IMG/VR virus record: IMGVR_UViG_3300017447_000001 | Coordinates: 1,227 to 65,226 of that record | Source of the DNA: a virus | Length of the DNA stretch: 64,000 bases | Reading direction: 5' to 3' (one strand) | Shown here: in pieces, positions 1-64,000 of the stretch | Layout: the number at the start of each line of letters is the position of its first letter | Position numbering within the stretch: the stretch's first letter is position 1 | Translations under genes and position numbers: made by a program | The notes under the pieces: model-generated | Seen by the model: the letters and a program-made list of their open reading frames with translations, nothing else | What the model was told of the DNA's origin: nothing | Databases searched by the model: none

Positions 1-1534
1 CGTTGTACACCCTACTGATGGTTATAAGCTCTTACAGGGTAGTTTTGCAAATGTGCCTGTAATTACACCTGAAGAACGCGCAACGCTGTTTAACGTGGCC
101 TATGGCTTCAATGAGGTTTTGAAAGAACCTGTTCACAGGCCGGTTCGTCAAAGAAAGCATGTATTAGGTTTAACACCAATCGAAGATTACAACCAGCGCG
201 GAGATGTCGTGGCCCTATTGCAAAAACATGGATGGGAAATAAAGGGGCAACGTGGTTCTAAAATATTAATGAAAAGGCCTGGGGATACTAAGGCTGACCA
301 TTCTGGAAATTATGACGAGGATAAGAACTGGTTTAGTGTTTTTAGTACATCCACCGACTTTGAGCCACAAACTCCGTATCAACCGTATGCAGTATTTGCA
401 GTTTTAGAGTGTGGAAAGGATTTCAATATAGTTCCAAAAAAGCTTTCGGAGCTTGGCTATGGGGACGCCCCAGAGGTTGTGAAAGAAATTAATAATTCTG
501 TTCCAAGTATAATTGATACGTCCAATGAGCAGGATTTAGATTTCTTAGCAACAGAAGAAGATTTTAACGAGTATCTTCAATTGTGGCGTACAAACAAGTT
601 CATTAAAGGTCAAACTACGGGGATTACAGAACTGGATAAGTATTTTTTATTTAAAGAGGGTAACCTTGTTATCATCAATGGCCTTGACAACGTGGGTAAG
701 TCAACTGTGATTTGGTATTTAGCTATGCTCTCTGCGATGTACAACGGATGGCACTGGTTGATATTTAGTTCTGAAAACAATGTGGGTTCTGTGGTTAGAA
801 AAATGGTAGAGTTTTACTGGTCTGAGCCAATCGCATCAATGAGTGAGCTGAAGTACAATAAGGCAAAAGACTTTGTTCTTTCTCATTTCGAGTTCATAAA
901 ATCCAGAGATAAGCTGTACAACTACCAAGACATACTCAATATGGCAACCCTTGCAATGAAGCGCAAAAAATTCAAAGGACTGATGATTGACCCGTACAAC
1001 TCTCTTAAAATGGATCGTCCAGCCAAATCTAAACAAGAGGGGTACGAATACCATTATGAGGCGGCAAGTGTTATTCAGTTGTTTGCGAAGCAAAACAACC
1101 TATCGATTTATTTGAATTGTCACGTTGGTACTGCTGCTGCCAGAAATAAGAATGCAGAAGGTTTTACAAAGGCCCCGCAGAAAGAGGATACTGAAATGGG
1201 TGTGATGTTCGCTAATAAGGCTGATGACTTTTTAACTCTCCACCGCGTAACTCAGCATGAGAAAGAGTGGAACATCACGGAGATACACGTTCGTAAAATC
1301 AAAGAGATTGAAACTGGTGGCAAGGTTACGTACGAAGGTAAACCAGTTAAGCTTCGCAGCGCAGATGGTGTGAGTGGATTTGAATACTTTGGTCACAATG
1401 CAGTGAAAGAGTGGCACAAAGGCGCAGCTAAGAGAATAGTTCAACCAATAGACTTCACACAACCATTGTCTGAAAGCGAACTAATCAACAAGGCCATGGA
1501 AGAAATTAAAGAAGAAGAAAAATTACCATTCTAA
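1..1534 (+). CDS. Primase(Prim-Pol-like)/SF4 DnaB-like helicase fusion, 5'-truncated
   Basis: Frame is open from base 2 (VVHPTDGYKLLQGSF...), so the gene starts before the window; Walker A IINGLDNVGKST, Walker B LMIDP; C-terminus EEEKLPF. Confidence 0.85.
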   Translation, partial: VVHPTDGYKLLQGSFANVPVITPEERATLFNVAYGFNEVLKEPVHRPVRQRKHVLGLTPIEDYNQRGDVVALLQKHGWEIKGQRGSKILMKRPGDTKADHSGNYDEDKNWFSVFSTSTDFEPQTPYQPYAVFAVLECGKDFNIVPKKLSELGYGDAPEVVKEINNSVPSIIDTSNEQDLDFLATEEDFNEYLQLWRTNKFIKGQTTGITELDKYFLFKEGNLVIINGLDNVGKSTVIWYLAMLSAMYNGWHWLIFSSENNVGSVVRKMVEFYWSEPIASMSELKYNKAKDFVLSHFEFIKSRDKLYNYQDILNMATLAMKRKKFKGLMIDPYNSLKMDRPAKSKQEGYEYHYEAASVIQLFAKQNNLSIYLNCHVGTAAARNKNAEGFTKAPQKEDTEMGVMFANKADDFLTLHRVTQHEKEWNITEIHVRKIKEIETGGKVTYEGKPVKLRSADGVSGFEYFGHNAVKEWHKGAAKRIVQPIDFTQPLSESELINKAMEEIKEEEKLPF

Positions 1535-1536
1535 CC

Positions 1537-1923
1537 ATGACAGATGAATACATAATGAACATCTACCGTAAGATACCGCTGATGCCATTCGACACACTGA
1601 TACCCATAGACCAGAACAGGCCAGACCTTACGGACTTATTACAGGTCATTAGAGAGTTTATTTATTCTGGCGAGCCACTGATACTCACTAATGACCAAAA
1701 GTGGCTTATACGGATTAAAACGAGCCAACACAAGCACTTCTTGGCTTATCAGAGCATATCAGACTCAGGAATGATGCCAGATGAATGGAAAAGAACATTA
1801 AAAGGTAACGAGTGGAGTGAGATAGAAACAAAAAAAGGAAAGATGAGAGTATTCTGCAAAGAGCAGTATTACGAAATAACAAACGAACATGGAAAAGTAG
1901 TAGCCATAGAAAGTAAAAACTAA
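1537..1923 (+). CDS. Hypothetical protein
   Basis: 128 aa ORF tightly packed in the + strand operon. Confidence 0.6.
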   Translation: MTDEYIMNIYRKIPLMPFDTLIPIDQNRPDLTDLLQVIREFIYSGEPLILTNDQKWLIRIKTSQHKHFLAYQSISDSGMMPDEWKRTLKGNEWSEIETKKGKMRVFCKEQYYEITNEHGKVVAIESKN

Positions 1924-1928
1924 ATATT

Positions 1929-2186
1929 ATGTGTAACAAAGATTGTAAAATCAGAACCGATAACGAATTTGATGAAGAGTTAATAAAGAGATTGTCAGTA
2001 AAGCAGCGCAAGTTTGACGAAGAAAAATCCATAGAAGATTTTGATAAGCTGATGGAGTACCACAACCGTCAAGGCAAACATTATATTGCTTTGTCAGAAG
2101 CTGGCAAGTTAAAAAACAACAGTATCACAGAACTTCTGCAAAACGCAGATAAGATATACGATTGGTTAACCAAGACCCAACCCTAA
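1929..2186 (+). CDS. Hypothetical protein
   Basis: 85 aa ORF, tightly packed. Confidence 0.55.
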   Translation: MCNKDCKIRTDNEFDEELIKRLSVKQRKFDEEKSIEDFDKLMEYHNRQGKHYIALSEAGKLKNNSITELLQNADKIYDWLTKTQP

Positions 2187-2246
2187 AGAAGCTATTGCTA
2201 CAATACTGAAATACAGTTAACTTTGCTATACAAGAAGAAAGCAAGC

Positions 2247-2861
2247 ATGAACTGTATTAACAACTATTTACTCGTTGAATTTACCGAAGACCGCCTCCAT
2301 ATAGACTTGGGTGGCGGTCTTAAACTTTTAAAGCCCGACCGATACCTGTTTCAAGACTCCACATCGGACGGAGAAGCCTCCAAAACCGTTCAGGTCACTG
2401 ACCGTAGACTGGTGAACCCGCAAATCTGCCGCGTATTGGCTCCTAATAGCCGCTACAATCAATTAAAAGCAGGAGATAGTCTGTTTGTACACTACGGAGC
2501 AATCGAAGCCTCTGAGAGCCTTAAAATGGACTACATCGATTGCCACTTTATTGACGCTGGAATGGTGTTCTTCAGAATCGGAGAAGATGGCGTTATTTAC
2601 CCTCAACCAAATATCTACATCGGAGAGGTTGTGGAGGTGGAAGCGGCCCGTACCGAGAGTGGTATTTACTTGACCGCACAGGCTACCATCAAACAAGAAA
2701 GAAGAATCCGTATATTGTTCGTTCCAGAAGACAATGATTACGAACCAGGAGACGTTGTGGTTACGGTTGACGACTATCAATACGAGTTAGACTTTAATGG
2801 CAAGAAGTACATCAAGTTAGACGAGAGGTACATTGTCGGAAAGGTTTTGCAAAATGGCTGA
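2247..2861 (+). CDS. Co-chaperonin GroES-like protein, two tandem Cpn10-like domains
   Basis: C-half RTESGIYLT...PGDVVV...DFNGKKYIKLDERYIVGKV matches the GroES pattern; N-half NNYLLVEF...LKAGDSLFVHY similar; TAACTTTG promoter element at 2218-2225. Confidence 0.7.
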   Translation: MNCINNYLLVEFTEDRLHIDLGGGLKLLKPDRYLFQDSTSDGEASKTVQVTDRRLVNPQICRVLAPNSRYNQLKAGDSLFVHYGAIEASESLKMDYIDCHFIDAGMVFFRIGEDGVIYPQPNIYIGEVVEVEAARTESGIYLTAQATIKQERRIRILFVPEDNDYEPGDVVVTVDDYQYELDFNGKKYIKLDERYIVGKVLQNG

Positions 2862-3735
2862 TTTTTTTAAACCGTTCCCAAGACTGGGGATGGTAAGGAA
2901 GTACCCAATGGACATCAAAGTTGATGTGAACATGGCGGGAAAAGGAACCAAGTACCTTAAGGAAGTTATCATCCCAGAATACCGGCGTCAGAAACAAAAG
3001 TACGAGGACAGGTTAGACTGGTTTTTAAGATTTGTTCAGTTCAGGGAGAACCAGATTTTAGAAAAGAACAAAGAGATAAAGAAGCTCAGGACCCAAATCA
3101 GATTACAAGAGAAAAAGCTAAAAATATCTATCGAGATAGCCAAACAGGGCGGGGGTGATTTAGGTGATGATTTCTACCGTACCAAGCGTAAGAGGAAGCA
3201 CATCAGGAAACCCCGTAAAAGAAAAGTGCTTCGGGCAGCAACCAGAAAAAAGTTTATGCAAATGGCGCAGATCAATCAGTACGCCCGAACGTATCATCAA
3301 GACAAAGTATGGCAGGCGAGACTTAATGCGGATCCTGTTGTCGCTTTCCTCACCTATCCGATAGTGGACTTGTACTTCACTGAGACAAACCTAAACCCAA
3401 CGATAGGTAAAATACTAATGCTGGTTACACAATACGAATGGTTTGTACCAGCAGACGCAACAGACTGGGGACTTCCATTGCTGGGAGTAAGAACCAAGCT
3501 AAACAAGCTCGTAGAACTCGGTTATCTGACTGTATACGAAGAAAGAAACCGCAACCTATACAAAGTATCACCCGAGGGTGCGAAGTGGTATAACGGCTTC
3601 GTAGCGTTTTATAACGAAAAGGCTGAACTACTGTCTAAGGATAAGCCAAGCGAAAAGCTCAATCTACCATTAGCTACTAGAATGCCGACACGATTTAACA
3701 CTAAAAAACAAGAAGATGGAAAAACCGAACTTTGA
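2854..3735 (+). CDS. Coiled-coil/basic protein with C-terminal winged-helix-like domain (possible regulator)
   Basis: Lys/Arg-rich segment; VRTKLNKLVELGYLTV...NLYKVSPEG resembles a MarR-type wHTH. Confidence 0.45.
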   Translation: MADFFKPFPRLGMVRKYPMDIKVDVNMAGKGTKYLKEVIIPEYRRQKQKYEDRLDWFLRFVQFRENQILEKNKEIKKLRTQIRLQEKKLKISIEIAKQGGGDLGDDFYRTKRKRKHIRKPRKRKVLRAATRKKFMQMAQINQYARTYHQDKVWQARLNADPVVAFLTYPIVDLYFTETNLNPTIGKILMLVTQYEWFVPADATDWGLPLLGVRTKLNKLVELGYLTVYEERNRNLYKVSPEGAKWYNGFVAFYNEKAELLSKDKPSEKLNLPLATRMPTRFNTKKQEDGKTEL

Positions 3736-4096
3736 TAACCTGACCCCTGAGCAAGCACGATACTTAGAATTGTTGGAAGGACAGGTAAATGGCGCTTCCA
3801 ATCTCATTAAAGAGTTGAATTTAATCAGTGAGGGGTACGCGCAGGATTTGATGAAAATAAGAACAGGCCAAGCTGGAGAAGAAGGAAAAAACCTGAACTA
3901 CATTAAGCCTGATAAGAACGACACCATATTCGCCCGTACTATGGTTTTGGTGGATAAGATTGATAAGATACTGGCGATTGAAAAAGCTACTAAGCAAGTT
4001 GAACCAGAGGTTAAAGAAGCGAAAGAAACTAAAAAACCAGCCGAACCAGTGAAACGTAAAAACTTTCAGGACATAGTACTGAACGGACATGAATAG
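3716..4096 (+). CDS. Possible terminase small subunit
   Basis: 126 aa helical protein directly upstream of and overlapping terL; positional inference only. Confidence 0.4.
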   Translation: MEKPNFDNLTPEQARYLELLEGQVNGASNLIKELNLISEGYAQDLMKIRTGQAGEEGKNLNYIKPDKNDTIFARTMVLVDKIDKILAIEKATKQVEPEVKEAKETKKPAEPVKRKNFQDIVLNGHE

Positions 4097-6101
4097 GAAC
4101 GAGTTTAACATAGCGAGAGAGAGGTTTGAGCAGGAACGCACGATAGGGGAGCTATTGGTTAAACTTCCTAAAGTGCCTGCGTTCACCAATATAGCCAACC
4201 ATGACCTACCAGTAAAACAACAACGTTTCAAGTACTCAGCGCCACACAACTCTCGTGAAGAACCCACGGAAGAATTTATGTTGCAAGAGTATCAGCGGAT
4301 GGTGAATGGCTATTGGTTCTTCAACAACGGAAATATAGAATACATTACTGGCGCACACTACTTTATTTTAAACTATTGGACAGATAGGGGTAAGAGGCTG
4401 TTGTTTGTTGATGCGCAAAGAGATGTATTCTTATGGTGGAAAGCGGTAGAGGATAACATTAACCTTTCAGGCGGAAATTTAATCACGAATCGAAGGTTCG
4501 GTAAAACCGTAATTTCTACAGGAATAGGATATTATCGCACAACCACGCGGTCAGATAGCAAGTGTGGCATCCAATCAAAAACAAATAAAGACGGCGATGG
4601 CGTGTTTAAAAAAACGGTTGCATCATGGATGAGATTGCCAGACTGGTTAAAGCCTCTTGATACAGGCGAGACACGTCCTGCGACAATACTGGAGTTCTTT
4701 CCCCCACGCAAGCGTTCTGCCAACCAGGGTAAAAAGATTTACGATCAAGCACTATACTCCTCGATAGATTATCGACCATCCGTGGAAGAGGCGTATGATG
4801 GTGAAGAGCTTACCACCTACATAGAGGACGAGGTGGGCAAAACCATAGGTGTTAATACAGACACACGATACAATATCGTCAAGTACTGTTTGATGAAAGG
4901 CCCAACCATTAATGGAAAAGCGCTCCGTACCACTACTGTGGAGGATATGGAGAAAAAAGGCGGTGCCAACATGAAGAAAACATGGGATGCCAGTAAGATG
5001 GCTACCATGAACCCTGAAACGGGCAGAACCGCATCCATGTTAACCAACCTGTTTGTTCCTGCTGATTACGGTTATTTAGGCAATCACCCTAAGACCGGCG
5101 AACCATTCGTAGACGAATATGGTTATTCAAACAGAGCATTAGCCAAAGAATACATTCTTTCTGTCTGGAACAACTTGGAGGGTGATGACCTCGCCGCAGA
5201 ACAACAAAAAAACCCACTTACAGAGAAACACATTTGGCAGCTCAAAAACTTTGGAGGCACGTTCGACAACGAACTACTAGAAATTCAAAAAGACTATCTC
5301 GAAAGAAACAACGACCACGAAGAAGATAACGCTCCTAAGAACCTTGTAAGACGTGTGACATTTTATAGAGATGCAGAAGGAAAAGTTAAATGGCGAGACG
5401 ATAAAAATGGGCATTGTCAGATGGTTTGGGACTTTGATGACTCCAAGTATTCAAACAAGAACAAAAGTGGCTCTAACGGACTAAAAAGCCCCGATAACGA
5501 CGAATCGTTTGCTATTGGTGTCGATCCGGCAGCAGCAACCATCACTACAGGCAAAGAAAAGTCAAAAGCAGTGGCTTACGTATTCCGTAAAGGTGACATG
5601 AATGACCCTGAAAACAGCGGATTGATGGTGCTACGATTTGCTCCATGGCCGAGGATGCGGTTCAAAAGAGACTTTCACAAGTACGTGATGATGCTTTGCG
5701 AGTACTACGGATGTAAAGCGAATTATGAGAGCAATATTGACGATTATTACGAGGCATTTATTGAGGAAGGGTTTAAGAACTATGTCATGTGGCGCCCTAA
5801 GTGTACGATTGACCCACAGCGCAAGAATGCTAAGTACAAGTACGGAACACCATCGAACGATGCTTTTGCGTTACAGAAACAAACAGACATTGCTGATGAG
5901 TATATCAAAACACGATACCATAAAATTTACTTTATAGAGGCAGTAGATTCATTTATCAAGTACGATCCTGACGATAGAACCAAGTCCGATGATGCCATAG
6001 CCTTTATGATGGCGTTAATTGGAGGTACGGACAGAAAAATGGATGTTAAACCCAACACCAGTAAGCTTAGTATTTTGAGGGTGTTTAAAAGAAGTGCATA
6101 A
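4089..6101 (+). CDS. terL: Terminase large subunit
   Basis: Walker A ITNRRFGKT, Walker B YIEDEVGK, nuclease motifs FAIGVDP and SDDAIAF; position before portal. Confidence 0.92.
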   Translation: MNRNEFNIARERFEQERTIGELLVKLPKVPAFTNIANHDLPVKQQRFKYSAPHNSREEPTEEFMLQEYQRMVNGYWFFNNGNIEYITGAHYFILNYWTDRGKRLLFVDAQRDVFLWWKAVEDNINLSGGNLITNRRFGKTVISTGIGYYRTTTRSDSKCGIQSKTNKDGDGVFKKTVASWMRLPDWLKPLDTGETRPATILEFFPPRKRSANQGKKIYDQALYSSIDYRPSVEEAYDGEELTTYIEDEVGKTIGVNTDTRYNIVKYCLMKGPTINGKALRTTTVEDMEKKGGANMKKTWDASKMATMNPETGRTASMLTNLFVPADYGYLGNHPKTGEPFVDEYGYSNRALAKEYILSVWNNLEGDDLAAEQQKNPLTEKHIWQLKNFGGTFDNELLEIQKDYLERNNDHEEDNAPKNLVRRVTFYRDAEGKVKWRDDKNGHCQMVWDFDDSKYSNKNKSGSNGLKSPDNDESFAIGVDPAAATITTGKEKSKAVAYVFRKGDMNDPENSGLMVLRFAPWPRMRFKRDFHKYVMMLCEYYGCKANYESNIDDYYEAFIEEGFKNYVMWRPKCTIDPQRKNAKYKYGTPSNDAFALQKQTDIADEYIKTRYHKIYFIEAVDSFIKYDPDDRTKSDDAIAFMMALIGGTDRKMDVKPNTSKLSILRVFKRSA

Positions 6102-6140
6102 AAATGTTACTTTTGATGTTAAAAATAAACTTTGTAAACC

Positions 6141-8675
6141 ATGGCAGTGCCTACCCAACCATTATATCCTAATCCGTTAGCAGCCGACAGCGACAAGGGA
6201 ACACAAGAGTTCGGCTTAAAGGTGATGAAGTCATGTTACAACAAGTGGGCTAACGGCTTCGGTAGTGAATCTTGGGTCAACAGGGTTAAGCGTTACGACA
6301 AAAATCGTAAATACGCCGCAGGCAAGCAGGATACCACCCAATACAGGGATGTGGTTAACGTGGAAGGATTACCTCCCTTGTTAAACATTGACTATACGCC
6401 ACTCCCCATTGCCATACCATTCCTTAACCGTATCAAAGACCGCTACATGCAACGCACCGAAAAAATCAGGTGCCAGTCGGTAGATCCGTTCTCACAGAGC
6501 AAAAAACGTAAGGCCAAAGAGGATGATAGGTTTAAGATGCAATACCGCGACCAGATACAGCAAGTACAACAGGAAGCGGGAATGGAGCTGGAGCAATTCA
6601 GCGAGGATGACCCGAAGAATGAACAGGAACTTGACATCAAGTATGGTTTCACCTACAAGGGAAAGGAAGAAATCATCATGGAGTTGGGAACTAAACTGGT
6701 GTTTGATGATAACGACTGGGATGATGTCATCAAAGAGAGATTGATATTTGATACCGCTACGTGCGGTTTTGCTGTTACACACACAGAGGTAGACGGCAGT
6801 GGTAAGATAAGAACACCTTTCATTAAACCCGAACGCTTCATCACATCCTATTCTGAGTTTAACGACTTCCGTGACTGGCAGTATCAAGGCCAGGTTCGTG
6901 ATATAAGCATCATGGAAATCAGGTTAAGGTTCCCTGGTAAAATATCAGAGGAAGCATTGTATAACCTTGCCAAGTCTAACGCCGGTAAGATGGGGAATCC
7001 TACATGGGGTGACTATTCATACACTAGTGACAGCACCAGAGCCATTGCAAGGCCATGGGATAACTATACGGTACAAGTAGTAGACTTGCATTACAAAACG
7101 CTCTATAACCTCAAATACGAGCGCAAACAGAACAGGTTTGGCGGAGAGGTATTAAAGAAAACAAATGTTAAAGAAGAGGGTAAAGAATATGAGGAATCTA
7201 AACCTTACTACGTGGCCTATCATGGCGTGTGGATAAAAGACACTGATATTTTATTGAAGTGGGAACTGGCAAGAAACATGCTGAAGCCTAACGATAATTT
7301 GACAGAGGTTTTTTCTCCATACTCGGTGTACATGCACGACAATAACCGTTGCACCAATACGCCGCTGATAGAAACGATGATACCAAGCATCGACCTGATG
7401 CAGAACATTCACCTAACTACGTTACGAATCATTGCTGCTACAGCACCAGATGGCGCTGATATTGATGTTTCTGGACTGTCAGAGATAGATATGGGTGCAG
7501 GTGTTGGTAATGTATCACCGTTACAATTGTACGCTATCTACCTGCAAACGGGTAACAGGTACTTTAAACGAATGGATGATGCGGATGAGAATCCAAACGG
7601 TCAGCCGCCTATCTCACCACAAAATCATCAGTACTCAAATAAACTCGAACAGTTAGACGCTAAGTGGCAGAGAGAATACGAAAAGCTCCAACAAATAGTA
7701 GGATCTTCAAACTTAGACGCAGGCTATATCACTAATCAAGCCACCTCAAACGTTACCTTACAAAGCGCTAAGACAATTTCTGCGAGTGCAACTAATTTTA
7801 TCTATAATGCCTACCTCGCGATAATGAAACGAACCGCTAAAAAGGTTCAGATAGCATTATGGGACAAGTTTGTATATGGCGAAAACTCCTACGATGGTTA
7901 TATTAAAGCTTTGGGCAAGGACAATATTGACTTCCTAAACTCGGAAGCGATGGACGATTTTGAGAAAACTAATTTTGATGTTGCTATCGAGGCTGTTGTG
8001 GATGATGGTGAAATGCAACGTCTGAACCAGAGGATTGAGATAGCGTTAAGCACCCAGCAAATCACCATTGAGGATTCTATTATGCTCGACATGATAGAAA
8101 ACCCCAAATATAAAGCTGCGATGCTTGCAGCAAGGGCCAAACAAAAAATGGCGGATGACATCAAGAAAGCCACCATCAACGCTCAAAACAACACCGAACA
8201 AGCTAAAGCCGCTGCTGCTGCGAAAGGTGAAGCCGACCTGCAAGTGGAACAACAGAAACATGCGAACGAAGTTGAACTACTCACCCTACGTTTACAATCC
8301 ATGCAGAAAGAGGAGTCATTCAAATTTAACGGCATTTTGAAAGCGAAAGTTGTTGATGCGATATTGGCAAAACCAAACGCTACCATAGAGCAGATACCTG
8401 ACTGGGTGTTCGATGGGTTGGAGTTAACCAATGACGCGCAGAAACAGATGATGATAGAGGCGTTACAAGCAATGCAACCAGCCCAGCAAGACCAACAGCA
8501 GCCACAGCAAAATGGTGCGCCCACAGACCCTAATACGCAGCAACAGGGGCAAATGATTAACGTGGTGATGCCTGACGGCCAGAGAGGCCAGATACCGGAA
8601 GAAAACTACGAAGCATTTGCCCAGCAATACCCAGATCACGAAGTAGAACAAGAGCAACAAGAACAGTATGCTTAA
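6141..8675 (+). CDS. Portal protein (large, crAss-like podovirus type)
   Basis: 844 aa helical protein right after terL, Q-rich C-terminal coiled coil; TACTTTTG promoter element at 6108-6115. Confidence 0.85.
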   Translation: MAVPTQPLYPNPLAADSDKGTQEFGLKVMKSCYNKWANGFGSESWVNRVKRYDKNRKYAAGKQDTTQYRDVVNVEGLPPLLNIDYTPLPIAIPFLNRIKDRYMQRTEKIRCQSVDPFSQSKKRKAKEDDRFKMQYRDQIQQVQQEAGMELEQFSEDDPKNEQELDIKYGFTYKGKEEIIMELGTKLVFDDNDWDDVIKERLIFDTATCGFAVTHTEVDGSGKIRTPFIKPERFITSYSEFNDFRDWQYQGQVRDISIMEIRLRFPGKISEEALYNLAKSNAGKMGNPTWGDYSYTSDSTRAIARPWDNYTVQVVDLHYKTLYNLKYERKQNRFGGEVLKKTNVKEEGKEYEESKPYYVAYHGVWIKDTDILLKWELARNMLKPNDNLTEVFSPYSVYMHDNNRCTNTPLIETMIPSIDLMQNIHLTTLRIIAATAPDGADIDVSGLSEIDMGAGVGNVSPLQLYAIYLQTGNRYFKRMDDADENPNGQPPISPQNHQYSNKLEQLDAKWQREYEKLQQIVGSSNLDAGYITNQATSNVTLQSAKTISASATNFIYNAYLAIMKRTAKKVQIALWDKFVYGENSYDGYIKALGKDNIDFLNSEAMDDFEKTNFDVAIEAVVDDGEMQRLNQRIEIALSTQQITIEDSIMLDMIENPKYKAAMLAARAKQKMADDIKKATINAQNNTEQAKAAAAAKGEADLQVEQQKHANEVELLTLRLQSMQKEESFKFNGILKAKVVDAILAKPNATIEQIPDWVFDGLELTNDAQKQMMIEALQAMQPAQQDQQQPQQNGAPTDPNTQQQGQMINVVMPDGQRGQIPEENYEAFAQQYPDHEVEQEQQEQYA

Positions 8676-9489
8676 TGATATATTCTCACAATTTGGAGGT
8701 ACACCAGTACCAAAAGGAACGAACCCAAGGCCGGTGACAAGAATACCGGCCAAACAGTTCCTTGCCCAGTATATGAGTTCGCCCATCTACAAACAAAGAT
8801 TGGCAATGCAGGGCAATGACGATACTCCTGATATTAAAAATGTCCTTAATGCAAATGTTATTTTTAAAGACAATTTGGGTTCCCAATCGTGGAACAAGGC
8901 TGAAGGCAGAGAACTACCCCAAGGTTATGATTTTATGAATCCCAATGTATCTAATGTCATTATTGATAAATCGCAAGCTGCTCAGATGGGTAATCAATAT
9001 GGCGCTAACGTATTGCTTCCATCTGTTATGGCTCACGAACTATCTCATTTGTCAAGAGGTTTATCGCAGGGAGAAGAAAGGTCAATCATGGCATTGGACA
9101 ATAACAGTTCCGATAAAAAACTGTATAACCAAAATATAAAGGACTATACCAGAGGGGGCGCAAAATATGACCCCGAAACGTTAAAGGTTCTTAACTTTTC
9201 CGATTATCTAAGAGCTAATGCTGTCCATGGCAATGCATCTCACGATGCTGCCCCAGATGAGATAAAGGCCGATTTAGATGCTTTGAGATACCAAATGTGG
9301 AAGAAAGGTATTTACGATACATCTAAGAGGAGTATGACATTGGATGATTATAAAAAAGCTATATCAGACAAGGATATTAAAAGTAGTTTGGAATTGAAGC
9401 GTTTGTCTGACAGATTCAAACCTGAAGACCTAATAAAATTAAACAACACTATCGCTTCTACAAAAACAAAATCAACAAATCAAGCCTAA
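8668..9489 (+). CDS. Zincin-like metallopeptidase
   Basis: HExxH motif VMAHELSHL with downstream candidate ligand PDEIKAD. Confidence 0.6.
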   Translation: MLNDIFSQFGGTPVPKGTNPRPVTRIPAKQFLAQYMSSPIYKQRLAMQGNDDTPDIKNVLNANVIFKDNLGSQSWNKAEGRELPQGYDFMNPNVSNVIIDKSQAAQMGNQYGANVLLPSVMAHELSHLSRGLSQGEERSIMALDNNSSDKKLYNQNIKDYTRGGAKYDPETLKVLNFSDYLRANAVHGNASHDAAPDEIKADLDALRYQMWKKGIYDTSKRSMTLDDYKKAISDKDIKSSLELKRLSDRFKPEDLIKLNNTIASTKTKSTNQA

Positions 9490-9499
9490 AATGCACTAG

Positions 9500-9530
9500 T
9501 TTGTAAAATAAAAAACTATATGTAAGTTTG
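9500..9530 (+). promoter_or_regulatory. Bacteroidota primary-sigma promoter (TTTG-N19-TAAGTTTG) for scaffold/capsid genes
   Basis: TTTG 9500-9503, 19 nt spacer, TAAGTTTG 9523-9530. Confidence 0.75.
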
Positions 9531-9549
9531 TAGAACAAGAGAAAGACAA

Positions 9550-10644
9550 ATGCCAGAAGAAACCGTAGAAACCCAAGTACCACAAATATCATTCGAGGAT
9601 GCCTTTGCCGCAGCCAGCAATGGAACGCCAGTGGAGACACCTGTACAGACAGAACAACCACAGGTTGCACCCACAGAAAACTCGGCTGAAACGATACCTG
9701 TTACGCAGGAAACAGATCAGGTAGTTATCACAGACGTTCCTACTATCGAGCAACCAAAAGAGATTGTCAGGGAAGTAGAGAAAATCGTCGAGAAGATGCC
9801 CGATTTTAAAAGTGAGGCTGCAAGGCGTATCTTTGAAGCCGGTGACGATACAGAGGCGCTAAAAACGTTCTACGAGTTCGCCAGAGAGAAGAACAAGGAT
9901 TACGGCACCATGTCAAGCATGGATGTAGTTAGGGAGGCGCTAAAGAAAGACAATCCGCAGTGGACAAAGAACGAAGTTGAACTGGAGCTGCGCGTTAAGT
10001 ATGGTGATGACCTTGAAAAAATTGACACCGATACCATTGACAGGGAATTAACCCCTGACGAATATAAAGAAGCTATCGACCACAACAGAAAAGTAGACCA
10101 AAATCTGCTGATGTTGGAGCGAGATGCAAGGGACAAGCGTTACTCATTGATGGAGGCGCAGAAAACCTTAGAACTACCGAAAATAGAAAAACCAAACACA
10201 GGCGAATCAGCACCACAAGGCCCAACCGCGGAGGAAATTGCGGAAGCTAATCGCCAGTGGGAAGCACAAGTCGAAAAAGAAACCCAAGGTTTAGGCGACT
10301 TCAAAGTGAACATAGGCGACAAGGAAGTCGTTTATAAGTACTCACCAGAAGAAAGGCAGCAAGCCATAGCTAAGACCAAGGATTTTAATTTTGAAACTTT
10401 TGCTAAAGACAGGGGATGGGTAAAGGAGGACGGAACTTCAAACACGTTAAGAATAGCCGAGGATGTGCAACTGCTTAACAACTTTGAAAAGATTGTTAAA
10501 GCTGTTTCTACCCAAGCTCAGAACCTAAAAACCAAGGAGGTTATCAAAGACATCAAAAATCTGGAAGTAGCCACCACAACAGCCGATACCGGCGTTCTTT
10601 CATTTGAAGATGCAATGGAGAATGCAAGGAGGGCGCACAATTAA
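9550..10644 (+). CDS. Probable capsid scaffolding protein
   Basis: Acidic, helical 364 aa protein immediately before the capsid gene. Confidence 0.65.
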   Translation: MPEETVETQVPQISFEDAFAAASNGTPVETPVQTEQPQVAPTENSAETIPVTQETDQVVITDVPTIEQPKEIVREVEKIVEKMPDFKSEAARRIFEAGDDTEALKTFYEFAREKNKDYGTMSSMDVVREALKKDNPQWTKNEVELELRVKYGDDLEKIDTDTIDRELTPDEYKEAIDHNRKVDQNLLMLERDARDKRYSLMEAQKTLELPKIEKPNTGESAPQGPTAEEIAEANRQWEAQVEKETQGLGDFKVNIGDKEVVYKYSPEERQQAIAKTKDFNFETFAKDRGWVKEDGTSNTLRIAEDVQLLNNFEKIVKAVSTQAQNLKTKEVIKDIKNLEVATTTADTGVLSFEDAMENARRAHN

Positions 10645-10675
10645 CCCAATTTAAAGCACATCTTAAAAAGAAAAA

Positions 10676-12028
10676 ATGGCTATTCAATCTGCCCCAGGGC
10701 AAACCCCATCAGTTTACAGCACCCCGACCATCACCAGAGCCGGTACGCTGATTTCAGAGTTAAACATTGTTACCCCGCGCCCTTATGAGCGTTTCATGAA
10801 CAAGTTTAACTTCACTCCATACATGTTGTTAACGCAGATGCAGAACAACGGTATGATTAAGATAACCCAAGAGAACTCTAATAACAAGATGTTCTATCAC
10901 TATGAGGACTACGGTCGTCAGATGGGTTTCTTTGTTGCCGCAGGTACGGTAGCAGGTGCTAACGGTGCAGGTGTAACCATCACCCAAACCGCAGGTAGCC
11001 ACTCTGCCGCTGGTACACGTTCATTGCCTGAGATTGGTAAAATCTTTTATAACTCACGTACAGCGGTAGAAAGCCGCGTGTCTGCCGTTAATAAAACTGT
11101 TGCTGGCGCACACGTTGTAACCTTAACTCCCGTAGTAGCAACACAAAGCGCTGCTGTGAACGCTGGAGACGAGTTACTTGACCGTGGTTACAAATACGTT
11201 GGTGAGGCTTCTGATTATACAGGAACCAATGTTAAAAACATTGCCCGTTTCACCAACTACTGCTCACAACTGCGTAAAGACTTCCGCATCACCGACTTGG
11301 CTTTGGCCGAGCAAATCGACTTTGAGTATAACGGTCAACGTTTCTACTGGTATAAAGGCATGGATGACATGAACAACCAGTTAATCCAAGAGAAAGAGTT
11401 GATGCTGTTGGATTCAAACTTAGCAACCAACCTGCCATACGCAGAGAGCGGTACTGCTGGTCTGATTCAGCAAATCACCGCTAACGGTGTTACTGCTACT
11501 TATAATGATTTCAGCGCCACTCAAACCTTACAGGAAATTGAGCGTGTGTTAGATAACCAAGGCGCTCCAATGGAGTATGACTTCTTATCAGACACCGATC
11601 AGGATTTGGATATTCAGGATGCTATTGCTACTGAGTTCCCTAACGGTGCGATTGTGTACGATCAGAACAACCTGCGTCGTGACTTCAAATCGTTTAAGCC
11701 ATACACCCGTAAGTTTAACTTTGCGCGTTACACCCCGCTATCAGAGCGCCGTATGTACGGTTCATCTGGTACTGGCGCACGTAGCGGATTCGGTATCTTG
11801 GTCCCTAAGAACACTACCACTTTAGATGGTGACTCTCGTGTGAACGATGTGCCACGTTTGATTGTACGTTACCAAGAAATCCAAGGTAAACAACTGGTAG
11901 TTGGTGAATCAGGTTTACTATCAGCAAACGGTCAAAACACCAAAGCTGACCTGACCATTTCACAAGTTGGTTACTACGGCTTACAGGCAATTGGCGCAGA
12001 TCAGTTCATGATTCTGAAAAAAGCCTAA
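10676..12028 (+). CDS. Major capsid protein
   Basis: 450 aa, position after scaffold, followed by a strong terminator; size and style of crAss-like HK97-fold MCP. Confidence 0.85.
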   Translation: MAIQSAPGQTPSVYSTPTITRAGTLISELNIVTPRPYERFMNKFNFTPYMLLTQMQNNGMIKITQENSNNKMFYHYEDYGRQMGFFVAAGTVAGANGAGVTITQTAGSHSAAGTRSLPEIGKIFYNSRTAVESRVSAVNKTVAGAHVVTLTPVVATQSAAVNAGDELLDRGYKYVGEASDYTGTNVKNIARFTNYCSQLRKDFRITDLALAEQIDFEYNGQRFYWYKGMDDMNNQLIQEKELMLLDSNLATNLPYAESGTAGLIQQITANGVTATYNDFSATQTLQEIERVLDNQGAPMEYDFLSDTDQDLDIQDAIATEFPNGAIVYDQNNLRRDFKSFKPYTRKFNFARYTPLSERRMYGSSGTGARSGFGILVPKNTTTLDGDSRVNDVPRLIVRYQEIQGKQLVVGESGLLSANGQNTKADLTISQVGYYGLQAIGADQFMILKKA

Positions 12029-12048
12029 TACCTTACTTTAATCTATGG

Positions 12049-12082
12049 AAGCAGACAAGAACATCACTTGTCTGCTTTTTTG
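12049..12082 (+). terminator. Intrinsic terminator after MCP
   Basis: AAGCAGACAAG/CTTGTCTGCTT 11 bp stem followed by T-run. Confidence 0.85.
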
Positions 12083-12121
12083 TTTATAATCACTATATTT
12101 GAGCAACAATCAGAGAAAGAT

Positions 12122-13006
12122 ATGCCAACATTAACAAAAGAAAAACCAGCCTCACTAATGCCCGAGGTGAAAACCTACGAGTACGAACTGTTAGAAACAC
12201 ACGCTCCCTACCAACCATCAGACCAAAACAATACAGCGTTAAAGCTGGGCAATGGTTTCCCGCCACTTTATTCTGTACCTAATTCAGGTGTAACACTCGA
12301 TGAAAAAAGTAACGCAAGAGCATGGCGCCTGATCCAAGGTCAACCATCCATTTGGAACGACGAGCAAAAAGGTCTGGATGAGATGAGCAAAAGACAAATT
12401 GATTCTTTACTATCACGCCCTGAGAACAAGCTAGAGTTCCGCAATGGTAAGCTAATGGTTAGAAGTGTCGAGAAGCTTAAAATAAAGGCGCTGGAGATGT
12501 CCGATTTGTTTGAGGGTAAGAAAGACCAGTATCAGGTTAAAAACCGCGTATACCGACTGAATAACCCTGACGAGATGGTTAACAAGGCGCTAGACAAACA
12601 AGCCAAGCAGTTTGAGGCGTTGAAGATAGCTTACGATGCTACAACCGAAGAAATGTTAGCCTATGCTCATGTTATAGGTATCAATACCGATGACCAGTCA
12701 GAAGCAGGGTTAAACAAAATAAAAAGCGCTTTCATTTCACAGGCAAGTTTAAATCCCGAGACTTTTGTGGAGTTATTTAGTAATCCTGCAAATAAGATAA
12801 AATTCACCATTAAAGACGCTATAGCAAAAGGCGTTATTTCATTCTCGCAGGTGCAGAACCGTTTAACATGGGTTCAGCAAGGAACTGAAATCATGCCGGT
12901 AAACGGTAATGGCGATGTGATTGGCGAGGTAGCCGACAAGGTGATTAAAAAAGATAAAGAAGCCGTAAAGATGTACGAGATGCTTCAAACACTGTTGGCT
13001 GAATAG
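12122..13006 (+). CDS. Hypothetical protein, probably head-module associated
   Basis: 294 aa from ATG 12122; position after MCP. Confidence 0.55.
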   Translation: MPTLTKEKPASLMPEVKTYEYELLETHAPYQPSDQNNTALKLGNGFPPLYSVPNSGVTLDEKSNARAWRLIQGQPSIWNDEQKGLDEMSKRQIDSLLSRPENKLEFRNGKLMVRSVEKLKIKALEMSDLFEGKKDQYQVKNRVYRLNNPDEMVNKALDKQAKQFEALKIAYDATTEEMLAYAHVIGINTDDQSEAGLNKIKSAFISQASLNPETFVELFSNPANKIKFTIKDAIAKGVISFSQVQNRLTWVQQGTEIMPVNGNGDVIGEVADKVIKKDKEAVKMYEMLQTLLAE

Positions 13007-13065
13007 AGTAAGCCTATTGAGAAAGAGGCTGTAGTGTTATACCCTCGCTTTCTTTCTCTCTTGTG

Positions 13066-13099
13066 GCCTGATGGTATAAAACCCGTCAGGCTTTTTTTT
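13066..13099 (+). terminator. Intrinsic terminator
   Basis: GCCTGATGG/CCCGTCAGGC stem plus T8. Confidence 0.8.
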
Positions 13100-13152
13100 G
13101 GATTAAAATTTGTTGTATTATTGTACAGATTAATCAATTAAAAATTTAAGCC

Positions 13153-13530
13153 ATGGCAAACCCATCAAAAAGCACAAAAACCGCAGACGAAGCCGCAGTG
13201 AATGATACTGTTGCACCAGGGCCGAAAGGCAAGCAAAACACAGGAGTTGAACAGGTGAACATTCCTGTATCAGCATCTAACGCTTTGGAGGCGGAAGCAG
13301 GTGTGCAAGTTCCGGCATCAGGACAAGATGTTGAAACCGTTGTACGTACATCCTCTTTTGATCCACAAAAAACCAAAATTCAGAACGAGTTTGTAGAAAA
13401 TACAGACAATAACGCTACTGAAGCAAGCGAATCTAATAGAAAAGTTTCCGCTGTGTTAGAAGAAATATTTAAGAATCATAATATTGATATTGTGTTGCAA
13501 AACGCATATCGCAAGAAAGCTGGTCTGTAG
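13153..13530 (+). CDS. Acidic low-complexity hypothetical protein
   Basis: 125 aa ORF bracketed by terminators. Confidence 0.6.
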   Translation: MANPSKSTKTADEAAVNDTVAPGPKGKQNTGVEQVNIPVSASNALEAEAGVQVPASGQDVETVVRTSSFDPQKTKIQNEFVENTDNNATEASESNRKVSAVLEEIFKNHNIDIVLQNAYRKKAGL

Positions 13531-13565
13531 GACTGCTGTTTTCATTAATTGTTGTTGATTTGATT

Positions 13566-13595
13566 ATCCCGCTTCATAAGAGGCGGGATTTTTTG
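13566..13595 (+). terminator. Intrinsic terminator
   Basis: ATCCCGCTTC/GAGGCGGGAT stem plus T-run; TATATTTG promoter element follows at 13612-13619. Confidence 0.8.
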
Positions 13596-13641
13596 TTAGT
13601 AAACAAACGACTATATTTGTTGTACAGAAACACAGAACATT

Positions 13642-14286
13642 ATGGATATAAATGAGATTTATAAGCGTGTAAAATACCTTGCTGATAAGGCGGGATTAGA
13701 TTCTTACATCAGTCCCGACGAGTTTAACCAGATGTTCAATGGCGCCTCTGTAAGACATTTCAATAGATTATATCTTCAGTATGCGTCAACGCAGCGTATA
13801 TCTGATTCATTATCTAAGTTCGTAACTGATCCAACACCACTTGAACCAGATGCAGATGGTAAGGTAGAAATGCCGGAAGATTTGATACATATTACCTCTA
13901 TAACTGCCAGCTATAAAGACACGCAAAAACAAGTTAAACGGGTAGAGGCAGATAGGGTTGCTAATAACTTATCCAGCACGTATGATGCACCCAGTAACGA
14001 GTTCCCTATATACGTCCAATACAAGGGTTATATGCAATTCTACCCCAAAACTGTATTCGGTGTTAACCTTACTTATTTAAAGCGCCCTACGGACGTTAAA
14101 TGGGCCTATACGCTACCAGAAGGAACAAGAAGACCATTGTATGATGCAGATAGCTCTGTACAAACAGAGTGGGCTGACGTCGATATAGATTCAATCATCT
14201 ACGAACTTTTGAAAGATTACGCGATGAACGCTAAGGATGGCGAACTGGAAAACTATACACAACTACAATCTAAACAACAGGCATGA
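13642..14286 (+). CDS. Tail ring / head-tail adaptor protein
   Basis: First of three ~210-260 aa genes before the muzzle gene, as in crAss-like podovirus tails. Confidence 0.6.
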   Translation: MDINEIYKRVKYLADKAGLDSYISPDEFNQMFNGASVRHFNRLYLQYASTQRISDSLSKFVTDPTPLEPDADGKVEMPEDLIHITSITASYKDTQKQVKRVEADRVANNLSSTYDAPSNEFPIYVQYKGYMQFYPKTVFGVNLTYLKRPTDVKWAYTLPEGTRRPLYDADSSVQTEWADVDIDSIIYELLKDYAMNAKDGELENYTQLQSKQQA

Positions 14287-14924
14287 CCACATACAGAAAA
14301 ATAAGCGAACTGATTATAGACAGGCACTATAATGGTTTCCCCAGTGACGATGCAACTATAACCATTCGCCACGTAGCCGAGTTGGTAGCCTTTGAAGTTG
14401 CCAAAGAAGTTAACCGTATCGTTAAACAGTCAGCTATTGAGAGCAGCAATGCAGGCGAGGCGTTCTTTGTGAATGACCAGTTTGTAACAGTCTATAACAG
14501 TCTAAAGCTAAAGACAGATGATATAACCGGCGAGAAGTATGTGGATATGCCTGCGAAGACAGTGATGATGCCCAACAACCAAGAGGTATCTTCGGTAGCT
14601 TTCACTGCTTATCCGTTCATTAAACTTGTTCCCATCAAACAAAAGGACACGTTCGCCCAGAACTTCCTTACGCATCCAAAAGGAATAAAGAACTATGTGG
14701 TAGAGGGTGATAGAATAGTTTTTAAGAACGTATCACAGTTAACCAACGGCAATGTAAGCGTGAAATTAACGGGCGTGTTGCCAGGAGATATGTTATTGGA
14801 TGCGGAGTTAAGCCTACCCAAAGATTCAGAAGCTACCATCATGGATAATGTACTGTTAAAGTTAAACCCACGGTTGACTGTACCAAGAGATGTGTTGAAC
14901 GATTCTCAGACACAAACCGCATAA
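14283..14924 (+). CDS. Tail ring protein
   Basis: Synteny, ATGA coupling, size. Confidence 0.55.
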   Translation: MTTYRKISELIIDRHYNGFPSDDATITIRHVAELVAFEVAKEVNRIVKQSAIESSNAGEAFFVNDQFVTVYNSLKLKTDDITGEKYVDMPAKTVMMPNNQEVSSVAFTAYPFIKLVPIKQKDTFAQNFLTHPKGIKNYVVEGDRIVFKNVSQLTNGNVSVKLTGVLPGDMLLDAELSLPKDSEATIMDNVLLKLNPRLTVPRDVLNDSQTQTA

Positions 14925-14933
14925 TAAAATACC

Positions 14934-15707
14934 ATGAATATTCCACTAAAAACAATTATAGCCAATTTTATATCCTCTGCTGACCTGTCCGAGCATCAGT
15001 TTATGCGCCTGTGGAACATTGGGGTAATGGGCGCGAGATCCTTTAATCTTGACATCAGTGGCAGGTTTAAAACAGTGCTATTGGATGTTGCCGCCAACAA
15101 GACTGCTGACTTGCCAACCGACTATTTGACGCTATCTAAGCTCGGTGTATTGAACGCTAACGGAGAAGTGATACCGTTTCGTCAGAATACTGCTTTAAAT
15201 GCTCTACACGCAGAGTACACGGATCAGTTGGATAACCGTAACACCTATCCTGCTATTGACCCTATAAACGCCCTAACAAGTCCTACACGCTTTCCTTTTA
15301 TCTGGTTGAATTTTACGGTGTCTGGAAGTGAAGGTTATCACCTGTTTGGTTTGGGGAGCGGTACGGGAACTGTGGGTGAATATAAGATAGACGAAGAATG
15401 CAGAACTATATTTCTATCGTCCGATTGGCCGTACTCGCAAATAGTTTTGGAATACTTGAGCGATGGGTATGACAGCGAATGTGATGACTTCGTAATTGAT
15501 GTTAAGGCTGAGGAAGCGATGATGTCATACATCCGATGGAAGAATGCCCAAGACAACCGTAAGAAATACAGTACAGGCGATGTCCAGTATTACAAGAGAG
15601 AGTTTTACAATCAAAAAAGACTGGCGAAGATGAGGTTAAATCCTGTAAACATAAGCGATATGCAGGCGGTGTTCAGGTCGAATATTAAACTGGTAGCTAA
15701 AGCCTAA
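14934..15707 (+). CDS. Tail ring protein
   Basis: Synteny and size; adaptor-like helical ends. Confidence 0.55.
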   Translation: MNIPLKTIIANFISSADLSEHQFMRLWNIGVMGARSFNLDISGRFKTVLLDVAANKTADLPTDYLTLSKLGVLNANGEVIPFRQNTALNALHAEYTDQLDNRNTYPAIDPINALTSPTRFPFIWLNFTVSGSEGYHLFGLGSGTGTVGEYKIDEECRTIFLSSDWPYSQIVLEYLSDGYDSECDDFVIDVKAEEAMMSYIRWKNAQDNRKKYSTGDVQYYKREFYNQKRLAKMRLNPVNISDMQAVFRSNIKLVAKA

Positions 15708-15710
15708 ACG

Positions 15711-18700
15711 ATGAACAAAGAATTAAGAAATATTGCAGGTGGCGGAATGAATCTGGACGATGCGCCCGACCTGATACAATCGCCAGATTATATTGAAGCG
15801 TGGAACCTGAGAACCACAGGAACCTCACAGGAAGACGCGCTCAAGGGAACAAACATCGAGAGCGCACAGGAAATCCCAAGGGTAATGCCAGGAGGAATAA
15901 ATAAAGGACTAGGAATAACAGGCTTCCCCGATGCGAGGAAGCTTTATTCGTTTGTATTCAACTCGCAAGGCTACCACCAATTGTTAGAAGTAGATGTTGA
16001 CAGCAATACTGTAAGTGTATTATTCACCAATCTTACCGACAGTGCGGGTGTAAACATTCTTCCATTAAGTTCCAATAACAACATTGATGACATTGCACTG
16101 TTTAACGGAGAGTACTTAGCGTGGACAGATGGTGGTACACCTCACCTATTATCCCTCAAAAGGCTTAAATCAGGCGCTATATCGCCACTTATTGAGGAAG
16201 ACCTAAGCTTAATCAAACCGCAGACATTAAGACCCGCTACAGGTGTGTACATAAGCGATACGGGCAGATCATCTAATCTTCTGTATGGTAAGTTATTCCA
16301 GTTCATCACTCAAAGGATTGGGTATTATGATGACTATTCTGCATGGTCAACCATCAGTAAGAGGATTATACCACAGCAAGAGAGTACTCCCACAGTAACA
16401 GTCGATGTTTCTAAGAACAATGCAATAATTGTTTATGTGAACGCTGGCAACAGCAGAACCCGTACCATTCGAATAGGCGCAAGGTACAACGACCTGTCTT
16501 GGTTTGTCATTAAGCAAGTAGAGAGAAGCTACATCACCAGTTTAACAAATACAACTATAAACACCTCAACAGAGGCGTATGAGGCTTATGACCCCGCTAC
16601 CAATACTTATTCTTTCCTGTTCTATAATGATGGGCTATACGAACCTATATCGGAAGTAGAAACAGACTTAGCCTATGATGACGTTCCGCTATCAGCAGGT
16701 TCTTTGGCGCAATTGAACTCAAACATTATATGCTTGGGTGATATAAAAGAGGGCTATCCTTTGCCCAAGGTTAAAGCAACGTTTAAGTCTGTGAGTTACC
16801 AGCCAGATCTCCAGATAGTCAACAACACCAACGCCAATCCATTCAGGATAAGTTCTACCTACTCCAGCGGTTCAGGTAGCGGACTGGGTAATCATAAAAG
16901 ATTGTTGAGGGTTATATTTACAGGAGTGCCAAGAACAGGTGATACGTGGAAGATAACATTATATGATATACGTGATATAAACCAGACCGTAAGTTATCAA
17001 TACACGGTAAAAAGTACTGAAGATGGTTATTTGGATGGTGTGGTTGGTAGTTCAGCGCCAATAATACCATGGAACTCTGTTATTTCACCAAGGGTGTCAG
17101 CTACCGAGACAGGTTTTGAGTTCAGGGGTGATCCATACTACGAGATATTATCTGCCTCTATTACGCTATTTAACAAAGGCTCAGGTGTCACACGGTCTGT
17201 GTCGGCGCTTAAATCCAACTCCAGTTATCAGGCTGCTATATCTTACAGGGATAGGTTCGGGCGTTATTTCCCACTGGTTACAGGTAATGACTTTATATTC
17301 AAAACCGCCTCATACGCGCAGACATTAGGCGGTTCGCCAACATTACAGTGGAACATACAGGAGGCCGCGCCCGAAGGTGCTGTAGACTATCAGATACTGC
17401 TTTCCAAGAACACCTCACACCAATCAACGCTGTATATTAATGGCGCTGTTATAAATTATAAAGGCCCGTGGGATGCGAAGAACAACAGCCCAGCACTAAA
17501 AGTTAACGAAGGAACAGTAGGTGACACTTATATAATCATACAACCCAAGACTGGGGACAGTCAAACCAATTTAGGCGGCAATAGCAGTGATTACCAATCT
17601 GGTGATTTTGTTGTTTATAACGGTTTGTCATGGGATGTTATCAGTAAAGACAAGGGTGATTTGTCATCGACGTTATCTTACCTGTATTTTAAGATAAATC
17701 CATTGGTGTTATTTAACAGGAAGAACTCACAAGTGGGCAATAGTGTGCTTAACTATGATTTCTCACAAGGAGACAGAATAACATTTGCTTATTACACGAC
17801 AGACAACAACACAAAGACATGGTTCAACTCGCCTACGGTAGATGTACAGGTAGAAGGATATGATGCCTCTACTCAAATATTAAAGGTTCGTGCCTCACAA
17901 TCTTTATCACCTACAACCCTTGCTGGGAAAGACGTGCTTATGGAGCTATATACGCCACTTAAACGCACAGACGTTAGTGATGATAACAGCGCAGATAATA
18001 ATGCCTCTACGATCTTCTATGAGATTGGAGAGCGTTATGCAATCACCGACGGAAAACATGATAAGCTAACGGGCAATATCACTGGCGGAGATGTGTATTA
18101 CAAAAGCAGGGAGTATGCTGGCGCGGTTGACCCGAACAAGCTGTTTACATTCGCTGTGGAAGAGTTTAACTTCAGTGATTTCTATCCAAGTAACTTTACT
18201 TCTTACGGCAGACCAAGAACAGTATTTGATACACTGGAGGCAACAGAAAAGAAAGCTTGCATACGTTATTCGGATGTATTTGTATTGGGTAGCAGGAACA
18301 ACGGCTTAACAAGGTTCTACCCAAACAGAATATATGGTGAGGGCGCAGGAGAGACATCTTCAAGTAAAGGGGCGATACGCAAGCTGTACCAACGGGGTAA
18401 TGTTCTGATGGTTATCCAAGACACCTGTGTGGGTTACATACAAGTGTACGGCACTATACTAACCGACCAAGCTGAACAGGAACAAATCGCAGCCTCTTCA
18501 AGATTGTTTGACAAGATAAGGTACAACCCGTCAGATATAGGCATAGGGACAGGCAAATCAACCTTTGCGGTAAGGGATAGTAACTGTTTCTTTATAGATA
18601 CCAACAGAGCCGAGCCTGTACGGGCCGGATTGGACGGTGTGAGCGTGATTAGTGGCAAGGTGAGTAAGTTCTTTAAGAAAAGAATAAAAGAGGCTGTAAT

Positions 18701-20033
18701 GGCAGGATATGGCTTGTCAGGGTACTATGATGACTACAATGAAGAGTATATTGTCTCTATACAAACCAATGGGGATGTGGTACAGGACTTATCCTTTGCT
18801 GTAGCGCAGTGGAAAACTCTTGATGATTATAATGTTCCTGCATTTGCTATATCCATTATCAGTCAGCCTCAGAACGGTTCTGTAGCTTACAACAGTTCTA
18901 ACGGGATGGCTACTTATACTTCAAACAGCAATTACACAGGAGGCGATAGTTTTACTTATGGGTTTAGTGTAAACGGACATCAGGTTACTAAGAAAGAGTG
19001 TGGACAGATTACAGCAGGAACAACCAGCATAAACCAGTTCAAGTTTAACGATGTGCCATCGGCTTCTTTAAGTTCGTATTACATTTCTAACTCCATATTC
19101 ATTATAGGAAACAACGTGCCTGTTCCAATTAGTATAACAGGTGGTGAGTATAGTGTTAACCAAGGCGACTGGAAAACAGTAGCAGGCATGGTTAACCCCA
19201 ACGATGATGTTAGGGTTAGGGTGATGTCATCTGGGCAGCAGAACATGACCGTATCGGCAACACTTACTGTTTCTGATGAGTCAGATACCTATGATGTTAC
19301 GAGCGCAAGTGTGATAACAACGGTAAATTACAAGGTAGTAGAACCAAGCAACCCATACGCTGATGCAAACCTCAGAATACTACTTAACGGCGTTGAGGTC
19401 AGAACTATTAATGGTAATGAAGAAAGTTATGTAGATGTTTCCGGAGGAGGAACCTTGAGATTTCAGTTCTTTTCAGAGATACAAAGCACAGGGTTTGCAC
19501 CTACGCTAACAGGTGTTGTTACGACTGGCCCTCTACAAGAGTTGTTCAATCAAACAAAACCAATCCCAGCCGATGGTCAGCTTGTATTCTTTTACGATGC
19601 GCCAACTGGAGGTGTTTTGAATGTAAGTTCTACTGCGGCTGCGGATAACAGTGCTAACGCCCCTTACAGGGTGTTTAACGATTTCTCCAATAACTACGTT
19701 GCTTATAGGCTTACCTCCGATTCAGATGATACGGGTATCCTGAGCATTCAACCTTCTGGTGTTTTGGATGCAGAACAAGCGTTTAACAGCGTGTCGGGGA
19801 GCAATGCAACGTTATTTGTATACGCGCCGACAGACTATACGGTTGCGCGATCGATACCTGATAACCAGCTACAGGGACAGTCGAACAATGGCGGAGTTTT
19901 ATTTAACAGAACACTTGCACAAATTCAGCAGGAAAAACAAAACGGTATTACTGGTATGCGGGTATCACAGGGAGCTAACCCAAGTCCGTCAGATCCAGAC
20001 CCAAACACAGGTGGTGAACAAGAAGTAAGTTAA
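15711..20033 (+). CDS. Tail muzzle/nozzle (stabilisation) protein, N-terminal part, with Ig-like C-terminal domains
   Basis: Starts GGMNLDD...DYIEAWNLR as in P22 gp10-like nozzle proteins; YKGPWDA fibre-like insert; Big_9/cadherin-like QPQNGSVAYN...YTGGDSFTY. Confidence 0.7.
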   Translation: MNKELRNIAGGGMNLDDAPDLIQSPDYIEAWNLRTTGTSQEDALKGTNIESAQEIPRVMPGGINKGLGITGFPDARKLYSFVFNSQGYHQLLEVDVDSNTVSVLFTNLTDSAGVNILPLSSNNNIDDIALFNGEYLAWTDGGTPHLLSLKRLKSGAISPLIEEDLSLIKPQTLRPATGVYISDTGRSSNLLYGKLFQFITQRIGYYDDYSAWSTISKRIIPQQESTPTVTVDVSKNNAIIVYVNAGNSRTRTIRIGARYNDLSWFVIKQVERSYITSLTNTTINTSTEAYEAYDPATNTYSFLFYNDGLYEPISEVETDLAYDDVPLSAGSLAQLNSNIICLGDIKEGYPLPKVKATFKSVSYQPDLQIVNNTNANPFRISSTYSSGSGSGLGNHKRLLRVIFTGVPRTGDTWKITLYDIRDINQTVSYQYTVKSTEDGYLDGVVGSSAPIIPWNSVISPRVSATETGFEFRGDPYYEILSASITLFNKGSGVTRSVSALKSNSSYQAAISYRDRFGRYFPLVTGNDFIFKTASYAQTLGGSPTLQWNIQEAAPEGAVDYQILLSKNTSHQSTLYINGAVINYKGPWDAKNNSPALKVNEGTVGDTYIIIQPKTGDSQTNLGGNSSDYQSGDFVVYNGLSWDVISKDKGDLSSTLSYLYFKINPLVLFNRKNSQVGNSVLNYDFSQGDRITFAYYTTDNNTKTWFNSPTVDVQVEGYDASTQILKVRASQSLSPTTLAGKDVLMELYTPLKRTDVSDDNSADNNASTIFYEIGERYAITDGKHDKLTGNITGGDVYYKSREYAGAVDPNKLFTFAVEEFNFSDFYPSNFTSYGRPRTVFDTLEATEKKACIRYSDVFVLGSRNNGLTRFYPNRIYGEGAGETSSSKGAIRKLYQRGNVLMVIQDTCVGYIQVYGTILTDQAEQEQIAASSRLFDKIRYNPSDIGIGTGKSTFAVRDSNCFFIDTNRAEPVRAGLDGVSVISGKVSKFFKKRIKEAVMAGYGLSGYYDDYNEEYIVSIQTNGDVVQDLSFAVAQWKTLDDYNVPAFAISIISQPQNGSVAYNSSNGMATYTSNSNYTGGDSFTYGFSVNGHQVTKKECGQITAGTTSINQFKFNDVPSASLSSYYISNSIFIIGNNVPVPISITGGEYSVNQGDWKTVAGMVNPNDDVRVRVMSSGQQNMTVSATLTVSDESDTYDVTSASVITTVNYKVVEPSNPYADANLRILLNGVEVRTINGNEESYVDVSGGGTLRFQFFSEIQSTGFAPTLTGVVTTGPLQELFNQTKPIPADGQLVFFYDAPTGGVLNVSSTAAADNSANAPYRVFNDFSNNYVAYRLTSDSDDTGILSIQPSGVLDAEQAFNSVSGSNATLFVYAPTDYTVARSIPDNQLQGQSNNGGVLFNRTLAQIQQEKQNGITGMRVSQGANPSPSDPDPNTGGEQEVS

Positions 20034-20034
20034 T

Positions 20035-20958
20035 ATGAGCTTTCAAACAATACAGGGTATTCCGGTTCAAATAAATCTGGTTGCCAATTCGAAAACAAGA
20101 GGCTGGACAATATCAGGCAATAAGGCTATACATGATAGTTGTAATGCTGGAACTATAGATTTGCTGGATTATGGTTTCATTAATGGCAAAACCTACAATA
20201 TCACTTTCTTTATAGAGAGCATATCTAACGGATATGTGCAGGTATTTATAGGTGACACGGGTGGTGAACAATATACAACGGCGGGGTTCAAACAGGAGCA
20301 GATAATCGCCTCTGGTGACGTTCCTAAAATAACTGTTTATTCAGACGCCAACTGTGTTATACTACCTTTAACTGTCCAGGATATTGCCACAGATGATGCG
20401 CTTAAACAAAAGAATAGTATAGCGTACAACAATAGGGAAAAGAAGTGGACGGATTACCGGACTTACGTACCAGATTGCGGGGCATCTATGTTTACTAATA
20501 CTTACACGCTAAAGGGCGGCAGGTTATACGCACATAGGCATGGTAGCGAGAGCAGGAATAACTTTGCAGGGGTACAGTACAAAAGCATAATCAAGCTTCC
20601 TTTCAACCAGGCAGCATCTGCAATTAAATCTTTCAAGTCAATATCTGTACAGTCAAATCAATTAATGGTAGTCGAAGAGGGAGGTATAACAACCTCTCTG
20701 GGGCAGGTATCGGAACTGGCCGATATAGATTGGTTAAAAGATACATTATCGGATGGCGTACAAAGCGTGGAGGTTTACAGTAGAGAGGGTGTGTACGCAG
20801 CTTCGTTCTTGCGCGATGCTAATGACGACTTGATTAATGGCGCACCCTTAAAGGGCAACTATCTTGTTGTAGAATTGCAAACTACTGTTGATGGTGACCA
20901 GTTGGAATTATTCACCGTACAGGTAGTTACCACAGCTTCTAAAATAGGGAGCAGATAA
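20035..20958 (+). CDS. Probable C-terminal part of the muzzle protein (separate ORF)
   Basis: IAYNNREKKWTDYRTYVP...RNNFAG...KSFKSISVQS...REGVYAA...LKGNY resembles the usual nozzle C-terminus. Confidence 0.55.
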   Translation: MSFQTIQGIPVQINLVANSKTRGWTISGNKAIHDSCNAGTIDLLDYGFINGKTYNITFFIESISNGYVQVFIGDTGGEQYTTAGFKQEQIIASGDVPKITVYSDANCVILPLTVQDIATDDALKQKNSIAYNNREKKWTDYRTYVPDCGASMFTNTYTLKGGRLYAHRHGSESRNNFAGVQYKSIIKLPFNQAASAIKSFKSISVQSNQLMVVEEGGITTSLGQVSELADIDWLKDTLSDGVQSVEVYSREGVYAASFLRDANDDLINGAPLKGNYLVVELQTTVDGDQLELFTVQVVTTASKIGSR

Positions 20959-21007
20959 AAACACAATTAACTCTATATTTGATTATTAAAACAAAAGGAG
21001 AAAAGAA

Positions 21008-21730
21008 ATGCCACTACCATTATTAGCCGCCGCTGCCATTCCTTCCGTTGTGAAGGGCATCAGTGGCGCATTTCAGATGTTCAAAGGAAACAAGTTGGCG
21101 AAAAACAACACCCGCCCCACCTACGAGATACCACAAGAGTTTAAAGATAACTTAGCGATGGCGGAGAACATGGCACAAGTGGGCCTGCCACAGCAACAGT
21201 ACAACACTTCGTTAAACAATATCAACCGCAATCAAGCCGGTGCTTTGGGTGTACTTTCTCGTTCGGCAAACGCTGGCGCTGGCCTTGCGGGGTTATTACG
21301 CCAGACCAATAGTGCAACCATGAACTTAGATGCACAAGACGCCAGCGCAAGGTTAAATAACCAGAGGTTTGCTATGGGTCAGAGAGGGGTGCTGGGACAA
21401 CAACAGTTAGCCAAGCAGAGCTGGGATAAAATGCAGAGGTATCAGGAGAACGCTAATGCAGCAGCGGCGCTCAAAGGAGCTGGTATGCAGAATGCTTTTG
21501 GTGCCTTGGATGGTTTAGCTCAACTGGGCATTTTAAACGCCACAGGACAGCCACAAAATAACACATCTGTTGCTACTACTGATAATGGTTTATCTCCGCT
21601 TACACAGGCTGCTTTGTCGGTACAACAGAAAGGTATACCTAACAGGATGACTTTCGGAATGCAACCTCAGTTTAATTTTGGCGCTCAATGGGGCCTACCT
21701 AATGTAAATGGATATGGCAGAAGGTTATAA
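21008..21730 (+). CDS. Internal virion / ejection protein
   Basis: Ala/Gly/Gln-rich, hydrophobic N-terminus; TATATTTG element at 20974-20981. Confidence 0.65.
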   Translation: MPLPLLAAAAIPSVVKGISGAFQMFKGNKLAKNNTRPTYEIPQEFKDNLAMAENMAQVGLPQQQYNTSLNNINRNQAGALGVLSRSANAGAGLAGLLRQTNSATMNLDAQDASARLNNQRFAMGQRGVLGQQQLAKQSWDKMQRYQENANAAAALKGAGMQNAFGALDGLAQLGILNATGQPQNNTSVATTDNGLSPLTQAALSVQQKGIPNRMTFGMQPQFNFGAQWGLPNVNGYGRRL

Positions 21731-23108
21731 TAGTTCAAGAGGTATTGGTACAGGTGAAGCCCAAGTGTTCAACACCGGCAATACAATCAACTTGTACGCG
21801 CGTCAATTGCAGATGCAACAATCCAAGCGCGCCGCGGAGGAACAGTCGTTGGCTAACGAGCTGCAAACAGTCAAGATAGATGGCGTACGAGAGCCTGACA
21901 GAGAAGATTTTTTCAAACAATACCAAGGGCTTAAAGATATAGCTGCTAAGATACCGTATGAGCGTGATAACTTCGCCAGAGCGCAGTTAAAGGCTGAGGT
22001 GAATAAGAAGTTGCTTGAATTGAATGACTTCGCCCAGCGGTCTAAAACTTACGGGAAACAGTACACTGACTTTCAGGGCAAGCTATTAGATAGTCGTTTG
22101 CGTGACCAGTTCAAAGATGACGCGGTTGAAGCAGTACAACTATCTAACAAACTACCAATGCGTGACCAAAGGTTTATCAAAGACTTCACAGGGCTTGCAA
22201 GACAAGTAGACGCTGAGAAGATAGATAAAACGCTTTCAGGTATTGACGCTACGTTATTAAAGAAGTCACAGTGGGGTAATCCAGTACAAACCAGAGGCGC
22301 ACAGGGAGACAAGAATGGTTTGATGGTATACAACAAGAGAGAAGTAGCACCAGCAGAACAAATGGCTGCTTATGCAAACATCTACGATACCGAACCGAAT
22401 TTTAGAAAGTATCTTCAAGATCAGTATCCCGATGTGTTCTTGAACAATGATAGTAAAACAGCCAAAGCGCTAGCTATAAAAGATTATGCTGATAAGAGAC
22501 GCGCCACAGGAACGTTATCAGAAAGCACAGCGCCGCAGTTTAAGCCAAACTACAAGCCTGAGAATTGGAAAGAGAAGATGATGTTTGCTGAAATGCTGAG
22601 GCGTAGTAGGCCAGACAAAGCTAAGGATTTACAGGATGACGGTAGAGACGAGTTTGTTCAGGCGCTGGCTAATCAGGACACTGATGCAAGAGCAGAGCTT
22701 GTAAGAGCTGTAAATCGTTCTGGCGGTCACTTTGTACCATCCAAGTCTGGGTTCACAGTGACGATACCAAGAAAAACCACAGAAATGGTTGATGACGGTA
22801 GCGGAAATATGGTTTCTAAAACAGTAATGGCTAACAAAACTTATACTATACCTAAAGATGTATCGGAGGGAACTATGCAAACTATTAACGGACTGTTGAA
22901 TGAGACAGACCTGTTTGCTAAACGTCCGTTGTATAAGAAAAAAGAAAACCAGTATGTTGGGCAGAATAGGCAATCAGCATCGACACAGCCTTCTACCGCC
23001 AAGTCTACAGCGGTACAAAGTTTTGAGGTCGATGGAAGGATGTTCCAGATACCAGCAGACAAGGTGGGAAGCTTTCTTAAATCATTCCCGAAAGCAAAAA
23101 AGAAATAA
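21708..23108 (+). CDS. Internal virion / ejection protein
   Basis: 466 aa helical protein in the ejection cluster. Confidence 0.55.
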   Translation: MDMAEGYNSSRGIGTGEAQVFNTGNTINLYARQLQMQQSKRAAEEQSLANELQTVKIDGVREPDREDFFKQYQGLKDIAAKIPYERDNFARAQLKAEVNKKLLELNDFAQRSKTYGKQYTDFQGKLLDSRLRDQFKDDAVEAVQLSNKLPMRDQRFIKDFTGLARQVDAEKIDKTLSGIDATLLKKSQWGNPVQTRGAQGDKNGLMVYNKREVAPAEQMAAYANIYDTEPNFRKYLQDQYPDVFLNNDSKTAKALAIKDYADKRRATGTLSESTAPQFKPNYKPENWKEKMMFAEMLRRSRPDKAKDLQDDGRDEFVQALANQDTDARAELVRAVNRSGGHFVPSKSGFTVTIPRKTTEMVDDGSGNMVSKTVMANKTYTIPKDVSEGTMQTINGLLNETDLFAKRPLYKKKENQYVGQNRQSASTQPSTAKSTAVQSFEVDGRMFQIPADKVGSFLKSFPKAKKK

Positions 23109-23127
23109 GTTCACAATTTTAATACGG

Positions 23128-23156
23128 GCGGCACATGAAAATGGAGCCGCTTTTTT
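23128..23156 (+). terminator. Intrinsic terminator
   Basis: GCGGC/GCCGC stem plus T6. Confidence 0.6.
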
Positions 23157-23182
23157 GTTTATAACAATTATTACCTTTGATT

Positions 23183-26100
23183 ATGGCACAACAAGAAGAA
23201 GATTGGAGTAAATACGAGGTTAAACAACCCGAGGCACCACAGACCGAAGACTGGTCGCAATACGAAGTACCAAAAAAAGCATTGCCACCCGCCTCAAAGA
23301 ATGGTTCAGGGATATCAGCAGGTGGCTCAAAGAGTTACCCAAATTCCCTGACAAGTTTTAGTCAGCCGATAAATCAATCGCTGGACTATGCGCCACTGAC
23401 AACCCCTGCAAGACAAGTACAACTGGAAAAAGACACAGAGATACGTCAGGCACAGCAGGTGGAGAAACAGCGTATTTCTAATCAGCTTAAAAACATCTAT
23501 AAGGGATTAAGCCCTGAAGCGAAAGGCAAGTGGGACAAGGCTGTAGAGATAACTGCTTATTCACAGGCGCATCCTGACAAGCTATCAGAACCAACCGAGG
23601 AAGAAGTTAAACATGACCAGTTCATGCAGACGGTTCCAGGAAAGATATTAGGCACAGTGGCTTACTTGGGTTCCAAAGCTACCAAGGGAACATTACAGAT
23701 TGCCAAGGGTGCTGCATGGCTTGCTGACAATACGGTTGGTGCTGGAAGTGATAAAAGAGTTGTAGATGAGGTAAACAAGTTAGACCAGTACAGTGACGTT
23801 GGTTTGAACAAGCGCGACATCGCAAGTATTGAAGATGGTAAAGGCGGACATTTATTACAAGCCGTAGGTGGCGTAACAGAGTTCTTGCCTGCTATTTATA
23901 CAGGAGGGATAACTAATAAGGCTGCTACATTCGCCCTACAGGGATTTGGGCAGATGAACGAGGTGGTTGATAGGGCTGAGAAGAGTAGTGGAACTAAATT
24001 GAAGCCATGGGTACGTAATACGCTTATTGCAGGCGGTGGTGCTGTTAACGCAGTGCTGATGGGTGATGTGGCAAGTATCTTCGGAAAGCTACCAGCGGGT
24101 CTTAGGGGCGATATAACAGCACGTATCACAGCGGATGCACTAAAGGAAGCTGCGGGTAAGGAATTAACAGGAGAAGCGTTCAGGGGCTTGCTAGAAGCAG
24201 GCGCTAAGACGTGGGAAGATAAGGTTGCAAGGTTTGGATTGGATGCTGTTAAAGGCACCGCTAAGGCCGCTATAGATTTGTCTGCGTTAAATACCTCGCA
24301 GTTTGTATTGAAGAAAGCAGCAGACGAGCAGAATGGCACTCCTGTGTTCAATGAGAATTTAGGTGACTTGGCGCAAAGCGTTTCCGATGTGGTGATTAAA
24401 CAAGCGCCATTATTCGGACTAGCGGGTGTAGCGGGTGATATTGGAAAATTAACCCCATATTCGTCTTATAAGAATGCTGCGGTTGAGTCTTTGATGGCTG
24501 ACCCATCGGAAGCTAACGTGGCTAAAATCCACGAACAATTGGCGGATTATGGAACTAAGAACGGTTGGACGCCAGAGGAAACACAAGCCACCAATGAGCA
24601 GGTGTCAGAAATCGCATCCATAGCCAAAAGATTACCTCGAGATATAAAGTCAAATAAACTCGTAGAGGCCGTTGATTTGATTAAAGGTAGAGATGAGTTA
24701 CTGGCAAGGAGAAACGCTGTTACAGAGGCTAAAAATGGCATTGACGAAGCAGTGAGGGATATACCCACCAGAGAAGAGGCGCTACTTGATGCCAAGATTG
24801 AACAGGCTAACGATAAATTGCAGGGTATAGTTGGCGGAGCACGTTTAACTTATGGTTTTGATAAAGAAACAGGTAAGTACTACAAAAACATTGATGGCAA
24901 ACCCACAGAGATTACTAAGGAGCGTTATGACCTTGAACGATTGGAGAGAGATGCAAGGCAACAGCTAAACCAAGATACCGAAGTGCTAGTGGAATCTCCA
25001 TCAACAGAAGTACCAAGCGAAACCACTACCCTGCGTAATGCAGATGTTGAGGCCAAAAGAAAAGAGTATGGGTTTGACGAACCCGCCGAGCGTACGGTTA
25101 AACCAAATGAAGAACTTGTTAAAGAGGCGGATGCTGAAATAGCTAAAGGTTACGATGCTCATGAACTAATGGATAAGGTTATCAACGATAAGCATGTTCC
25201 CACCGATGTGGAGAGTGTGGTGATAGCTAAATTTCAGGGTGCCAAAGAATCTCAATTGATTGATGTTAATGACCGTATAGAAAAAGAATCCGCCACGGCC
25301 AATCCTGATGCTTTTGAACGGCTGGTTAAAGAACGTGATGCAGTACTGGACGACCTGCAACGTTCTTATAATGCATCAGAAGCAGGTGGTACAGCGGCGG
25401 GTCGCGCTTTACAAGCCAGAAAGGTAGCTATCGTAAGAGACTATTCATTGGCGAACCTGTTAATCAGGAAGCGTTCAGCCAATGGTGGCAATCCTTTGAC
25501 GCAGGAACAAATTAACGAAACTACAGCCAAGTACAATGATTTGAAGACCAAGACAGATGCCTATGAGGCCAAGATTAAAGAGTTAGAATCCAAAAATGAA
25601 AGCTTATTATCCGAGCAAGCCACGGCTAGGTTAAAAAAGCTACAAGAACGTACAGTTAAACGCCAAACTAAGGTTGAAGACTTGGATAAAGATATTGAGG
25701 CTTCAAAGACCGCTCTTAAAAAGATTGTTCGGAAATCATTAGGTAACCTTAGCGCCAACCCGTTACCGTTAGAGTTTGCTGTAGAACTTGGCAATTTAGT
25801 TAAGCTTTATGCTCAGAAAGGTATAGTTAACCTCACAGAAGTAGTAGATAATATCTACAATGACTTTAAGAACGATATAGATGGTTTAGAACGCGCCGAT
25901 ATATTAGAGGCGATAGGTAACATCCCCGAAGAAAATAATGCCTCTAAAGACCCATTGGGTGCTGTTAAGTCAAGAATGCAAAGGTCTACCAGGGATGTTG
26001 AAGAAAGAACAGCAAACAGGGACTTTAGCAAAAAGCCAAGAGTAAAAATTAAACTGGATGAGGAAGGGTTAAGGTTAAGGGATGCCTTAGAGGAGGCAAG

Positions 26101-27337
26101 GCGTAATTACGAAATTGAAAGCTATAAAGAACAGTTAAGAAATAGAACTCCAGGAAAGAAATGGTTAGATAGAGCTACAGAAGTAATTAATACACCAAGG
26201 GCCTTGCTTGCCTCTACAGATTTCTCTGCACCTCTAAGACAGGGTTTAGTTCTATCGGTTTCGCACCCTATTAAAGCAGCACAAGCTTTTGCTCACATGT
26301 TCAAAGTTGCATGGAGTGAGAATACATTCGACAGATGGTTTTACGATTTAAAAGAAGCGCCTGATTATGAAAAGATGAAAGAATCCAAGCTATACATATC
26401 TGATCCGAATGCTCCTGAATTAGCTGCAAGAGAAGAGGATTTTATGAATAACCTCGCAGAAAAGATACCGTTCTTGGGACGTTCCATAAAAATACCTTAC
26501 ACAGACCGTAGAATAGGGGGTTTAGTTAAAGGTTCAGAAAGAGCTTATGTTGGATACTTAAATAAATTAAGAGTAGATATATTCAGGCAAGCATCAGAGT
26601 TGTTTGAGCAGGACGGTTTAACCATGGAGAACAGCCCTGAAACATACAAAGGACTAGCTAAGTGGATTAACAATGCGACAGGAAGGGGCGACTTTAAGAA
26701 TGAGAACCTAGCTCAATCTTTAAATTTGGTCATGTTTTCTCCACGCCTAATGGCAGCGCGTATTAACTTGTTAAATATACTCTGGTATAAAAAACTACCT
26801 CCCCCAGTAAAAAAAATGGCAATTGCTGACATGGGCAAAATGTTAGCACTGGGAACGACCGTATTAGCATTGGCGAAATTAAATGGACTGCAAACCGAAG
26901 CTGATCCAAGGAGTTCAGATTTTGGTAAAATACGAAGTGGGAAAAGGAGATGGGATATTTGGGGGGGCTTCTCACAGTATGTAAGGTTTATAGCGCAAGA
27001 ACTAAGTGGAGAAACTAAATCAACCACTACTGGCAAAATATCTAAACTGGGTGGTAAGAAGTTTGGAGCGAGAACAAGGGCCGGTGTTGCGGTTACTTTT
27101 TTTAGGAATAAGCTTGCGCCTATTCCAGCGGTAATGGTGAACGCGCTAGATGAGAAAGACGCCATGGGAAAACCATTTAAAGCCGAAGATGCCTTCTGGC
27201 GCAATGTTGTACCTTTAACCTTGCAAGATACGTGGGAAGCGTTTAGAGATGAGGGAATGTCTGGAGCCTTCAAAGTAGGGCTTCCAACAACGTTTGGTGT
27301 CGGTGTGCAGACTTATGACAGCAAAGGAAAGAAGTAG
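23183..27337 (+). CDS. Large internal virion / ejection protein
   Basis: 1384 aa, Ala/Gly-rich membrane-like segment and coiled coils; duplicated EDWSxYEV at N-terminus; TACCTTTG element at 23172-23179. Confidence 0.65.
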   Translation: MAQQEEDWSKYEVKQPEAPQTEDWSQYEVPKKALPPASKNGSGISAGGSKSYPNSLTSFSQPINQSLDYAPLTTPARQVQLEKDTEIRQAQQVEKQRISNQLKNIYKGLSPEAKGKWDKAVEITAYSQAHPDKLSEPTEEEVKHDQFMQTVPGKILGTVAYLGSKATKGTLQIAKGAAWLADNTVGAGSDKRVVDEVNKLDQYSDVGLNKRDIASIEDGKGGHLLQAVGGVTEFLPAIYTGGITNKAATFALQGFGQMNEVVDRAEKSSGTKLKPWVRNTLIAGGGAVNAVLMGDVASIFGKLPAGLRGDITARITADALKEAAGKELTGEAFRGLLEAGAKTWEDKVARFGLDAVKGTAKAAIDLSALNTSQFVLKKAADEQNGTPVFNENLGDLAQSVSDVVIKQAPLFGLAGVAGDIGKLTPYSSYKNAAVESLMADPSEANVAKIHEQLADYGTKNGWTPEETQATNEQVSEIASIAKRLPRDIKSNKLVEAVDLIKGRDELLARRNAVTEAKNGIDEAVRDIPTREEALLDAKIEQANDKLQGIVGGARLTYGFDKETGKYYKNIDGKPTEITKERYDLERLERDARQQLNQDTEVLVESPSTEVPSETTTLRNADVEAKRKEYGFDEPAERTVKPNEELVKEADAEIAKGYDAHELMDKVINDKHVPTDVESVVIAKFQGAKESQLIDVNDRIEKESATANPDAFERLVKERDAVLDDLQRSYNASEAGGTAAGRALQARKVAIVRDYSLANLLIRKRSANGGNPLTQEQINETTAKYNDLKTKTDAYEAKIKELESKNESLLSEQATARLKKLQERTVKRQTKVEDLDKDIEASKTALKKIVRKSLGNLSANPLPLEFAVELGNLVKLYAQKGIVNLTEVVDNIYNDFKNDIDGLERADILEAIGNIPEENNASKDPLGAVKSRMQRSTRDVEERTANRDFSKKPRVKIKLDEEGLRLRDALEEARRNYEIESYKEQLRNRTPGKKWLDRATEVINTPRALLASTDFSAPLRQGLVLSVSHPIKAAQAFAHMFKVAWSENTFDRWFYDLKEAPDYEKMKESKLYISDPNAPELAAREEDFMNNLAEKIPFLGRSIKIPYTDRRIGGLVKGSERAYVGYLNKLRVDIFRQASELFEQDGLTMENSPETYKGLAKWINNATGRGDFKNENLAQSLNLVMFSPRLMAARINLLNILWYKKLPPPVKKMAIADMGKMLALGTTVLALAKLNGLQTEADPRSSDFGKIRSGKRRWDIWGGFSQYVRFIAQELSGETKSTTTGKISKLGGKKFGARTRAGVAVTFFRNKLAPIPAVMVNALDEKDAMGKPFKAEDAFWRNVVPLTLQDTWEAFRDEGMSGAFKVGLPTTFGVGVQTYDSKGKK

Positions 27338-27377
27338 CCCTACAAGCCTTAAAAAGCACCTTAAATTAGACAATAGT

Positions 27378-27409
27378 AGGCCCCGACAGTGTTCGGGGTT
27401 TATTTTTTT
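27378..27409 (+). terminator. Intrinsic terminator
   Basis: GGCCCCGA/TCGGGGTT stem plus T-rich tail. Confidence 0.7.
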
Positions 27410-27451
27410 AAACAATTATTCCAAAACATCTATCTTTACTAAAAAAACACT

Positions 27452-28054
27452 ATGCCAACATTCACTCCCTCGGGGACATTGGTACAATCAACGAACGCGA
27501 AGTATATCACCTTTACTGATACGAGCGTTAGCCCCCCAGCCAATCTTTACACCCGCAAGCTGTTGATTGCTGACGGGAGAAACAACTTCATTAAAACCGT
27601 AACCATCCCCGATGGCTCTCCTTCTGTCTCTTTTACCATAGATAAGGACGCCTATCTGAACATTACTCTATTGTGGGTGGATGAGGATAGCAACGAATAC
27701 AGAACCACGTTCGGTCAGATGTCCTTGCAGTTCTTTGCTTTGGCCTTGTTATACAACTACGAGCATCCGAAGTGCGGTACACGCCGTTCATGTGATGATG
27801 ATTTATTCAAGGCTATACTGTGTAAAGACACTGCTGTAACGTACTTTGAGCAAGGACAGGCAGAAGATGCCCAAGAGGCCATTGAGGCCGCTACATTGCT
27901 TATAAAAGCTGCTCCTGAGGGGTACGGTGACACGATAAGTAAAACCATCCCTGTGGTACACGAGATTGAGCCAGAGGTATACGACAGAAGGAATCCAGTA
28001 ATTACTATACAAGACAACCCAATATATATCAACGGTAAAATTTTAACACTCTAA
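27452..28054 (+). CDS. Virion structural protein (fibre hub-like)
   Basis: Beta-rich N-half and helical C-half; first gene of the fibre cluster. Confidence 0.45.
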   Translation: MPTFTPSGTLVQSTNAKYITFTDTSVSPPANLYTRKLLIADGRNNFIKTVTIPDGSPSVSFTIDKDAYLNITLLWVDEDSNEYRTTFGQMSLQFFALALLYNYEHPKCGTRRSCDDDLFKAILCKDTAVTYFEQGQAEDAQEAIEAATLLIKAAPEGYGDTISKTIPVVHEIEPEVYDRRNPVITIQDNPIYINGKILTL

Positions 28055-28058
28055 AGAA

Positions 28059-30275
28059 ATGAACATAGTACCTAACAATTCTAATTATTATCCGCCCGTT
28101 CCCAAGACAGACGCCACAGATGCTCAGAGCTTGGGTGGGGATTACAATCGTAGCGATCTTCAAGTATTGGGTTTGCTTGGTAAGCCAGGGGAAGAAAAGC
28201 TGGTAAAGCTATACGCTATGAACTTCAATCCCGACAATATGCGTATTGTAGATGACATCAAGCAGTTCGCACCATTGGAGGGGTCTCTTTGGAACGTAGC
28301 GGAACTACCAAACGCTGTGCGTGACTTGGTTAATCCTATTGAGTATATCAATACAGAAGGCGCTGTAGAGAATTACATATTCCAGTTGTTTGTACGTCAG
28401 CCCGTAGCGGGTTTTAAAAGGCTTGTGCTAGATGGAAAAGAAGTAGAACTAGCTGATTTCGGAGATACGTTAATAGTGGGTCGTTACATTGCGGGTGGTT
28501 TAGACCTACACACCGACCCTTCTGTTCAAGCGCTTAAACCCCGTATAATTGACCAGTCTTTTAGCCAATCAGTATTAGAGGGTACAGAGGCTAATATTTT
28601 TGGAAAGTTCTTAAATGCTACCTCTTATGAGGTTTTATTCAATGACGAAACCAACGTTATCAGTACTCTTCCTGCGGCAAGGGTTAAAGTAACAGAAGGT
28701 GCAGGCGTCCCTGCTAATAAAACATCAGGCGTGTATTTCGTTAAGGGGAAGAACTTGTATGGTGAAACGTTAAGCGATGCTATCTTTATTACTGTGGGTG
28801 AGCCAGAGGCCGTATACGTGACTTCCAGCCCTAGTGGTGGTACTTATGACCCCAATACTTCTGTAACATTAGAAGCAGAGTTTGGCGGCACACCAGCACC
28901 GTATAAAACAGAGGTGCGTAGTGGTGATCCTGCTGGCACATCTCAGGCACTAAAGACATTGCCAGGAGGCACTAAAGCTGTTTATACGTTTGTAGCTACC
29001 GAGGAAGAGTTACCTATATTCTTCAGGGCGTATAACAAAATACCTGTAACCACTACTGTTCCTGGACAGAACGGTGATCCCGATACCACCACCACAGAAA
29101 TGGTAGAACAGCAGGCAGACAGCGATGTTGCGGTTGTTAAGGTTCAAAAACTGGCTCAAGACCCACCAAAGAACGGTGTAGTAGATGATACGAACAATAC
29201 CTATAAATGGACAGATGCTACGGGTAAGGTTCCGACAGACGCAGAATACGCTTTTAACGGTGGTGCTTATAGTGATGTGACTACTTATCCTTTGCCTGTA
29301 GGTGATATTAACCTTGCTGCTGGAGCATTGTCGGTTAGATACAAACAAACCACTACACACAGCGCCTCTACAGCCATAACCAACGCATTGCCTTATGAGG
29401 GATCGTTAATATCCCCACCAACCAACCTGACTTTTACAGATGAAAACCCTGACGATATATCTACCGCCGTTATTGGATGGACAAAATCACCTGATACGTT
29501 AAGCCCGTCAACTCAGGAATATAGTATCAATTATAGTGGTGCTAAGACATGGACTGGTATTGCAGATAATAAACTGGTGATTAATCAGAATATAGCTGCT
29601 GGAGATTTTGCGGTGCGTGAACAAGCTCGTACAGGAAAGCCAGCTTCCGCTGCTTTGGTAAATACAGGACAACCATTCGTCACCAAGTTTAACAGCAACT
29701 TTGTGTTTACTGGCGGCAATGACTTAAAGTCTATTGCAGGAGCTAATACAGTATATGCGGATGATGTCAACCAGATAAACGTAACGGATGGTAAATACAG
29801 TATCATTCAGATATTGGCCGGTGACAATGTTAATTTAGCTTACTATACTATATTCCAGATTAACACCAACTTTGGTGACAACCGTATAACAGTTAAGTCG
29901 TACGATGATAACGGAACAGGTAATACCGCCAATCAAATTAATGTTGCCGATTCTCCTATATCGGGTGTTAAGTGGAGACAAATCAAAGGAAAAGCTGGAA
30001 ATGGAACATCTGGAAGTGGTTTAAGGAATTTTATCAGTGTTGACACTAACGGCAGTACTGATACCTTTGTTGACTTTGAAAGCCCGTTCCCATCAAGTAT
30101 TAAGAATGGTGATAAAATACGTGTAAAAGCGGCACTTAAAAACTTCTCAGGCGCTCAACAAGACTTTACAGTAACCAATGTCTTTGTGAACGCGGATAAT
30201 ATCCGTGTAGTTGAAGTGAGTGGCGGGTTGAGCAGGAAATTAATCGGTGGTGTTTGGAGTTTAATCGTATCATAA
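28059..30275 (+). CDS. Tail fibre/spike protein with Ig-like repeats
   Basis: 738 aa, Thr/Gly/Asn-rich beta modules; two related repeats (WTDATG..EYAFNGG / WTKSPD..EYSINYSG). Confidence 0.6.
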   Translation: MNIVPNNSNYYPPVPKTDATDAQSLGGDYNRSDLQVLGLLGKPGEEKLVKLYAMNFNPDNMRIVDDIKQFAPLEGSLWNVAELPNAVRDLVNPIEYINTEGAVENYIFQLFVRQPVAGFKRLVLDGKEVELADFGDTLIVGRYIAGGLDLHTDPSVQALKPRIIDQSFSQSVLEGTEANIFGKFLNATSYEVLFNDETNVISTLPAARVKVTEGAGVPANKTSGVYFVKGKNLYGETLSDAIFITVGEPEAVYVTSSPSGGTYDPNTSVTLEAEFGGTPAPYKTEVRSGDPAGTSQALKTLPGGTKAVYTFVATEEELPIFFRAYNKIPVTTTVPGQNGDPDTTTTEMVEQQADSDVAVVKVQKLAQDPPKNGVVDDTNNTYKWTDATGKVPTDAEYAFNGGAYSDVTTYPLPVGDINLAAGALSVRYKQTTTHSASTAITNALPYEGSLISPPTNLTFTDENPDDISTAVIGWTKSPDTLSPSTQEYSINYSGAKTWTGIADNKLVINQNIAAGDFAVREQARTGKPASAALVNTGQPFVTKFNSNFVFTGGNDLKSIAGANTVYADDVNQINVTDGKYSIIQILAGDNVNLAYYTIFQINTNFGDNRITVKSYDDNGTGNTANQINVADSPISGVKWRQIKGKAGNGTSGSGLRNFISVDTNGSTDTFVDFESPFPSSIKNGDKIRVKAALKNFSGAQQDFTVTNVFVNADNIRVVEVSGGLSRKLIGGVWSLIVS

Positions 30276-30284
30276 ATCGTAGCT

Positions 30285-31934
30285 ATGGGTAACCTGAAAT
30301 TAATTACATTCTTTCTGCGTCAGGCAAACGAGCAGCCGAATATAGTCATCGTTAAACCACCAAATCCACCAGATAATCCTGATCCCGATCCCGACCCAGA
30401 TAAGCCTGAACTAAAAATAACCCAACAACCGGTTGGGTTTAATGGCTATAGTGGTGGAGTGTTGGACTTGTCGGTGGTGGCGCCAAATGGTAAGGTATTT
30501 AACTTGTATAAAGGCGATGCACAAATCAATCAAAACACCACAGGCCAGTACCAGATTGAAGTCAGCAAAACAACCGACAGTGGTTCGTTCTATTGGATTA
30601 TAACCGATGATTACGATCAGACAGTTACTTCCGATATTGTTGAAGTTGCCATAGTAGATAAGCCTTTGGAGGTTGATGCCGATGCCCAAGCATATCTTAC
30701 CGCAGAAGGTATAACTGAACAACCATACATCAAGGCGGTAAATGATTTGGTTAAGGGCATGAAAGCTGCCAATATATTCACTAAGGCGCGTGGCATATAT
30801 TTGTATAAGGGTAATACGGGGCGTAAGAACCTGATTCGTAACTACGCTCAGTATGACATGTCTATTGGTCAAACGCCTCCGGGCTTTGACGGCAGGCCCA
30901 ACCCATTCTTTGATTATAACTACAAGGGCATTAAACAGCAGTATTCTTTTGGTAGGACAGGTATAAAACCAGCTGATTTAGGAGAAAAGATAACTATAGT
31001 TTCCTACAACGATAGACCTGCGATTAATGGTGGTCAATGGGAGTTCGGGATGGCCTATACGGCTAATAATACGGGCTTGGGGATAAGCAGAGATCAAGTC
31101 AGGGCCGGTACAACGGTGTTCACAAACAACCTAACTAAAGGGGCTGTAACGGTTAATATTTACGGAACGGGGTCTAAAGATTACTCTATTTACTTCAACA
31201 AAACCAAGCTTCCTGCAAATAGCGACAAAGGAAGTATGTCTGTGTTGCAGGATGAGATGCTGGTAGGTGCGGTTAACTTTGATGGTCAGCCAAACTACGG
31301 TGGTGGCCCCTCTACGGGTTATTATCAGGCCGCTTTGGTTGATATGGTAGAAGCAGATTGTTTTGCTTTTTACGACTTGATGGAAACGTTTCTGACTGCT
31401 TACAATGTTACTCCGAGAATAGGTGATATTGAGGCTTTTGGAGATTCTATTACCTACTCAATCGGCGCATCAGTAATGCTGAATGGTTGGATGTATAAAT
31501 TAAGTAATAAGCTTAATATGCAGATTAACAACTTTGGCGTTAGTGGTACAAGTATCCAGCAAATGATTGAAGAGAATATCCGTCCGTATACTAACGACAT
31601 ACCACGGTGGTTCTTCATCAATTATGGAACGAACGACACTGATACCCCAGTTGAACAAGAGAAAGCATACTACCGTACCAAGATCAATGCGGTGTTAGCT
31701 AAGGGCTGGCCTAAAGAAAGAATTATCCTGAATGCAGGCTACTACGGGAATGAGGCAAGACCTAACTACGCAGGAATTGTACAAGCTATTTTAGATATTG
31801 GTACAGAATACGGAATTAAGGCGTATGATAACCGTGCTATTATGTCAGGTGTGTCTGATGCTTTCTTCCACCCGGGTGACAACGCTTGTGAGGTATTGGC
31901 TGAAGCTTATTATCAACGTTTAAAAGACTTGTAA
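30285..31934 (+). CDS. Tail-associated protein: Ig-like + beta-sandwich + SGNH/GDSL esterase
   Basis: SGNH blocks FGDSIT, GVSG, NYGTND, DAFFHP; PDPDPD linker. Confidence 0.75.
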   Translation: MGNLKLITFFLRQANEQPNIVIVKPPNPPDNPDPDPDPDKPELKITQQPVGFNGYSGGVLDLSVVAPNGKVFNLYKGDAQINQNTTGQYQIEVSKTTDSGSFYWIITDDYDQTVTSDIVEVAIVDKPLEVDADAQAYLTAEGITEQPYIKAVNDLVKGMKAANIFTKARGIYLYKGNTGRKNLIRNYAQYDMSIGQTPPGFDGRPNPFFDYNYKGIKQQYSFGRTGIKPADLGEKITIVSYNDRPAINGGQWEFGMAYTANNTGLGISRDQVRAGTTVFTNNLTKGAVTVNIYGTGSKDYSIYFNKTKLPANSDKGSMSVLQDEMLVGAVNFDGQPNYGGGPSTGYYQAALVDMVEADCFAFYDLMETFLTAYNVTPRIGDIEAFGDSITYSIGASVMLNGWMYKLSNKLNMQINNFGVSGTSIQQMIEENIRPYTNDIPRWFFINYGTNDTDTPVEQEKAYYRTKINAVLAKGWPKERIILNAGYYGNEARPNYAGIVQAILDIGTEYGIKAYDNRAIMSGVSDAFFHPGDNACEVLAEAYYQRLKDL

Positions 31935-32485
31935 TGCTAACAGTAGAACAATACGATATAGCCATTCTCAATGCAAGGCTTGCGATGGCGAGGTTAGTGA
32001 CCCGACAAATCAAAAAGGAACAAGAGGGAGGCGACCCCTGCTGGGATGAACCGATAGCTTACTACAAGAAGATACGGGCAGCAGGGGCCATGCGCCCCTT
32101 AATCAATACCATCTTAGGAAGTAAGTTATACTTTGATATGGTGAGATTATCAGGAACCAACTACAACAGTTCTCTCTCTGTGCCTGATGGTTTGACTATT
32201 ATCCCTGTAGGCTCCGTTTTAGCCCCTGTAGTGGCTCCAAGTGTTGATGCGGGTGCATTATCTATCCCGATACCAGAAGGCTCTCCTATACCCTTTAAAT
32301 ACGACTATACGGGCGCTATGAAGGTCAAGTATTATTTCGTAGAATATTTGAACGTGGACGGTAGTTATACACTGGCGAATACAATACAAACGTCAAGGGA
32401 TGATGATGAGTTCACAGTAGAGATAGCGATGGATGAAGATGGTAACTCAATTGGTAATTACAGATTAAACTTAGTACTGATATGA
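31934..32485 (+). CDS. Virion/fibre-associated hypothetical protein
   Basis: 183 aa, coupled to both neighbours. Confidence 0.5.
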   Translation: MLTVEQYDIAILNARLAMARLVTRQIKKEQEGGDPCWDEPIAYYKKIRAAGAMRPLINTILGSKLYFDMVRLSGTNYNSSLSVPDGLTIIPVGSVLAPVVAPSVDAGALSIPIPEGSPIPFKYDYTGAMKVKYYFVEYLNVDGSYTLANTIQTSRDDDEFTVEIAMDEDGNSIGNYRLNLVLI

Positions 32486-33165
32486 AGCATTTAAAAACAA
32501 TATACATTTTCCTTATCAGCTTCATGTCCGGCTGTATGAGTGTGATGGCGCAAGTCCAGCCTGACAGTGTAAGGTTAAGTGGCATGACAGATATACCAGG
32601 GGGCTTACAGTGGTCGTATAAGACCGTAGGAGGCACTGTACTGTACAACGGGTATAACCCTAAGACTGGGAAGTATAGTCTGTTCTACCCCGCCCAATGG
32701 ATCAATAGGAACGTACTGTTTAACAAGCCTGATTCGTCGGGCTTTTATCCGTTTGTAAGGGTATTTAAAGGAGAAGGGCCAAGAGACATCAAAACATTAC
32801 CTGATAATATCTTTGGGTATGTGGACAGGCGTTCTTTCCCTCAAAAGATAACAGGATTCCCAGACACCACAAGTTTACGGTTTAACTTTCTAAAGGTTGG
32901 AGACTTGCAGCGCGGGTATATGCTGGCGGGTACATGGGACAAAGACGAACTATTTTTCAGCAGGGGTTTTGCAGGAGACTACAGAGGGTGGCATCAGGTA
33001 GCGTTTCTGGATCAGCTAACCAACGTGGTACGTTTTGTTACCCCTCCGACAACAAAGACCTCTCCTGGTACAGCGGGAACGTTAGCGTACAACAATGGTT
33101 ACTTTTATATATGTGTAAGTACAAATCACTGGGAGCGTATGCCGTACGACCCAACAAACTGGTAG
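32482..33165 (+). CDS. Tail-fibre-like protein with predicted Sec signal peptide
   Basis: [25 protein letters not shown]-terminus; C-terminal [19 protein letters not shown]...W fibre motif. Confidence 0.6.
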
Positions 33166-33169
33166 TGAT

Positions 33170-35008
33170 ATGAAAAAGTTATTATTAATGACAGCCCTCT
33201 TGTGTGTACTGGTGAGGGTGAACTACGGACAGCAGGTACAGGCACAGTCTACCAGGCTGATGATTTATGTAAATGACGCCAAGGAGTTAGAATACATAGC
33301 ACCTGGAACAACACCAAACATACTAACCACGAGTGTTATTTACACGTACAAGACGTATGGTGCTGACGAGCAAAGGATATACTACTGGCGCACTGGGCCG
33401 ATAACTAATAGTAGTACAGAAAACTTAGCCACGATGTTAGCGAACCGTTTCTATATTGTTCCTAAAGATACGACAGGGGGTATAGTGAGGAATATGGCGG
33501 GTGTCGGCTACTGGTCAAGGGCAAGAACATTTATTGATGCCACATTTGTCAGGAACTTGGATAGTACATTGATTGCAAGAGGATTTCCTAAAGGAGTGAT
33601 ACCAACGAACAATCTACAATTAGTTAATGGCGCAGGTTACATCACGTTAAGTACAGGCAACCAGAACTACGTTAGACGAAGTGAGATTGGTACACTGACA
33701 GGGCCGCAAGGACAGCAAGGGCCACAGGGTGTAGTAGGGCCAACGGGTCAGACTGGAGCTACTGGAAGCCAAGGCCCAATTGGTTTAACTGGCCCACAAG
33801 GTCCGGCGGGTAAAGATGGCGCCAATGGTAAGGATGGTACAAATGGGAGCAACGGTATAGATGGCGCTGTAGGTGCTCAGGGTTTAAAGGGCGACCAAGG
33901 CTTACAGGGCATCCAAGGCCCGAAAGGAGACAAAGGTGATACTGGGACGACCGGATTGACGGGCGCTACTGGTACAACAGGTGCTACTGGATTGCAAGGC
34001 ATCAAAGGCGATAAGGGCGACACCGGGGCGCAAGGGCCGATTGGTTTAACAGGAGCAACAGGGCCTGCTGGGTCGCAAGGTATACAAGGCACAACAGGTC
34101 AAACGGGGGCTACAGGAAGCACAGGGCCACAAGGACCAGCAGGAACGCCAGCAACTCCCAATACAGCCTCTACGCCGCTTTTAATTACGGGAAACAATAT
34201 ATCTATCCAAACAGCATCAAGTACGCTTACAGGAGCTCTAACCGCGTCTGATTGGAACACGTTTAACAACAAGCTATCCGGTATCACTTCCGCACAGGTA
34301 GCTACAGCGCTTGGTTATACCCCTTACAATGGCACAACCAATCCTAATGGTTATCTAACCTCTGTACCGGTGACAAGTGTGTTTGGACGTACAGGCGCTA
34401 TAACAGCCCAGACAGGCGATTACAGCGCGTTTTACAAGCCTATAGGGTATACACCCACCTCAGCAGAGATAACGTCTTCACTGGGCTATACGCCCTATAA
34501 TTCGACCAACCCTGCTGGATATATCAGTAGCTATACTGAAACAGACCCGCTGTACACAACCAATGGTACTCCTAAGTCCAGAACAGTAGCTACAGGCTAT
34601 GGATTGACAGGAGGAGGTGATTTAAGCGCTAACAGGACGCTTTTGGCAGACACGGCAAGTGCAACAGGTTTAGTAAGTAAAACCCGCCTAAACGCCTCTT
34701 TGGCAGGTGTGGTGAAGAATGTTTTATTAGGAGGAGGTACAGCCTCGTTTACGACATCCTCTTTATTAGCGGGTGGTACAAATACGGTTACGGTTCCACT
34801 TAACCAGACATTCAGTGACACTAATTATCAGATTACTCAACCTATGATACTGGGCAGCGGTGGTGTGGTATTGCTGGGTGGCACGTTCACGCTGGTGAGC
34901 ATTGTAAAGAACACAACGAGCGTGGTAATAACGTTGCGGAATAATGCTTTACTTGCTTTGGCGGTCACGGGCACGATAGATATAGAAGCTATGAAGGTGG
35001 TTTTGTAG
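33170..35008 (+). CDS. Collagen-like fibre protein with predicted Sec signal peptide
   Basis: [23 protein letters not shown]-terminus; 50 uninterrupted Gly-X-Y triplets; two ALGYTPYN-type repeats. Confidence 0.8.
33701..34150 (+). repeat. (Gly-X-Y)50 collagen repeat
   Basis: Counted GPQ...GTP, 450 nt. Confidence 0.9.
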
Positions 35009-35028
35009 AGCTAAAAAGAATATTTATC

Positions 35029-35058
35029 AAGCACTTCTCAAAAAGGAGTGCTTTTTTT
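35029..35058 (+). terminator. Intrinsic terminator ending the fibre operon
   Basis: AAGCACTTCT/GGAGTGCTT stem plus T-run; TATCTTTG promoter element follows at 35073-35080. Confidence 0.75.
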
Positions 35059-35085
35059 ATTTAAACGATTTCTATCTTTGGGGGC

Positions 35086-35208
35086 ATGAGACAGCAACCG
35101 ACAACAAAAGAGTTCATGGCGATCAGCGAAACCAATAAGGCTAAGATGAAATTGTTCTTTATAATCGCCATGGTACTCTTGTTCGGCTGTTTCAAAGTAA
35201 TCACTTAA
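35086..35208 (+). CDS. Small ORF consisting of a lipoprotein signal plus 6 residues (mature CFKVIT)
   Basis: Own translation: MRQQPTTKEFMAISETNKAKMKLFFIIAMVLLFGCFKVIT; alternative start ATG 35146; not in ORF track. Confidence 0.5.
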   Translation: MRQQPTTKEFMAISETNKAKMKLFFIIAMVLLFGCFKVIT

Positions 35209-35222
35209 ATTTCAAAAGGAAC

Positions 35223-35441
35223 ATGAAAAGCGTTAAAGAAATCGTTGCGGCTGTGCAGGCGTTAACGAAAGAGAAGAAACAAGAGTTATACTCTTTATTA
35301 GGCTTAGGCGGCACTGTAAATACACAGGGCGATGAAGATCCGACAGGTGATGATCCAGACACTGTGCCTGTGCCAGATGCTAATGGACGTTGTCCTGAAG
35401 GGTGGTATAACTCTGGTGGTGTTTGCAAGCGTGATTTGTAA
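35223..35441 (+). CDS. 72 aa peptide with possible Gly-Gly leader and C-terminal Cys pair
   Basis: ...KQELYSLLGLGG then acidic Pro-rich core ending CPEGWYNSGGVCKRDL. Confidence 0.6.
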   Translation: MKSVKEIVAAVQALTKEKKQELYSLLGLGGTVNTQGDEDPTGDDPDTVPVPDANGRCPEGWYNSGGVCKRDL

Positions 35442-35444
35442 GCC

Positions 35445-35828
35445 ATGAAGAACGCCAGGGCATTGATGATGGGTGTATTGCTTGTAGCCTATTGTATATT
35501 CTTTGTTTACTACCTCTCCAATTTCGAGCATCCTCTTGTTTCCTTTCATGTTATAAAAGGTTCTATTTATATAGCTTTTGCAGTGGTTATGTTAGCTACT
35601 TGGGTTGATGAGATAATAGGTTACACATCTTATATTCATCAATATGTCAACTGGCTAAATAAACTAACGCTTTCTGTTTCCTTTATTTTAATAGCACTAT
35701 ACCACTTTGATATTATAAGTGAAACCATTGATGAGTTTTATATTTTTATAGCCGCCATGGTAGTCTACACCATCATACTATTGTACAAGTGTTATAAAAA
35801 AGGCTTATTCAGCAAGGCACAAGTTTAA
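35445..35828 (+). CDS. Small membrane protein, about 4 TM helices
   Basis: Four hydrophobic stretches; terminator AGCCCC/GGGGCT+T6 at 35856-35881. Confidence 0.7.
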   Translation: MKNARALMMGVLLVAYCIFFVYYLSNFEHPLVSFHVIKGSIYIAFAVVMLATWVDEIIGYTSYIHQYVNWLNKLTLSVSFILIALYHFDIISETIDEFYIFIAAMVVYTIILLYKCYKKGLFSKAQV

Positions 35829-35983
35829 TTCTGTTTTCTTTCCATTCCCATGATTAGCCCCCGTAACAAGGGGCTTTTTTTGTTATAACCAAAAGTATGG
35901 CGCTTATAACCATTTAGAATTTGCGCCACGATGTAAGTTGAACTATACTTGCATTGGCAATACCGCCAAATAAACTCGACAAA

Positions 35984-36400
35984 ATGAAACTGGTAAATCC
36001 TAAAATTACTATTCTTATTGGTGTAGATTACACTACGATAGAACTGCATGATTCTTTATCTGGCGTAACGCTGGCTGATATTAAACTAACACCCGAACAG
36101 TTATCCTCTGCTTTGAGTAGGGTAGGTTATACCCCCTGTGAGGCTGAAGTACATAACCTTGATAAAGTTGGTAAAAAGCAAGAGATTAAAAAACACACAT
36201 TTGATATGCCTGAAAAGTATACTTACGAAGAAAGGAACGCTTTGGCGTATAAATTAGCTTTAGAGACATGTCCAGAAGGCTGGGAGCCTGACAATTACTT
36301 TAATAGTCAAGATTCGTTTTCTGGTAGTGGTGCTAATACAACGGCCAGATGTACTATTAGAAGATGGATAACACCAACCGATATTGACCCACTTAGTTAG
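35984..36400 (+). CDS. Hypothetical protein in its own promoter-terminator cassette
   Basis: TATACTTG variant element at 35945-35952; terminator at 36420-36453. Confidence 0.6.
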   Translation: MKLVNPKITILIGVDYTTIELHDSLSGVTLADIKLTPEQLSSALSRVGYTPCEAEVHNLDKVGKKQEIKKHTFDMPEKYTYEERNALAYKLALETCPEGWEPDNYFNSQDSFSGSGANTTARCTIRRWITPTDIDPLS

Positions 36401-36499
36401 TCGAGTTTCTATTTGGTTCAAGCCCTTTCGTCTATGCACGGAGGGGCTTTTTTATTTTGCCCTAATCTCCCTATATTTGGAGCATACAACAACCACCGC

Positions 36500-36568
36500 A
36501 TGAGAGAAGATACAAGATTAGTGGCACCAATTTGGCGGGTTAAGAACCAAAGGAAAGAAGCGCCATGA
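36500..36568 (+). CDS. Short leader ORF (22 aa) coupled to the next gene
   Basis: MREDTRLVAPIWRVKNQRKEAP; follows TATATTTG 36472-36479; ATGA overlap with 36565. Confidence 0.35.
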   Translation: MREDTRLVAPIWRVKNQRKEAP

Positions 36569-37152
36569 ATTTAGTGAGAAAGACCTACATATATATCCTG
36601 TTAACCATTGTCGTCAGTGCATTCTCGTGCATGATGCACAAAAGAGCTGTTGTCTCTGCTTCTCCGGCTCCCATCAATGGGGTTGTTGTCGAGAACACCA
36701 TTATTAAGCCCGTAGAGACAGTTAAACAACCTGCCCCTTATACATACCCATCGCCTGGATTTAAGCTCTACAGAGACAGTATAACAGCGTTCTGGCGTAA
36801 CGTGAGCAGCAAGTCAGATGACATCTCACTGAAACAGGACAGAATGTTATCCAAAATGGACACTGCGATGATGCGCCAGATGGTGAATAGTCAGAATATC
36901 AACAACTTGCTATATATATTGTCACAGCAGACTGTTGATATTAACCGTTTGAACAAGACAGTGGACGTGTTAAGCAAAAAAGCTACGGTTAGTAAAGAAA
37001 CCAAACAACAGGCGTTATTCAGCGGTGCGGTAGTAAAAAGCGCGGTGTATTTAAACTTTGCCCTGCTTATTATCATCATACTCATCAGTCTTTTTAATCT
37101 TATCTTTGCCCTCACAAAACGAACCACTAATCTCAAAACCGAACCTAAATAA
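36565..37152 (+). CDS. Lipoprotein with coiled coil and C-terminal TM helix (unimolecular-spanin-like topology)
   Basis: Lipobox-like VSAFS-C at residue 22; C-terminal LNFALLIIIILISLFNLIFAL. Confidence 0.55.
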   Translation: MNLVRKTYIYILLTIVVSAFSCMMHKRAVVSASPAPINGVVVENTIIKPVETVKQPAPYTYPSPGFKLYRDSITAFWRNVSSKSDDISLKQDRMLSKMDTAMMRQMVNSQNINNLLYILSQQTVDINRLNKTVDVLSKKATVSKETKQQALFSGAVVKSAVYLNFALLIIIILISLFNLIFALTKRTTNLKTEPK

Positions 37153-37463
37153 TGGAAGATAACAATGTTACCCCGCCTGCCGGAAGCGATTTCGCGAGAT
37201 GGTGGAATGTTGTTATAGTGGTACTAACAGGCATCCAGACTGTCTTTCTTAATGTTTTCTTAGCTTCTTCTTTAATATTCTTTGTAGTGACACGGGAGGC
37301 TGCACAATTGCAGATCACGCAGATCATTGGCGTCAGTAAGTATGCGATATTATTTTTAGCTTTACTCATCACCTGGATCGTAAGTGGCCTGATAAGTGGG
37401 ATAAAGGGTGTTACTACATTGGTGGCACTGGTACGTAAGGTTAAATTCAAAGACGATGAGTAA
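37152..37463 (+). CDS. Two-TM holin-like membrane protein
   Basis: Two long hydrophobic segments and a charged tail RKVKFKDDE. Confidence 0.5.
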   Translation: MEDNNVTPPAGSDFARWWNVVIVVLTGIQTVFLNVFLASSLIFFVVTREAAQLQITQIIGVSKYAILFLALLITWIVSGLISGIKGVTTLVALVRKVKFKDDE

Positions 37464-37836
37464 GTATATGAGCAGTGAATTTCTACATACATGCGGGGTA
37501 GGCATCTCTGTACTGAACGGGGCGTTGATGATATTGTGTCTGGTGATTGGCATTAAGGAGTTCATGCGCCTGTTAGCCCCTGAGACGAAAGACAACCGTT
37601 CGTTCCACTGGTTGATGCTTTCTTTGGTGCTATCGTTTCTGGTGGCAAATTACTACGCTTACCATCGGTTCTACGATGCGTGGGTGAAGGCTGAGGTGGT
37701 ACATATCCAGATGGATCTAATTATGATGGGTGTTAAAGACAGGGCAGCAATGGGCGTATGTGGTATTATTATGTACCTGCTGTCCTCCCGTTACAGGGGT
37801 AGCTGGTTTGAGGGTAAATACGAAGACGAGGACTAA
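37456..37836 (+). CDS. Small membrane protein, about 3 TM helices
   Basis: Start at ATG 37456 overlapping the previous gene; hydrophobic segments. Confidence 0.6.
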   Translation: MSKYMSSEFLHTCGVGISVLNGALMILCLVIGIKEFMRLLAPETKDNRSFHWLMLSLVLSFLVANYYAYHRFYDAWVKAEVVHIQMDLIMMGVKDRAAMGVCGIIMYLLSSRYRGSWFEGKYEDED

Positions 37837-37959
37837 CGTTATAACCAAATGTACTACATACCCTGTGTAGTGTTATAATAAATTGGAATAACCAAGTGAT
37901 ACTTTCTTGCTGTATGTTTGTAGTGTCAGCAATGGTGCTGATATAAAAATGTTGCAAAC

Positions 37960-38259
37960 ATGGATAAGCAAAGATTTCTTTTAACAAAAGAAGAATTAGA
38001 ACGTCAAATAGCAGATTTAAAGAATAGGTTAAATGACGCAAAAAATGAATACATCGAAAGTAATTCAAAATTTAAGCTGTTAGATCGTGTTATAGTCACA
38101 AACGGCAAGGGTCAACAAAGGGAAGTTTCTGTTTGTGGTTTTGAATTGAACTACAGTAATGATGTAACAATTAAGGCTAAGAAAATAAAAAAAGACGGTT
38201 CAGTGTCTGTTCAAAGTGATTACATTTGGCATAGTGAGAAGTTAACACTTAAAGATTAA
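37960..38259 (+). CDS. Hypothetical protein (coiled coil plus SH3/KOW-like beta part)
   Basis: 99 aa; own TATGTTTG element at 37913-37920. Confidence 0.6.
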   Translation: MDKQRFLLTKEELERQIADLKNRLNDAKNEYIESNSKFKLLDRVIVTNGKGQQREVSVCGFELNYSNDVTIKAKKIKKDGSVSVQSDYIWHSEKLTLKD

Positions 38260-38294
38260 CCCGTAGTTTCCCGCAACGTTCTGCGGGTTATGGG

Positions 38295-38363
38295 TCGCGA
38301 GTAACTCAATGGAAGAGTGGGGGAGGCATCTCACGGTTGCGGGTTCGACTCCCGCCTCGCGAA
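38295..38363 (+). tRNA. tRNA-like RNA with truncated anticodon arm (pseudo-tRNA or tRNA mimic)
   Basis: Acceptor TCGCGAG/CTCGCGA, D arm ACTC-AATGGAA-GAGT, T arm GCGGG-TTCGACT-CCCGC; only 20 nt between D and T arms (usually 23), no canonical 7 nt anticodon loop; no encoded CCA. Confidence 0.75.
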
Positions 38364-38446
38364 CTGTGCTGGTAAGAATCCAGCTGGTTGGCCGACAGTC
38401 TTTGTGGACTTTCGCATGGTTTTTTAAAAACCCACATGGCGTGGCT

Positions 38447-38481
38447 AAAAACTCCTGCATCGGAAACGACAGGGGTTTTTT
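38447..38481 (+). terminator. Terminator-like hairpin with GAAA tetraloop
   Basis: ACTCCTG-CA-TCG-GAAA-CGA-CAGGGGT plus T-run; TACTTTTG element at 38481-38488 follows. Confidence 0.65.
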
Positions 38482-38495
38482 ACTTTTGTACTATT

Positions 38496-38600
38496 ATGAA
38501 GATTGACAACAACCTGTACCCCAGTTGGTGCTTAGTTCCAATTTGTATTTTATTCGTACTTTTGAGTATGCTACAGGCATGTAATACTTACAAGATATGA
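38496..38600 (+). CDS. Small ORF: hydrophobic signal plus lipobox-like LQA-C and 6 residues (mature CNTYKI)
   Basis: MKIDNNLYPSWCLVPICILFVLLSMLQACNTYKI; ATGA overlap with the endolysin start. Confidence 0.5.
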   Translation: MKIDNNLYPSWCLVPICILFVLLSMLQACNTYKI

Positions 38601-39184
38601 AGTTCATATTAACACCAATACTAACAGCTTTCTATAACGAAGTTAGACCCATGTTTGGGGCTACACTATCACAAAAGGAATTTGATGGCATACATGCCAT
38701 CTTAGAGGCATTTAATGGCTACGATGTACGGTACGTAGCCTATGGTCTTGCGACAGCCTACCACGAGACCGCGAAGACCATGCAACCTATTGAAGAGTAT
38801 GGCAGAGGCAAAGGCCATGATTACGGGAAGAAATTGAAGATGTCGCGCAAGCCATATGACAAGCCTGACAAGTTATACTACGGCAGGGGACTGGTTCAGC
38901 TCACATGGTATGAAAACTATTCCGCCATGGGCAATGCAGCCCAGAAAGAGGGTAAGCCATGGGACCTGTTAAACAATCCTGAATTATTATTAACGATGGA
39001 GGTGAGTGCTTGGGTGTTGAAGAAAGGAATGTTAAACGGCATGTTCACCGGAAAGAAACTGTCAGACTATTTTAACGACCAAGTTGAACAACCCATTAAC
39101 GCAAGACGTATAATCAATGGAAAAGATCAAGCAGAGAGGATAGCAGGATATTATGAAATGTTCAAAAAAGCATTAATGAAATAA
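38597..39184 (+). CDS. Endolysin, glycoside hydrolase family 19-like
   Basis: AYGLATAYHET, YYGRGLVQLTW..NY, ARRIING motifs. Confidence 0.9.
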   Translation: MKFILTPILTAFYNEVRPMFGATLSQKEFDGIHAILEAFNGYDVRYVAYGLATAYHETAKTMQPIEEYGRGKGHDYGKKLKMSRKPYDKPDKLYYGRGLVQLTWYENYSAMGNAAQKEGKPWDLLNNPELLLTMEVSAWVLKKGMLNGMFTGKKLSDYFNDQVEQPINARRIINGKDQAERIAGYYEMFKKALMK

Positions 39185-39186
39185 AC

Positions 39187-39477
39187 ATGGAAACACCAGA
39201 AGAAAGACATTTCAGATCCATATTCACGTACATAGCCGCAATAACTGTTATTGTTTTACTTTATGTGATGTGTATAACCTTTATCCCGATACCGAAAGAG
39301 AACCAACGGTTCGTAGATATAGCACTGGCGTTCTTGTTAGGGTTCATATCCAGCAATAGTCAGTATTTAACAGGAGGTAATCCAAAAAAGACAGAGACAC
39401 CAAGCATTGTACAAACAGGAGACAGTCCAACAGCAACCACTACTACTACAGACCCACAAACAACAACAACGCCATGA
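39187..39477 (+). CDS. Holin
   Basis: Two TM helices, small size, directly after the endolysin. Confidence 0.65.
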   Translation: METPEERHFRSIFTYIAAITVIVLLYVMCITFIPIPKENQRFVDIALAFLLGFISSNSQYLTGGNPKKTETPSIVQTGDSPTATTTTTDPQTTTTP

Positions 39478-39983
39478 AACGACTCATTTTAAGCTCCGGT
39501 ATGACATTATTAATATTTACCGGATGCAATACCTATCAGAAGCAATTGAGGCGCACACGCGAGTTCTTAGAAGCCCATAAAGACGTTGCAGCACAGTTCT
39601 GTGCAGATAACTACGGAGTAGATACATTAAGAATAGTAAAAGGAGATACGGTGGTGAGATTAGATACGGTAACTATCAAGACGGATAGTGTTCCGTGTCC
39701 ACCGGCAGAGAAGGGTAAAACAGTTTATGTGAAGTGTCCTGACCAGAAGTATATCACCAGAACGGTAAGTAAAACAGATACGGTTTATCTGAGAGATAAT
39801 GCAGCCGTATCGGTTAGTAACGCTAAATACGTGGTAGTGAGGGATAGTTTAACTATCTACAAAGAGAAACTGAGGGTGAGTGAGGAAAAGAATAAAAACA
39901 AAACCAAGACCATCTGGATACTGGGAGGCTTTATAGCCCTAGTGGGATTAGGGACAGTGTTAAAGTTAACAGGAAGGATATAA
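39474..39983 (+). CDS. Spanin, probably unimolecular
   Basis: Lipobox IFTG-C at the N-terminus and C-terminal TM IWILGGFIALVGLGTVL. Confidence 0.7.
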   Translation: MKRLILSSGMTLLIFTGCNTYQKQLRRTREFLEAHKDVAAQFCADNYGVDTLRIVKGDTVVRLDTVTIKTDSVPCPPAEKGKTVYVKCPDQKYITRTVSKTDTVYLRDNAAVSVSNAKYVVVRDSLTIYKEKLRVSEEKNKNKTKTIWILGGFIALVGLGTVLKLTGRI

Positions 39984-40022
39984 AGTAAAGGGCGGCAATT
40001 AAACACCGCCCTTATTTGTTTT
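39984..40022. terminator. Convergent (bidirectional) terminator between the two genome arms
   Basis: AAGGGCGG/CCGCCCTT stem flanked by A-rich and T-rich tracts at the strand switch. Confidence 0.7.
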
Positions 40023-40287
40023 AGACAATATCGTATTCCATAATTTGAATACATCTTACAGAGTTCTCCCAATAGTCTTCAATTTTATCAGACTTAAACC
40101 ACTTGTATGTTTCTGACCGTTCTTTAGGTTCGTTACCCCATACTTCTTTCCACTCTTCTTGTTCTTCTGCAAAGAATTTCTCTGCTTGTTTCAGGGCATC
40201 TTCTTTTTTATAATACAACGGCTGTGCTACACCGCCTCCTTCCCAAATATCACCTGTATACACTCCGTATACTTTCATATTAATCAT
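40021..40287 (-). CDS. Hypothetical protein
   Basis: 88 aa ORF on the dominant strand. Confidence 0.6.
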   Translation of the reverse strand: MINMKVYGVYTGDIWEGGGVAQPLYYKKEDALKQAEKFFAEEQEEWKEVWGNEPKERSETYKWFKSDKIEDYWENSVRCIQIMEYDIV

Positions 40288-40374
40288 ATCTTTTTATAAA
40301 ATCTAACCAGTGTGGATGTGTGATTGCCTGACCTTTTATATAAAAGAATCTTATGGGCATTAAGAGTAGCTGTT

Positions 40375-40572
40375 TCATGCTTTCAACTGTGTTTCTAAAT
40401 ATTGTTGTGTTTGTAATAACCGCTCTATAGTAACATCGATTCTAATCCTACCCACTTTGAGTGTAGTCATAAATTCACCATGTTCCTGTAATTGGCGAAC
40501 CCTTTTCTTCACAAGCAACACGTTTCTCATTATTCCGACTTTATACTTTATGACTATAGATCTGTTTTCCAT
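40375..40572 (-). CDS. Hypothetical protein
   Basis: 65 aa with A-rich leader after a hairpin. Confidence 0.5.
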   Translation of the reverse strand: MENRSIVIKYKVGIMRNVLLVKKRVRQLQEHGEFMTTLKVGRIRIDVTIERLLQTQQYLETQLKA

Positions 40573-40821
40573 TATTGTTTATTGTTAAAAAAGCCCCTGT
40601 AAGCTCCTATATCTCTCTACCTATAGTATGTACCATAGATGGATAAATAGTGGCTCACAGGGGCTATAAATGTGGTTAATTAAAGAATGTTGGTAAATCC
40701 CAAGGCTTAAAGGTTGGGAGTGGCAAGTAGTGTGTAATTGTTATTACTGGTGCTTGCTCTTCTATCTCGAGAATTTTCTTTTTGCGCTTTCCAAATATTC
40801 GCTTGATTAATTTCATCATAA

Positions 40822-42681
40822 TTAATATAGTGCTACTGGTGACTCGTTGTACTTATCTGTCTCCTCGGTGTAGAACCATGCCCTTAGTCCGTCTGGTATC
40901 TTTACAGGGCCGGTATAAGGTTTTGGTAAGCTGTGGTCTAAACGGTACACAATAGGTAGTTTGCTACTCACCGTTGCTGTTACTACGCCATCCTTAACCT
41001 TTAATACAGGCTTGGCTGGATAAGTCTTACCACTTGGGTTACCCTCCAGTATCATGGGTTTGTACGCATACGGGAAGATGTCATTCAAACGAGGCTGTTC
41101 CGTATAGGCGTTTAGTGCCTGTTTGCCTTTTACCAACGTACGAACCTGAATACTTCCTTCCTTGTTGCCTAAGTCAGTTGAGAATGTACTAAATCCTGCT
41201 GGAAACATATCTGACCTCACACCAGCTATTTCTCCCTGTACAGGCGACTTGGAGTGAATTAGTATCTCAGCTACATTGGTAGCGTGTTGCATCGCTACAG
41301 CGACTGTACTGACGCCATACGGTCTTGCATACATACTGTTGGCGAACCCTGCATTGTAGAACTCGTCGCTTTCTTGGTATAACAGTGGCGATTTAGTTCG
41401 AGGTTTAACATCAGCGGGGTGTAACGTTACTTTGTAGAACACTTTATCCTCGGTAATTACTGGCGCAATATCATCATTAGTAAAACACTTGATGAATGGT
41501 AAGAACGCTGCGTCTATGCCTGTATTCTGGACGTCAGGATGACGTATCTTGTCGCCATTACCAAAGTGAGGGTTAAGTTTTAAAAGTCCGCCCAAGCCCT
41601 TAAAAGGCCACTCATTTGGCAGCTTGTTATGTGGTGTGCTTTCTGCCCAGTCATTAGCCGTAATAGCAATCTGAATGTCCGGCCTGTCTTCTGGTTTAAG
41701 GGATACTAACCACTGCCAGTACTTCAATCCCCCTGCAAAACCAATGTCACTATATCCCGTATCAGAAGCGTACCTAAACACCCATGCAGGGGCACATAAT
41801 CGCTTCGATTCTTTACAAGCATCTAAGAACGATTTTGCATTGGCAATCATGCTATCAGCAGTTACGTTCTCTCCTTGCCATCCCATAAAGCCTGCTGCGT
41901 CAAAGAAATGTTCTGCTAAATAGTTAACCATGTCTTTACTTTGTGGCGCTCCGTACCCTTGGTACATAGGATAAGGGTTATCTTCACTCCACTCTGGCAC
42001 TACACGTTTGACTGACCCGTCAGGGTTCCGCTCAATATAAGGATCCACATGGTCTAAACCGCCCTGTACCAAAGGTAGTTGCATTTCTGGCAGGTATAAC
42101 ACATCATCCATTGTCCAACCTTCTCTGCTTTCCACTTGTTTAACTACGTTAATATAGTTACCAGGGAACAGATGGTAATCAAACAATAAAGGCCTATCTT
42201 CCACATCTTTTAATCCCATAGGGCTATTAATGGTCAGGTCTAATGCCTGCCATACATCTCCCCATGCACCGCCATGTTTAAGTCCCACAGCGAATGGTAA
42301 GCCTACGCGCTCACAGCCCCGGACGACCTTAACCACGTTGGAATACTGATTTCCGTCCCTGATAACAAAGTCTCCGTCTTCTGGGTGTATCCAGAGGCCA
42401 TTACAGCCCTGCTCTTCAATCATGTGGCGTAATTCCTGATCAAGCTCTTCCTCGCCATACACGCCAGCAAATGAGGCCATATAGTGATGGATGTATAACT
42501 TGTTCTTCAGGCGAGGCTTCTTACCAACAACAGATGTTTTAATGGCGGATATAACTCCATCTTCTCTAACATTACGCCTTTCAAAAGTAGTCGGGCGTTT
42601 GACGGTTGTTGGTGTGAAACCGTCCGTCCATGGTGCATTGGGGTTGGTTGTTTTCCTGCGGTATTGTGCTTTTGAACTCAT
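40822..42681 (-). CDS. GH71-like (alpha-1,3-glucanase family) glycoside hydrolase with C-terminal Fn3-associated-like domain
   Basis: KLYIHHYM (cf. VFAHFM), ITANDWAES (cf. ITWNDYGES), ITEDKVFY..LHP, PAG..GSIQV beta-sandwich; C-terminal PIVYRLD...YTGPVKI. Confidence 0.65.
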   Translation of the reverse strand: MSSKAQYRRKTTNPNAPWTDGFTPTTVKRPTTFERRNVREDGVISAIKTSVVGKKPRLKNKLYIHHYMASFAGVYGEEELDQELRHMIEEQGCNGLWIHPEDGDFVIRDGNQYSNVVKVVRGCERVGLPFAVGLKHGGAWGDVWQALDLTINSPMGLKDVEDRPLLFDYHLFPGNYINVVKQVESREGWTMDDVLYLPEMQLPLVQGGLDHVDPYIERNPDGSVKRVVPEWSEDNPYPMYQGYGAPQSKDMVNYLAEHFFDAAGFMGWQGENVTADSMIANAKSFLDACKESKRLCAPAWVFRYASDTGYSDIGFAGGLKYWQWLVSLKPEDRPDIQIAITANDWAESTPHNKLPNEWPFKGLGGLLKLNPHFGNGDKIRHPDVQNTGIDAAFLPFIKCFTNDDIAPVITEDKVFYKVTLHPADVKPRTKSPLLYQESDEFYNAGFANSMYARPYGVSTVAVAMQHATNVAEILIHSKSPVQGEIAGVRSDMFPAGFSTFSTDLGNKEGSIQVRTLVKGKQALNAYTEQPRLNDIFPYAYKPMILEGNPSGKTYPAKPVLKVKDGVVTATVSSKLPIVYRLDHSLPKPYTGPVKIPDGLRAWFYTEETDKYNESPVALY

Positions 42682-43265
42682 AATACAATGACTGATGTTT
42701 CGTTATCGTTTTTCTCGTTAATGTACATTTCTGGCGGAGCAACAGTGGTCTCCATTCCCAATAGCAGGTCGTCAATATCTGACGTTAGTTGGTCTAACAT
42801 CTCGGGGTTGAACTTATTAGTCAACGAGGCTATGAATAGCGTGTTCTTAGTGGTACGGACATTAAGGTCATAGGGGTTTTTATAAGCCCGTGAAGACTCT
42901 GTAGCTTCTACCGTGCCCACCAACTCCCCATTTACCCAAAGCCCCGCCATATCGCCTAAAAACGCACCTGCGGTCAATGTAAACTTAGGGTTGTTTTTCA
43001 GGTCATAGGGAGATGGGGAGTAGTCTGGTGTTGTACGTAGGTCTGCATACTCAAAACGCCCTGCTACGAGATATAAGGCGTCGCCTTTGCCTTGTCCTCC
43101 CCATGCAGCATATCCGTATGACTGATTGCGCTCGTATACTAAAAATCCAATAATATCTTTTGGATAAGCTTGAAGCTTAAACTCGCCCTCTCCTGGTGCA
43201 ATTTGGTACGCCCCCAACATCTGGTGTTTCTGGGCGCGTTCGTTAAACTTGTCTTGTGCGTTCAT
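42678..43265 (-). CDS. Hypothetical protein, possible LamG/concanavalin-like fold
   Basis: LWVNGELVG motif; ATGA-coupled to the GH71-like gene. Confidence 0.4.
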   Translation of the reverse strand: MNAQDKFNERAQKHQMLGAYQIAPGEGEFKLQAYPKDIIGFLVYERNQSYGYAAWGGQGKGDALYLVAGRFEYADLRTTPDYSPSPYDLKNNPKFTLTAGAFLGDMAGLWVNGELVGTVEATESSRAYKNPYDLNVRTTKNTLFIASLTNKFNPEMLDQLTSDIDDLLLGMETTVAPPEMYINEKNDNETSVIVL

Positions 43266-43359
43266 AAGTTTTCTTGTAAAGGTATTGATTATTAATGACC
43301 TACCCCGTACTCTACAAAGCCACGGGCACGGAGTTGGGATAGGGTGATGTTGGAGGGCA

Positions 43360-43614
43360 TTAGATGGGCTGCAATTGTCTATCTTTAAGAACTTTTTGAC
43401 GAACCGCCTTCGATATTTTTTGCAATTCCACTTTTGTCTTGCTTGCCCAAACTGGATCTTTTAGGCCCCTTTGTATTAAAACATACGCGGTAAGCCCTTT
43501 GTTAATCCTGGTAACCTGAAGTAAGGCTAATCTAGAAGCCACGGCAAAATGTCCGCTTTTCTCTTTTCCAGTCATTAGCCTAACATAAGGCATGTATTTT
43601 TTATGCTCTTTCAT
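43360..43614 (-). CDS. Hypothetical protein
   Basis: 84 aa ORF. Confidence 0.5.
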   Translation of the reverse strand: MKEHKKYMPYVRLMTGKEKSGHFAVASRLALLQVTRINKGLTAYVLIQRGLKDPVWASKTKVELQKISKAVRQKVLKDRQLQPI

Positions 43615-43644
43615 AATTCATTTATTTTATCCCCTGTATGGGGG

Positions 43645-44286
43645 TTAAACTGTTGGGGGTGAATACGGCACTTCTTCGAGTAACCTGTAAGCAACCATGC
43701 CATTCATATCAAATGGTAAAAAGTGCTGTACAAATGGGTTCGAACAATAGAAAGCAGGATAATAAAAGTATGAGCTGTTGTGCGCCATCCTTTTTGTTAT
43801 GTACCATCCGTCAACCGTTGGAGCACCTTCACTCACCGGCACCCACCTATTAGCTTCTACTAATGCCTGGTTAGAGGTTTGGAGTTCAGCGTATGCCTCC
43901 AATAACGTTTGCTTAGATTGATTTAATTCGACTATTGATGCATGATACTTCTCAACCAAATCGCACAGATTACGCCGGATTGTATTCTGACCTTCAATTA
44001 GGTTTATATTGCGTTCATTCTCTGCCTTCAATCGCTCTACCTCCCCCTGTAGATGGGATAGGTGGGCCTGTTGGTGGACCGCTTGTTGAGCCGATGCTTC
44101 ATGCCCAATCAAATAACCATGCCTTTTACTGTATTGAATATATTGGTCAATATCTGACATGTTATCATTGACTGGGAAAAGCCGTTCGGCTGCCTCTGTA
44201 GCGGTTTCTTGCTCTCCGAACACTTCGGGACAGGCTACTAGGTTCGGCTGCTCCTGCGCCTCTGCCTGTTGTTTTGGGTTGCTCAA
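43645..44286 (-). CDS. Coiled-coil protein with C-terminal DUF551-like domain; TTG start lies in the TnpB element end
   Basis: RWVPVSEGAPTVDGWY pattern; begins TTG-AGC-AAC-CCA. Confidence 0.65.
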   Translation of the reverse strand: MSNPKQQAEAQEQPNLVACPEVFGEQETATEAAERLFPVNDNMSDIDQYIQYSKRHGYLIGHEASAQQAVHQQAHLSHLQGEVERLKAENERNINLIEGQNTIRRNLCDLVEKYHASIVELNQSKQTLLEAYAELQTSNQALVEANRWVPVSEGAPTVDGWYITKRMAHNSSYFYYPAFYCSNPFVQHFLPFDMNGMVAYRLLEEVPYSPPTV

Positions 44287-44415
44287 AACTTTAATGTTTA
44301 AAGATTAATAAATCTGTTAATTTTTAATTCTTGCTTCATCGACAGGCTGAGTTAGCGAACTAACTGAACTCCCATCTCCACAAGCTTGACTTCCCGTAGT
44401 CTTTACGGTAGGGCT
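44277..44415 (-). ncRNA. Predicted TnpB omega-RNA scaffold overlapping the tnpB 3' end
   Basis: Hairpins CCGTA-AAGAC-TACGG (44394-44408) and AGTTAG-TTCG-CTAACT (44350-44365), then GTCGATGAAGCAAGAA and element end GTTTTGAGCAACC. Confidence 0.65.
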
Positions 44416-45489
44416 GTAATTAGCCAAGTTTATTGCTGCGTTTAAGTCCCTGTCGATAGAAAACCCACAAGCATCGCAGTTGTACATTCTTTCGGATAGT
44501 TTTAAATCTTTCTTTTTGTTGCCACACATAGAGCATAGCTTTGAACTAGGAAAAAATCTATCAGCTATAATAACCTCTTTACCCTGCCATTCGGCCTTGT
44601 ACTTAATTTGTCTAAAACCTTCAGCTATACCTACATCACTTAGCGCCAGAGAAAGGCTCCTGTTCTTAATCATATTAGCTACGCTTAGCCCTTCTATGAC
44701 TATTTTATCGGCCTTGTTAACTATACTTGTTGTGGCGCAATGTAAGGCGTGACTTCTAACGCAGGATATGCGGTAATGTAGCTTTGATAGCTTTATCTTT
44801 GCTTTCTCTCTATTGTTGGAATCTTTTTTCTTTCGAGCCAGCGACTTGTTTGCTCTTCTTAGTTTCTTGAGGTTTACTCTTAAAGATCTAGGGTTATTGT
44901 AAACACTACCATCAGATGTTACAAACATTGATTTTATACCAGCATCCACACCTATAACAACTTGGTTCTCGTTATTTACAGACATGTCTGTTTCACTGGT
45001 TTCAACATTTATGATGGCAAACCATTTGTCGGATATGCGCTTAACTTTTACTGAATTTACCCTTCCAACAAACCTCAAGTTTTCAGCACACTTTACTTTG
45101 CCTACTTTAGGTATGTGTATGCGATAATCCTTTTGCCAGTAAGCTTCTTTGTTCTCGACTGCTACAAAGCTGTCTCTTACTCCTTTCTTTTTAAACTTTG
45201 GGTATTTTGTGCCTAGCTTCCACATGGATTTATATGCTTTTTCCAAATTGTGAATAGCATATTGAGGCGCAGTTTTGCTGACTTCCATGTAAAATGGCAT
45301 CTCACTTCTTTTGATTGAATTTTGAAGCTTAATAAGGCTGTAAGCGCTAGGTTTATCTCCCAACTTGTGCAACTCTTGCCATTTTGATAAAGCCCAGTTA
45401 TAACTATGCCGCGCCACGCCACAAGACTTTTTAAAAAGCACTTCTTGCTTGAACGTAGGATACAATCGTATAACATGGGTTTTTATCAT
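44317..45489 (-). CDS. tnpB: TnpB RNA-guided endonuclease, catalytic triad intact
   Basis: N-terminal IRLYPT...GVARHSYNWAL; RuvC-I GVDAG, RuvC-II VIEGL, Zn finger CSMC/CDAC, RuvC-III DRDLNAAINL. Confidence 0.95.
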   Translation of the reverse strand: MIKTHVIRLYPTFKQEVLFKKSCGVARHSYNWALSKWQELHKLGDKPSAYSLIKLQNSIKRSEMPFYMEVSKTAPQYAIHNLEKAYKSMWKLGTKYPKFKKKGVRDSFVAVENKEAYWQKDYRIHIPKVGKVKCAENLRFVGRVNSVKVKRISDKWFAIINVETSETDMSVNNENQVVIGVDAGIKSMFVTSDGSVYNNPRSLRVNLKKLRRANKSLARKKKDSNNREKAKIKLSKLHYRISCVRSHALHCATTSIVNKADKIVIEGLSVANMIKNRSLSLALSDVGIAEGFRQIKYKAEWQGKEVIIADRFFPSSKLCSMCGNKKKDLKLSERMYNCDACGFSIDRDLNAAINLANYSPTVKTTGSQACGDGSSVSSLTQPVDEARIKN

Positions 45490-45522
45490 TGCTTGGTTTC
45501 TAGTGTTTAAAAATTCGGTTGC

Positions 45523-45789
45523 TCATGGGGTGTGGGGTATGTAGATTTCGTTTAAAAATCGCTTTAGGTATTTGCTATCAACAGGATTTGCGCCTTGCAA
45601 AATACACTTATGATACAAGTGCTTTGCAATGTCGTAATGTGGTTGAAACTTGCCTTTTTTGTTAGAGTAATGGCAACGCTTAATACCTAACTTTTCGGCA
45701 AAGTGATGCAACTCTTCGATTGTGCTGCCTACCATATGGCTATACATACCTTTGCCAGGGTATGATTTTGGGTGGTCAATCAAAATCAT
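45523..45789 (-). CDS. DUF4031-like protein
   Basis: HMVGSTIEELHHFAEKLG...PHYDI pattern. Confidence 0.75.
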   Translation of the reverse strand: MILIDHPKSYPGKGMYSHMVGSTIEELHHFAEKLGIKRCHYSNKKGKFQPHYDIAKHLYHKCILQGANPVDSKYLKRFLNEIYIPHTP

Positions 45790-46301
45790 GCTTTCTCCTT
45801 TCTAAGTTTATCCAACTCTGCCTGTGTTTCGGCAAGTTGTTGGGTGAGGGTGGCGGCAGCAGCATTCCACCCTTTAATACAGGCCTCTCTTAAAACAGCG
45901 TTAGCATCAAAATCACCACTTAAATCGTCATCGCCAGGAATATTAATAATTGCAGCCGGGTATTCACTGAATGCAAACCGCTCGCTCTCCCCCTCCACGC
46001 TTTGCGGTTCAGGTTCAGGCACGGGTTCAAGGGCGACGAGGGGTATGGTCCCTTTCCCCGAACAGATTTGACAATTTACTTTATGCCCATACTTCCTACG
46101 GATATTACCCGAACCAAAACAGTTCCAACAGGCTATCACCCTATCCCCTACTTTAAATACGGGTGTATCTAGGGGCGCGCGTTGGTACATTTGTATTGGA
46201 CCACCATCACAGTAAGGGTAGGCGGTCTCTTTCCACAGCTTCCGCTGCTCTTCCGGTAGTTTACCCCAATCTTCGGGGGTGATAAGTTCTTGTGCGGTCA
46301 T
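45786..46301 (-). CDS. Protein with DnaJ-type CxxCxGxG zinc finger
   Basis: CWNCFGSG and CQICSGKG. Confidence 0.65.
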   Translation of the reverse strand: MTAQELITPEDWGKLPEEQRKLWKETAYPYCDGGPIQMYQRAPLDTPVFKVGDRVIACWNCFGSGNIRRKYGHKVNCQICSGKGTIPLVALEPVPEPEPQSVEGESERFAFSEYPAAIINIPGDDDLSGDFDANAVLREACIKGWNAAAATLTQQLAETQAELDKLRKEKA

Positions 46302-46531
46302 ATTAGCTTTATTTGCTTACCGTTAAAAATGTAAAACTCTTCTCCATAAAAGAAACTGGCGCTGTCGTTACATTTTATTTTCATACCCCAGCCTACCGGC
46401 GTACGTTCTATGTCTGTCACTTCGCCCTCATCGCGATAATGTGGGTGCTTTGGGTCAATGACTTTAACTTCTCTGCCAATCCATTTGGCTTTAAAAGCTT
46501 CTACTTCCGGGGTGATTAAATTATCGTTCAT
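46298..46531 (-). CDS. Small SH3/KOW-like hypothetical protein
   Basis: IGREVKVI...EGEVTDI pattern. Confidence 0.5.
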   Translation of the reverse strand: MNDNLITPEVEAFKAKWIGREVKVIDPKHPHYRDEGEVTDIERTPVGWGMKIKCNDSASFFYGEEFYIFNGKQIKLI

Positions 46532-47019
46532 GGGTGGGTGGGGTTAGGCGTAAAGCTGCATGACAGCCATTTTAATACAGGTTGCTTTATCTCGACTGTT
46601 ATCGCTTTGCATATGGCTTAAAGCGCAATAAAGTATATCGGCTTTCTTTTGAAAACTTGCATCAAAATAATACCCTAAGGCTGTTTCTTCGGTTGGTTTT
46701 GGCTGTTTACTATCTTTCATATCCTTTCAATTTATTGGTGAGGTTCGGGGGTGTTGGTTGGGGATGGGATGAAAAGGTTCATTCTTCTTCTACTTTGCTG
46801 ATTAAATAAATAATGGTTCCTACTACTATAGCAATCAATACGATGATGGGAACCTTGCTGATGGTTAATGCTATAGTCATGGTGTTTGATTTAAGTTGTG
46901 ATACAGTAGATATAGGCTCACTATGGCGTAAGCTAACAGTTTATATGTCCCGTAGATGATAAGAGCGCACAGGGACGCTAAAGCCGCTATAATGGCACTG
47001 TAAGTAAGTGGTACGTGTT

Positions 47020-47625
47020 TCATCCATTCTTATTGATTGATAATAAAAAATCGTAGTATATGCTTAAGCCAACCTTGGGGTTTACGCAGTTTCTTAAAAT
47101 CTTCCTTTTGTCTGTTATATCAAATCGGCTGAGACTTATGCCATATACTTTTTCCAAATCTTTAACTTTAGCTGACCTTAACACTGCGCTCTCGAAATTT
47201 TTAACTCTTAATGTAAAGTTACTCCAAAATAAATGTCTGTCTATACAGGTGGCGGCAATCAGTGGGTTATAGTATGGTATAACATTCTCAACTACCCACC
47301 TGCATTTTGCATGGTGTTTGAGAAATAAAATCTCTTCGTATAACCTCATGTCTGGATAAGCAGGCTTGGCCCCTTTTACGCCAACACTGATATGTTTTCT
47401 CATCCGAGAATGTGTAGGACAGGGCGGACTTGACCATATAAAGTCAAAGTTTTGATAATTTTCTAACAGATAAGAATGCGCGTCTCCCACAATTACGGTA
47501 TCATTGGGATACATGTCTTGATAAATTAAAGCTATGTTAGGGTTATACTCTACCGCAGTAACTTCGCAATCGTGCCACAGCTTTCTATTACCGCCAATAC
47601 CAGCATAAAGGTTTAATATTTTCAT
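47020..47625 (-). CDS. Short C5 DNA cytosine methyltransferase
   Basis: Motif I LYAGIGG, motif IV SPPC, motif VI ENV. Confidence 0.85.
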   Translation of the reverse strand: MKILNLYAGIGGNRKLWHDCEVTAVEYNPNIALIYQDMYPNDTVIVGDAHSYLLENYQNFDFIWSSPPCPTHSRMRKHISVGVKGAKPAYPDMRLYEEILFLKHHAKCRWVVENVIPYYNPLIAATCIDRHLFWSNFTLRVKNFESAVLRSAKVKDLEKVYGISLSRFDITDKRKILRNCVNPKVGLSIYYDFLLSINKNG

Positions 47626-47629
47626 TGTT

Positions 47630-48046
47630 TTACTTGTTTAATCTTGATTGTGATAAACCTAGTTCTTTTGCTTCTGCACTATGCGATTCTATCCATGAAT
47701 GGCACAATCTACAGGACGACATCCATGTCGCTGTGTCAAGCAGATATTCGCCCCTGCCTTTCATGTGATGCACATCTGTACTTACTCCTGTACATCCATT
47801 AAGTTGCGCCATACAGAAAGGATGTTGTTCTAAGAATACCTTACGCAGTGCGGAGTATGCCTTGTTTAACTTGTCTTGCTTATCTGATATGGATTTAATG
47901 GGCTGACGTGGCTTTGTGGGGCCTTTAGGGGCTGTCTGTGACACTTTCTCTCTCATGGCGCACTGTTGGCACGTTTTAGGGTTAGAGCGCCATAGCTTAG
48001 CTACAAGCTTCTTGCAGACAGAACACTGTTTTGGCTTTAAAACCAT
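47630..48046 (-). CDS. HNH-family nuclease-like protein
   Basis: CM...C...DVHH...CRLCH; N-terminal CxxC pairs. Confidence 0.7.
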   Translation of the reverse strand: MVLKPKQCSVCKKLVAKLWRSNPKTCQQCAMREKVSQTAPKGPTKPRQPIKSISDKQDKLNKAYSALRKVFLEQHPFCMAQLNGCTGVSTDVHHMKGRGEYLLDTATWMSSCRLCHSWIESHSAEAKELGLSQSRLNK

Positions 48047-48705
48047 CCGAATTTATCTGATAACCAAACAATAAATAACGCCGTACAACCAGCGAAAAAT
48101 AATAATGGGAATATGTAGCAGGCTATCATGTCGCGGGACAGCACCACCACACCTTGATGTTTAATGAAGTTAAATATAAAATTACCTGTTAAGATGGTTA
48201 ATGTGCCTGCTGTACCAATCATCAGAATTAATACTGGGCCAAAAAAATATCGGTGCCATGGATGTGGTTTATTTGTTTTCATCTTTATGGTTGTTTAACT
48301 GGTCGAGGTCTTTGATTATATCTTTTAAAACATATTCTGATCCGTTGTAGAAAGGTATCAGTTCAGGGTTTGTTATCGGATGACTGTTTAGCGTTTGCAA
48401 CGTCATCTGCGTGTTGTTTAACACTCTGTTATACTTCAGTATCAGGTCGGGTAGTGTTGTCATAGTTATTTTTCTCCTCTTATTTTTCTAATAACCTTTT
48501 CAAACCAAGAATTGCCAGTGGCTGACTTGATTAGTAAATCAGCATCTTTGAACTCATAGCAATCATAAATCTCATTTTTATACAAGAACCTTTTGGTTAA
48601 TTCCTCTTTTTTACCATTTATACTTAGATATTCATCGTACCAGATGAGTGTGTTCTTTTTAATCATTGTTGTATTGATTTGTGTTAATAAACTATTTAAG
48701 ACCAA
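48037..48705 (-). CDS. Three small hypothetical ORFs (48037-48282 two-TM; 48269-48463; 48466-48705)
   Basis: Tightly packed minus-strand ORFs. Confidence 0.45.
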
Positions 48706-48750
48706 CAGGCTAGAGGGAGTGAGTTGAAGAGAGAGGGAAGCAAAAGAGGT

Positions 48751-49308
48751 TTATTTAAAAACCTCTCCCAGTATTTCTGCAACGCTATTGATTTCATCGT
48801 AACGTATGCGTATCATCTCTATCCCTTTTCTCTTGCAATAGGCATCTTTTGCTCTATCTCGTAGCTGCTGGTTTTCTAATGAATCTCCCTGTTCTATGTG
48901 AAACTTAGGGCAGTTTTTAAAATGTTGTTCGCCATCAAACTCTACACAGTAAGCTTTCATCTTGTAAAGTAGATAAAAATCCATTCGTAGTTGGAGTTCT
49001 GATATTGGGCTTATTAAATCTTTAAAGGTTTTCTCTTTGTCAAACTTGATATTGCGTTCTTTAAACCAGTTGGCTATTAGGGTTTCACCTACAGATGGCT
49101 GGGTGGTTTCTTTTTGGCGTTTGCGCTTCTTTTGCTTGTTGGCCTTGTTGAAGATAGAGTCAGCTTGTCCATCTACATAAAGGACTCCTTTAATACGTTT
49201 TGCCTGTACAACGGTTGCTACTCCGTCTTTATATACTGTCATTTCAAACGTAGTGTCGGGCAGCTTCTTCTTACCTTGTTTCTTTTTCTTGCGGGTATTG
49301 ATTATCAT
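48751..49308 (-). CDS. PD-(D/E)XK (DUF559/Vsr-like) endonuclease
   Basis: GETLIANWF...LRMDFYL...VEFDGEQHF...IEMIRI; likely start ATG 49308. Confidence 0.75.
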   Translation of the reverse strand: MIINTRKKKKQGKKKLPDTTFEMTVYKDGVATVVQAKRIKGVLYVDGQADSIFNKANKQKKRKRQKETTQPSVGETLIANWFKERNIKFDKEKTFKDLISPISELQLRMDFYLLYKMKAYCVEFDGEQHFKNCPKFHIEQGDSLENQQLRDRAKDAYCKRKGIEMIRIRYDEINSVAEILGEVFK

Positions 49309-49473
49309 AAAATAAAATACCCCAAAGCAAACAGGTGTGCTGAACAACGATACCCATAGGAGTAGTTGCACCTGTTTGTTCGGGTGTATATTAAATTACG
49401 TTAATGTTGAGATGATTGTCATGTTAAGTATTATTGTTCAGCATGACAAAAATGTAGAATTATTTTGTTTCTG

Positions 49474-50007
49474 TCAAGCCTTGATTGAATTTATATCTAT
49501 CGCCAATCCTGCATCAATTAATCCGAATACGTCAAAGTGATTTTCTAACATCCAGTTAAATAATTCCAGTTTGTCCAGCATCATATATGATGTGCTTTCT
49601 TGTCCGGGAGTAGCTAATGACAATCTGAAGTCTTTTTGCATCTCGAAATCAACAGTAAAACCAATAAGCCAATCATCACTGGTTGCTACAATACCATAAT
49701 TATCTCCTTCATTATGGTATGATTTGATTATAAAATCAAAATCATCAAAGCCCCAAATCTGAAATATTGCTTTCTTGCAAAGTGTAGCTATCAAAGTTTG
49801 ATCAACTAAATCAGACAGTGGTCGCAAGGCAATCATACCCGTAACCCTACTGTTTAAGTAGTACTGGATGTTGTCTGTTGTAAGATCTACTGTGGGGATA
49901 TATACCACATCTCCGCTTTCCTCATCTTTAAAATCCACATAGCATTTTACACCATAAGGTAAATATGGCGCGAGGTGTTTTAATTCTAATTTCATATCAG
50001 TGTTCAT
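49474..50007 (-). CDS. Hypothetical phage protein
   Basis: LKHLAPYLPYG...LRPLSDL...ENHFDVFGLIDAGLAIDIN, a pattern recalled from Bacteroidota phages. Confidence 0.6.
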   Translation of the reverse strand: MNTDMKLELKHLAPYLPYGVKCYVDFKDEESGDVVYIPTVDLTTDNIQYYLNSRVTGMIALRPLSDLVDQTLIATLCKKAIFQIWGFDDFDFIIKSYHNEGDNYGIVATSDDWLIGFTVDFEMQKDFRLSLATPGQESTSYMMLDKLELFNWMLENHFDVFGLIDAGLAIDINSIKA

Positions 50008-51012
50008 CTTCCCATCTCCTTTTAGATGATTTAAAGTTCTTTTTGTATTTGACTTTGGCGTTTCCCGCGGCTATACGGTTAGCTATCCCGACCCAGTACC
50101 GCTCACAGATGTCCTGGATATGGTCTGGGTGGATGTATTTATCCGTTTCCACGTTCTGATACCACTTGTCACTGACCTTGATGATGTGGGGTGGTAGTTT
50201 GAATTCTTCCATGGTTATGTTGTTTGATGAAGTGACGCCAAAATAGTTCATTACTATTTAATCCATAGTAGCCACAAAGTGGGTTTTTAAATCCCAACAC
50301 ACTACCGTTGTAGTAATACAAATAGCCCCAATGTCGTACCAGTACTCTAAACTTTGGTTTCATATCGTGTATGCTTTAATTCTCTTAACTCATCTTCTAA
50401 CTTATCTACTCTACGTTTCAGCACACCATTATCTTCCAGTGCGTCATCCAGTGCATCAGTGGTGTCTTTAAGGTCATTTTCAGCCCTTGTGAGCGACTTT
50501 CTCAACTCGTGCATACGCAAGTGCAGGTTATAGAACGATAGCTTCTTAAAACGGTTATAAAACACATGCATTGCCATGGCTACCCCCTTGATGGTATCTG
50601 CGGAGTAACCTTGTTCGGGCATCAGCAATACCGTTTGTTTCATTGCCACCCACATATCCAGCAGATTGTCGTATTCTGTTTTCTTAACTTTCATTGTTTA
50701 GTTATCTCTATATGATTTGGGCAACAGTACGCCATAGTTCTTGAATAATTTTTGTTCTGGAGGATTAACTACATGGTCAGGATTAAATACCCCGAACAAC
50801 TCCTCGCAGTGCCTGATGAAATAATTAAACTTAAAAGCCCTGCCATTTTTGTAATCGTAACTTCGGGATGTCTTATACTTGCCATCCCACTTTGTAAGCA
50901 CCCATCTTATATCCTGTTCTGCTATGCAAGTATTTATTAATTGGCGCCAATCAGAAAAGGAATAGTGAAACGTGTATACTCCGTTTTTGATAGTGTAATG
51001 TGTCGCTTTCAT
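49997..51012 (-). CDS. Three small hypothetical ORFs (49997-50251; 50347-50694 coiled coil; 50698-51012)
   Basis: Packed minus-strand ORFs. Confidence 0.5.
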
Positions 51013-51014
51013 AA

Positions 51015-51347
51015 TTATCTTAGTTTAACTGTTGATAGAAATAAATTATCTGCGCTATTATTAAGCGCGTTACCGTCTTTGGGGTACACATAGCACTTAT
51101 GGGGCAGCGCACCCACAAAAGCCTCGTACACCAGCTTATTCACTGCTATCTGGTAACGTTTACCGCCTCTGTACAGTGCTACGAATGCTGCGTTACCGTT
51201 TATGTTGTACTTATGCAGTAATTTATCAGGATACCGTATGGATTTAATATGTCCCTCTTTGCATATCTGATATAACCCAAAGCGTGGTACAGGGCGCCAT
51301 ACGGTATCAGTTAATAATTTCGCTGTACTGCTCTCCGAACATGTCAT
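51015..51347 (-). CDS. NUMOD4-HNH homing-endonuclease-like protein with degenerate HNH
   Basis: VWRPVPRFGLYQICKEGHIKS (NUMOD4); VNKLVYEAF...VYPKDGNALNNSADNL lacks the usual His residues. Confidence 0.7.
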   Translation of the reverse strand: MTCSESSTAKLLTDTVWRPVPRFGLYQICKEGHIKSIRYPDKLLHKYNINGNAAFVALYRGGKRYQIAVNKLVYEAFVGALPHKCYVYPKDGNALNNSADNLFLSTVKLR

Positions 51348-51894
51348 ACGCTTTGTTTCTGATGGAAAATATTGTTGTTTTAACGGTGCCAATGGGTAAC
51401 GAGAGAATCTTAGAAATATCTTCGTAGCTATGGTCGTTTATAAAGTACTCGTCAAAAATATCCTTGTGTTTTTGTGATTTTAACGATTCTCTTACCTGGG
51501 CGTAAACAATCTTCTGAAACTCTTTTAGTGCTAAGTTCGGCTGATTGGCTTGGTTATTACTGTCAATCTCTACGCAGTCATCTATATCTACCAATCTACC
51601 TGAGTGTAAGTTTACGCTCCGTTTGACCGATATGGCGGTGTTATGTACAACTGTGGCGATATAACCCCAGAACTCTCTTTCATTCCCCTCAAAGCCATCT
51701 TTATTAAGTGACCTTGCTAAGTATATGTTTAACTGGGATAATAGATCCTCTGCGTTAATATGGAACAAGAATGCCTTTCGGTTTACCATCGCAACAATCT
51801 TCTTGTAATTCTTACTGATGAATGCTTTATAAATGGTTTGCTTTGCACTGTATCCCTCATTCATTGGTTTGACTTTAATATCCTTCGCTTTCAT
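51307..51894 (-). CDS. ECF-type RNA polymerase sigma factor
   Basis: Region 2 AEDLLSQL...FWGYIATVVHNTAIS; region 4 SYEDISKILSLPIGTVKTTIFSIR. Confidence 0.85.
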   Translation of the reverse strand: MKAKDIKVKPMNEGYSAKQTIYKAFISKNYKKIVAMVNRKAFLFHINAEDLLSQLNIYLARSLNKDGFEGNEREFWGYIATVVHNTAISVKRSVNLHSGRLVDIDDCVEIDSNNQANQPNLALKEFQKIVYAQVRESLKSQKHKDIFDEYFINDHSYEDISKILSLPIGTVKTTIFSIRNKAYDMFGEQYSEIIN

Positions 51895-52306
51895 GTGCCA
51901 TAATAGTTAATTCTGTTCTGGGTTTATCGTCGTAGTATTTCAAAACCCTGCAACTGTACACCTGTCCATCATCTTTCCAATATACCTTATTTAAAGCGTC
52001 CATGATAAACTTAATGCAATTGTCAATATCTGGCTTACCCGTGTGATAAAGTGGCGCTGTAGGCTTTAAAACATGGCTATTAGTGCCTGTTCGGAAGTGG
52101 CTCTTAGGGCGAGTAAAGTAAAACGTAATAAATAATGAAACTGGGGTTGTAAACGGCTGTTGTGGTGCCTGTGATTGTACAATAGAAAGAAAGTCTCCCT
52201 TGTCGGCTGACGATGGGTCGTACTGTCTTATAAACCCACCCACTTTAGTAGAACGGTGTCGCTTTTGACTTTTTGGTTCTCCAAGAACCGTTAATTCTAT
52301 TTTCAT
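51875..52306 (-). CDS. rusA: RusA-like Holliday junction resolvase
   Basis: GEPKSQKRHR; KPDIDNCIKFIMDALN...DDGQV. Confidence 0.9.
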   Translation of the reverse strand: MKIELTVLGEPKSQKRHRSTKVGGFIRQYDPSSADKGDFLSIVQSQAPQQPFTTPVSLFITFYFTRPKSHFRTGTNSHVLKPTAPLYHTGKPDIDNCIKFIMDALNKVYWKDDGQVYSCRVLKYYDDKPRTELTIMAHESEGY

Positions 52307-52307
52307 A

Positions 52308-53068
52308 TTAGTATACTATTAATTGGTAAAGCCCTACACCTACTCGGCTCAGGACGTTTTTCTTAATTAATTTGGATAACAGGTCGGATAGCCACCTTTC
52401 GTACACTCTACCTCTTGGACAGTGGTTCTTACAAAGATTATTTATGGCGTCTTTGTCTATAAATCCGTTCTTCTCGTTTGCTTGCTCAACAATGGCTTTA
52501 GCTGCTTTTAGAAACGTGCCACTTAATTTAGATAATCTGCCATGTTTTATCCTATGGAGCGCATTTTGCAGATTAGGGCTTGCCTGATCTCTTTCCCACT
52601 TAGTATTATAAAAAACAGTTTGTTCTTCAACTATGTCTTGCAGCTTATTTACCAGCCGTTCTGAATGAAACATTTGGTCATACTCTTCTCTCATCCTCAA
52701 ACTCCTTTCTGTGCTGGTCAATCTGCCTGTTTAACACCTTATCTGCGGTGTTCAGCCCGAAGGTGCGGTCATACTCCATTTGCAGGTAGAACTGGTACGC
52801 ATTGAACGATGGCAAGGTGTAGTCAGGCATGGCCGTGTGGGATATGCTTCTTGTTTTACCGTTAACCTTGCGCATGTGTCATGTCTTTAAATGTTTTCTC
52901 TATTATTTTCGTACACTCGTCAGCTGTGTATTCCATTTGGGCGGTTAACAGCCTCTCTATTGTGCTCTGAGTGTAAAGGGGTAGTCCATGTATCACTTCT
53001 TCATTGGTGGCCTCCACTGCCTTAATAAGCTTGTGATTGGCGTAGTAATAATCTGGTGTTGCTTCCAT
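52308..53068 (-). CDS. Three small hypothetical ORFs (52308-52721; 52678-52875; 52862-53068)
   Basis: Packed minus-strand ORFs. Confidence 0.45.
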
Positions 53069-53169
53069 AAAAATGATTTTAATAATTAAAAAATAACAGG
53101 GTATCAGGCTCGCCCCGACCCCTGTTCACAAAAACCTAATAACAGAATGCCGCTTGTCAAAGGCGGTTG

Positions 53170-53225
53170 CTCTATGGTGTGATTTCGATTCACCAATAAT
53201 GGCTGTCTTACGCCATACCATAGAG
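53170..53225 (-). ncRNA. Three-way-junction tRNA-like RNA without an anticodon arm
   Basis: CTCTATGG/CCATAGAG closing stem, TA linker, TGGC-GTAAGACA-GCCA arm, TTATT, GTGA-ATCGAAA-TCAC arm. Confidence 0.4.
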
Positions 53226-53234
53226 TTTTACTTT

Positions 53235-54602
53235 TTATTTCTTGGAGGTTTTTAAGATTGTTAGTCTGTCAATTTCTGCTGCAATCAGCGCCCCTGCTTT
53301 GGTTAACCTTTCAATCTTATTCAAGTCACCACCCTTCCAGCTTTCTATCTCGAAGGGCCAAAGTGATGGCACTAAAATTTCAGGCAAATCTGGTTGTGGT
53401 TCACAAAACTCATCACCGATTCCTAATTCATAATTTGTATTCACCTCTCCATCTATATTTAAGAAGGAATAAGCCGCTCTTAGTAAAGGGGAATGATAGG
53501 ATGGGGATGAAACAAAAAATTCTTCATTGTCATAATCTCCCACATGTTCAGAATCATGCCTTACATCATAGCCATGTTTGTTTACCTGCTTAGTTCTTTC
53601 TTCGCTGATTAGTTCTACTCCGGTTTTTGGGAACTTAATCACCCTTTCCGCTTCCACTGGTGGTACAGATGTTTCAGCGCCATTGAATTGTGTAGTCTGT
53701 TTAATGTTATCCAAGTCCTGTTGCTCCATGAGCATCTCTGTTGGTGCGGCTAGTTGATAGTATGGCCACACGTGCGTACTGTCACCAAATGAATCTAACT
53801 GTGGGGATTTATCTGTTGGAACAAAAGCTTGATAGGTGGCGCCATTAACATTGATAATGTCTCCATCTTGTATGTCAATTTTCGGTTCTTTATAGAGTTC
53901 TTCTTTGAAACTGCTAAGATTGCTGCCCTTTTGCTCCCGCTCTAGTTCCGCCAGCTTCTCCCGCATCACCCTGTTCTCTTCCTCTAACCGCTCTTTCTCT
54001 GCCTGTGCTTCATGGTCTGCTTTCTCTTTAGCCTTGCGTTCTGTTTCGATACGTTCCTGCTCTATCTGGTGCGCTACAATTACTGCATCCAGTACAATCA
54101 GCCAACCGTTATCATCAAAGTCCGGTATACTGTCCAGTGGAACCTCAATAGCATCGCTGTACGGCAAGATATAGATGTTGTCGACCAATTGCGCGCCATG
54201 GGAGGTTAAGTCGTTTATACGGGCTAATAATAACCTTTGTTGACGCTCCTCTTCTTCTTTCTTGATACGGGCTTTCTCTTCATCCACCGCTTTTATTTGT
54301 TGGTCGAACCACTCCTCTCCTTTACGCGCCTCTGCCGCCAGCTCATCGGTTAGCTTTTTATAATCTTTTAGCTGCTTTTGAATTGGGCGTGTATCGTTTA
54401 ACCGTTTCTTTTCCACCTCTACAGCAACAGTACGATAACCAGCCCTGCGCTTAACGGCATCCCTGTATCCCTCCTTATCTTCGATACCCTTAATTAGTAT
54501 TTCTGAATCAGCTTTAATCATAGCTTTCAGGGTTTCCATGTTAATGGCGTGGTTGCCTATATCGAATACTGTTGGTATTACTAATGCTTTGTTTTTTTCC
54601 AT
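53235..54602 (-). CDS. Coiled-coil (DUF1351-like) protein with conserved phage C-terminal domain
   Basis: Long E/K/R coiled coil; C-terminal ISEERTKQ..HGY...HD...LTKAGALIAAEIDRL. Confidence 0.55.
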   Translation of the reverse strand: MEKNKALVIPTVFDIGNHAINMETLKAMIKADSEILIKGIEDKEGYRDAVKRRAGYRTVAVEVEKKRLNDTRPIQKQLKDYKKLTDELAAEARKGEEWFDQQIKAVDEEKARIKKEEEERQQRLLLARINDLTSHGAQLVDNIYILPYSDAIEVPLDSIPDFDDNGWLIVLDAVIVAHQIEQERIETERKAKEKADHEAQAEKERLEEENRVMREKLAELEREQKGSNLSSFKEELYKEPKIDIQDGDIINVNGATYQAFVPTDKSPQLDSFGDSTHVWPYYQLAAPTEMLMEQQDLDNIKQTTQFNGAETSVPPVEAERVIKFPKTGVELISEERTKQVNKHGYDVRHDSEHVGDYDNEEFFVSSPSYHSPLLRAAYSFLNIDGEVNTNYELGIGDEFCEPQPDLPEILVPSLWPFEIESWKGGDLNKIERLTKAGALIAAEIDRLTILKTSKK

Positions 54603-54603
54603 C

Positions 54604-55089
54604 TTACTTGATTGTTATTTTATAACCCATCTGTCCTGATTTGATTGGTTCCTGTATCTCTACAGGTTCGCCCCATTCGGTCACAATAGTCATTTTGCCC
54701 TTAACCGTCTTTAAGAACTTTTCCCTATCCTCTTTAAGCTTTTTCGCCAAGTTAAACCTAGCAAGTAAATCCTCATATACAGGATCACCACACCAGCTGT
54801 AATCGTATTTAACGCCAAGCTCTGCTTGTTCAACCTTACATCCCTTAACGATAGTTGTTTCACCTTTGGAAGCATACTGTTTGGCGTATACTGAGTCTTT
54901 TATATTATCCTCTATAGCTTTGAACAGTTCCTGTCCTTTTTTAGCCAGTATTAGCGTCTCTAAGGCATCCGCATTACCTTCCTGTACTGTTTGTACCACT
55001 GTCTTTGCTAAGTCGCTTATAGAGTCTTTATCAAGGTTGATTAACCCCGTTGGTATCAGTTGGGGTAGGTTGTTGTTTTGTGCTGACAT
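54604..55089 (-). CDS. Hypothetical protein of the recombination cluster
   Basis: 161 aa between the SSB-like and coiled-coil genes. Confidence 0.6.
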   Translation of the reverse strand: MSAQNNNLPQLIPTGLINLDKDSISDLAKTVVQTVQEGNADALETLILAKKGQELFKAIEDNIKDSVYAKQYASKGETTIVKGCKVEQAELGVKYDYSWCGDPVYEDLLARFNLAKKLKEDREKFLKTVKGKMTIVTEWGEPVEIQEPIKSGQMGYKITIK

Positions 55090-55290
55090 AATTTATTTTT
55101 TCTAATAGTGTTTCACTGATTGGTTGAGCATCGGGGTCGTACATTTCTCGGATGTTGGGTTGCTCTTGGTTATCCATCATCCATTCTTTTACTCTTCCCA
55201 TAATTGTTGTTAATTAAAAAAGCCCCCATATCTGCATGAGAGATATAAGGGGGCTGTGATGTGTTTTGTTAGATAGATTGCAGGGTCAGA

Positions 55291-55932
55291 TTAAAACGGA
55301 AGACCCGAATTGTCATCGTCATTGTTACCATTAGGCTGTCCGTTATCATCCACAAAGTTAAACTGCTCTGGATGTTTCATTGCATTATACTCGGGAGATG
55401 TCTTTATCTTGTCTGTAATGAACGCAGGCAGAGAGTTGAACAATTCATCATCCCAGCTATCAAACGCCAGTATACGGGTCTTATTGAATGGTGTGGGCTT
55501 TGGCATTGACTTGGGTAACGGTGTGATGCCTGCGATATTTTCGTATATTTTCGTGCCGTCCGCGCTTGGCTTGTGAATGATGTTCAACATACATGGTGCT
55601 CCTATAAGCTTGGTGATATCGAAATCCGCAGCCTCTTTATCTGTCCATGCTGCACCCCGCCATGATTGCAACTCTTTTCTTAATGTTGCTTTGCTATTCA
55701 TAAACAAGGTGTACTCTTTTTCTATAACCAATGGTTTGGCCGGTTCACCTTCTTTAAACACTTTAAGTTCATCTGATAGCTCCCATCCGATACGAACTTT
55801 AGGCACGTGCTTCTCTTCTCCCTTGAAAGATTCTTTTAACGTTCCCATTTGTAACATGGAGTAGCATACGGCTACATAATTACCTGCTGGTATTAACTCT
55901 CTTGTGGTGCCTGCTGGCGCTGTAATTGGCAT
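55291..55932 (-). CDS. Single-stranded DNA-binding protein (phage type)
   Basis: ELIPAGNYVAVC...LIGAPCMLNI beta fold; acidic tail DDDNSGLPF; start ATG 55932. Confidence 0.7.
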   Translation of the reverse strand: MPITAPAGTTRELIPAGNYVAVCYSMLQMGTLKESFKGEEKHVPKVRIGWELSDELKVFKEGEPAKPLVIEKEYTLFMNSKATLRKELQSWRGAAWTDKEAADFDITKLIGAPCMLNIIHKPSADGTKIYENIAGITPLPKSMPKPTPFNKTRILAFDSWDDELFNSLPAFITDKIKTSPEYNAMKHPEQFNFVDDNGQPNGNNDDDNSGLPF

Positions 55933-55990
55933 AACTTTTAACTGTTTGTTGTTGATTAAATATAATGAATTATGATGGTATTTTAAAGGT

Positions 55991-56707
55991 TTAAAAGGGC
56001 AAATTAAGGTCAGAGGATGAGTTGGTTGCACTGTCTCCGAACTTGTCAAACGCCCTTGATTCAAGGTCATCTAAGCCTCTCTGAGCCTCTTTAATCTGGT
56101 TGCGGTATCTGTGGCCCTCTTCGCTTATATAACGCTTTGTAGCCATCTCTGTAAGCTCCTGAAAGGAACGTTTAACATCTGCCCACTTACCAAGCAGATA
56201 GGTAGCTGTGACGCTGTAATACTCGTCGCCTTTCTTGCCGCCTGCATCAATAAAATCTTGCAATGTTTTAAACTCCCGCCCTTTGAGTTGTGATGAACTT
56301 CCCCAGCTTGAAGCATAGTAATGTCCCACCATACCCACACAGGCAGGGTCGGGTGTTTTGTCATCGTACCAGATTTGTATTTTATTAAAGTACTGTTCTT
56401 TTACTGATAGCGCCACCAAATCCAATATCTCTAACGGGATGGGTGTTTTATCGTAGTCTTTGACATCTACCTTACGCGGACATAAGGTTTCAAGAACGTT
56501 AACTAGATTAGCCTTTAGAAACATGAATGGTATCGGGCTTTTCTCGGGTTTAACAATGGCGGTCTGTCCTGTTAAACCAAGTTCATTAACCAAGCGGTTC
56601 CAGTTATCAAGCTGTTCGTTGTCGTAGATTAAACCTACTGTTTCTTCGGCTATAAAAGTTTCTACCACTGTTGCCATTTCTGGTGAATTGTTTTTTAGTA
56701 AATCCAT
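55991..56707 (-). CDS. Hypothetical protein with SSB-like C-terminal LPF
   Basis: 238 aa ending SSDLNLPF. Confidence 0.6.
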   Translation of the reverse strand: MDLLKNNSPEMATVVETFIAEETVGLIYDNEQLDNWNRLVNELGLTGQTAIVKPEKSPIPFMFLKANLVNVLETLCPRKVDVKDYDKTPIPLEILDLVALSVKEQYFNKIQIWYDDKTPDPACVGMVGHYYASSWGSSSQLKGREFKTLQDFIDAGGKKGDEYYSVTATYLLGKWADVKRSFQELTEMATKRYISEEGHRYRNQIKEAQRGLDDLESRAFDKFGDSATNSSSDLNLPF

Positions 56708-56711
56708 AATG

Positions 56712-58058
56712 TTAAATATCTATTCCTTTTAACTGTTCTGTTACACTGTCGGTAAGACCCTTGATAAACTGGGCGTATTCGTTTAATCCTACGGTCTGGT
56801 CATTCTGTACCGCCTCTTCCCTGATAATGCGCTGTACGGCCCGTGAGAAGGTGGAGGGGTAAGATAAATCCACAACATGCTCTTTGCCGTAGTTCTTGCT
56901 GTTGGGATCCTGAATGGTGGTGTACTTCTTTACAGGATATGACCCTGATTCCACAACCACACCGTACTTGGTGCCATTTAAATTGATTGTTACTTCCATT
57001 TGTTGTTTATTTATGCTTGTTCTACAAAACCGTCATTCCAATACCCTAGGTACAGGACGCCGTACTCTTTACAGTTATAAGCAAACATCAGGTCTTGGTT
57101 CGCTTCGAAATAATCTTTAACCAACAAATCTATATTAGCAAATTCATTCGGCTTTATACTGGCATCTTCATAAATGCCTCTTGTTGTAATTGATTTTTTA
57201 AACTGAATTGGCTTTCTTTCTAAGCGCGTTTGTTCCTGTGTTAAGTCTCTTAAAATTGTCTCCATGTTGTTGTTTACTTTATAATGTTTAACTCTTTTTT
57301 GTAGTCCAGTAAAATCAAGTCCTGCTTTAGTGCATCCAGCACGTTTAACTTTGGTTTAAGCCAGTAGTCACGTTCTTCTTCAAATTCTGCACTGATTGGT
57401 GGGCTTAGATACGTCACATCTTTCTCGTACCATTCTATCTGGCGCAATAGCGATGCTCTCTCACGGGTGTACTGTGACTGCACGAACTCATTAGGGGGCT
57501 TCTGAGCGATGATTTTGATAAAACCAAGGCTTAGTACCACTTTGTATAAATGAGCGATGCTACGGGCTTTATTTGAGGCTACAATACTGTATTGCTTACC
57601 TCTGATGGTTATGGTTCTCATTGGTTTGTAAATAAGTATACTTCTGTATTTAATCCTAACAAGTGTTTAACAGTTGCCAAGTCCTCAACTATTCTGTACT
57701 TGCTATCATGCGTATTTTCCCAAACGCAAACGCTTTTCTCTGTCAGTTTCTTAAAAGATATGGTGTTTTCTATGTCGGGTTTCTCCAGTACAATGCGTTT
57801 TGGTTTTTCTGCGCCATTGAGTTGATAGGCCGAGCAATTATTAAGGCTACCAACCAATTGCTGTAAATCTTTGTAGCTAAAAAGAATTACGCCTTCAAAG
57901 TCAACGATGTGCATTCCATCATCCCTTTTTATAACATGCCTTACTGTAGGCATGCCTTCATGGAATATTACAACAACGCCATGGATAACGTTCACATCCT
58001 CCACAAACACCACATCCTCATTCGGTGGCGTCAATAATACTCTGATTAGTTTTTTCAT
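56712..58058 (-). CDS. Four small hypothetical ORFs (56712-56999; 57011-57265; 57274-57621; 57618-58058)
   Basis: Packed ORFs with A-rich leaders. Confidence 0.55.
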
Positions 58059-58531
58059 CTCTTTTTAGGTTTTCTTAAATCCATACGCTTTCTATACTTA
58101 ACAGCTTCTTTATCGCACCAGTCATTGATACGCGCCAGCTTGTGTGTTTCCTGCGTGTGAGCTTTGATGTGTTGGTAATTGACTTTTAAATTATGCTTCT
58201 TGCAGATACGTTCATTAAGCGCCAGTACTAAGTCTAATGATTTGTTAAACTCTTTATTGTCATACCGCGCCATAAGTCCTAAAATTCTGCACATACAATT
58301 AATACTATCTGTATATACAGTGATGGAGGTGATACCCTCGAATGGTGTCTTTAAAAAGGTGAACAAAGCATTACCGATACACTGCAATTCCGCTACATCA
58401 ACATTTTTGGTTTTAATCTTTAATTCACCGGCTTTCATGATTTTGCCCTTACGACAGCCGATATAAAAGGCGTAGGCATTATTTAGCGTTTGTGTGCTGC
58501 ATGATATATCTGTAACGATTGTGAGCCTCAT
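58055..58531 (-). CDS. RNase H-like protein
   Basis: IVTDIS, DVAELQC, VYTDS, HIKAH, NDWCDKEA: D-E-D-D acidic tetrad. Confidence 0.85.
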   Translation of the reverse strand: MRLTIVTDISCSTQTLNNAYAFYIGCRKGKIMKAGELKIKTKNVDVAELQCIGNALFTFLKTPFEGITSITVYTDSINCMCRILGLMARYDNKEFNKSLDLVLALNERICKKHNLKVNYQHIKAHTQETHKLARINDWCDKEAVKYRKRMDLRKPKKR

Positions 58532-59137
58532 CTCTTTTTAGTTTGTGATTCGTGTAGTATCAATATGATGATTGCTATAACTGCTCCTGTTGCCATGATT
58601 GTGTTTGTTTATTTTTCTACTATTTCCATTGCTTTATATTCTTCATAAAGCGTTTTAAGCGTGTCCCTTTGCTTATCGGTAATGTTTTCCCAAGTCATAA
58701 CGCCTTGAATCGTCCCTGTTAGCATTCCTTTAAACATAGATGCCTTATGCAGATATATCTCCTCTTTGCTTTTTTTCTGTTGCGTCATGATGTTAGTTAC
58801 TTAATGTGTTCCACAATATATATCCGATAACTCCTGTCAATAAGATAATCAGATGGTAGTTAATTCTTCTTTTGGGGTTCTCTATCCGCTGTAACTCCCT
58901 GAGCTGTCTGCGGACATGGGGTGGTGCGTGTTTCATGGTTCTATCACTTCGCAATCTTGTTTTAAAATCAACAAATGCGGCGACCTCTTGACTACATAAT
59001 CTTCTTGATTTGTAGGATGATTTTTAACATAAAACTCTTTCCCTATTTTGCTTTTGTACCAAAATCTACTTCCAGTACTTTTAATAACTTTTACTTTCAT
59101 GTTATCTAGCGTTTTTAAGCTCTGTAAGCGATTATTA

Positions 59138-59865
59138 TTAATTAGTGGTGTATTCTACCATGAAGCAGGACATCGAGGCCATATTGCCTTGTGTGTGGGC
59201 TATAAGCGCCAGTCCGTTGCTTTGAATGATGTGTTTGGCGTGGTGCAGGTCACGGTCTAAGTTACGGGAGCGTACTTCTAAACCATTGGATAGTTGTTTT
59301 ACTCTTTCTCCCTGAAAGATGCTGATGAACTTATCCATGTCGGTGGGGGTGGTTGTTACTTTTGGTTTCATATTATCTTGATTTAGGTGTATAAGTAAGT
59401 AGGTTGTATAGAAAATATCCTGCTGCAAAGGCAAACGGTAGCCACAATGGTGATACTACCCATATCCAATCCCATTCTATGTCTTTGTCTAACTTGAGGG
59501 CTACGAATATAACCGTCAATAAGATGTAAAAGGCGTACTTCATAATGTTTATTGGTTTATTCTGATAGCCATTTGTAAAGGTCTTTACGGGTGTTAAATT
59601 GGTACACTTGTCCTACTCGGTTAAGTGACTTCACTGCGGCTTGTACGCTTTTAAACGTCCTGCCATTGTCGTATGCACAGTTACAAACTGTATATCCCAT
59701 CTCTGAAGGGATAGGCATAAACCCATCATTACCCACATGACACACAAATCCTTTTTCGCCATCTCCATAATCGAACCCTATGTTGGCCGTGTTCTCAATG
59801 TCGTCTAAATAAAGTGTTTTTGGTTTTTTGCTTTCTACTAGAATTGCGTTTTTTGGTGTTTCCAT
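59138..59865 (-). CDS. Two small hypothetical ORFs (59138-59434; 59557-59865)
   Basis: ORF track, A-rich leaders. Confidence 0.5.
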
Positions 59866-59988
59866 GATTTATATTGTTTTACTTGTTATCTGTTTCAGTG
59901 TAGGGTATAGCAAGGCTATTTACCCCTGTTTATATTGGGTATTTCGATGTGAAATGTAGTGTCCAGTTTATGTAAGTCTACTATTTCA

Positions 59989-60762
59989 CTACTTTAATTC
60001 TATAGTATTAGGGAGTTGTTTCCACACATACCCTTTAGACGAAAGAAAATAATTTGGTGGTAGACATAAACAATAGAACTGTCTTTTGTCCATTCTTTCA
60101 GGTGAGTGTTGTTCAACTCTTTTTTTAGAGGCAATCAGGCCCATTCTATTAAGGCGCTGTTGCAATCTCATGCCGGTGGCGGTGCTGCGGTTGGTTAGTT
60201 TACCAAACTTTTGGTTAGAAATAGTCAGAACGTTTTGGATAGAACTTTCAAGAAGGTGTCGTACAGGATATTTTTTGAAGTAGGCGCGGAGGCTTTTATA
60301 CTCCTGCTTGCTTTTAATTTCCTGTTTGTGAAATTTTAAGGCGTTGTTCTTATCTCGGTTTGTTCTGAACTGAAAATGTAAATTACGTTTTATAACTGCG
60401 AACCTGAGAAGGTCGCGCTGGATCGGCTTGTTATTTTTTTCTGATACTCCGACAGGTACGGTTAATTTACTCTCTTTAAAGAAGTCATTGTTCGATTTAA
60501 GGTGCAAATCATGCGCTGAGAACGAGACTAAGCCTTTTTTGGATAGTAGGGCTATGTGAAACGATGCAGTGCTTGGTGAGCAGCTTAAAAGGCTGGCAAT
60601 CTTTCTTAAAGAGTAGTTGTAAATAATGGGCTTGCGGTTGCAGGACTTCAGCCAGACGAAGTAACACAGGCTATCAATCCAGTTTTCAGCAATAGCTTTC
60701 TCAATTATCCCGAGGGTTAACCAAGTCTTGTTTTCGTATACTGTGTGTCTTTTGTATTTCAT
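59989..60762 (-). CDS. Winged-helix replication-initiator-like protein
   Basis: HTH YSLRKIASLLSCSPSTASFHIALLSKKGLV and a second SNQKFGKL..RSTATGMRLQQRLNRMGLI. Confidence 0.55.
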   Translation of the reverse strand: MKYKRHTVYENKTWLTLGIIEKAIAENWIDSLCYFVWLKSCNRKPIIYNYSLRKIASLLSCSPSTASFHIALLSKKGLVSFSAHDLHLKSNNDFFKESKLTVPVGVSEKNNKPIQRDLLRFAVIKRNLHFQFRTNRDKNNALKFHKQEIKSKQEYKSLRAYFKKYPVRHLLESSIQNVLTISNQKFGKLTNRSTATGMRLQQRLNRMGLIASKKRVEQHSPERMDKRQFYCLCLPPNYFLSSKGYVWKQLPNTIELK

Positions 60763-60901
60763 CTGCCTTTTAAGTCCTTCGGCAGAATTGCAAGGTTCTA
60801 CTGTTGGAGTGCTGTAAAGGTATGTGAACCTTTTTTAAAAAGCAAACGCCCCGACATATTTTGTATCGGAGCGTTAAATACTTTTTAAGAACCTTGCGTC
60901 A

Positions 60902-60932
60902 CAAATGTAGCAACGATTGTTCCAAAAACAAA
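60902..60932 (-). promoter_or_regulatory. Bacteroidota primary-sigma promoter (TTTG-N19-TACATTTG) for the Rep-like gene
   Basis: CAAATGTA 60902-60909, CAAA 60929-60932. Confidence 0.7.
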
Positions 60933-60939
60933 ATTATTT

Positions 60940-61116
60940 TTACCAAGGGAGGTCAACATCTTCTTCCAAGTGTATGGATAGGTCTTTGTTTTCCCCGTAA
61001 TAACCTGCTTTTATGGCGTCTTCCGACATTGTACGAACAAGATTAGCGTATTCTTCTAACCTGTTGACAATTTCTTCTCTGGTTCCTGCTCCTGTGATTT
61101 TTAATTCTATAATCAT
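60940..61116 (-). CDS. 58 aa ORF ending EEDVDLPW
   Basis: Own translation MIIELKITGAG...HLEEDVDLPW; not in ORF track. Confidence 0.55.
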   Translation of the reverse strand: MIIELKITGAGTREEIVNRLEEYANLVRTMSEDAIKAGYYGENKDLSIHLEEDVDLPW

Positions 61117-61320
61117 TTTAAGCCCTTATAAGCGTTAATAACTTAGTTAATGATCTGTGATACCACCGGCTTATAGTTATTGCCGTGAGTGGCTTTAAAC
61201 TGCCGTTTAGCGTTCTTTGCTTTGGTACGCTCTAATACGTCCTTTTTAAATACGCTGTAATCTACTGTTGTTCTGAATGTGTGCTGTACTGGTTTCATGT
61301 TGTTGCTTGATTTTAAATGG

Positions 61321-61692
61321 TTATTGATTTATTAATGTTGATAGTTCGTTTTCAATATTGTAGGGCGTAAAACTGAAAAAGAAACAAGGGTAATAACTAT
61401 CGTCGTTATTGGTTCCGAATGACAACCAGACGTGTTTGGTTCGGGTTGATACTAAGTTATACCCTTCGTTGTTGTTTTCGCCTCCAATGTCTTGTATAAT
61501 CACTTCATCTAAAAAGGCTCCTTTTTCAGCGTCAGCGCGCACAATCTTAACTTCGCCTAGGTATGATCTGTAACCGTCACTTTCGTCTTCAAGTACTTCA
61601 AATACTACAGTACCAAGCTGAAAGCAATTTAGGTCATTGCAGGCGTATAGTTTTGCGTTTTGCCCGATTAGTTTATCAAAATTTACATTCAT
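61321..61692 (-). CDS. Hypothetical protein
   Basis: 123 aa ORF. Confidence 0.6.
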   Translation of the reverse strand: MNVNFDKLIGQNAKLYACNDLNCFQLGTVVFEVLEDESDGYRSYLGEVKIVRADAEKGAFLDEVIIQDIGGENNNEGYNLVSTRTKHVWLSFGTNNDDSYYPCFFFSFTPYNIENELSTLINQ

Positions 61693-61892
61693 GATTCTTT
61701 TTTAAATAAGTTATTGATTTGATCTTTTTGTTCCTGGGCTAATATAAGCCCGTATAGCGTTTCCAATGCTTCAGTCAGGTTCTTATACTCACTTTCTATC
61801 TTTTCTTTCACTACGGGCCTTAAATACACCTTAGATTGTATTTTCTTTTCGTCATACAGCTTCGGCCTCCCTCCGTTATATCGTTTATTCAT
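61689..61892 (-). CDS. Small DNA-binding protein (ribbon-helix-helix-like)
   Basis: GGRPKL...KVYLRPVVKEKIE. Confidence 0.55.
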   Translation of the reverse strand: MNKRYNGGRPKLYDEKKIQSKVYLRPVVKEKIESEYKNLTEALETLYGLILAQEQKDQINNLFKKES

Positions 61893-61895
61893 AGG

Positions 61896-63997
61896 CTACC
61901 ACTTAAACGGCCTTGTAAATAAATATTCGTCGCTTGGTTCAATATATACTTTGGTTAAAGGCTTACTGTTGCTTTCTATAAAATCTCTTTTGTACAAGCC
62001 TTGATTTAAAGGTTTCATTTTACCAACATATACTTTTACGTTTGCGAACGGGTTGCCGCCTTTTTTATTTTTGTATCTCATAATGTTAAACAAATAAGGT
62101 TTGTAACTTTTTTAAATCCTGCTCATACTCTGCTTTTTGTTCCTGAGAGTATAACCAGATGTGCGTTTGACTGTAAAAGGTGAATGTGATTTTGTAACCT
62201 GTTGCTTTACCACCGAGCGCGGTTTTATCCTCTCCATAAGAGAATAGTATAACATTATCGACATTTACCACATCATTAGTACTTCCTATTTTGTTACCCT
62301 GTACTGAGGGCTGTATAAACTTTGCCATTGTATTAATTATTTAGGGGTTGAACATTGTGTTGTATCACTCTTAAATGTGACATGTCCGGCGCCTCACTTT
62401 GCGCCATGGCTTTATCGTATGCTTTAGCAAGCTCTAAATTACGCGGTGTGTGTTCGCGTCCCATTAAATAGATACGCTCGTTTTTGCTTAACTGTGTGCT
62501 TTGGTTGTTCTTTCTTAAATCTATCATGACTGTTTAGTTTTTTAGTTTAAAAGTTTCTGTCCCGTTATTTATGCACAACATTGATAAATATATTATACCT
62601 TTCATTAAATCAATTTTGGGGTTTTCTTCTAAAATATATTCGTCAAATACCCGGTGAATAGAATACGTGTTTTTTGATTCTGCCTTGACACTGTTTTTTA
62701 AAAACATAAGAGTTTTTCTATTTATCATGTCTTTTCTTATTTCTATCATAGCTATTGATGTTTAATTTACTATATTAAGCCATTACAGCCTATATGGGCG
62801 CATATCTATACTGCAATGGTGTATTGGTATGGTTAATGAATAATAATTGATTATAGGTCTTTATTGTCCCGTTACGTCCTTGATAAATTCATTATACAGT
62901 TCTTTTAAATCGTTTCGGCCTTTATGATTTTCACCGTCTATAAAATAAAACTGACCTTTGTATTTCTTTACGTTGTTTTGTATGTGGGTTGTTCTTTTGC
63001 TTGTCCACATAAGAAATTTTATAGCTGATTCCATAACTCAATATTTAATTAAAGTCAAATGATATTTATTACCGTAACGCGGTGCATCAATGATGTGATA
63101 GTGTTTGTTATGCAACTCCCGCAGCTTAACGCTGTCTTTAACGCTTGTTTTAACGTCTACAACGAGTTTAATCTTAATCGGGGTAGCATGAGCCATTAAT
63201 ACGATCAACAGGCTTATAATGGTTAATATAGCTTTCATTATTGTATGTCTCTAAGTTGTTCTAATTGCTCTTCGTTAAACAGGTTTTCAATTCCTTCCCA
63301 CTCCTTAACAACTCGTTTGTAAATTGTCAAAGCTTCGCGATTGTTATCATAACCGTATTCATTGCAAAAATCTCCAAAGCTTTCAGGATTATATTTAGTT
63401 AAACAGGCTAATATATCATACGCTGTAGGTTCTTTTGCACCGGCTGCAATACTTTGTCCGAAGTCAAAGTTGTAAGAACCCAGTTTGTTTTTAAGTCTAA
63501 CCCTGAATATGTGGCGTGCTTGTTTATCGCCTGCAAAATGGTAATCGTATTTTTTCCATTTAACTGTGATTGCTGTAGATGTAGCGTTAAGAAAGTCCAA
63601 TGCTTGTTGGTTGTAATCTGTAGTTGTCATGATAAAAATCGTTTTAAATGTCGTTATACTATTGGTGTGTATTGTAATGTTTGATTTAAGGCTGTTTATA
63701 GCCCGTGTAGGAGGTTTATAATGTATCGATGTACAAACCGGCTGTGTCCCGATAATTGTAACCGTAATACACTAAATCGTTACGCTCGCCTTTGTCAATC
63801 TTTTTCAAGATACTTTTTTTAATGGCGTTTAACTTTTGTAAGGCTGTGAATGCTTCAGACGTTTCACCTTTATGCGACATAGTGCAACCTTTCACTTCGC
63901 CAATATATTTCAGTTCTTTATTTAAAACCTCATACATTGCTAGTGTGTAGTTTGAACCGCCATAAGTACGGCTGTATTTGCGTTCTTTTTCGATCAT
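61896..63997 (-). CDS. Cluster of small early hypothetical ORFs (61896-62093; 62086-62328; 62333-62527; 62534-62749; 63038-63238; 63238-63630; 63716-63997)
   Basis: Packed, AT-rich minus-strand ORFs typical of a host-takeover region. Confidence 0.5.
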
Positions 63998-64000
63998 GAT

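Follow-up and report, generated by a model that had tools for sequence, protein, structure and literature searches.

The window, by which we mean the whole stretch of DNA analysed (64,000 nt), belongs to a 73-kb Bacteroidota phage whose hosts are probably Mucilaginibacter-like. It encodes two tiny, unannotated single-helix membrane peptides (ORF1 and ORF2), both absent from the called-gene records, in the following setting:

35029..35058, + strand: intrinsic-terminator-like hairpin at the end of the tail-fibre operon (from the sequence; L033 and L034 have a comparable hairpin and T-run at this position)
35073..35080, + strand: Bacteroidota −7 promoter element, 5 nt 5' of the ORF1 ATG, a leaderless start (consensus from PMC6847099)
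35086..35208, + strand: ORF1, a 40-aa single-pass membrane micro-protein (selection against L034; homologs)
35087..35194, + strand: predicted fold-back RNA hairpin over ORF1 (−36.2 kcal/mol), with the start codon region paired to the Gly-Cys-Phe codons
35223..35441, + strand: Cys-pair peptide of 72 aa that lacks a signal sequence and varies in its C-terminal loop
35445..35828, + strand: 127-aa four-helix membrane (4-TM) protein, the partner gene of the Cys-pair peptide clade-wide
36500–36568, + strand: 22-aa non-hydrophobic micro-ORF coupled to the gene at 36565
36565..37152, + strand: lipoprotein signal and C-terminal helix, a u-spanin-like architecture (similar genes in L036 and L043)
38447..38480, + strand: terminator-like hairpin 3' of a tRNA-like element (from the sequence; weak hairpin matches)
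38481..38488, + strand: −7 promoter element, 7 nt 5' of the ORF2 ATG
38496..38600, + strand: ORF2, a 34-aa single-pass micro-protein with Cys29 (38580–38582) followed by 5 residues (from the sequence; weak L043 match)
38597..39184, + strand: GH19 endolysin without signal peptide (Pfam PF00182; phrog_181)
39187..39477, + strand: two-helix holin-like protein (from the sequence; weak PHROG matches of unknown function)
39474..39983, + strand: u-spanin-like lipoprotein with lipoprotein signal and C-terminal helix (L042 ortholog; architecture as in PMC6139136)

Both micro-ORFs, of 40 and 34 aa, lie on the + strand where the first-pass annotation had placed them, and each is indeed the first ORF after a promoter, with a −7 element (TAHHTTTG) and, before that, a hairpin resembling a terminator in front of it. 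The element of ORF1 recurs at the same spacing in L033 and L034, and in a similar form in L036 and L043; a second −7 element lies within ORF2 (38557–38564). Since the −7 element is separated from the start site by 4–5 nt in F. johnsoniae (PMC6847099), the same spacing would make the ORF1 and ORF2 transcripts leaderless or nearly so. The ATGA coupling of ORF2 to the endolysin gene is confirmed by their overlap at 38597. Neither ORF matched a family in Pfam, PHROG, NCBIfam or the ESM Atlas; the Cys-pair peptide and the 4-TM protein had no family match in Pfam, PHROG or NCBIfam, and a fold search with the model of the 4-TM protein gave no significant match. Profiles of these two proteins found nothing in the 401 genomes searched (the family of a Mucilaginibacter genome), and the cassette was unmatched in cultured phages, where matches were limited to a distant terminase likeness to Cellulophaga phi38:1-like and Flavobacterium elemo phages. 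The Cys-pair/4-TM module adjoins a receiver-like protein in two relatives.

ORF1 comprises a 20-aa polar N-region, a hydrophobic helix, a lipobox-like cysteine (Cys35, 35188–35190) and a 5-residue tail, and ends in LFG-C-FKVIT-stop. It precedes the Cys-pair peptide and the 4-TM protein in five phage lineages, with homologs in L033, L034, L043 and L036 and a partial one in L037. Comparison with L034 reveals purifying selection (pS 0.76 versus pN 0.27, p = 6e-5), detected also for the N-region by itself (p = 0.03), and no comparable signal was seen in other reading frames; in the helix, synonymous sites are near-saturated and selection acts at the amino-acid level. ORF1 is a real gene under protein-level selection. 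It is missing before the same module in L041, L042, L218, L304 and L305, and is therefore accessory. Note that Met21 was rejected as a conserved start, L034 having no Met there.

The cysteine at the helix end is kept in all five lineages. It is compatible with a lipobox in only three of them, in which the −1 residue is small (LFGC, LFGC and LLSC), so that lipidation by Lgt is plausible; L036 and L037 retain the cysteine without a lipobox, with Leu or Thr at −1 (LLLC and xTC). A stop exactly five residues past the cysteine, as originally described, is present in both ORFs of the window but is not a property of their homologs: across the ORF1 family, the window included, the cysteine is followed by 5, 5, 6 or 35 residues of varying sequence, and in the match to ORF2 by a single residue. 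Only one contig, L034, has the 35-residue tail, which may reflect an error or an allele in decay. More specifically, a 5–6-residue tail beginning with F-K after a lipobox-compatible Cys is shared by the window, L033 and L043, and the window and L043 have the L-L-x-x-C-F-K end in common despite adjacent 4-TM proteins that are only 23% identical. The selected parts of ORF1 appear to be the N-region, the helix and a Cys–aromatic–Lys end, not a defined hexapeptide.

These patterns bear on the proposal of the first-pass annotation that both ORFs yield, via Lgt and LspA, lipidated hexapeptides working as signals, Lol/LspA decoys or lysis modulators. The −2 residues, Phe in ORF1 and Gln in ORF2, fall outside the lipobox consensus [LVI][ASTVI][GAS]C (PMC6139136); by a crude pattern over 84 lipoprotein-like ORFs of these loci, Phe is found at −2 in 5/84 and Leu at −1 in 3/84. 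The combination of lipobox and short tail, on the other hand, is present in 4 of the 13 micro-ORFs (the two slots of the window and those of L043), against 2.3% expected from shuffles for a tail of ≤10 residues (0.2% for exactly 5), and in none of about 22 other promoter-led hydrophobic ORFs of 22–60 aa within 2.6 Mb of Bacteroidota-rich loci. The pattern in the window exceeds chance, and its enrichment suggests that lipidation may be genuinely selected in the window and L043 lineages. A Sec/SPII signal has a positive n-region, a hydrophobic h-region and a Cys within about 15–35 residues (PMC12889592), and Cys35 of ORF1 follows three Lys and a hydrophobic helix; ORF1 equally has the attributes of a small single-pass membrane protein (<50 aa, a single hydrophobic helix and selection on the coding sequence). 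Lipidation by Lgt seems a toss-up for ORF1 and improbable for ORF2.

Further arguments for hexapeptide products are that a synthetic FRET lipopeptide is cut by LspA in vitro (PMC6952399), that Bacteroidota make ribosomal lipopeptides through this pathway, the DAG-RiPPs (PMC13056109), and that a decoy would need no fixed tail sequence. Yet the tail of ORF1 differs between lineages, two lineages have Leu or Thr at −1, and the N-region is selected although LspA would discard it. The proposal is tenable for ORF1 only, and unlikely even there: selection, retention of the cysteine and plausible lipidation stand for ORF1, whereas neither its tail nor its stop is kept and the ORF2 lipobox is not a feature of the clade. 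A dedicated lipo-hexapeptide signal is unlikely because related phages do not retain the six-residue tail.

The first-pass annotation was aware of no described phage system of this type, but in the arbitrium system of Bacillus SPbeta-group phages AimP, encoded like ORF1 by a micro-gene of about 40 codons, is a 43-aa secreted precursor of a C-terminal hexapeptide (PMC6458997). AimP is unlipidated, is re-imported by Opp and binds the RRNPP regulator AimR (PMC6458997). The ORF1 phage, in contrast, has a diderm host and no fixed tail length. PF18768, an RRNPP domain and the only RRNPP model tried, was unmatched in its complete genome, and no RRNPP/TPR receptor gene lies beside ORF1, whose neighbours are the Cys-pair peptide and the 4-TM protein. 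DAG-RiPPs (DybA/DybH) resemble ORF1 in their short ribosomal precursor, lipoprotein signal, occurrence in Bacteroidota and processing by the host lipoprotein pathway, but their lipobox is canonical and invariant, their CPxCGxG core is conserved, and an MNIO enzyme tailors them (PMC13056109); a search of the complete 73-kb genome for PF05114 and PF04055 (MNIO and radical SAM) found neither, and the ORF1 tails, different in sequence and length, contain no conserved modifiable core. For the enterococcal pheromones cCF10/iCF10, the working product is the signal-peptide part of a lipoprotein precursor, and a micro-gene on a mobile element encodes a 7-residue peptide (PMC7117660); they differ from ORF1 and ORF2 in being Gram-positive, Eep-dependent and recognized by PrgZ/PrgX receptors, and no such receptors were identified in the phage.

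Like the two ORFs, the genes of the phage o-spanins (Rz1 type) and u-spanins (T1 gp11) lie within or close to the lysis cassette; their products are lipoproteins, as ORF1 may be, and non-canonical lipoboxes are known among them (AWAC, LNGC, FVGC; PMC6139136). Their periplasmic domain, however, spans tens of residues, compared with five after the Cys of ORF1 and ORF2, and the phage already has separate u-spanin-like genes at 36565 and 39474. A programmed frameshift joining ORF1 to the Cys-pair peptide in an o-spanin-like lipoprotein was rejected, as the two genes keep no constant register, not even when the window is compared with the near-identical L033: the offset of ORF1 to the Cys-pair gene is +2, +1, +1, +2 and +2, and since it is not constant ORF1 is neither a split lipoprotein nor part of a frameshifted gene. 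In size, single helix and lack of a catalytic domain, the two ORFs resemble bacterial and phage single-pass small membrane proteins of <50 aa, which are likewise missed by gene callers and encoded beside membrane-protein genes (PMC7549839, PMC12648545). ORF1 is distinguished from the known ones by its conserved terminal Cys and matches no named family. Such proteins are also exemplified in phage lysis regions.

The RNA hairpin predicted over ORF1 raises the possibility that both ORFs are chiefly cis-acting leaders, through leaderless loading and, for ORF1, hairpin gating of downstream translation, their peptides being tolerated by-products. The hairpin is stronger than expected (z −3.9; z −3.0 versus synonymous recoding), the change within it in L033 preserves a G-U pair, both ORFs start at or near +1, ATGA/TGATG coupling is seen in ORF2, L043 and L036, and non-hydrophobic coupled leaders exist, namely the 22-aa ORF at 36500 and one preceding the endolysin of L044. 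Nonetheless, such a role leaves the amino-acid-level selection on ORF1 unaccounted for, and only 21 of the 37 pairs are kept in L034, while no comparable stability was found for ORF1 of L043 and L036, which retain helix and Cys. The hairpin was accordingly rejected as the only cause of ORF1 conservation. Force sensing by arrest leaders is an established mechanism in SecM and MifM; an arrest leader of this type was ruled out, the 5-residue tail leaving the helix inside the ribosome tunnel, too near the stop. We regard a mainly cis-acting function as improbable. Nor do we favour the view, to be rated unlikely, that ORF1 is a near-minimal phage lipoprotein in which the host Lgt/LspA pathway would turn a 40-codon leaderless gene into an acylated 6–7-residue peptide and a retained 34-residue signal peptide; the product would either divert the maturation or trafficking of lipoproteins as a decoy or bind the Cys-pair/4-TM module as its membrane ligand, and the start-codon hairpin would gate expression.

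ORF2 ends in LQA-C-NTYKI-stop, a poor lipobox with Gln at −2. Its homology is supported by one weak match only, the L043 endolysin leader (shuffle p 0.005–0.02), which reads IKAC, with Lys at −2 and a one-residue tail; an ORF2 variant is present in sequencing run X2, whereas run X1, which may be where the DNA of the window came from, does not count as independent. Neither the lipobox nor an N-in topology is conserved: the endolysin-coupled micro-ORFs of the clade end in KAC+1, AMC+8 or GLC+10 or have no terminal Cys, and the flanking charge is neutral in ORF2 and leans towards C-in in L043. Measured against the refuting condition of the first-pass annotation, a Cys or stop position that is not conserved, the system of two hexapeptides fails for ORF2 and holds by half for ORF1. 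Single-helix ORFs of 23–44 aa, mostly without lipobox, form strings around the GH19, GH24-like and GH25-like endolysin genes of relatives, and ORF2 is one of these. Counterparts of the holin-like gene lie beside endolysin genes in L218, L219 and L307.

The CNTY of ORF2 had been noted as a repeat of the mature spanin start, and the lipoprotein at 39474 does begin with CNTY past its signal peptide; a close relative, however, reads CNTC, the spanin ortholog starts with CTNQ, and C-N/C-Y-T starts are frequent among these spanins. A further suggestion is that the ORFs are remnants of longer lipoprotein genes, ORF2 deriving from a spanin-like gene once upstream of the endolysin. The ORF2 end does resemble the spanin start at the protein level (shuffle p 0.003), spanin-like lipoprotein genes lie directly 5' of GH19 endolysins in Bacteroidota phages L010, L013, L082, L086, L089 and L121, and in L218 the ORF1 slot holds a 26-aa signal-peptide-like ORF similar to adjacent secreted-protein starts. 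Against this, the DNA likeness is marginal (p about 0.05), for which an origin of ORF2 from a duplicated spanin 5' end was rejected, no full-length counterpart of the two ORFs turned up in about 220 loci, ORF1 remains short and under selection in distant relatives, and its variable offset excludes a split lipoprotein. A remnant origin is very unlikely.

We therefore favour, with a probability of roughly 55%, the reading that ORF1 and ORF2 are single-pass inner-membrane micro-proteins of the late envelope/lysis island of this phage clade that also start the translation of their operons. Each would be the leaderless first cistron of its own unit, loading ribosomes in a host phylum that lacks Shine-Dalgarno sites and passing them downstream, while its product would serve the unit from the inner membrane as an optional accessory. 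ORF1 probably has an N-in topology, which the charge around its helix favours in three of the four full sequences, and its Cys would face the periplasm, where Lgt would add a diacylglycerol at about even odds and LspA may then cleave; most likely it modulates the Cys-pair peptide/4-TM module. In the window lineage, the start-codon hairpin would probably restrict ORF1 translation to nascent transcripts. ORF2, with its helix, is probably a holin-accessory or antiholin-like peptide and a translational leader for the endolysin, as its gene position and coupling suggest, and is unlikely to be lipidated. What the sequences show are the ORFs, their promoters, conservation, selection, variable tails and a predicted hairpin; we infer translation, topology, lipidation and partners from them, and gene position is what points to lysis.

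Gene callers overlook ORF1, which represents a micro-gene family that is under selection, lacks annotation and belongs to a clade of uncultured Bacteroidota phages. Were it lipidated, few natural lipoproteins would be shorter, and it would offer an easy way to define the smallest substrate of Lgt, LspA and Lol in Bacteroidota and to probe whether phages interfere with host lipoprotein maturation; if it is not, the gain is more modest, a new family of small membrane proteins in phages. The lysis region of this clade, packed with membrane peptides of 23–44 aa and the Cys-pair peptide/4-TM module, is an unexplored candidate for lysis control.

Both micro-ORFs lie at the coordinates, and have the ends, that the first-pass annotation gave them. 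It had also described each as the first ORF after a promoter, and indeed a terminator-like hairpin followed by a -7 element (the Bacteroidota promoter motif TAHHTTTG) precedes each, with the ATG 5 nt (ORF1) or 7 nt (ORF2) downstream; the reported coupling of ORF2 is borne out by an ATGA overlap with the GH19 endolysin start. In F. johnsoniae, the start site lies 4–5 nt from the -7 element (PMC6847099), and by this spacing both messages would be leaderless or nearly so.

35086–35208, forward strand: ORF1, 40 aa, ending LFG-C-FKVIT
35087–35194: long fold-back hairpin (predicted RNA fold), start codon region paired with the Gly-Cys-Phe codons of ORF1
35223–35828: Cys-pair peptide (72 aa) and four-helix membrane protein (4-TM, 127 aa), the unit headed by ORF1
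38496–38600, forward strand: ORF2, 34 aa, ending LQA-C-NTYKI, directly before the endolysin gene

The reading that we favor, at a probability of roughly 55%, is that ORF1 and ORF2 encode inner-membrane micro-proteins leading translation of their units. It is based on the two promoter-led one-helix micro-ORFs, on selection in ORF1 and on a conserved helix-end Cys followed by a variable tail (the residues after the Cys); membrane micro-genes in the lysis region are a clade-wide habit. Each ORF would be translated from a leaderless message, ribosomes would be handed on to the next gene, and the products would insert in the inner membrane.

In the near-identical related phage locus L033, ORF1 shows two synonymous changes only, and in the distant relative L034 it is 50% identical (pS 0.76 versus pN 0.27, p=6e-5). 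Constraint acts on the helix (p=4e-4) and on the polar N-region (p=0.03) alike, and is not seen in the shifted frames. Homologs are present in L043 (39 aa, ending LLSC plus six residues, the tail also starting F-K; shuffle p 0.001), next to a 4-TM neighbor only 23% identical to that of the window, and in L036 (36 aa; p 0.008), where five residues follow LLLC; L037 has the last codons only, adjoining an adapter and ending TC plus five. The helix-end Cys is kept in five lineages, with a lipobox fit in three of them, and the tail measures 5, 6 or 35 residues, the longest in L034, where the ORF1 frame continues into the next gene, which is read in a different frame. As no full-length homolog was found in about 220 loci searched, ORF1 is not a recent remnant of a longer gene; that the ORFs are gene remnants, a reading that concerns mostly ORF2, is very unlikely. 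Judged from its sequence, ORF1 is a real gene, representing a new, unannotated micro-gene family under selection.

The hairpin over the ORF1 mRNA has z-scores of -3.9 against shuffles and -3.0 against synonymous recoding, and its pairs are all kept in L033 and 21/37 in L034. It covers a leaderless start codon, and initiation may be confined to nascent transcripts in this way. A rival reading, that the ORFs act mainly as cis-leaders with an RNA gate, we consider quite unlikely. The L043 and L036 homologs keep the protein while showing no comparable hairpin stability, and the hairpin is thus excluded as the reason for protein conservation there.

The combination of lipobox and short tail is rarer than chance expects, since about 22 other hydrophobic micro-ORFs that follow a promoter (2.6 Mb scanned) all lack it and shuffles give a tail of 10 or fewer residues after a lipobox-like Cys in 2.3% of cases and of exactly 5 in 0.2%. 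The -2 residues, Phe in ORF1 and Gln in ORF2, are both off the consensus lipobox (PMC6139136) and are found in 5/84 and 2/84 lipoprotein-like ORFs of the compared loci, respectively. The idea of the first-pass annotation, that both ORFs are precursors of lipidated hexapeptides, is kept alive because the window and L043 carry a lipobox-like Cys in both slots (4/13 micro-ORFs versus 2.3% expected). A functional lipo-hexapeptide is nevertheless unlikely, and is conceivable for ORF1 only. Given selection on the N-region and a tail that varies, a released hexapeptide is a less likely working part than the N-region and helix together with the lipidated end, which would act on the Cys-pair/4-TM module. 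ORF1 is probably oriented N-in, so that its Cys would lie on the periplasmic side, and the odds that Lgt could add diacylglycerol to this Cys are about even; cleavage by LspA is possible, since this enzyme accepts a synthetic lipopeptide in vitro (PMC6952399).

The Cys-pair/4-TM pair recurs clade-wide, in most cases with holin-like and lipoprotein genes downstream of it; in two relatives (L304/L305) a receiver-like protein follows, there behind the holin-like gene. ORF1 is an optional accessory of this unit, since it is absent upstream of the same pair in L041, L042, L218, L304 and L305; in these loci the pair is directly preceded by a different gene or by the promoter. The frame offset of ORF1 to the Cys-pair gene varies across lineages (+2, +1, +1, +2, +2), which rules out that a frameshift joins the two as one larger lipoprotein. 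The Cys-pair peptide has no signal sequence, and its Cys loop differs even between close relatives (L041, L042, L218, L304, L305 and L307 carry the module); the Gly-Gly motif pointed out in it earlier is missing from several homologs. The ORF1 slot of L218 holds a 26-aa ORF (reverse strand, 8221–8301) with a signal-peptidase-I-like signal and then only seven residues from Gln; it may be what is left of a gene for a secreted protein, or else a micro-precursor that arose in parallel. A 148-aa gene of the window (35868–36442) is a mobile insertion between two terminators, since it is missing, flanks included, from L038 and from a contig of sequencing run X2 (573-nt skip). An 11-nt motif occurs at only two sites in the window (35883–35893 and 37839–37849). 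On the reverse strand it matches a -7 element directed back into the membrane cassettes, and it likewise stands ahead of the two inserted soluble genes.

The ORF2 slot was compared between the window and five close endolysin relatives (L042–L046). L043 has a promoter-led, coupled single-helix ORF of 30 aa ending IKAC plus one residue (a weak match, p 0.005–0.02), the ORF in L044 is polar (22 aa), and no micro-ORF occupies the slot in L042 or L045/L046. The charges flanking the helix favor neither orientation in ORF2, whereas in its L043 match they lean C-in, so that the Cys of the latter would face the cytoplasm. More distant phages have one to several single-helix ORFs of 23–44 aa before GH19, GH24-like or GH25-like endolysins, ending AMC+8, GLC+10 or without a terminal Cys. 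Such strings, often ATGA-coupled, stand upstream of unrelated endolysin types of the clade:

L218, reverse complement, 12212–12622: single-helix ORF string
L304, 9195–9528: single-helix ORF string
L219, reverse complement, 11699–11874: single-helix ORF string
L012, 3912–3995: single-helix ORF string
L041, 1416–1502: single-helix ORF string

ORF2 belongs to a loose class of endolysin-coupled membrane peptides, among which it does not stand out, and, as a holin-accessory peptide, would most likely tune, or simply lead, endolysin expression. Its repeat of the CNTY start of the spanin, noted in the first-pass annotation, is most likely a chance match to a start that is frequent in these spanins: a related phage in X2 has CNTC in ORF2 (one contig, depth 3.3), the L042 spanin ortholog starts CTNQ, and the DNA likeness reaches p about 0.05. 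Neither ORF is itself a spanin, as both lack a periplasmic domain and u-spanin-like genes already lie at 36565 and 39474; these two separate genes (36565–37152 and 39474–39983) combine a lipoprotein signal with a C-terminal helix. A third promoter-led micro-ORF (36500–36568; 22 aa, not hydrophobic) overlaps the lipoprotein gene at 36565 in an ATGA coupling, and L038 has an identical copy. Upstream of ORF2, in a unit of its own, lies a tRNA-like element (38295–38363; Rfam RF00005, 44 bits), whose anticodon arm is irregular and which ARAGORN does not call.

ORF1 and ORF2 are not a matched hexapeptide system. The helix-end Cys of ORF1 holds across lineages, but its tail length does not, and ORF2 ends differently in relatives; the stop exactly five residues after the Cys is thus not a conserved feature. 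Arbitrium, in which AimR senses a hexapeptide that carries no lipid and derives from the 43-aa precursor AimP (PMC6458997), is ruled out by the unfixed tail and because PF18768, the one RRNPP model searched, was not found in the complete phage genome; DAG-RiPPs (PMC13056109) are ruled out as neither ORF has the core motif and no MNIO or radical SAM gene was found in that genome. Enterococcal pheromones, where a lipoprotein precursor can have its functional product in the signal-peptide half (PMC7117660), offer an analogy only.

The phage record that includes the window is complete (73,224 bp, direct terminal repeats). Its terminase and portal match PHROG families, the closest cultured terminases being the distant ones of Cellulophaga phi38:1-like and Flavobacterium elemo phages. 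The host is probably a member of the Sphingobacteriaceae, since the best genomic relatives of the endolysin come from Mucilaginibacter, the promoters follow the TAHHTTTG pattern of Bacteroidota and the run containing the stretch, which may be its source, is a metagenome of the phyllosphere. Sec-type signal peptides occur clade-wide in late genes, tail-fibre-like ones among them (window 32482–35008; L034, L042, L043, L044, L218, L219 and L304), and in the same loci Gln often follows the predicted cut.

Small single-pass membrane proteins are the closest in working to ORF1 and ORF2; ORF1 may, from its sequence features, be a minimal lipoprotein besides. ORF1 would be of greater interest if its lipidation, and a function of its short lipopeptide, were true.

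Follow-up and report, generated by a model that had tools for sequence, protein, structure and literature searches.

The DNA analysed here, a 64,000-nt stretch of a phage genome (hereafter the window), carries on its minus strand an intact solo tnpB gene between two copies of TGAGCAACC (45525-45517 and 44285-44277), which are spaced 1240 nt apart and have no third counterpart in the window. In minus-strand order, the locus comprises the following features.

45523..45789, minus strand: upstream gene of the DUF4031 family, 88 aa (Pfam PF13223, E 3.6e-17; sequence)
45525-45523, minus strand: TGA stop of the DUF4031 gene, overlapping the relic ATG (45526-45524)
45524..45526, minus strand: relic of the displaced gene's native ATG, sharing the sequence ATGA with the DUF4031 stop; a relic is likewise present in the relative L027 (TAATG plus 5 nt)
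45517..45525, minus strand: left copy of TGAGCAACC, a 9-nt direct repeat made up of the TG of the native ATG and the first 7 nt of native codons 2-4
45500..45526, minus strand: mini-frame MSNRIFKH-stop of 9 codons, starting at the relic ATG and closed by a TAG that lies 10 nt ahead of the tnpB ATG
45490..45516, minus strand: spacer of 27 nt between the left repeat and the tnpB ATG at 45489
44317..45489, minus strand: tnpB, 390 aa (Pfam; NCBIfam guided_TnpB; PDB ISDra2 TnpB; 41-sequence alignment)
44284..44430 (5' limit approximate), minus strand: guide-RNA (omega RNA) scaffold, from within the 3' end of tnpB to the right end of the element
44284..44286, minus strand: invariant TTG, terminal triplet of the element and earliest start codon in the frame downstream
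44277..44285, minus strand: right copy of TGAGCAACC, the TG of the element's TTG plus native codons 2-4
44264..44283, minus strand: predicted guide segment of the omega RNA, 16-20 nt, starting with AGCAACCCAAAAC and expected to be identical to the target in a cassette-free allele
43645..44286, minus strand: displaced downstream gene, 213 aa, an orphan in a TTG-opened frame

A preliminary description of this DNA had claimed that TGAGCAACC flanks a 1240-nt insert, that the DUF4031 stop overlaps an original ATG now reading MSNRIFKH-stop before tnpB, that 27 nt separate the left junction from the tnpB ATG, and that a TTG follows in frame downstream. The sequence agrees on each point: the two copies lie exactly as given above and occur nowhere else in the window, and the 213-codon frame has its first start codon in the TTG at 44286-44284.

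The TnpB protein has the Pfam domains HTH_OrfB_IS605 (PF12323), OrfB_IS605 (PF01385) and the Cas12f-like TNB zinc ribbon (PF07282), and matches the NCBIfam model guided_TnpB with 266 bits against a cut-off of 100. Its RuvC triad (D182/E266/D348) and zinc-ribbon cysteines (C319/C322/C338/C341) are intact and fall in columns that are invariant in a 41-sequence alignment. The best solved relative in the PDB is the IS200/IS605-type ISDra2 TnpB (E 7e-54, residues 3-357). The preliminary description had recommended a comparison of the ends with IS607-family elements; the match to the IS607-type ISFba1 TnpB is weaker (E 9e-41), and the RAGATH-18 RNA is absent. Relative to the family, the C-terminal tail of the window TnpB is frameshifted, and the TnpB of L019 has a premature stop.

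The guide-RNA scaffold comprises 21 pairs, 14 of them with compensatory changes, in a 10-sequence alignment (A2, RNAalifold), and the window copy folds into the same helices. Rfam yielded no family match for the scaffold, RAGATH-18 included, at E values up to 1 (positions 43000-47000), and no intron at the locus. In TnpB systems, the guide corresponds to the DNA flanking the right end (PMC8612924), and from this rule we infer that the guide of the window element is the flank after the TTG. The sequences 3' of the TTG are unrelated among relatives, as guides would be. Within the window, the predicted guide has no other match with up to three mismatches and an adjoining ATG.

The right end was delimited with a family set drawn from this TnpB clade (55-71% identity), comprising 12 independent insertions on phage-like contigs. 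The TTG is invariant at the element end (alignment A2). Window and L019 (71% protein identity) align up to the TTG and are unrelated beyond it (BLAST), and the same holds for L020 and L111, which show no relation past the TTG. Because similarity ends exactly after the TTG, only this triplet is element sequence and the right-hand AGCAACC belongs to the native gene; the puzzle thus lies in the left copy and the 27 nt that follow it, not in the right end. Of the right end as first described, the TTG stands as element sequence; family comparison places the boundary directly after it and not after TTGAGCAACC. In the two relic-bearing alleles the native ATG overlapped the upstream stop (ATGA here, TAATG in L027), so that the T of the TTG derives from the element.

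The replacement start that the element had been suggested to supply is a feature of the whole clade. The TTG is in frame with the next gene, opening a long frame, in 10 of the 11 informative insertions (binomial P ~1.3e-4 against random phase), the exception being L193, where it opens 33 codons only. In nine of these ten, no start codon comes between the upstream stop and the TTG (L020 has an ATG two codons earlier), and the next in-frame ATG lies 25-122 codons past the TTG, again in nine of the ten. Gene callers chose the TTG start in L019, L022, L023, L024, L026, and L195. A more general rule, that right ends of phage TnpB elements finish in a start codon, was dropped; other clades end in, e.g., AACGG.

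No ribosome-binding motif precedes the window TTG, and such motifs are rare in this phage (9 of 86 ORFs). As the tnpB stop lies 30 nt before the TTG, tight translational coupling is not evident in the window. Neither a minus-strand intrinsic terminator nor a sigma-70 promoter was found between tnpB and the next gene, promoter-like matches scoring below the shuffle mean. Transcripts carrying the TTG would be consumed by guide-RNA maturation, which would take the TTG off the same transcript, and insertion is thus probably not cost-free.

At the other end of the element, the preliminary description had noted almost no left end, and the family indeed has essentially no conserved one. The stop of the upstream gene lies 0-2 nt from the tnpB ATG in most relatives, which leaves no left end, and terminal inverted repeats of the element were not found. 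The 27-nt spacer of the window is not conserved in relatives and has no similarity to the upstream region of L019. Local alignment gives short matches of the spacer to the DUF4031 tail of L002 (P 0.0035) and to the window's own DUF4031 tail (P 0.01); given this weak resemblance to a DUF4031 3' end, the spacer may be donor flank copied with the cassette. The spacer also weakly resembles the subterminal segment of the right end (P 0.05), through a 15-nt imperfect direct repeat.

Shuffling the whole window provides a weak test of the flanking repeat, because 13 of 100 shuffles contain some 9-mer twice. An anchored test asks whether the right-junction repeat recurs within 150 nt upstream of tnpB. 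Anchored in this way, the window repeat has a P of ~0.01 by shuffling and of ~6e-4 by a simple count, and L027, with its relic TAATG plus 5 nt, shows the same pattern (P 0.003). A flanking repeat occurs in 2 of the 12 family insertions, measuring 9 nt in the window and 7-8 nt in L027, and is missing from the other 10, which carry no relic and in which a tnpB on the native ATG looks the same as a tnpB with its own ATG. Unanchored flanking repeats seen in distant clades (L051, L072, L086, L091) were rejected as near chance level; that of L091 lies inside the element.

The classification as a solo TnpB without transposase extends to the complete 73-kb phage genome, which encodes neither a Y1 (HUH) TnpA (PF01797; positive controls were detected) nor a serine recombinase (PF00239) and contains the cassette as a single copy. 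No transposase was found in the neighbourhoods of the relatives either. The search for an empty allele in related phages, proposed in the preliminary description, found none. The exact predicted empty allele is absent from IMG/VR, as is any donor-type junction. The 213-aa gene has no relatives in IMG/VR, none but itself among 5.8 billion clustered proteins, and one marginal match besides itself among 1.8 billion representative proteins. L002, the only relative of the DUF4031 gene (83% identity), was considered as an empty allele and rejected, having a different next gene and a 59-nt spacer. In the only public run that contains the phage, which is probably its source, a phyllosphere metagenome, the contigs show one form, with no joint skipping the cassette and no polymorphism. 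For L026 and L019, exact-protein look-up of the downstream genes led back to occupied contigs only; for L024 and L194, IMG/VR and GenBank phages yielded either no homologues of the downstream genes or ones too distant to fix N-termini. With no cassette-free allele found for any family insertion, the insertion point is deduced from the two relic-bearing alleles only. Close members of the TnpB family were not found in IMG/VR and GTDB genomes (up to 45% identity), and JGI metagenomes contained only two. In public assemblies, family members with 55% identity or more number in the hundreds, at least 120 of them identified here.

We consider it fairly probable that the locus holds a transposase-less cassette of TnpB and guide RNA, belonging to a phage-specific clade built to sit in line inside phage operons, and that this cassette homes into ATG starts. 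Eleven related insertions are placed likewise, which suggests a selfish cassette that spreads between phages without breaking genes. The cassette would enter directly 3' of the native ATG, which in most relatives would then serve tnpB, with the TTG taking over initiation of the displaced gene. The guide would cover the 16-20 nt of the displaced gene that directly follow the TTG. With such a guide, the nuclease would cleave alleles of co-infecting relatives in which the same codons still follow an ATG without the cassette, and recombinational repair of the cut allele would copy the cassette in, i.e., homing. For IS605 and IS607 elements, homing driven by TnpB is an established process (PMC8612924, PMC10690162), and transposase-free spread among co-resident replicons has been reported in plasmids (PMC11870625).

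Judged from the two relic-bearing alleles, ATG may be the target-adjacent motif, or might form part of it, and TTG would be a start codon outside this motif that shields the occupied allele. Being a start codon but not the motif, TTG would, in this proposal, keep the displaced gene translatable and the occupied allele immune to self-cutting. The resulting picture, which we put forward tentatively as possible rather than probable, is that of a start-codon-specialised clade in which ATG is the motif and is ceded to the nuclease gene, the TTG end provides self-immunity, and the left-end-less cassette acts as a transposase-independent, RNA-guided gene drive among co-infecting phages. We know of no precedent for a 3-nt motif that is one base off the element's own end, which counts against the proposal. 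The window allele itself would be a product of imprecise repair, in which the broken left end kept the ATG plus 7 nt of the target and was joined to copied donor DNA beginning 27 nt upstream of the donor tnpB, giving rise to the 9-nt repeat and the mini-frame. We infer that the structure of the left junction fits such break repair; the 7-9 nt repeats in the window and L027 would be its scars.

Transposition by a transposase supplied in trans, of the IS605 Y1 or the IS607 serine type, appears unlikely to us. The TG of the ATG would then be a target motif or crossover core, the TTG the right cleavage site, and the 27 nt a true, short left end, and the location at gene starts would reflect site choice by the transposase and selection rather than homing by TnpB. 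IS607 elements do carry the same core dinucleotide at their two junctions, together with a short target motif (PMC10690162), but the complete phage genome and the surroundings of every relative are devoid of a transposase, and a target duplication of 5-7 nt is made by neither the Y1 nor the serine mechanism. While a likeness of the 27-nt segment to the subterminal right end would recall the left and right ends of IS605 elements, this similarity is marginal (P 0.05), and the 0-2 nt upstream of tnpB in most relatives leave no room for a transposase-binding left end. Arrival at gene starts is nevertheless also a property of IS607-type TnpB, whose motif AGGAG is a ribosome-binding sequence (PMC11061315).

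We likewise find it improbable that the cassette is a fixed, immobile relic or a domesticated gene that was acquired long ago, with the TTG start being what selection kept for downstream expression and TnpB serving the phage, e.g., by cutting or excluding competitor phages or as a regulator. Recent mobility is indicated by the presence of this cassette type in different phages at 12 separate gene junctions, and both the catalytic residues and the scaffold of the guide RNA remain intact. To our knowledge, domesticated TnpB regulators have lost the nuclease triad, which also speaks against domestication here. The single genomic copy, the lack of polymorphism in the source-sample contigs, and the frameshifted tail and premature stop described above are in line with this explanation, and TnpB has been domesticated repeatedly, phages included (TldR, PMC10705468); competitor exclusion and homing, however, can both hold. 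Least likely is a DDE-type cut-and-paste insertion with the TGAGCAACC repeat as a 9-bp target-site duplication and the TTG as partly target sequence, since the textbook signature of direct repeats around an insert is here accompanied by neither of the other hallmarks of DDE-moved TnpB, terminal inverted repeats and a duplication of fixed length: 10 of the 12 family insertions have no flanking repeat, the other two differ (9 versus 7-8 nt), and conservation of the TTG as element sequence in all relatives reduces the duplication to 7 nt.

The window element shares with ISDra2 TnpB and its omega RNA (IS200/IS605; PDB 8EXA, 8H1J; PMC8612924) the domain order, the RuvC triad, a scaffold that begins within the 3' end of the gene and runs up to the element's right end, and, by prediction, a guide taken from flanking DNA. 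It differs from ISDra2 in having no TnpA partner and no hairpin-bearing left end, and thus lacks the IS200/IS605 hallmarks of a Y1 TnpA and subterminal hairpins at both ends. It further differs in its invariant terminal TTG, which is the start codon of the next gene, in its motif, which is TTGAT in ISDra2 and only a candidate ATG here, and in its occurrence, the clade having been found so far only on phage-like contigs. IS607-type TnpB (ISFba1, PDB 8IAZ; PMC11061315) is likewise compact (~390 aa) and often solo in phages, and because its motif is a ribosome-binding sequence such elements also land at gene starts. Their guide RNA, however, lies downstream of the ORF instead of overlapping it, they do not replace the start codon, and their hallmarks, a serine-recombinase TnpA and a RAGATH-18-type guide RNA, are missing from the window element.

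The free-standing homing endonuclease genes seg and mob of T-even phages (intronless homing; PMC13565253) offer another parallel, as a nuclease gene is wedged between conserved phage genes without an intron. Like these, the cassette would be expected to cleave alleles without the nuclease gene when a relative co-infects, and repair would be expected to copy it in with co-conversion of the flanks. In contrast to seg and mob, recognition would rely on an RNA guide that the flank supplies automatically, and the cassette brings along a start codon for the neighbouring gene. Whether or not an allele contains the cassette would separate self from non-self, possibly together with a one-base difference in the start codon. 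IStrons, in which IS605/IS607 elements are fused to a group I intron (PMC10690162), are also TnpB elements with a built-in means of making insertion into genes less costly. They restore the message by RNA splicing, whereas the window element would restore the gene in the DNA itself, through exact placement and its substitute start codon.

TnpB elements preserve themselves by cutting vacated sites. Many copies in phages lack a transposase, and spread between co-infecting phages was treated as theoretical in a 2026 review (PMC13565253). The clade described here represents a concrete and testable design, with no left end, nucleotide-exact placement at start codons, and a substitute start as its last three bases. 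If ATG is the motif and TTG escapes it, a single base would explain both targeting and self-immunity. A selfish nuclease could then settle at low cost in phage operons whose genes are tightly packed and translationally coupled, and a compact nuclease (390 aa) with a very short and common motif would be added to those known. For annotation, downstream genes at such loci start at a TTG that belongs to a mobile element. In the window, the protein encoded by this gene has a coiled-coil middle and a possible DUF551-like C-terminal part (Atlas leads).

The preliminary description of this locus was accurate: the repeat positions, the mini-frame MSNRIFKH-stop and the TTG-opened frame were all found again in the sequence. 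In this region every gene is encoded on the minus strand, and the features are given in the order in which they are read there.

Features of the tnpB locus
45789-45523, minus strand: DUF4031 gene (Pfam E 3.6e-17)
45526-45524, minus strand: ATG overlapped by the TGA stop of the DUF4031 gene (from sequence)
45525-45517, minus strand: left TGAGCAACC, nine bases (from sequence)
45516-45490, minus strand: 27-base segment between the left repeat and tnpB (from sequence)
45489-44317, minus strand: tnpB, 390 codons (from sequence and domains)
44286-44284, minus strand: TTG opening the downstream frame (from sequence)
44285-44277, minus strand: right TGAGCAACC, which has TG in common with the TTG (from sequence)
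43645-44286, minus strand: displaced downstream frame of 213 codons, ending at 43645 (from sequence)

The 9-mer TGAGCAACC has only these two copies in the window. The upstream ATG at present encodes just MSNRIFKH followed by a stop, and 30 bases separate the end of tnpB from the TTG. The source contig is viral, 73,224 bp long with direct terminal repeats, is rated complete and holds a single tnpB copy.

The encoded protein has all three TnpB domains (Pfam) and matches the NCBIfam model for RNA-guided TnpB. Its closest solved structure is TnpB of ISDra2, an IS200/IS605 family element (E 7e-54), followed by IS607-type ISFba1 (E 9e-41). RuvC residues D182, E266 and D348 and four zinc-ribbon cysteines, invariant in a 41-sequence alignment, are all kept. 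A search of the complete phage genome for Y1 and serine transposases found none. Among 5.8 billion proteins searched there are many TnpBs with 55-71% identity, most of them from contigs 40-105 kb long, and eleven more independent insertions were examined with their flanking genes (L019, L020, L021, L024, L026, L027, L028, L111, L112, L193 and L194). Their neighbours are phage-type genes, e.g., Lar-like, T4 Y07B-like, methylases, primase-polymerase and GIY-YIG nuclease, with no transposase near tnpB in these surroundings.

Some copies differ in detail. The C-terminal tail of the window TnpB (44317-44360) runs in a frame other than that of the family consensus, and the tnpB of the closest relative, L019 (71% TnpB identity), has a premature TAG (L019:5099-5200); both changes lie beyond the last catalytic residue. 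L019 also carries a 42-aa ribbon-helix-helix ORF (L019:3873-4001, NikA/MobA-like) that is absent from the window element and whose stop overlaps the tnpB ATG (TAATG); it may correspond to 'Arc', a repressor that a recent preprint describes in IS605 elements (bioRxiv 10.64898/2026.09.24.754181). In L020 (L020:4001-4030), nine additional N-terminal codons, MTENNPPPP, precede the usual MI-AH start of tnpB; they may likewise derive from the start of a native gene that became joined to tnpB in frame.

Nucleotide similarity among the relatives extends to an invariant TTG and ends there in every case. The window and L019 have a common run ending in AAAGTTTTG, followed by AGCAACC versus CCACTAA, while L020 and L111 share ACTTG and diverge beyond it. 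The TTG is thus the last triplet of the element, and the sequence past it is flank, i.e., guide by the established rule that a TnpB guide is the DNA flanking the right end (PMC8612924). The proposal that the element supplies the TTG therefore stands, but the right-hand AGCAACC, previously assigned to the element end, is native gene sequence. Other TnpB clades on viral contigs have different ends, such as AACGG, so the TTG end is specific to this clade. The right end, TAnn[T/C]TTG, is similar to TAnnTTTG, the -7 promoter box of Bacteroidota, with a perfect match in L026:3000-3007, L028:3725-3732 and L194:3226-3233 and one mismatch in the window (44284-44293); a transcription start a few bases downstream of such a box would leave out the TTG.

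That a solo cassette sits at a start codon and provides the replacement from its own sequence was borne out and is strengthened by the clade-wide TTG pattern. When open codons were counted in the three frames beginning at the TTG, the long open frame was the TTG frame in 10 of 11 informative insertions (59 to >832 codons; binomial P ~1.3e-4 if each phase had a chance of 1/3). The exception is L193 with 33 codons from the TTG, and L112 was uninformative, its contig ending after 14 codons. The TTG is the sole start codon since the upstream in-frame stop in 9/10 (in L020 an ATG precedes it by two codons), and the next in-frame ATG follows 25 to 122 codons later, again in 9/10 (at codon 3 in L111). 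Independent gene calls on public contigs use the TTG as start in L019, L022, L023, L024, L026 and L195. Several relatives have the tnpB stop just 2-3 nt ahead of the TTG (TAA-AC-TTG and similar), a spacing that favours termination-reinitiation; tnpB ends earlier in the window and L019, 30 and 96 nt ahead, respectively. A literature search turned up no report of a TnpB element whose right end supplies a start codon.

An Rfam search of the tnpB region matched no family. An alignment of the terminal ~190 nt of ten independent related elements gave a consensus fold of 21 pairs, 14 of them with compensatory changes, and the window copy folds into the same helices, so a conserved guide-RNA scaffold is present. 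It overlaps the 3' end of tnpB, as in IS605-type elements. The predicted guide of the window element comprises the 16-20 nt that follow the TTG (44283-44264). TnpB turns its own transcript into guide RNA (PMC10278001), and transcripts matured in this way lose the start of the downstream gene.

On the left side, the upstream stop lies 0-2 nt ahead of the tnpB ATG in most relatives (L021, L024, L026), which leaves no room for a left end. Relics of a native start occur in the window, where ATG-AGCAACC is followed by the 27 nt, and in L027, where tnpB ATG comes directly after TAATG-AGGCC. In both, the bases past the relic TG recur past the element's TTG (junction-anchored repeats by shuffling, P 0.01 and P 0.003, respectively), and the relic ATG overlaps the upstream stop (ATGA and TAATG), the ordinary junction of coupled phage genes. 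To judge from sequence, the two relics place the native start, an ATG, exactly where the TTG now stands, so the first T of the TTG is element-derived. For the other ten insertions, the most economical interpretation would put the cassette right behind the native ATG, which may now be the start codon of tnpB.

We favour a break-repair scar as the origin of the repeat. A fixed-length 9-nt duplication by a cut-and-paste transposase is unlikely, given that 10 of 12 insertions have no flanking repeat, that those of the window and L027 are unequal in length, and that a search for terminal inverted repeats showed that none exist in the element; Y1 and serine transposases make no target duplication (PMC6188088, PMC10690162). 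TnpB cuts 15-22 nt into its target (PMC11061315, for ISFba1). In the proposed break repair, the left end of the cut site would be trimmed to ATG plus 5-7 nt and joined, without homology, to DNA copied from the donor allele, yielding exactly the observed structure. A cassette-free allele would carry guide-matching bases directly after ATG, and an occupied allele the same bases after TTG. The left relic matches the guide for 7 nt only; related enzymes require about 12-13 matched bases (PMC11061315). The ATG may be the recognition motif or part of it, which would solve the self-targeting question and explain the non-ATG start codon at the element end. TnpB-driven homing is established in bacteria for IS605 and IS607 elements (PMC8612924, PMC10690162), and transposase-free spread among plasmid copies is reported (PMC11870625); TnpB spread between co-infecting phages is still called theoretical (PMC13565253).

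The empty alleles expected for the homing cassette that had been proposed were sought for the window and its relatives and none was found, which by the criterion set in the preliminary description does not refute homing; sampling of this phage and its neighbours is very sparse. For the DUF4031 gene a single relative was found (83% identity; L002:2956-3458, on a 3.4-kb JGI contig); after it come a 59-nt spacer containing an inverted repeat and then a different gene, so gene content at this junction varies among related phages. The window's 27 nt are not conserved in the relatives. They have TTTTTAAAC and then GAAACC in common with the L002 DUF4031 3' end (P 0.0035), and part of this pattern recurs in the window's own DUF4031 tail (P 0.01); they also resemble the subterminal right end of the element (P 0.05). 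Under break repair the 27 nt could, on thin evidence, be donor flank, and the likeness to a DUF4031 3' end would follow from a donor phage with the cassette at the same junction. GCAACCGAATTTTTAAACAC, which covers the left repeat and the first bases of the 27-nt spacer, has an 18/20 match at about 4600-4620, antisense to a terminase-like gene (4089-6101); this may reflect either the A/T-rich composition by chance or a past recombination. In three IMG/VR contigs with TnpBs of 35-40% identity (L051, L072, L086), the tnpB region is flanked by direct repeats of 10-12 nt that take in the area around the start codon of the following gene, in numbers only slightly above chance and with undefined element boundaries; the L086 repeat is longer, an imperfect duplication spanning about 35 nt.

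A Shine-Dalgarno-like motif precedes only 9 of 86 long ORFs in the window (minus-strand genes 40822-64000) and leaders are A/T-rich, which suggests that the host initiates translation in the Bacteroidota manner; the A/T-rich element end looks like these leaders. No terminator was found between tnpB and the downstream gene. GTTTTG-AGCAACC-CAAAAC (44271-44289, minus strand) could form a 6-bp hairpin that holds the TTG, pairing the element's last bases with downstream codons 4-5 around the repeat as loop. This hairpin, the 30-nt gap, guide maturation and the rarity of TTG starts in this genome are caveats on calling the insertion 'silent', as had been proposed. At the sequence level the displaced gene (43645-44286) is an orphan. 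In Atlas searches by feature and structure, a possible DUF551-like C-terminal part follows a coiled coil (score 0.87, TM 0.43-0.55), an arrangement known from Ead/Ea22-like accessory phage proteins; we treat these hits as leads only.

Follow-up and report, generated by a model that had tools for sequence, protein, structure and literature searches.

A tnpB element inserted between two phage genes raises the question of which DNA its guide RNA would address, and of what would keep the nuclease from cutting the genome that carries it. The element lies in a 64,000-nt stretch of DNA (positions 1,227 to 65,226 of the IMG/VR record IMGVR_UViG_3300017447_000001), which is called the window here and covers the greater part of a virus record of 73,224 bp that has direct terminal repeats. 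The minus strand carries every gene near the element, and the features of the locus are listed in Table 1.

Table 1. Features of the tnpB element and its flanks (window coordinates).
Feature	Position	Strand	Remarks
Displaced downstream ORF, 213 aa, orphan	43645..44286	-	TTG start now
Predicted guide template, equal to the target in the empty allele	44264..44283	-	16-nt core 44283..44268; downstream codons 2-7
Right-end terminus, TEM-like TTTTG	44284..44288	-	TTG 44286..44284 is the start codon of the displaced gene
Predicted omega-RNA scaffold	about 44284..44451	-	Overlaps the tnpB 3′ end, reaches the right-end terminus
Scaffold hairpin AGUUAG-UUCG-CUAACU	44350..44365	-	UUCG loop; in consensus fold
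Scaffold hairpin CCGUA/UACGG	44394..44408	-	Covaries across relatives and X2 variant
tnpB ORF, 390 aa, intact RuvC triad and zinc ribbon	44317..45489	-	Pfam, ISDra2 alignment
27-nt spacer, left repeat to tnpB ATG	45490..45516	-	Canonical relatives have no spacer
Left junction	45517..45526	-	Original ATG 45526..45524 (putative TAM side), AGCAACC copy 45523..45517
Upstream phage gene, DUF4031, 88 aa	45523..45789	-	Stop TGA 45525..45523

A tnpB gene between two phage genes

The protein has the domain architecture of the IS200/IS605-family TnpB proteins (HTH, OrfB_IS605 RuvC and zinc-ribbon TNB), with matches to the Pfam domains HTH_OrfB_IS605, OrfB_IS605 and Cas12f1-like_TNB at E values from 1e-12 to 8e-24. 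Residues 3-357 align with the solved ISDra2 TnpB of Deinococcus radiodurans (E 7e-54; PDB 8EXA, 8BF8, 8H1J; PMC8612924), which has the same catalytic residues and zinc ribbon. An intact RuvC triad had been noted from the sequence at first reading, and the alignment bears this out, with D182, E266 and D348 corresponding to the catalytic D191, E278 and D361 of ISDra2. The triad and the zinc-ribbon cysteines C319, C322, C338 and C341 are invariant in 35 relatives. The gene is present as a single copy in the phage genome. In the other assemblies of the same phage tnpB is called from an internal ATG as a 327-aa protein (window 44984-45489), which omits the N-terminal HTH domain that the 390-aa reading has.

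The complete 73-kb phage record contains no match to the Y1 TnpA model PF01797, in a search whose positive controls worked, and no match to PF00239, the model for serine-recombinase TnpA. A Y1 TnpA may be supplied in trans by the host.

The stop codon of the upstream DUF4031 gene shares bases with the ATG at which the next gene originally began (ATGA, 45526..45523), and deletion of the 1240 bases between the two copies of TGAGCAACC brings back this ordinary stop/start overlap. No homologue of the displaced downstream ORF was found in IMG/VR or among 5.8 billion proteins, and comparison with 1.84 billion representatives likewise gave no homologue, with a single weak match of 37 bits. Exact-protein look-ups recovered this ORF from three assemblies only, all of the same phage.

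Run X1 contains the same contig, and X2, a second phyllosphere run, contains fragments of a mosaic relative of the phage. In this relative 180 other bases take the place of the region of an 84-aa gene (window 43360-43614), and the sequence upstream of the DUF4031 gene is different (window 45790-45861). The neighbourhood of the element is thus variable between related phages. Besides these fragments, X2 contains a related element in another context. The GenBank phage collection has no near match to the window locus or to the related loci L172 and L176 described below; its distant matches, in Staphylococcus, Bacillus and Clostridium phages, cover the conserved tnpB core only.

The right end and the predicted guide

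Three independent comparisons place the right end at 44284. The family alignment is conserved up to an A/T-rich tail that reads ...AACTTG or ...GTTTTG (...YTTG), and the sequences are unrelated beyond it. The closest relative, L004 (71% amino acid identity), stays identical to the window as far as ...TAAAGTTTTG, beyond which the two are unrelated. A contig from X2 that is 87% identical matches 44617..44283 and then diverges. The right end is therefore the G of the TTG, with an uncertainty of 2 nt in either direction because TG is common to ATG and TTG.

From 44283 downward the predicted guide reads AGCAACCCAAAACAAC..., followed by (AGGC), again give or take 2 nt. It matches the window at its own right junction only, and the predicted target in the empty allele is AGCAACCCAAAACAACAGGC. 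The sequence-only reading had the flank CAAAACAACAGGCAGAGGCG follow the end of the element; that sequence is present at 44276..44257, as was said, but it starts 7 nt beyond the end determined here. The same reading had also considered a guide that starts at or near TGAGCAACC, with CCCCA(TG) before it in the empty allele, and this agrees with the comparative data to within 2 nt.

The omega-RNA scaffold is conserved by compensatory changes

We aligned the last 166 nt of the element in the window with those of eight relatives (L004, L007, L170, L172, L173, L176, L090 and L091), whose proteins are 55-71% identical. The consensus fold of the nine elements has 24 pairs, and compensatory changes were found at 14 of them. 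Both hairpins recognised earlier from the sequence, the one with the UUCG loop included, are part of this fold. In the X2 variant (87% identical) A44404>G and U44398>C occur together, so that the CCGUA/UACGG pairing is kept. The single-sequence fold of the scaffold is unremarkable (z = -1.2), and the support for the scaffold is thus comparative and not thermodynamic. A scan of the region around the element found no Rfam family at E <= 1, the TnpB RNA models of Rfam included. The scaffold occurs once in the window.

The predicted RNA is structured, overlaps the 3′ end of tnpB, ends at the right boundary and continues into the flank as guide, which are the features of an omega-RNA. In ISDra2 the guide RNA extends from the tnpB 3′ end through the right end and includes about 16 nt of the flank (Karvelis 2021, PMC8612924). 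The layout in the window is alike, but the phage genome has no TnpA partner. Judged from the sequence, the transposase-less IS605-family tnpB element with its omega-RNA is real, and the stretch singled out by the sequence-only reading (44257-44415) probably contains the guide template and the right-end terminus, preceded by the 3′ portion of the omega-RNA scaffold.

A real element might still be a fixed and idle passenger, with TnpB and omega-RNA intact owing to a recent arrival and no empty allele in circulation. The three assemblies are all filled and are identical at this locus, and the phage has no TnpA that could make empty sites. Furthermore, an insertion-free allele of this phage is absent from the collections searched, namely IMG/VR, the protein sets and the runs X1 and X2, where the search covered contigs only and rare alleles would be hidden. 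On the other hand, the lineage is large, its catalytic residues are invariant and its RNA pairs are kept by compensation. Within the coding part, most differences of the X2 variant are spaced 3 nt apart, as purifying selection and not decay would leave them. We therefore regard an idle passenger as unlikely, though it is the alternative that survives best.

Elements of the lineage are inserted at start codons

The lineage comprises over 100 proteins with 55-71% identity to the TnpB of the window. Members with at least 55% identity were found only on phage-like contigs, and a scan of 185,579 representative prokaryote genomes gave nothing above 44% identity. In canonical relatives the left end lies 0 nt outside the ORF. 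The left and right ends of the window element are similar over 15 nt (87%), which is not above shuffled controls. Elements of this lineage sit on a start codon, and the sequences indicate that the canonical tnpB is read from the ATG of the host gene. At the other end, the terminal TTG opens the sole long downstream frame in all eight informative loci (59 to over 999 codons), and gene callers use the TTG start in several of them.

The exact insertion point can be read at L176, where the displaced gene codes for a helicase of 1500 amino acids. Homologous helicases all start with ME(E/D), and three loci without the element (L258, L259 and L260) encode helicases that are 88-90% identical to that of L176. 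The empty sites of these three read stop, a few bases, ATG GAA GAA. The filled site of L176 reads stop, AA, ATG, then ATT AAA (codons 2 and 3 of TnpB), and after the element end AACTTG it continues with GAA GAG. This is a precise insertion at the border between ATG and codon 2, after A, AT or ATG, without duplication. The canonical tnpB thus has no start codon beyond that of the host, and the element gives back a TTG. L176, a related element, is the only one for which a presence/absence polymorphism at the exact start-codon junction is shown.

One member of the lineage, L263, is intergenic and lies after an ATG that starts nothing (L263:2676-2725). Two codons after its terminal TTG comes a stop, and the following gene has retained an ATG of its own, 44 nt further on. 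This argues that the ATG reflects the specificity of the element and is not only a product of selection.

Two relatives show additional sequence next to tnpB. In L004 a small ORF for a ribbon-helix-helix protein (Arc/NikA-like; L004:3860-4003) lies directly 5′ of tnpB with a TAATG overlap. It matches the Arc accessory gene lately described for IS605 elements. The ATG of this ORF follows a TAnnTTTG-type motif and may be a hijacked host start. In L007 (L007:3943-4000) the sequence ATGATTAAATAA is located between the upstream gene and tnpB and resembles a truncated tnpB start (conserved MIK...), which suggests that this site received a previous insertion or a nested one.

The 9-bp repeat and the left junction

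The layout of the window copy is less simple. As the sequence-only reading had pointed out, 9 bp are identical at both junctions, with TGAGCAACC at 45525..45517 and 44285..44277. Chance alone should produce a 9-bp repeat within 1.4 kb of sequence, and several such repeats are present there. The position is what chance does not explain (roughly 2e-4 by our own estimate), with one copy at the ATG of the interrupted gene and the other at the right-end terminus. The repeat is best described as two shared bases (TG) plus a 7-nt duplication of the start of the target. A second ATG, after the 27-nt spacer, starts tnpB in the window copy. The spacer is possibly flank carried over from a donor. It was also compared with the L004-like Arc/RHH gene as a possible remnant, and the identity (14/27) was no better than that of unrelated pairs.

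L172 has the same geometry. On its left the host TAATG is followed by five target bases and then by the ATG of tnpB, and on its right ACTTG is followed by the same five bases. The duplications thus measure 7 nt in the window and 5 nt in L172. The cut distance of ISDra2 TnpB is reportedly 15-21 nt, and both duplications are shorter. Repeats in L170 (10 nt), L090 (8 nt) and L007 (9 nt) were rejected as chance, as they lie off the junctions or inside upstream genes.

Among more distant viral TnpB loci, flanking repeats of at least 12 nt (12-17 nt) are enriched, with five cases in 164 loci and one in 492 mismatched pairs. One of the five, L141, is an ordinary end hairpin, and in L002, L184 and L219 a right-end boundary cannot be set. 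In L002, which encodes a 43%-identical viral TnpB, the cassette is flanked by a 13-bp exact repeat (L002:2960-3003 and 4200-4245) and by a second, diverged version of the ATG with its ribosome-binding region, so that in effect the downstream 5′ leader is duplicated.

Insertion 3′ of the target motif without duplication is seen in L176 and is absent from the window copy. The 7-nt duplication and the 27-nt spacer show that the window copy does not result from a simple precise insertion, and since L176 is clean, canonical insertion cannot give the layout of the window and L172. The direct repeats of 7-9 bp around the window element and L172 could be taken for target-site duplications left by a staggered-cut (DDE-type) transposition. 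We consider this very improbable, because L176 was inserted without duplication, as its empty-site relatives show, and because the repeat length varies (7+2 and 5+2 nt), with two of the bases merely common to ATG and TTG. Moreover, the element has neither terminal inverted repeats nor a DDE gene, IS200/IS605 elements make no target-site duplications, and the phage lacks the two TnpA types searched. What remains is a junction scar that is unexplained by canonical transposition.

A single base may separate self from non-self

IS605 elements recognise a transposon-adjacent motif in the flank (TAM) and carry a similar, non-identical motif at their own right end (TEM; 10.1101/2023.03.14.532601). 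The nuclease cuts the TAM followed by the flank, which is the empty site (Meers et al., 10.1101/2023.03.14.532601). The reconstructed empty allele of the phage would read ...CCCC ATG plus target; at the filled right junction the target is preceded by ...GTTT TTG. Throughout the lineage nnATG is found on the left side and nYTTG at the right end, so that the consistent difference between the predicted TAM and TEM is A versus T.

The filled allele would be spared because its target follows TTTTG and not CCATG, the deciding base being the A or T at the third position ahead of the target. The left junction has the ATG and would be spared for another reason, as it matches only 7 nt of the guide exactly (10 of 11 if one mismatch is allowed). 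To our knowledge, a 7-nt guide match is too short for cleavage by the known TnpBs. Plausibly, then, the one base by which ATG differs from TTG stops self-cutting, although such a one-base difference may be leaky. The TAM is predicted from the junctions. An ATG is required by any tnpB in any case, and what supports it independently as the TAM comes from the empty sites related to L176, from the host ATGs at the duplicated junctions of the window and L172, and from the intergenic L263.

The neighbouring gene has its first codons within the guide, and phage-encoded TldR proteins exist. The protein might accordingly be a domesticated TldR-like regulator that binds the start of the downstream gene without cutting. 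TldR-like proteins are recognised by an inactivated RuvC, while here the lineage keeps both the triad and the zinc ribbon intact and without variation, and the target in the phage's own genome is preceded by the element's own motif and not by the flank motif. We therefore give even less credence to such a regulator than to a DDE-type duplication.

The least probable of the readings weighed is one that arises when this locus is considered by itself, where the 9-bp identity at both junctions permits a right end that includes TGAGCAACC and a boundary after AACC, with the guide CAAAACAACAGG..., a TAM of ...AACC and a right junction that is a self-target needing suppression; the homology of L004, of the X2 contig and of the whole family ends at the TTG, 7 nt earlier, and AGCAACC supplies codons 2-3 of the downstream ORF in frame. 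With the boundary 7 nt before AACC, no suppression of cleavage beyond the known kind of TAM/TEM difference is needed, and the second way out once proposed, that cleavage is otherwise suppressed, becomes superfluous. The predicted ATG motif, in front of a guide that starts behind the TTG, thus largely dissolves the self-targeting puzzle.

A possible origin of the scar in RNA-guided homing

A ribonucleoprotein with the guide AGCAACCCAAAACAAC would cut wherever this sequence is preceded by ...ATG, as in the insertion-free allele. The break would then either be mended by recombination with a filled genome, which copies the element across (homing), or lead to destruction of the rival genome. Such homing or exclusion of sibling phages would follow from the known behaviour of TnpB and of phage homing endonucleases.

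The scar at the left junction could be a footprint of this process. The empty allele would be cut by the RNA-guided TnpB, and the right break end would copy the element from a donor whose homology includes the downstream gene and leaves out the upstream region. DNA synthesis would overrun into the flank of the donor, which would add the extra ATG with or without the 27 nt, and the product would be joined non-homologously to the left break end, which still has the ATG and a few target bases. A template switch in replication would leave the same scar as break repair. We propose only tentatively, and with less than even confidence, that this is a phage-restricted lineage with an ATG flank motif and a single-base distinction of self from non-self, and that the scars of the window and L172 are repair footprints of RNA-guided cuts.

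Candidate targets in other genomes were looked for by an exact scan of IMG/VR with ATG and the first 16 target bases, which gave two matches. One lies inside an unrelated gene and is best read as chance. The other (22 nt, ATG plus 19; L262:9583-9604) lies in a sugar dehydratase gene of an unrelated contig and is probably chance as well; formally it is a perfect off-genome target. No empty site of L172 was found in IMG/VR. The empty sites of the L176 relatives have 2-6 mismatches to the L176 guide and are thus not necessarily cut. The two changes that both relatives share are synonymous, and the changes in the target could be escape or plain divergence.

The last three bases of the predicted scaffold are the start codon of the downstream gene, and the guide covers its codons 2-7. 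A transcript that is processed or bound as guide therefore cannot also initiate the downstream gene, and formation of the ribonucleoprotein on a polycistronic transcript would compete with translation of that gene.

Relation to known systems and implications

The lineage shows the known TAM/TEM principle in an apparently unusual form, in which a start codon serves as the flank motif and a TTG as the end of the element. Where ISDra2 has the flank motif TTGAT, the predicted motif here is ...ATG; the lineage also differs from ISDra2 in that it has essentially no left end, uses a host start codon and lives in phage genomes. The ISGst elements of Geobacillus, IS605 elements as well, follow the same logic, with cutting of TAM and right flank and protection of the filled site by the TEM (10.1101/2023.03.14.532601). 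Their two motifs differ at a few positions, whereas the predicted difference in the window is a single base. In the 'cut-and-copy' cycle of ISGst, excision by TnpA makes the empty site and the sister chromosome repairs it (10.1101/2023.03.14.532601). The window phage lacks a TnpA, so that only another phage genome could provide the empty site.

This resembles the free-standing homing endonucleases of T4-like phages (PMC13565253; intronless homing, marker exclusion), which are likewise nuclease genes between two intact genes, and like them the window element would be expected to cut the allele without itself in a co-infection. The T4-like enzymes recognise their target by protein, and self-protection comes from divergence of the target; in the window, recognition would be by a flank-templated guide RNA and self-protection by the change of motif. 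TnpB-only IS200/IS605 elements have also been described in lytic phages, namely ISCaje1-3 of the virulent Campylobacter phages CP220 and CPt10, whose reported target is ATTTT and whose insertion sites differ between sister phages (PMC2853527). That paper describes no hijack of start codons, unlike what is seen in the window lineage.

Homing by TnpB has so far been demonstrated as a retention device that relies on empty sites made by TnpA within one cell. If the ATG motif, the start-restoring end and the break-repair scars hold, the lineage would represent an RNA-guided nuclease for homing or competition between viruses, and naturally occurring sequences would then attest that TnpB by itself, with no TnpA, moves elements from one mosaic phage genome to another. 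The lineage would also offer a compact nuclease with an unusually short, ATG-type predicted motif. Each insertion would take the translation start of a gene for tnpB and give back a weaker one. Such a lineage would also make it understandable how cassettes of this kind persist in compact lytic genomes almost free of cost. A built-in conflict is predicted from the layout, in which one and the same transcript region would act as guide RNA or else start the translation of the next gene.
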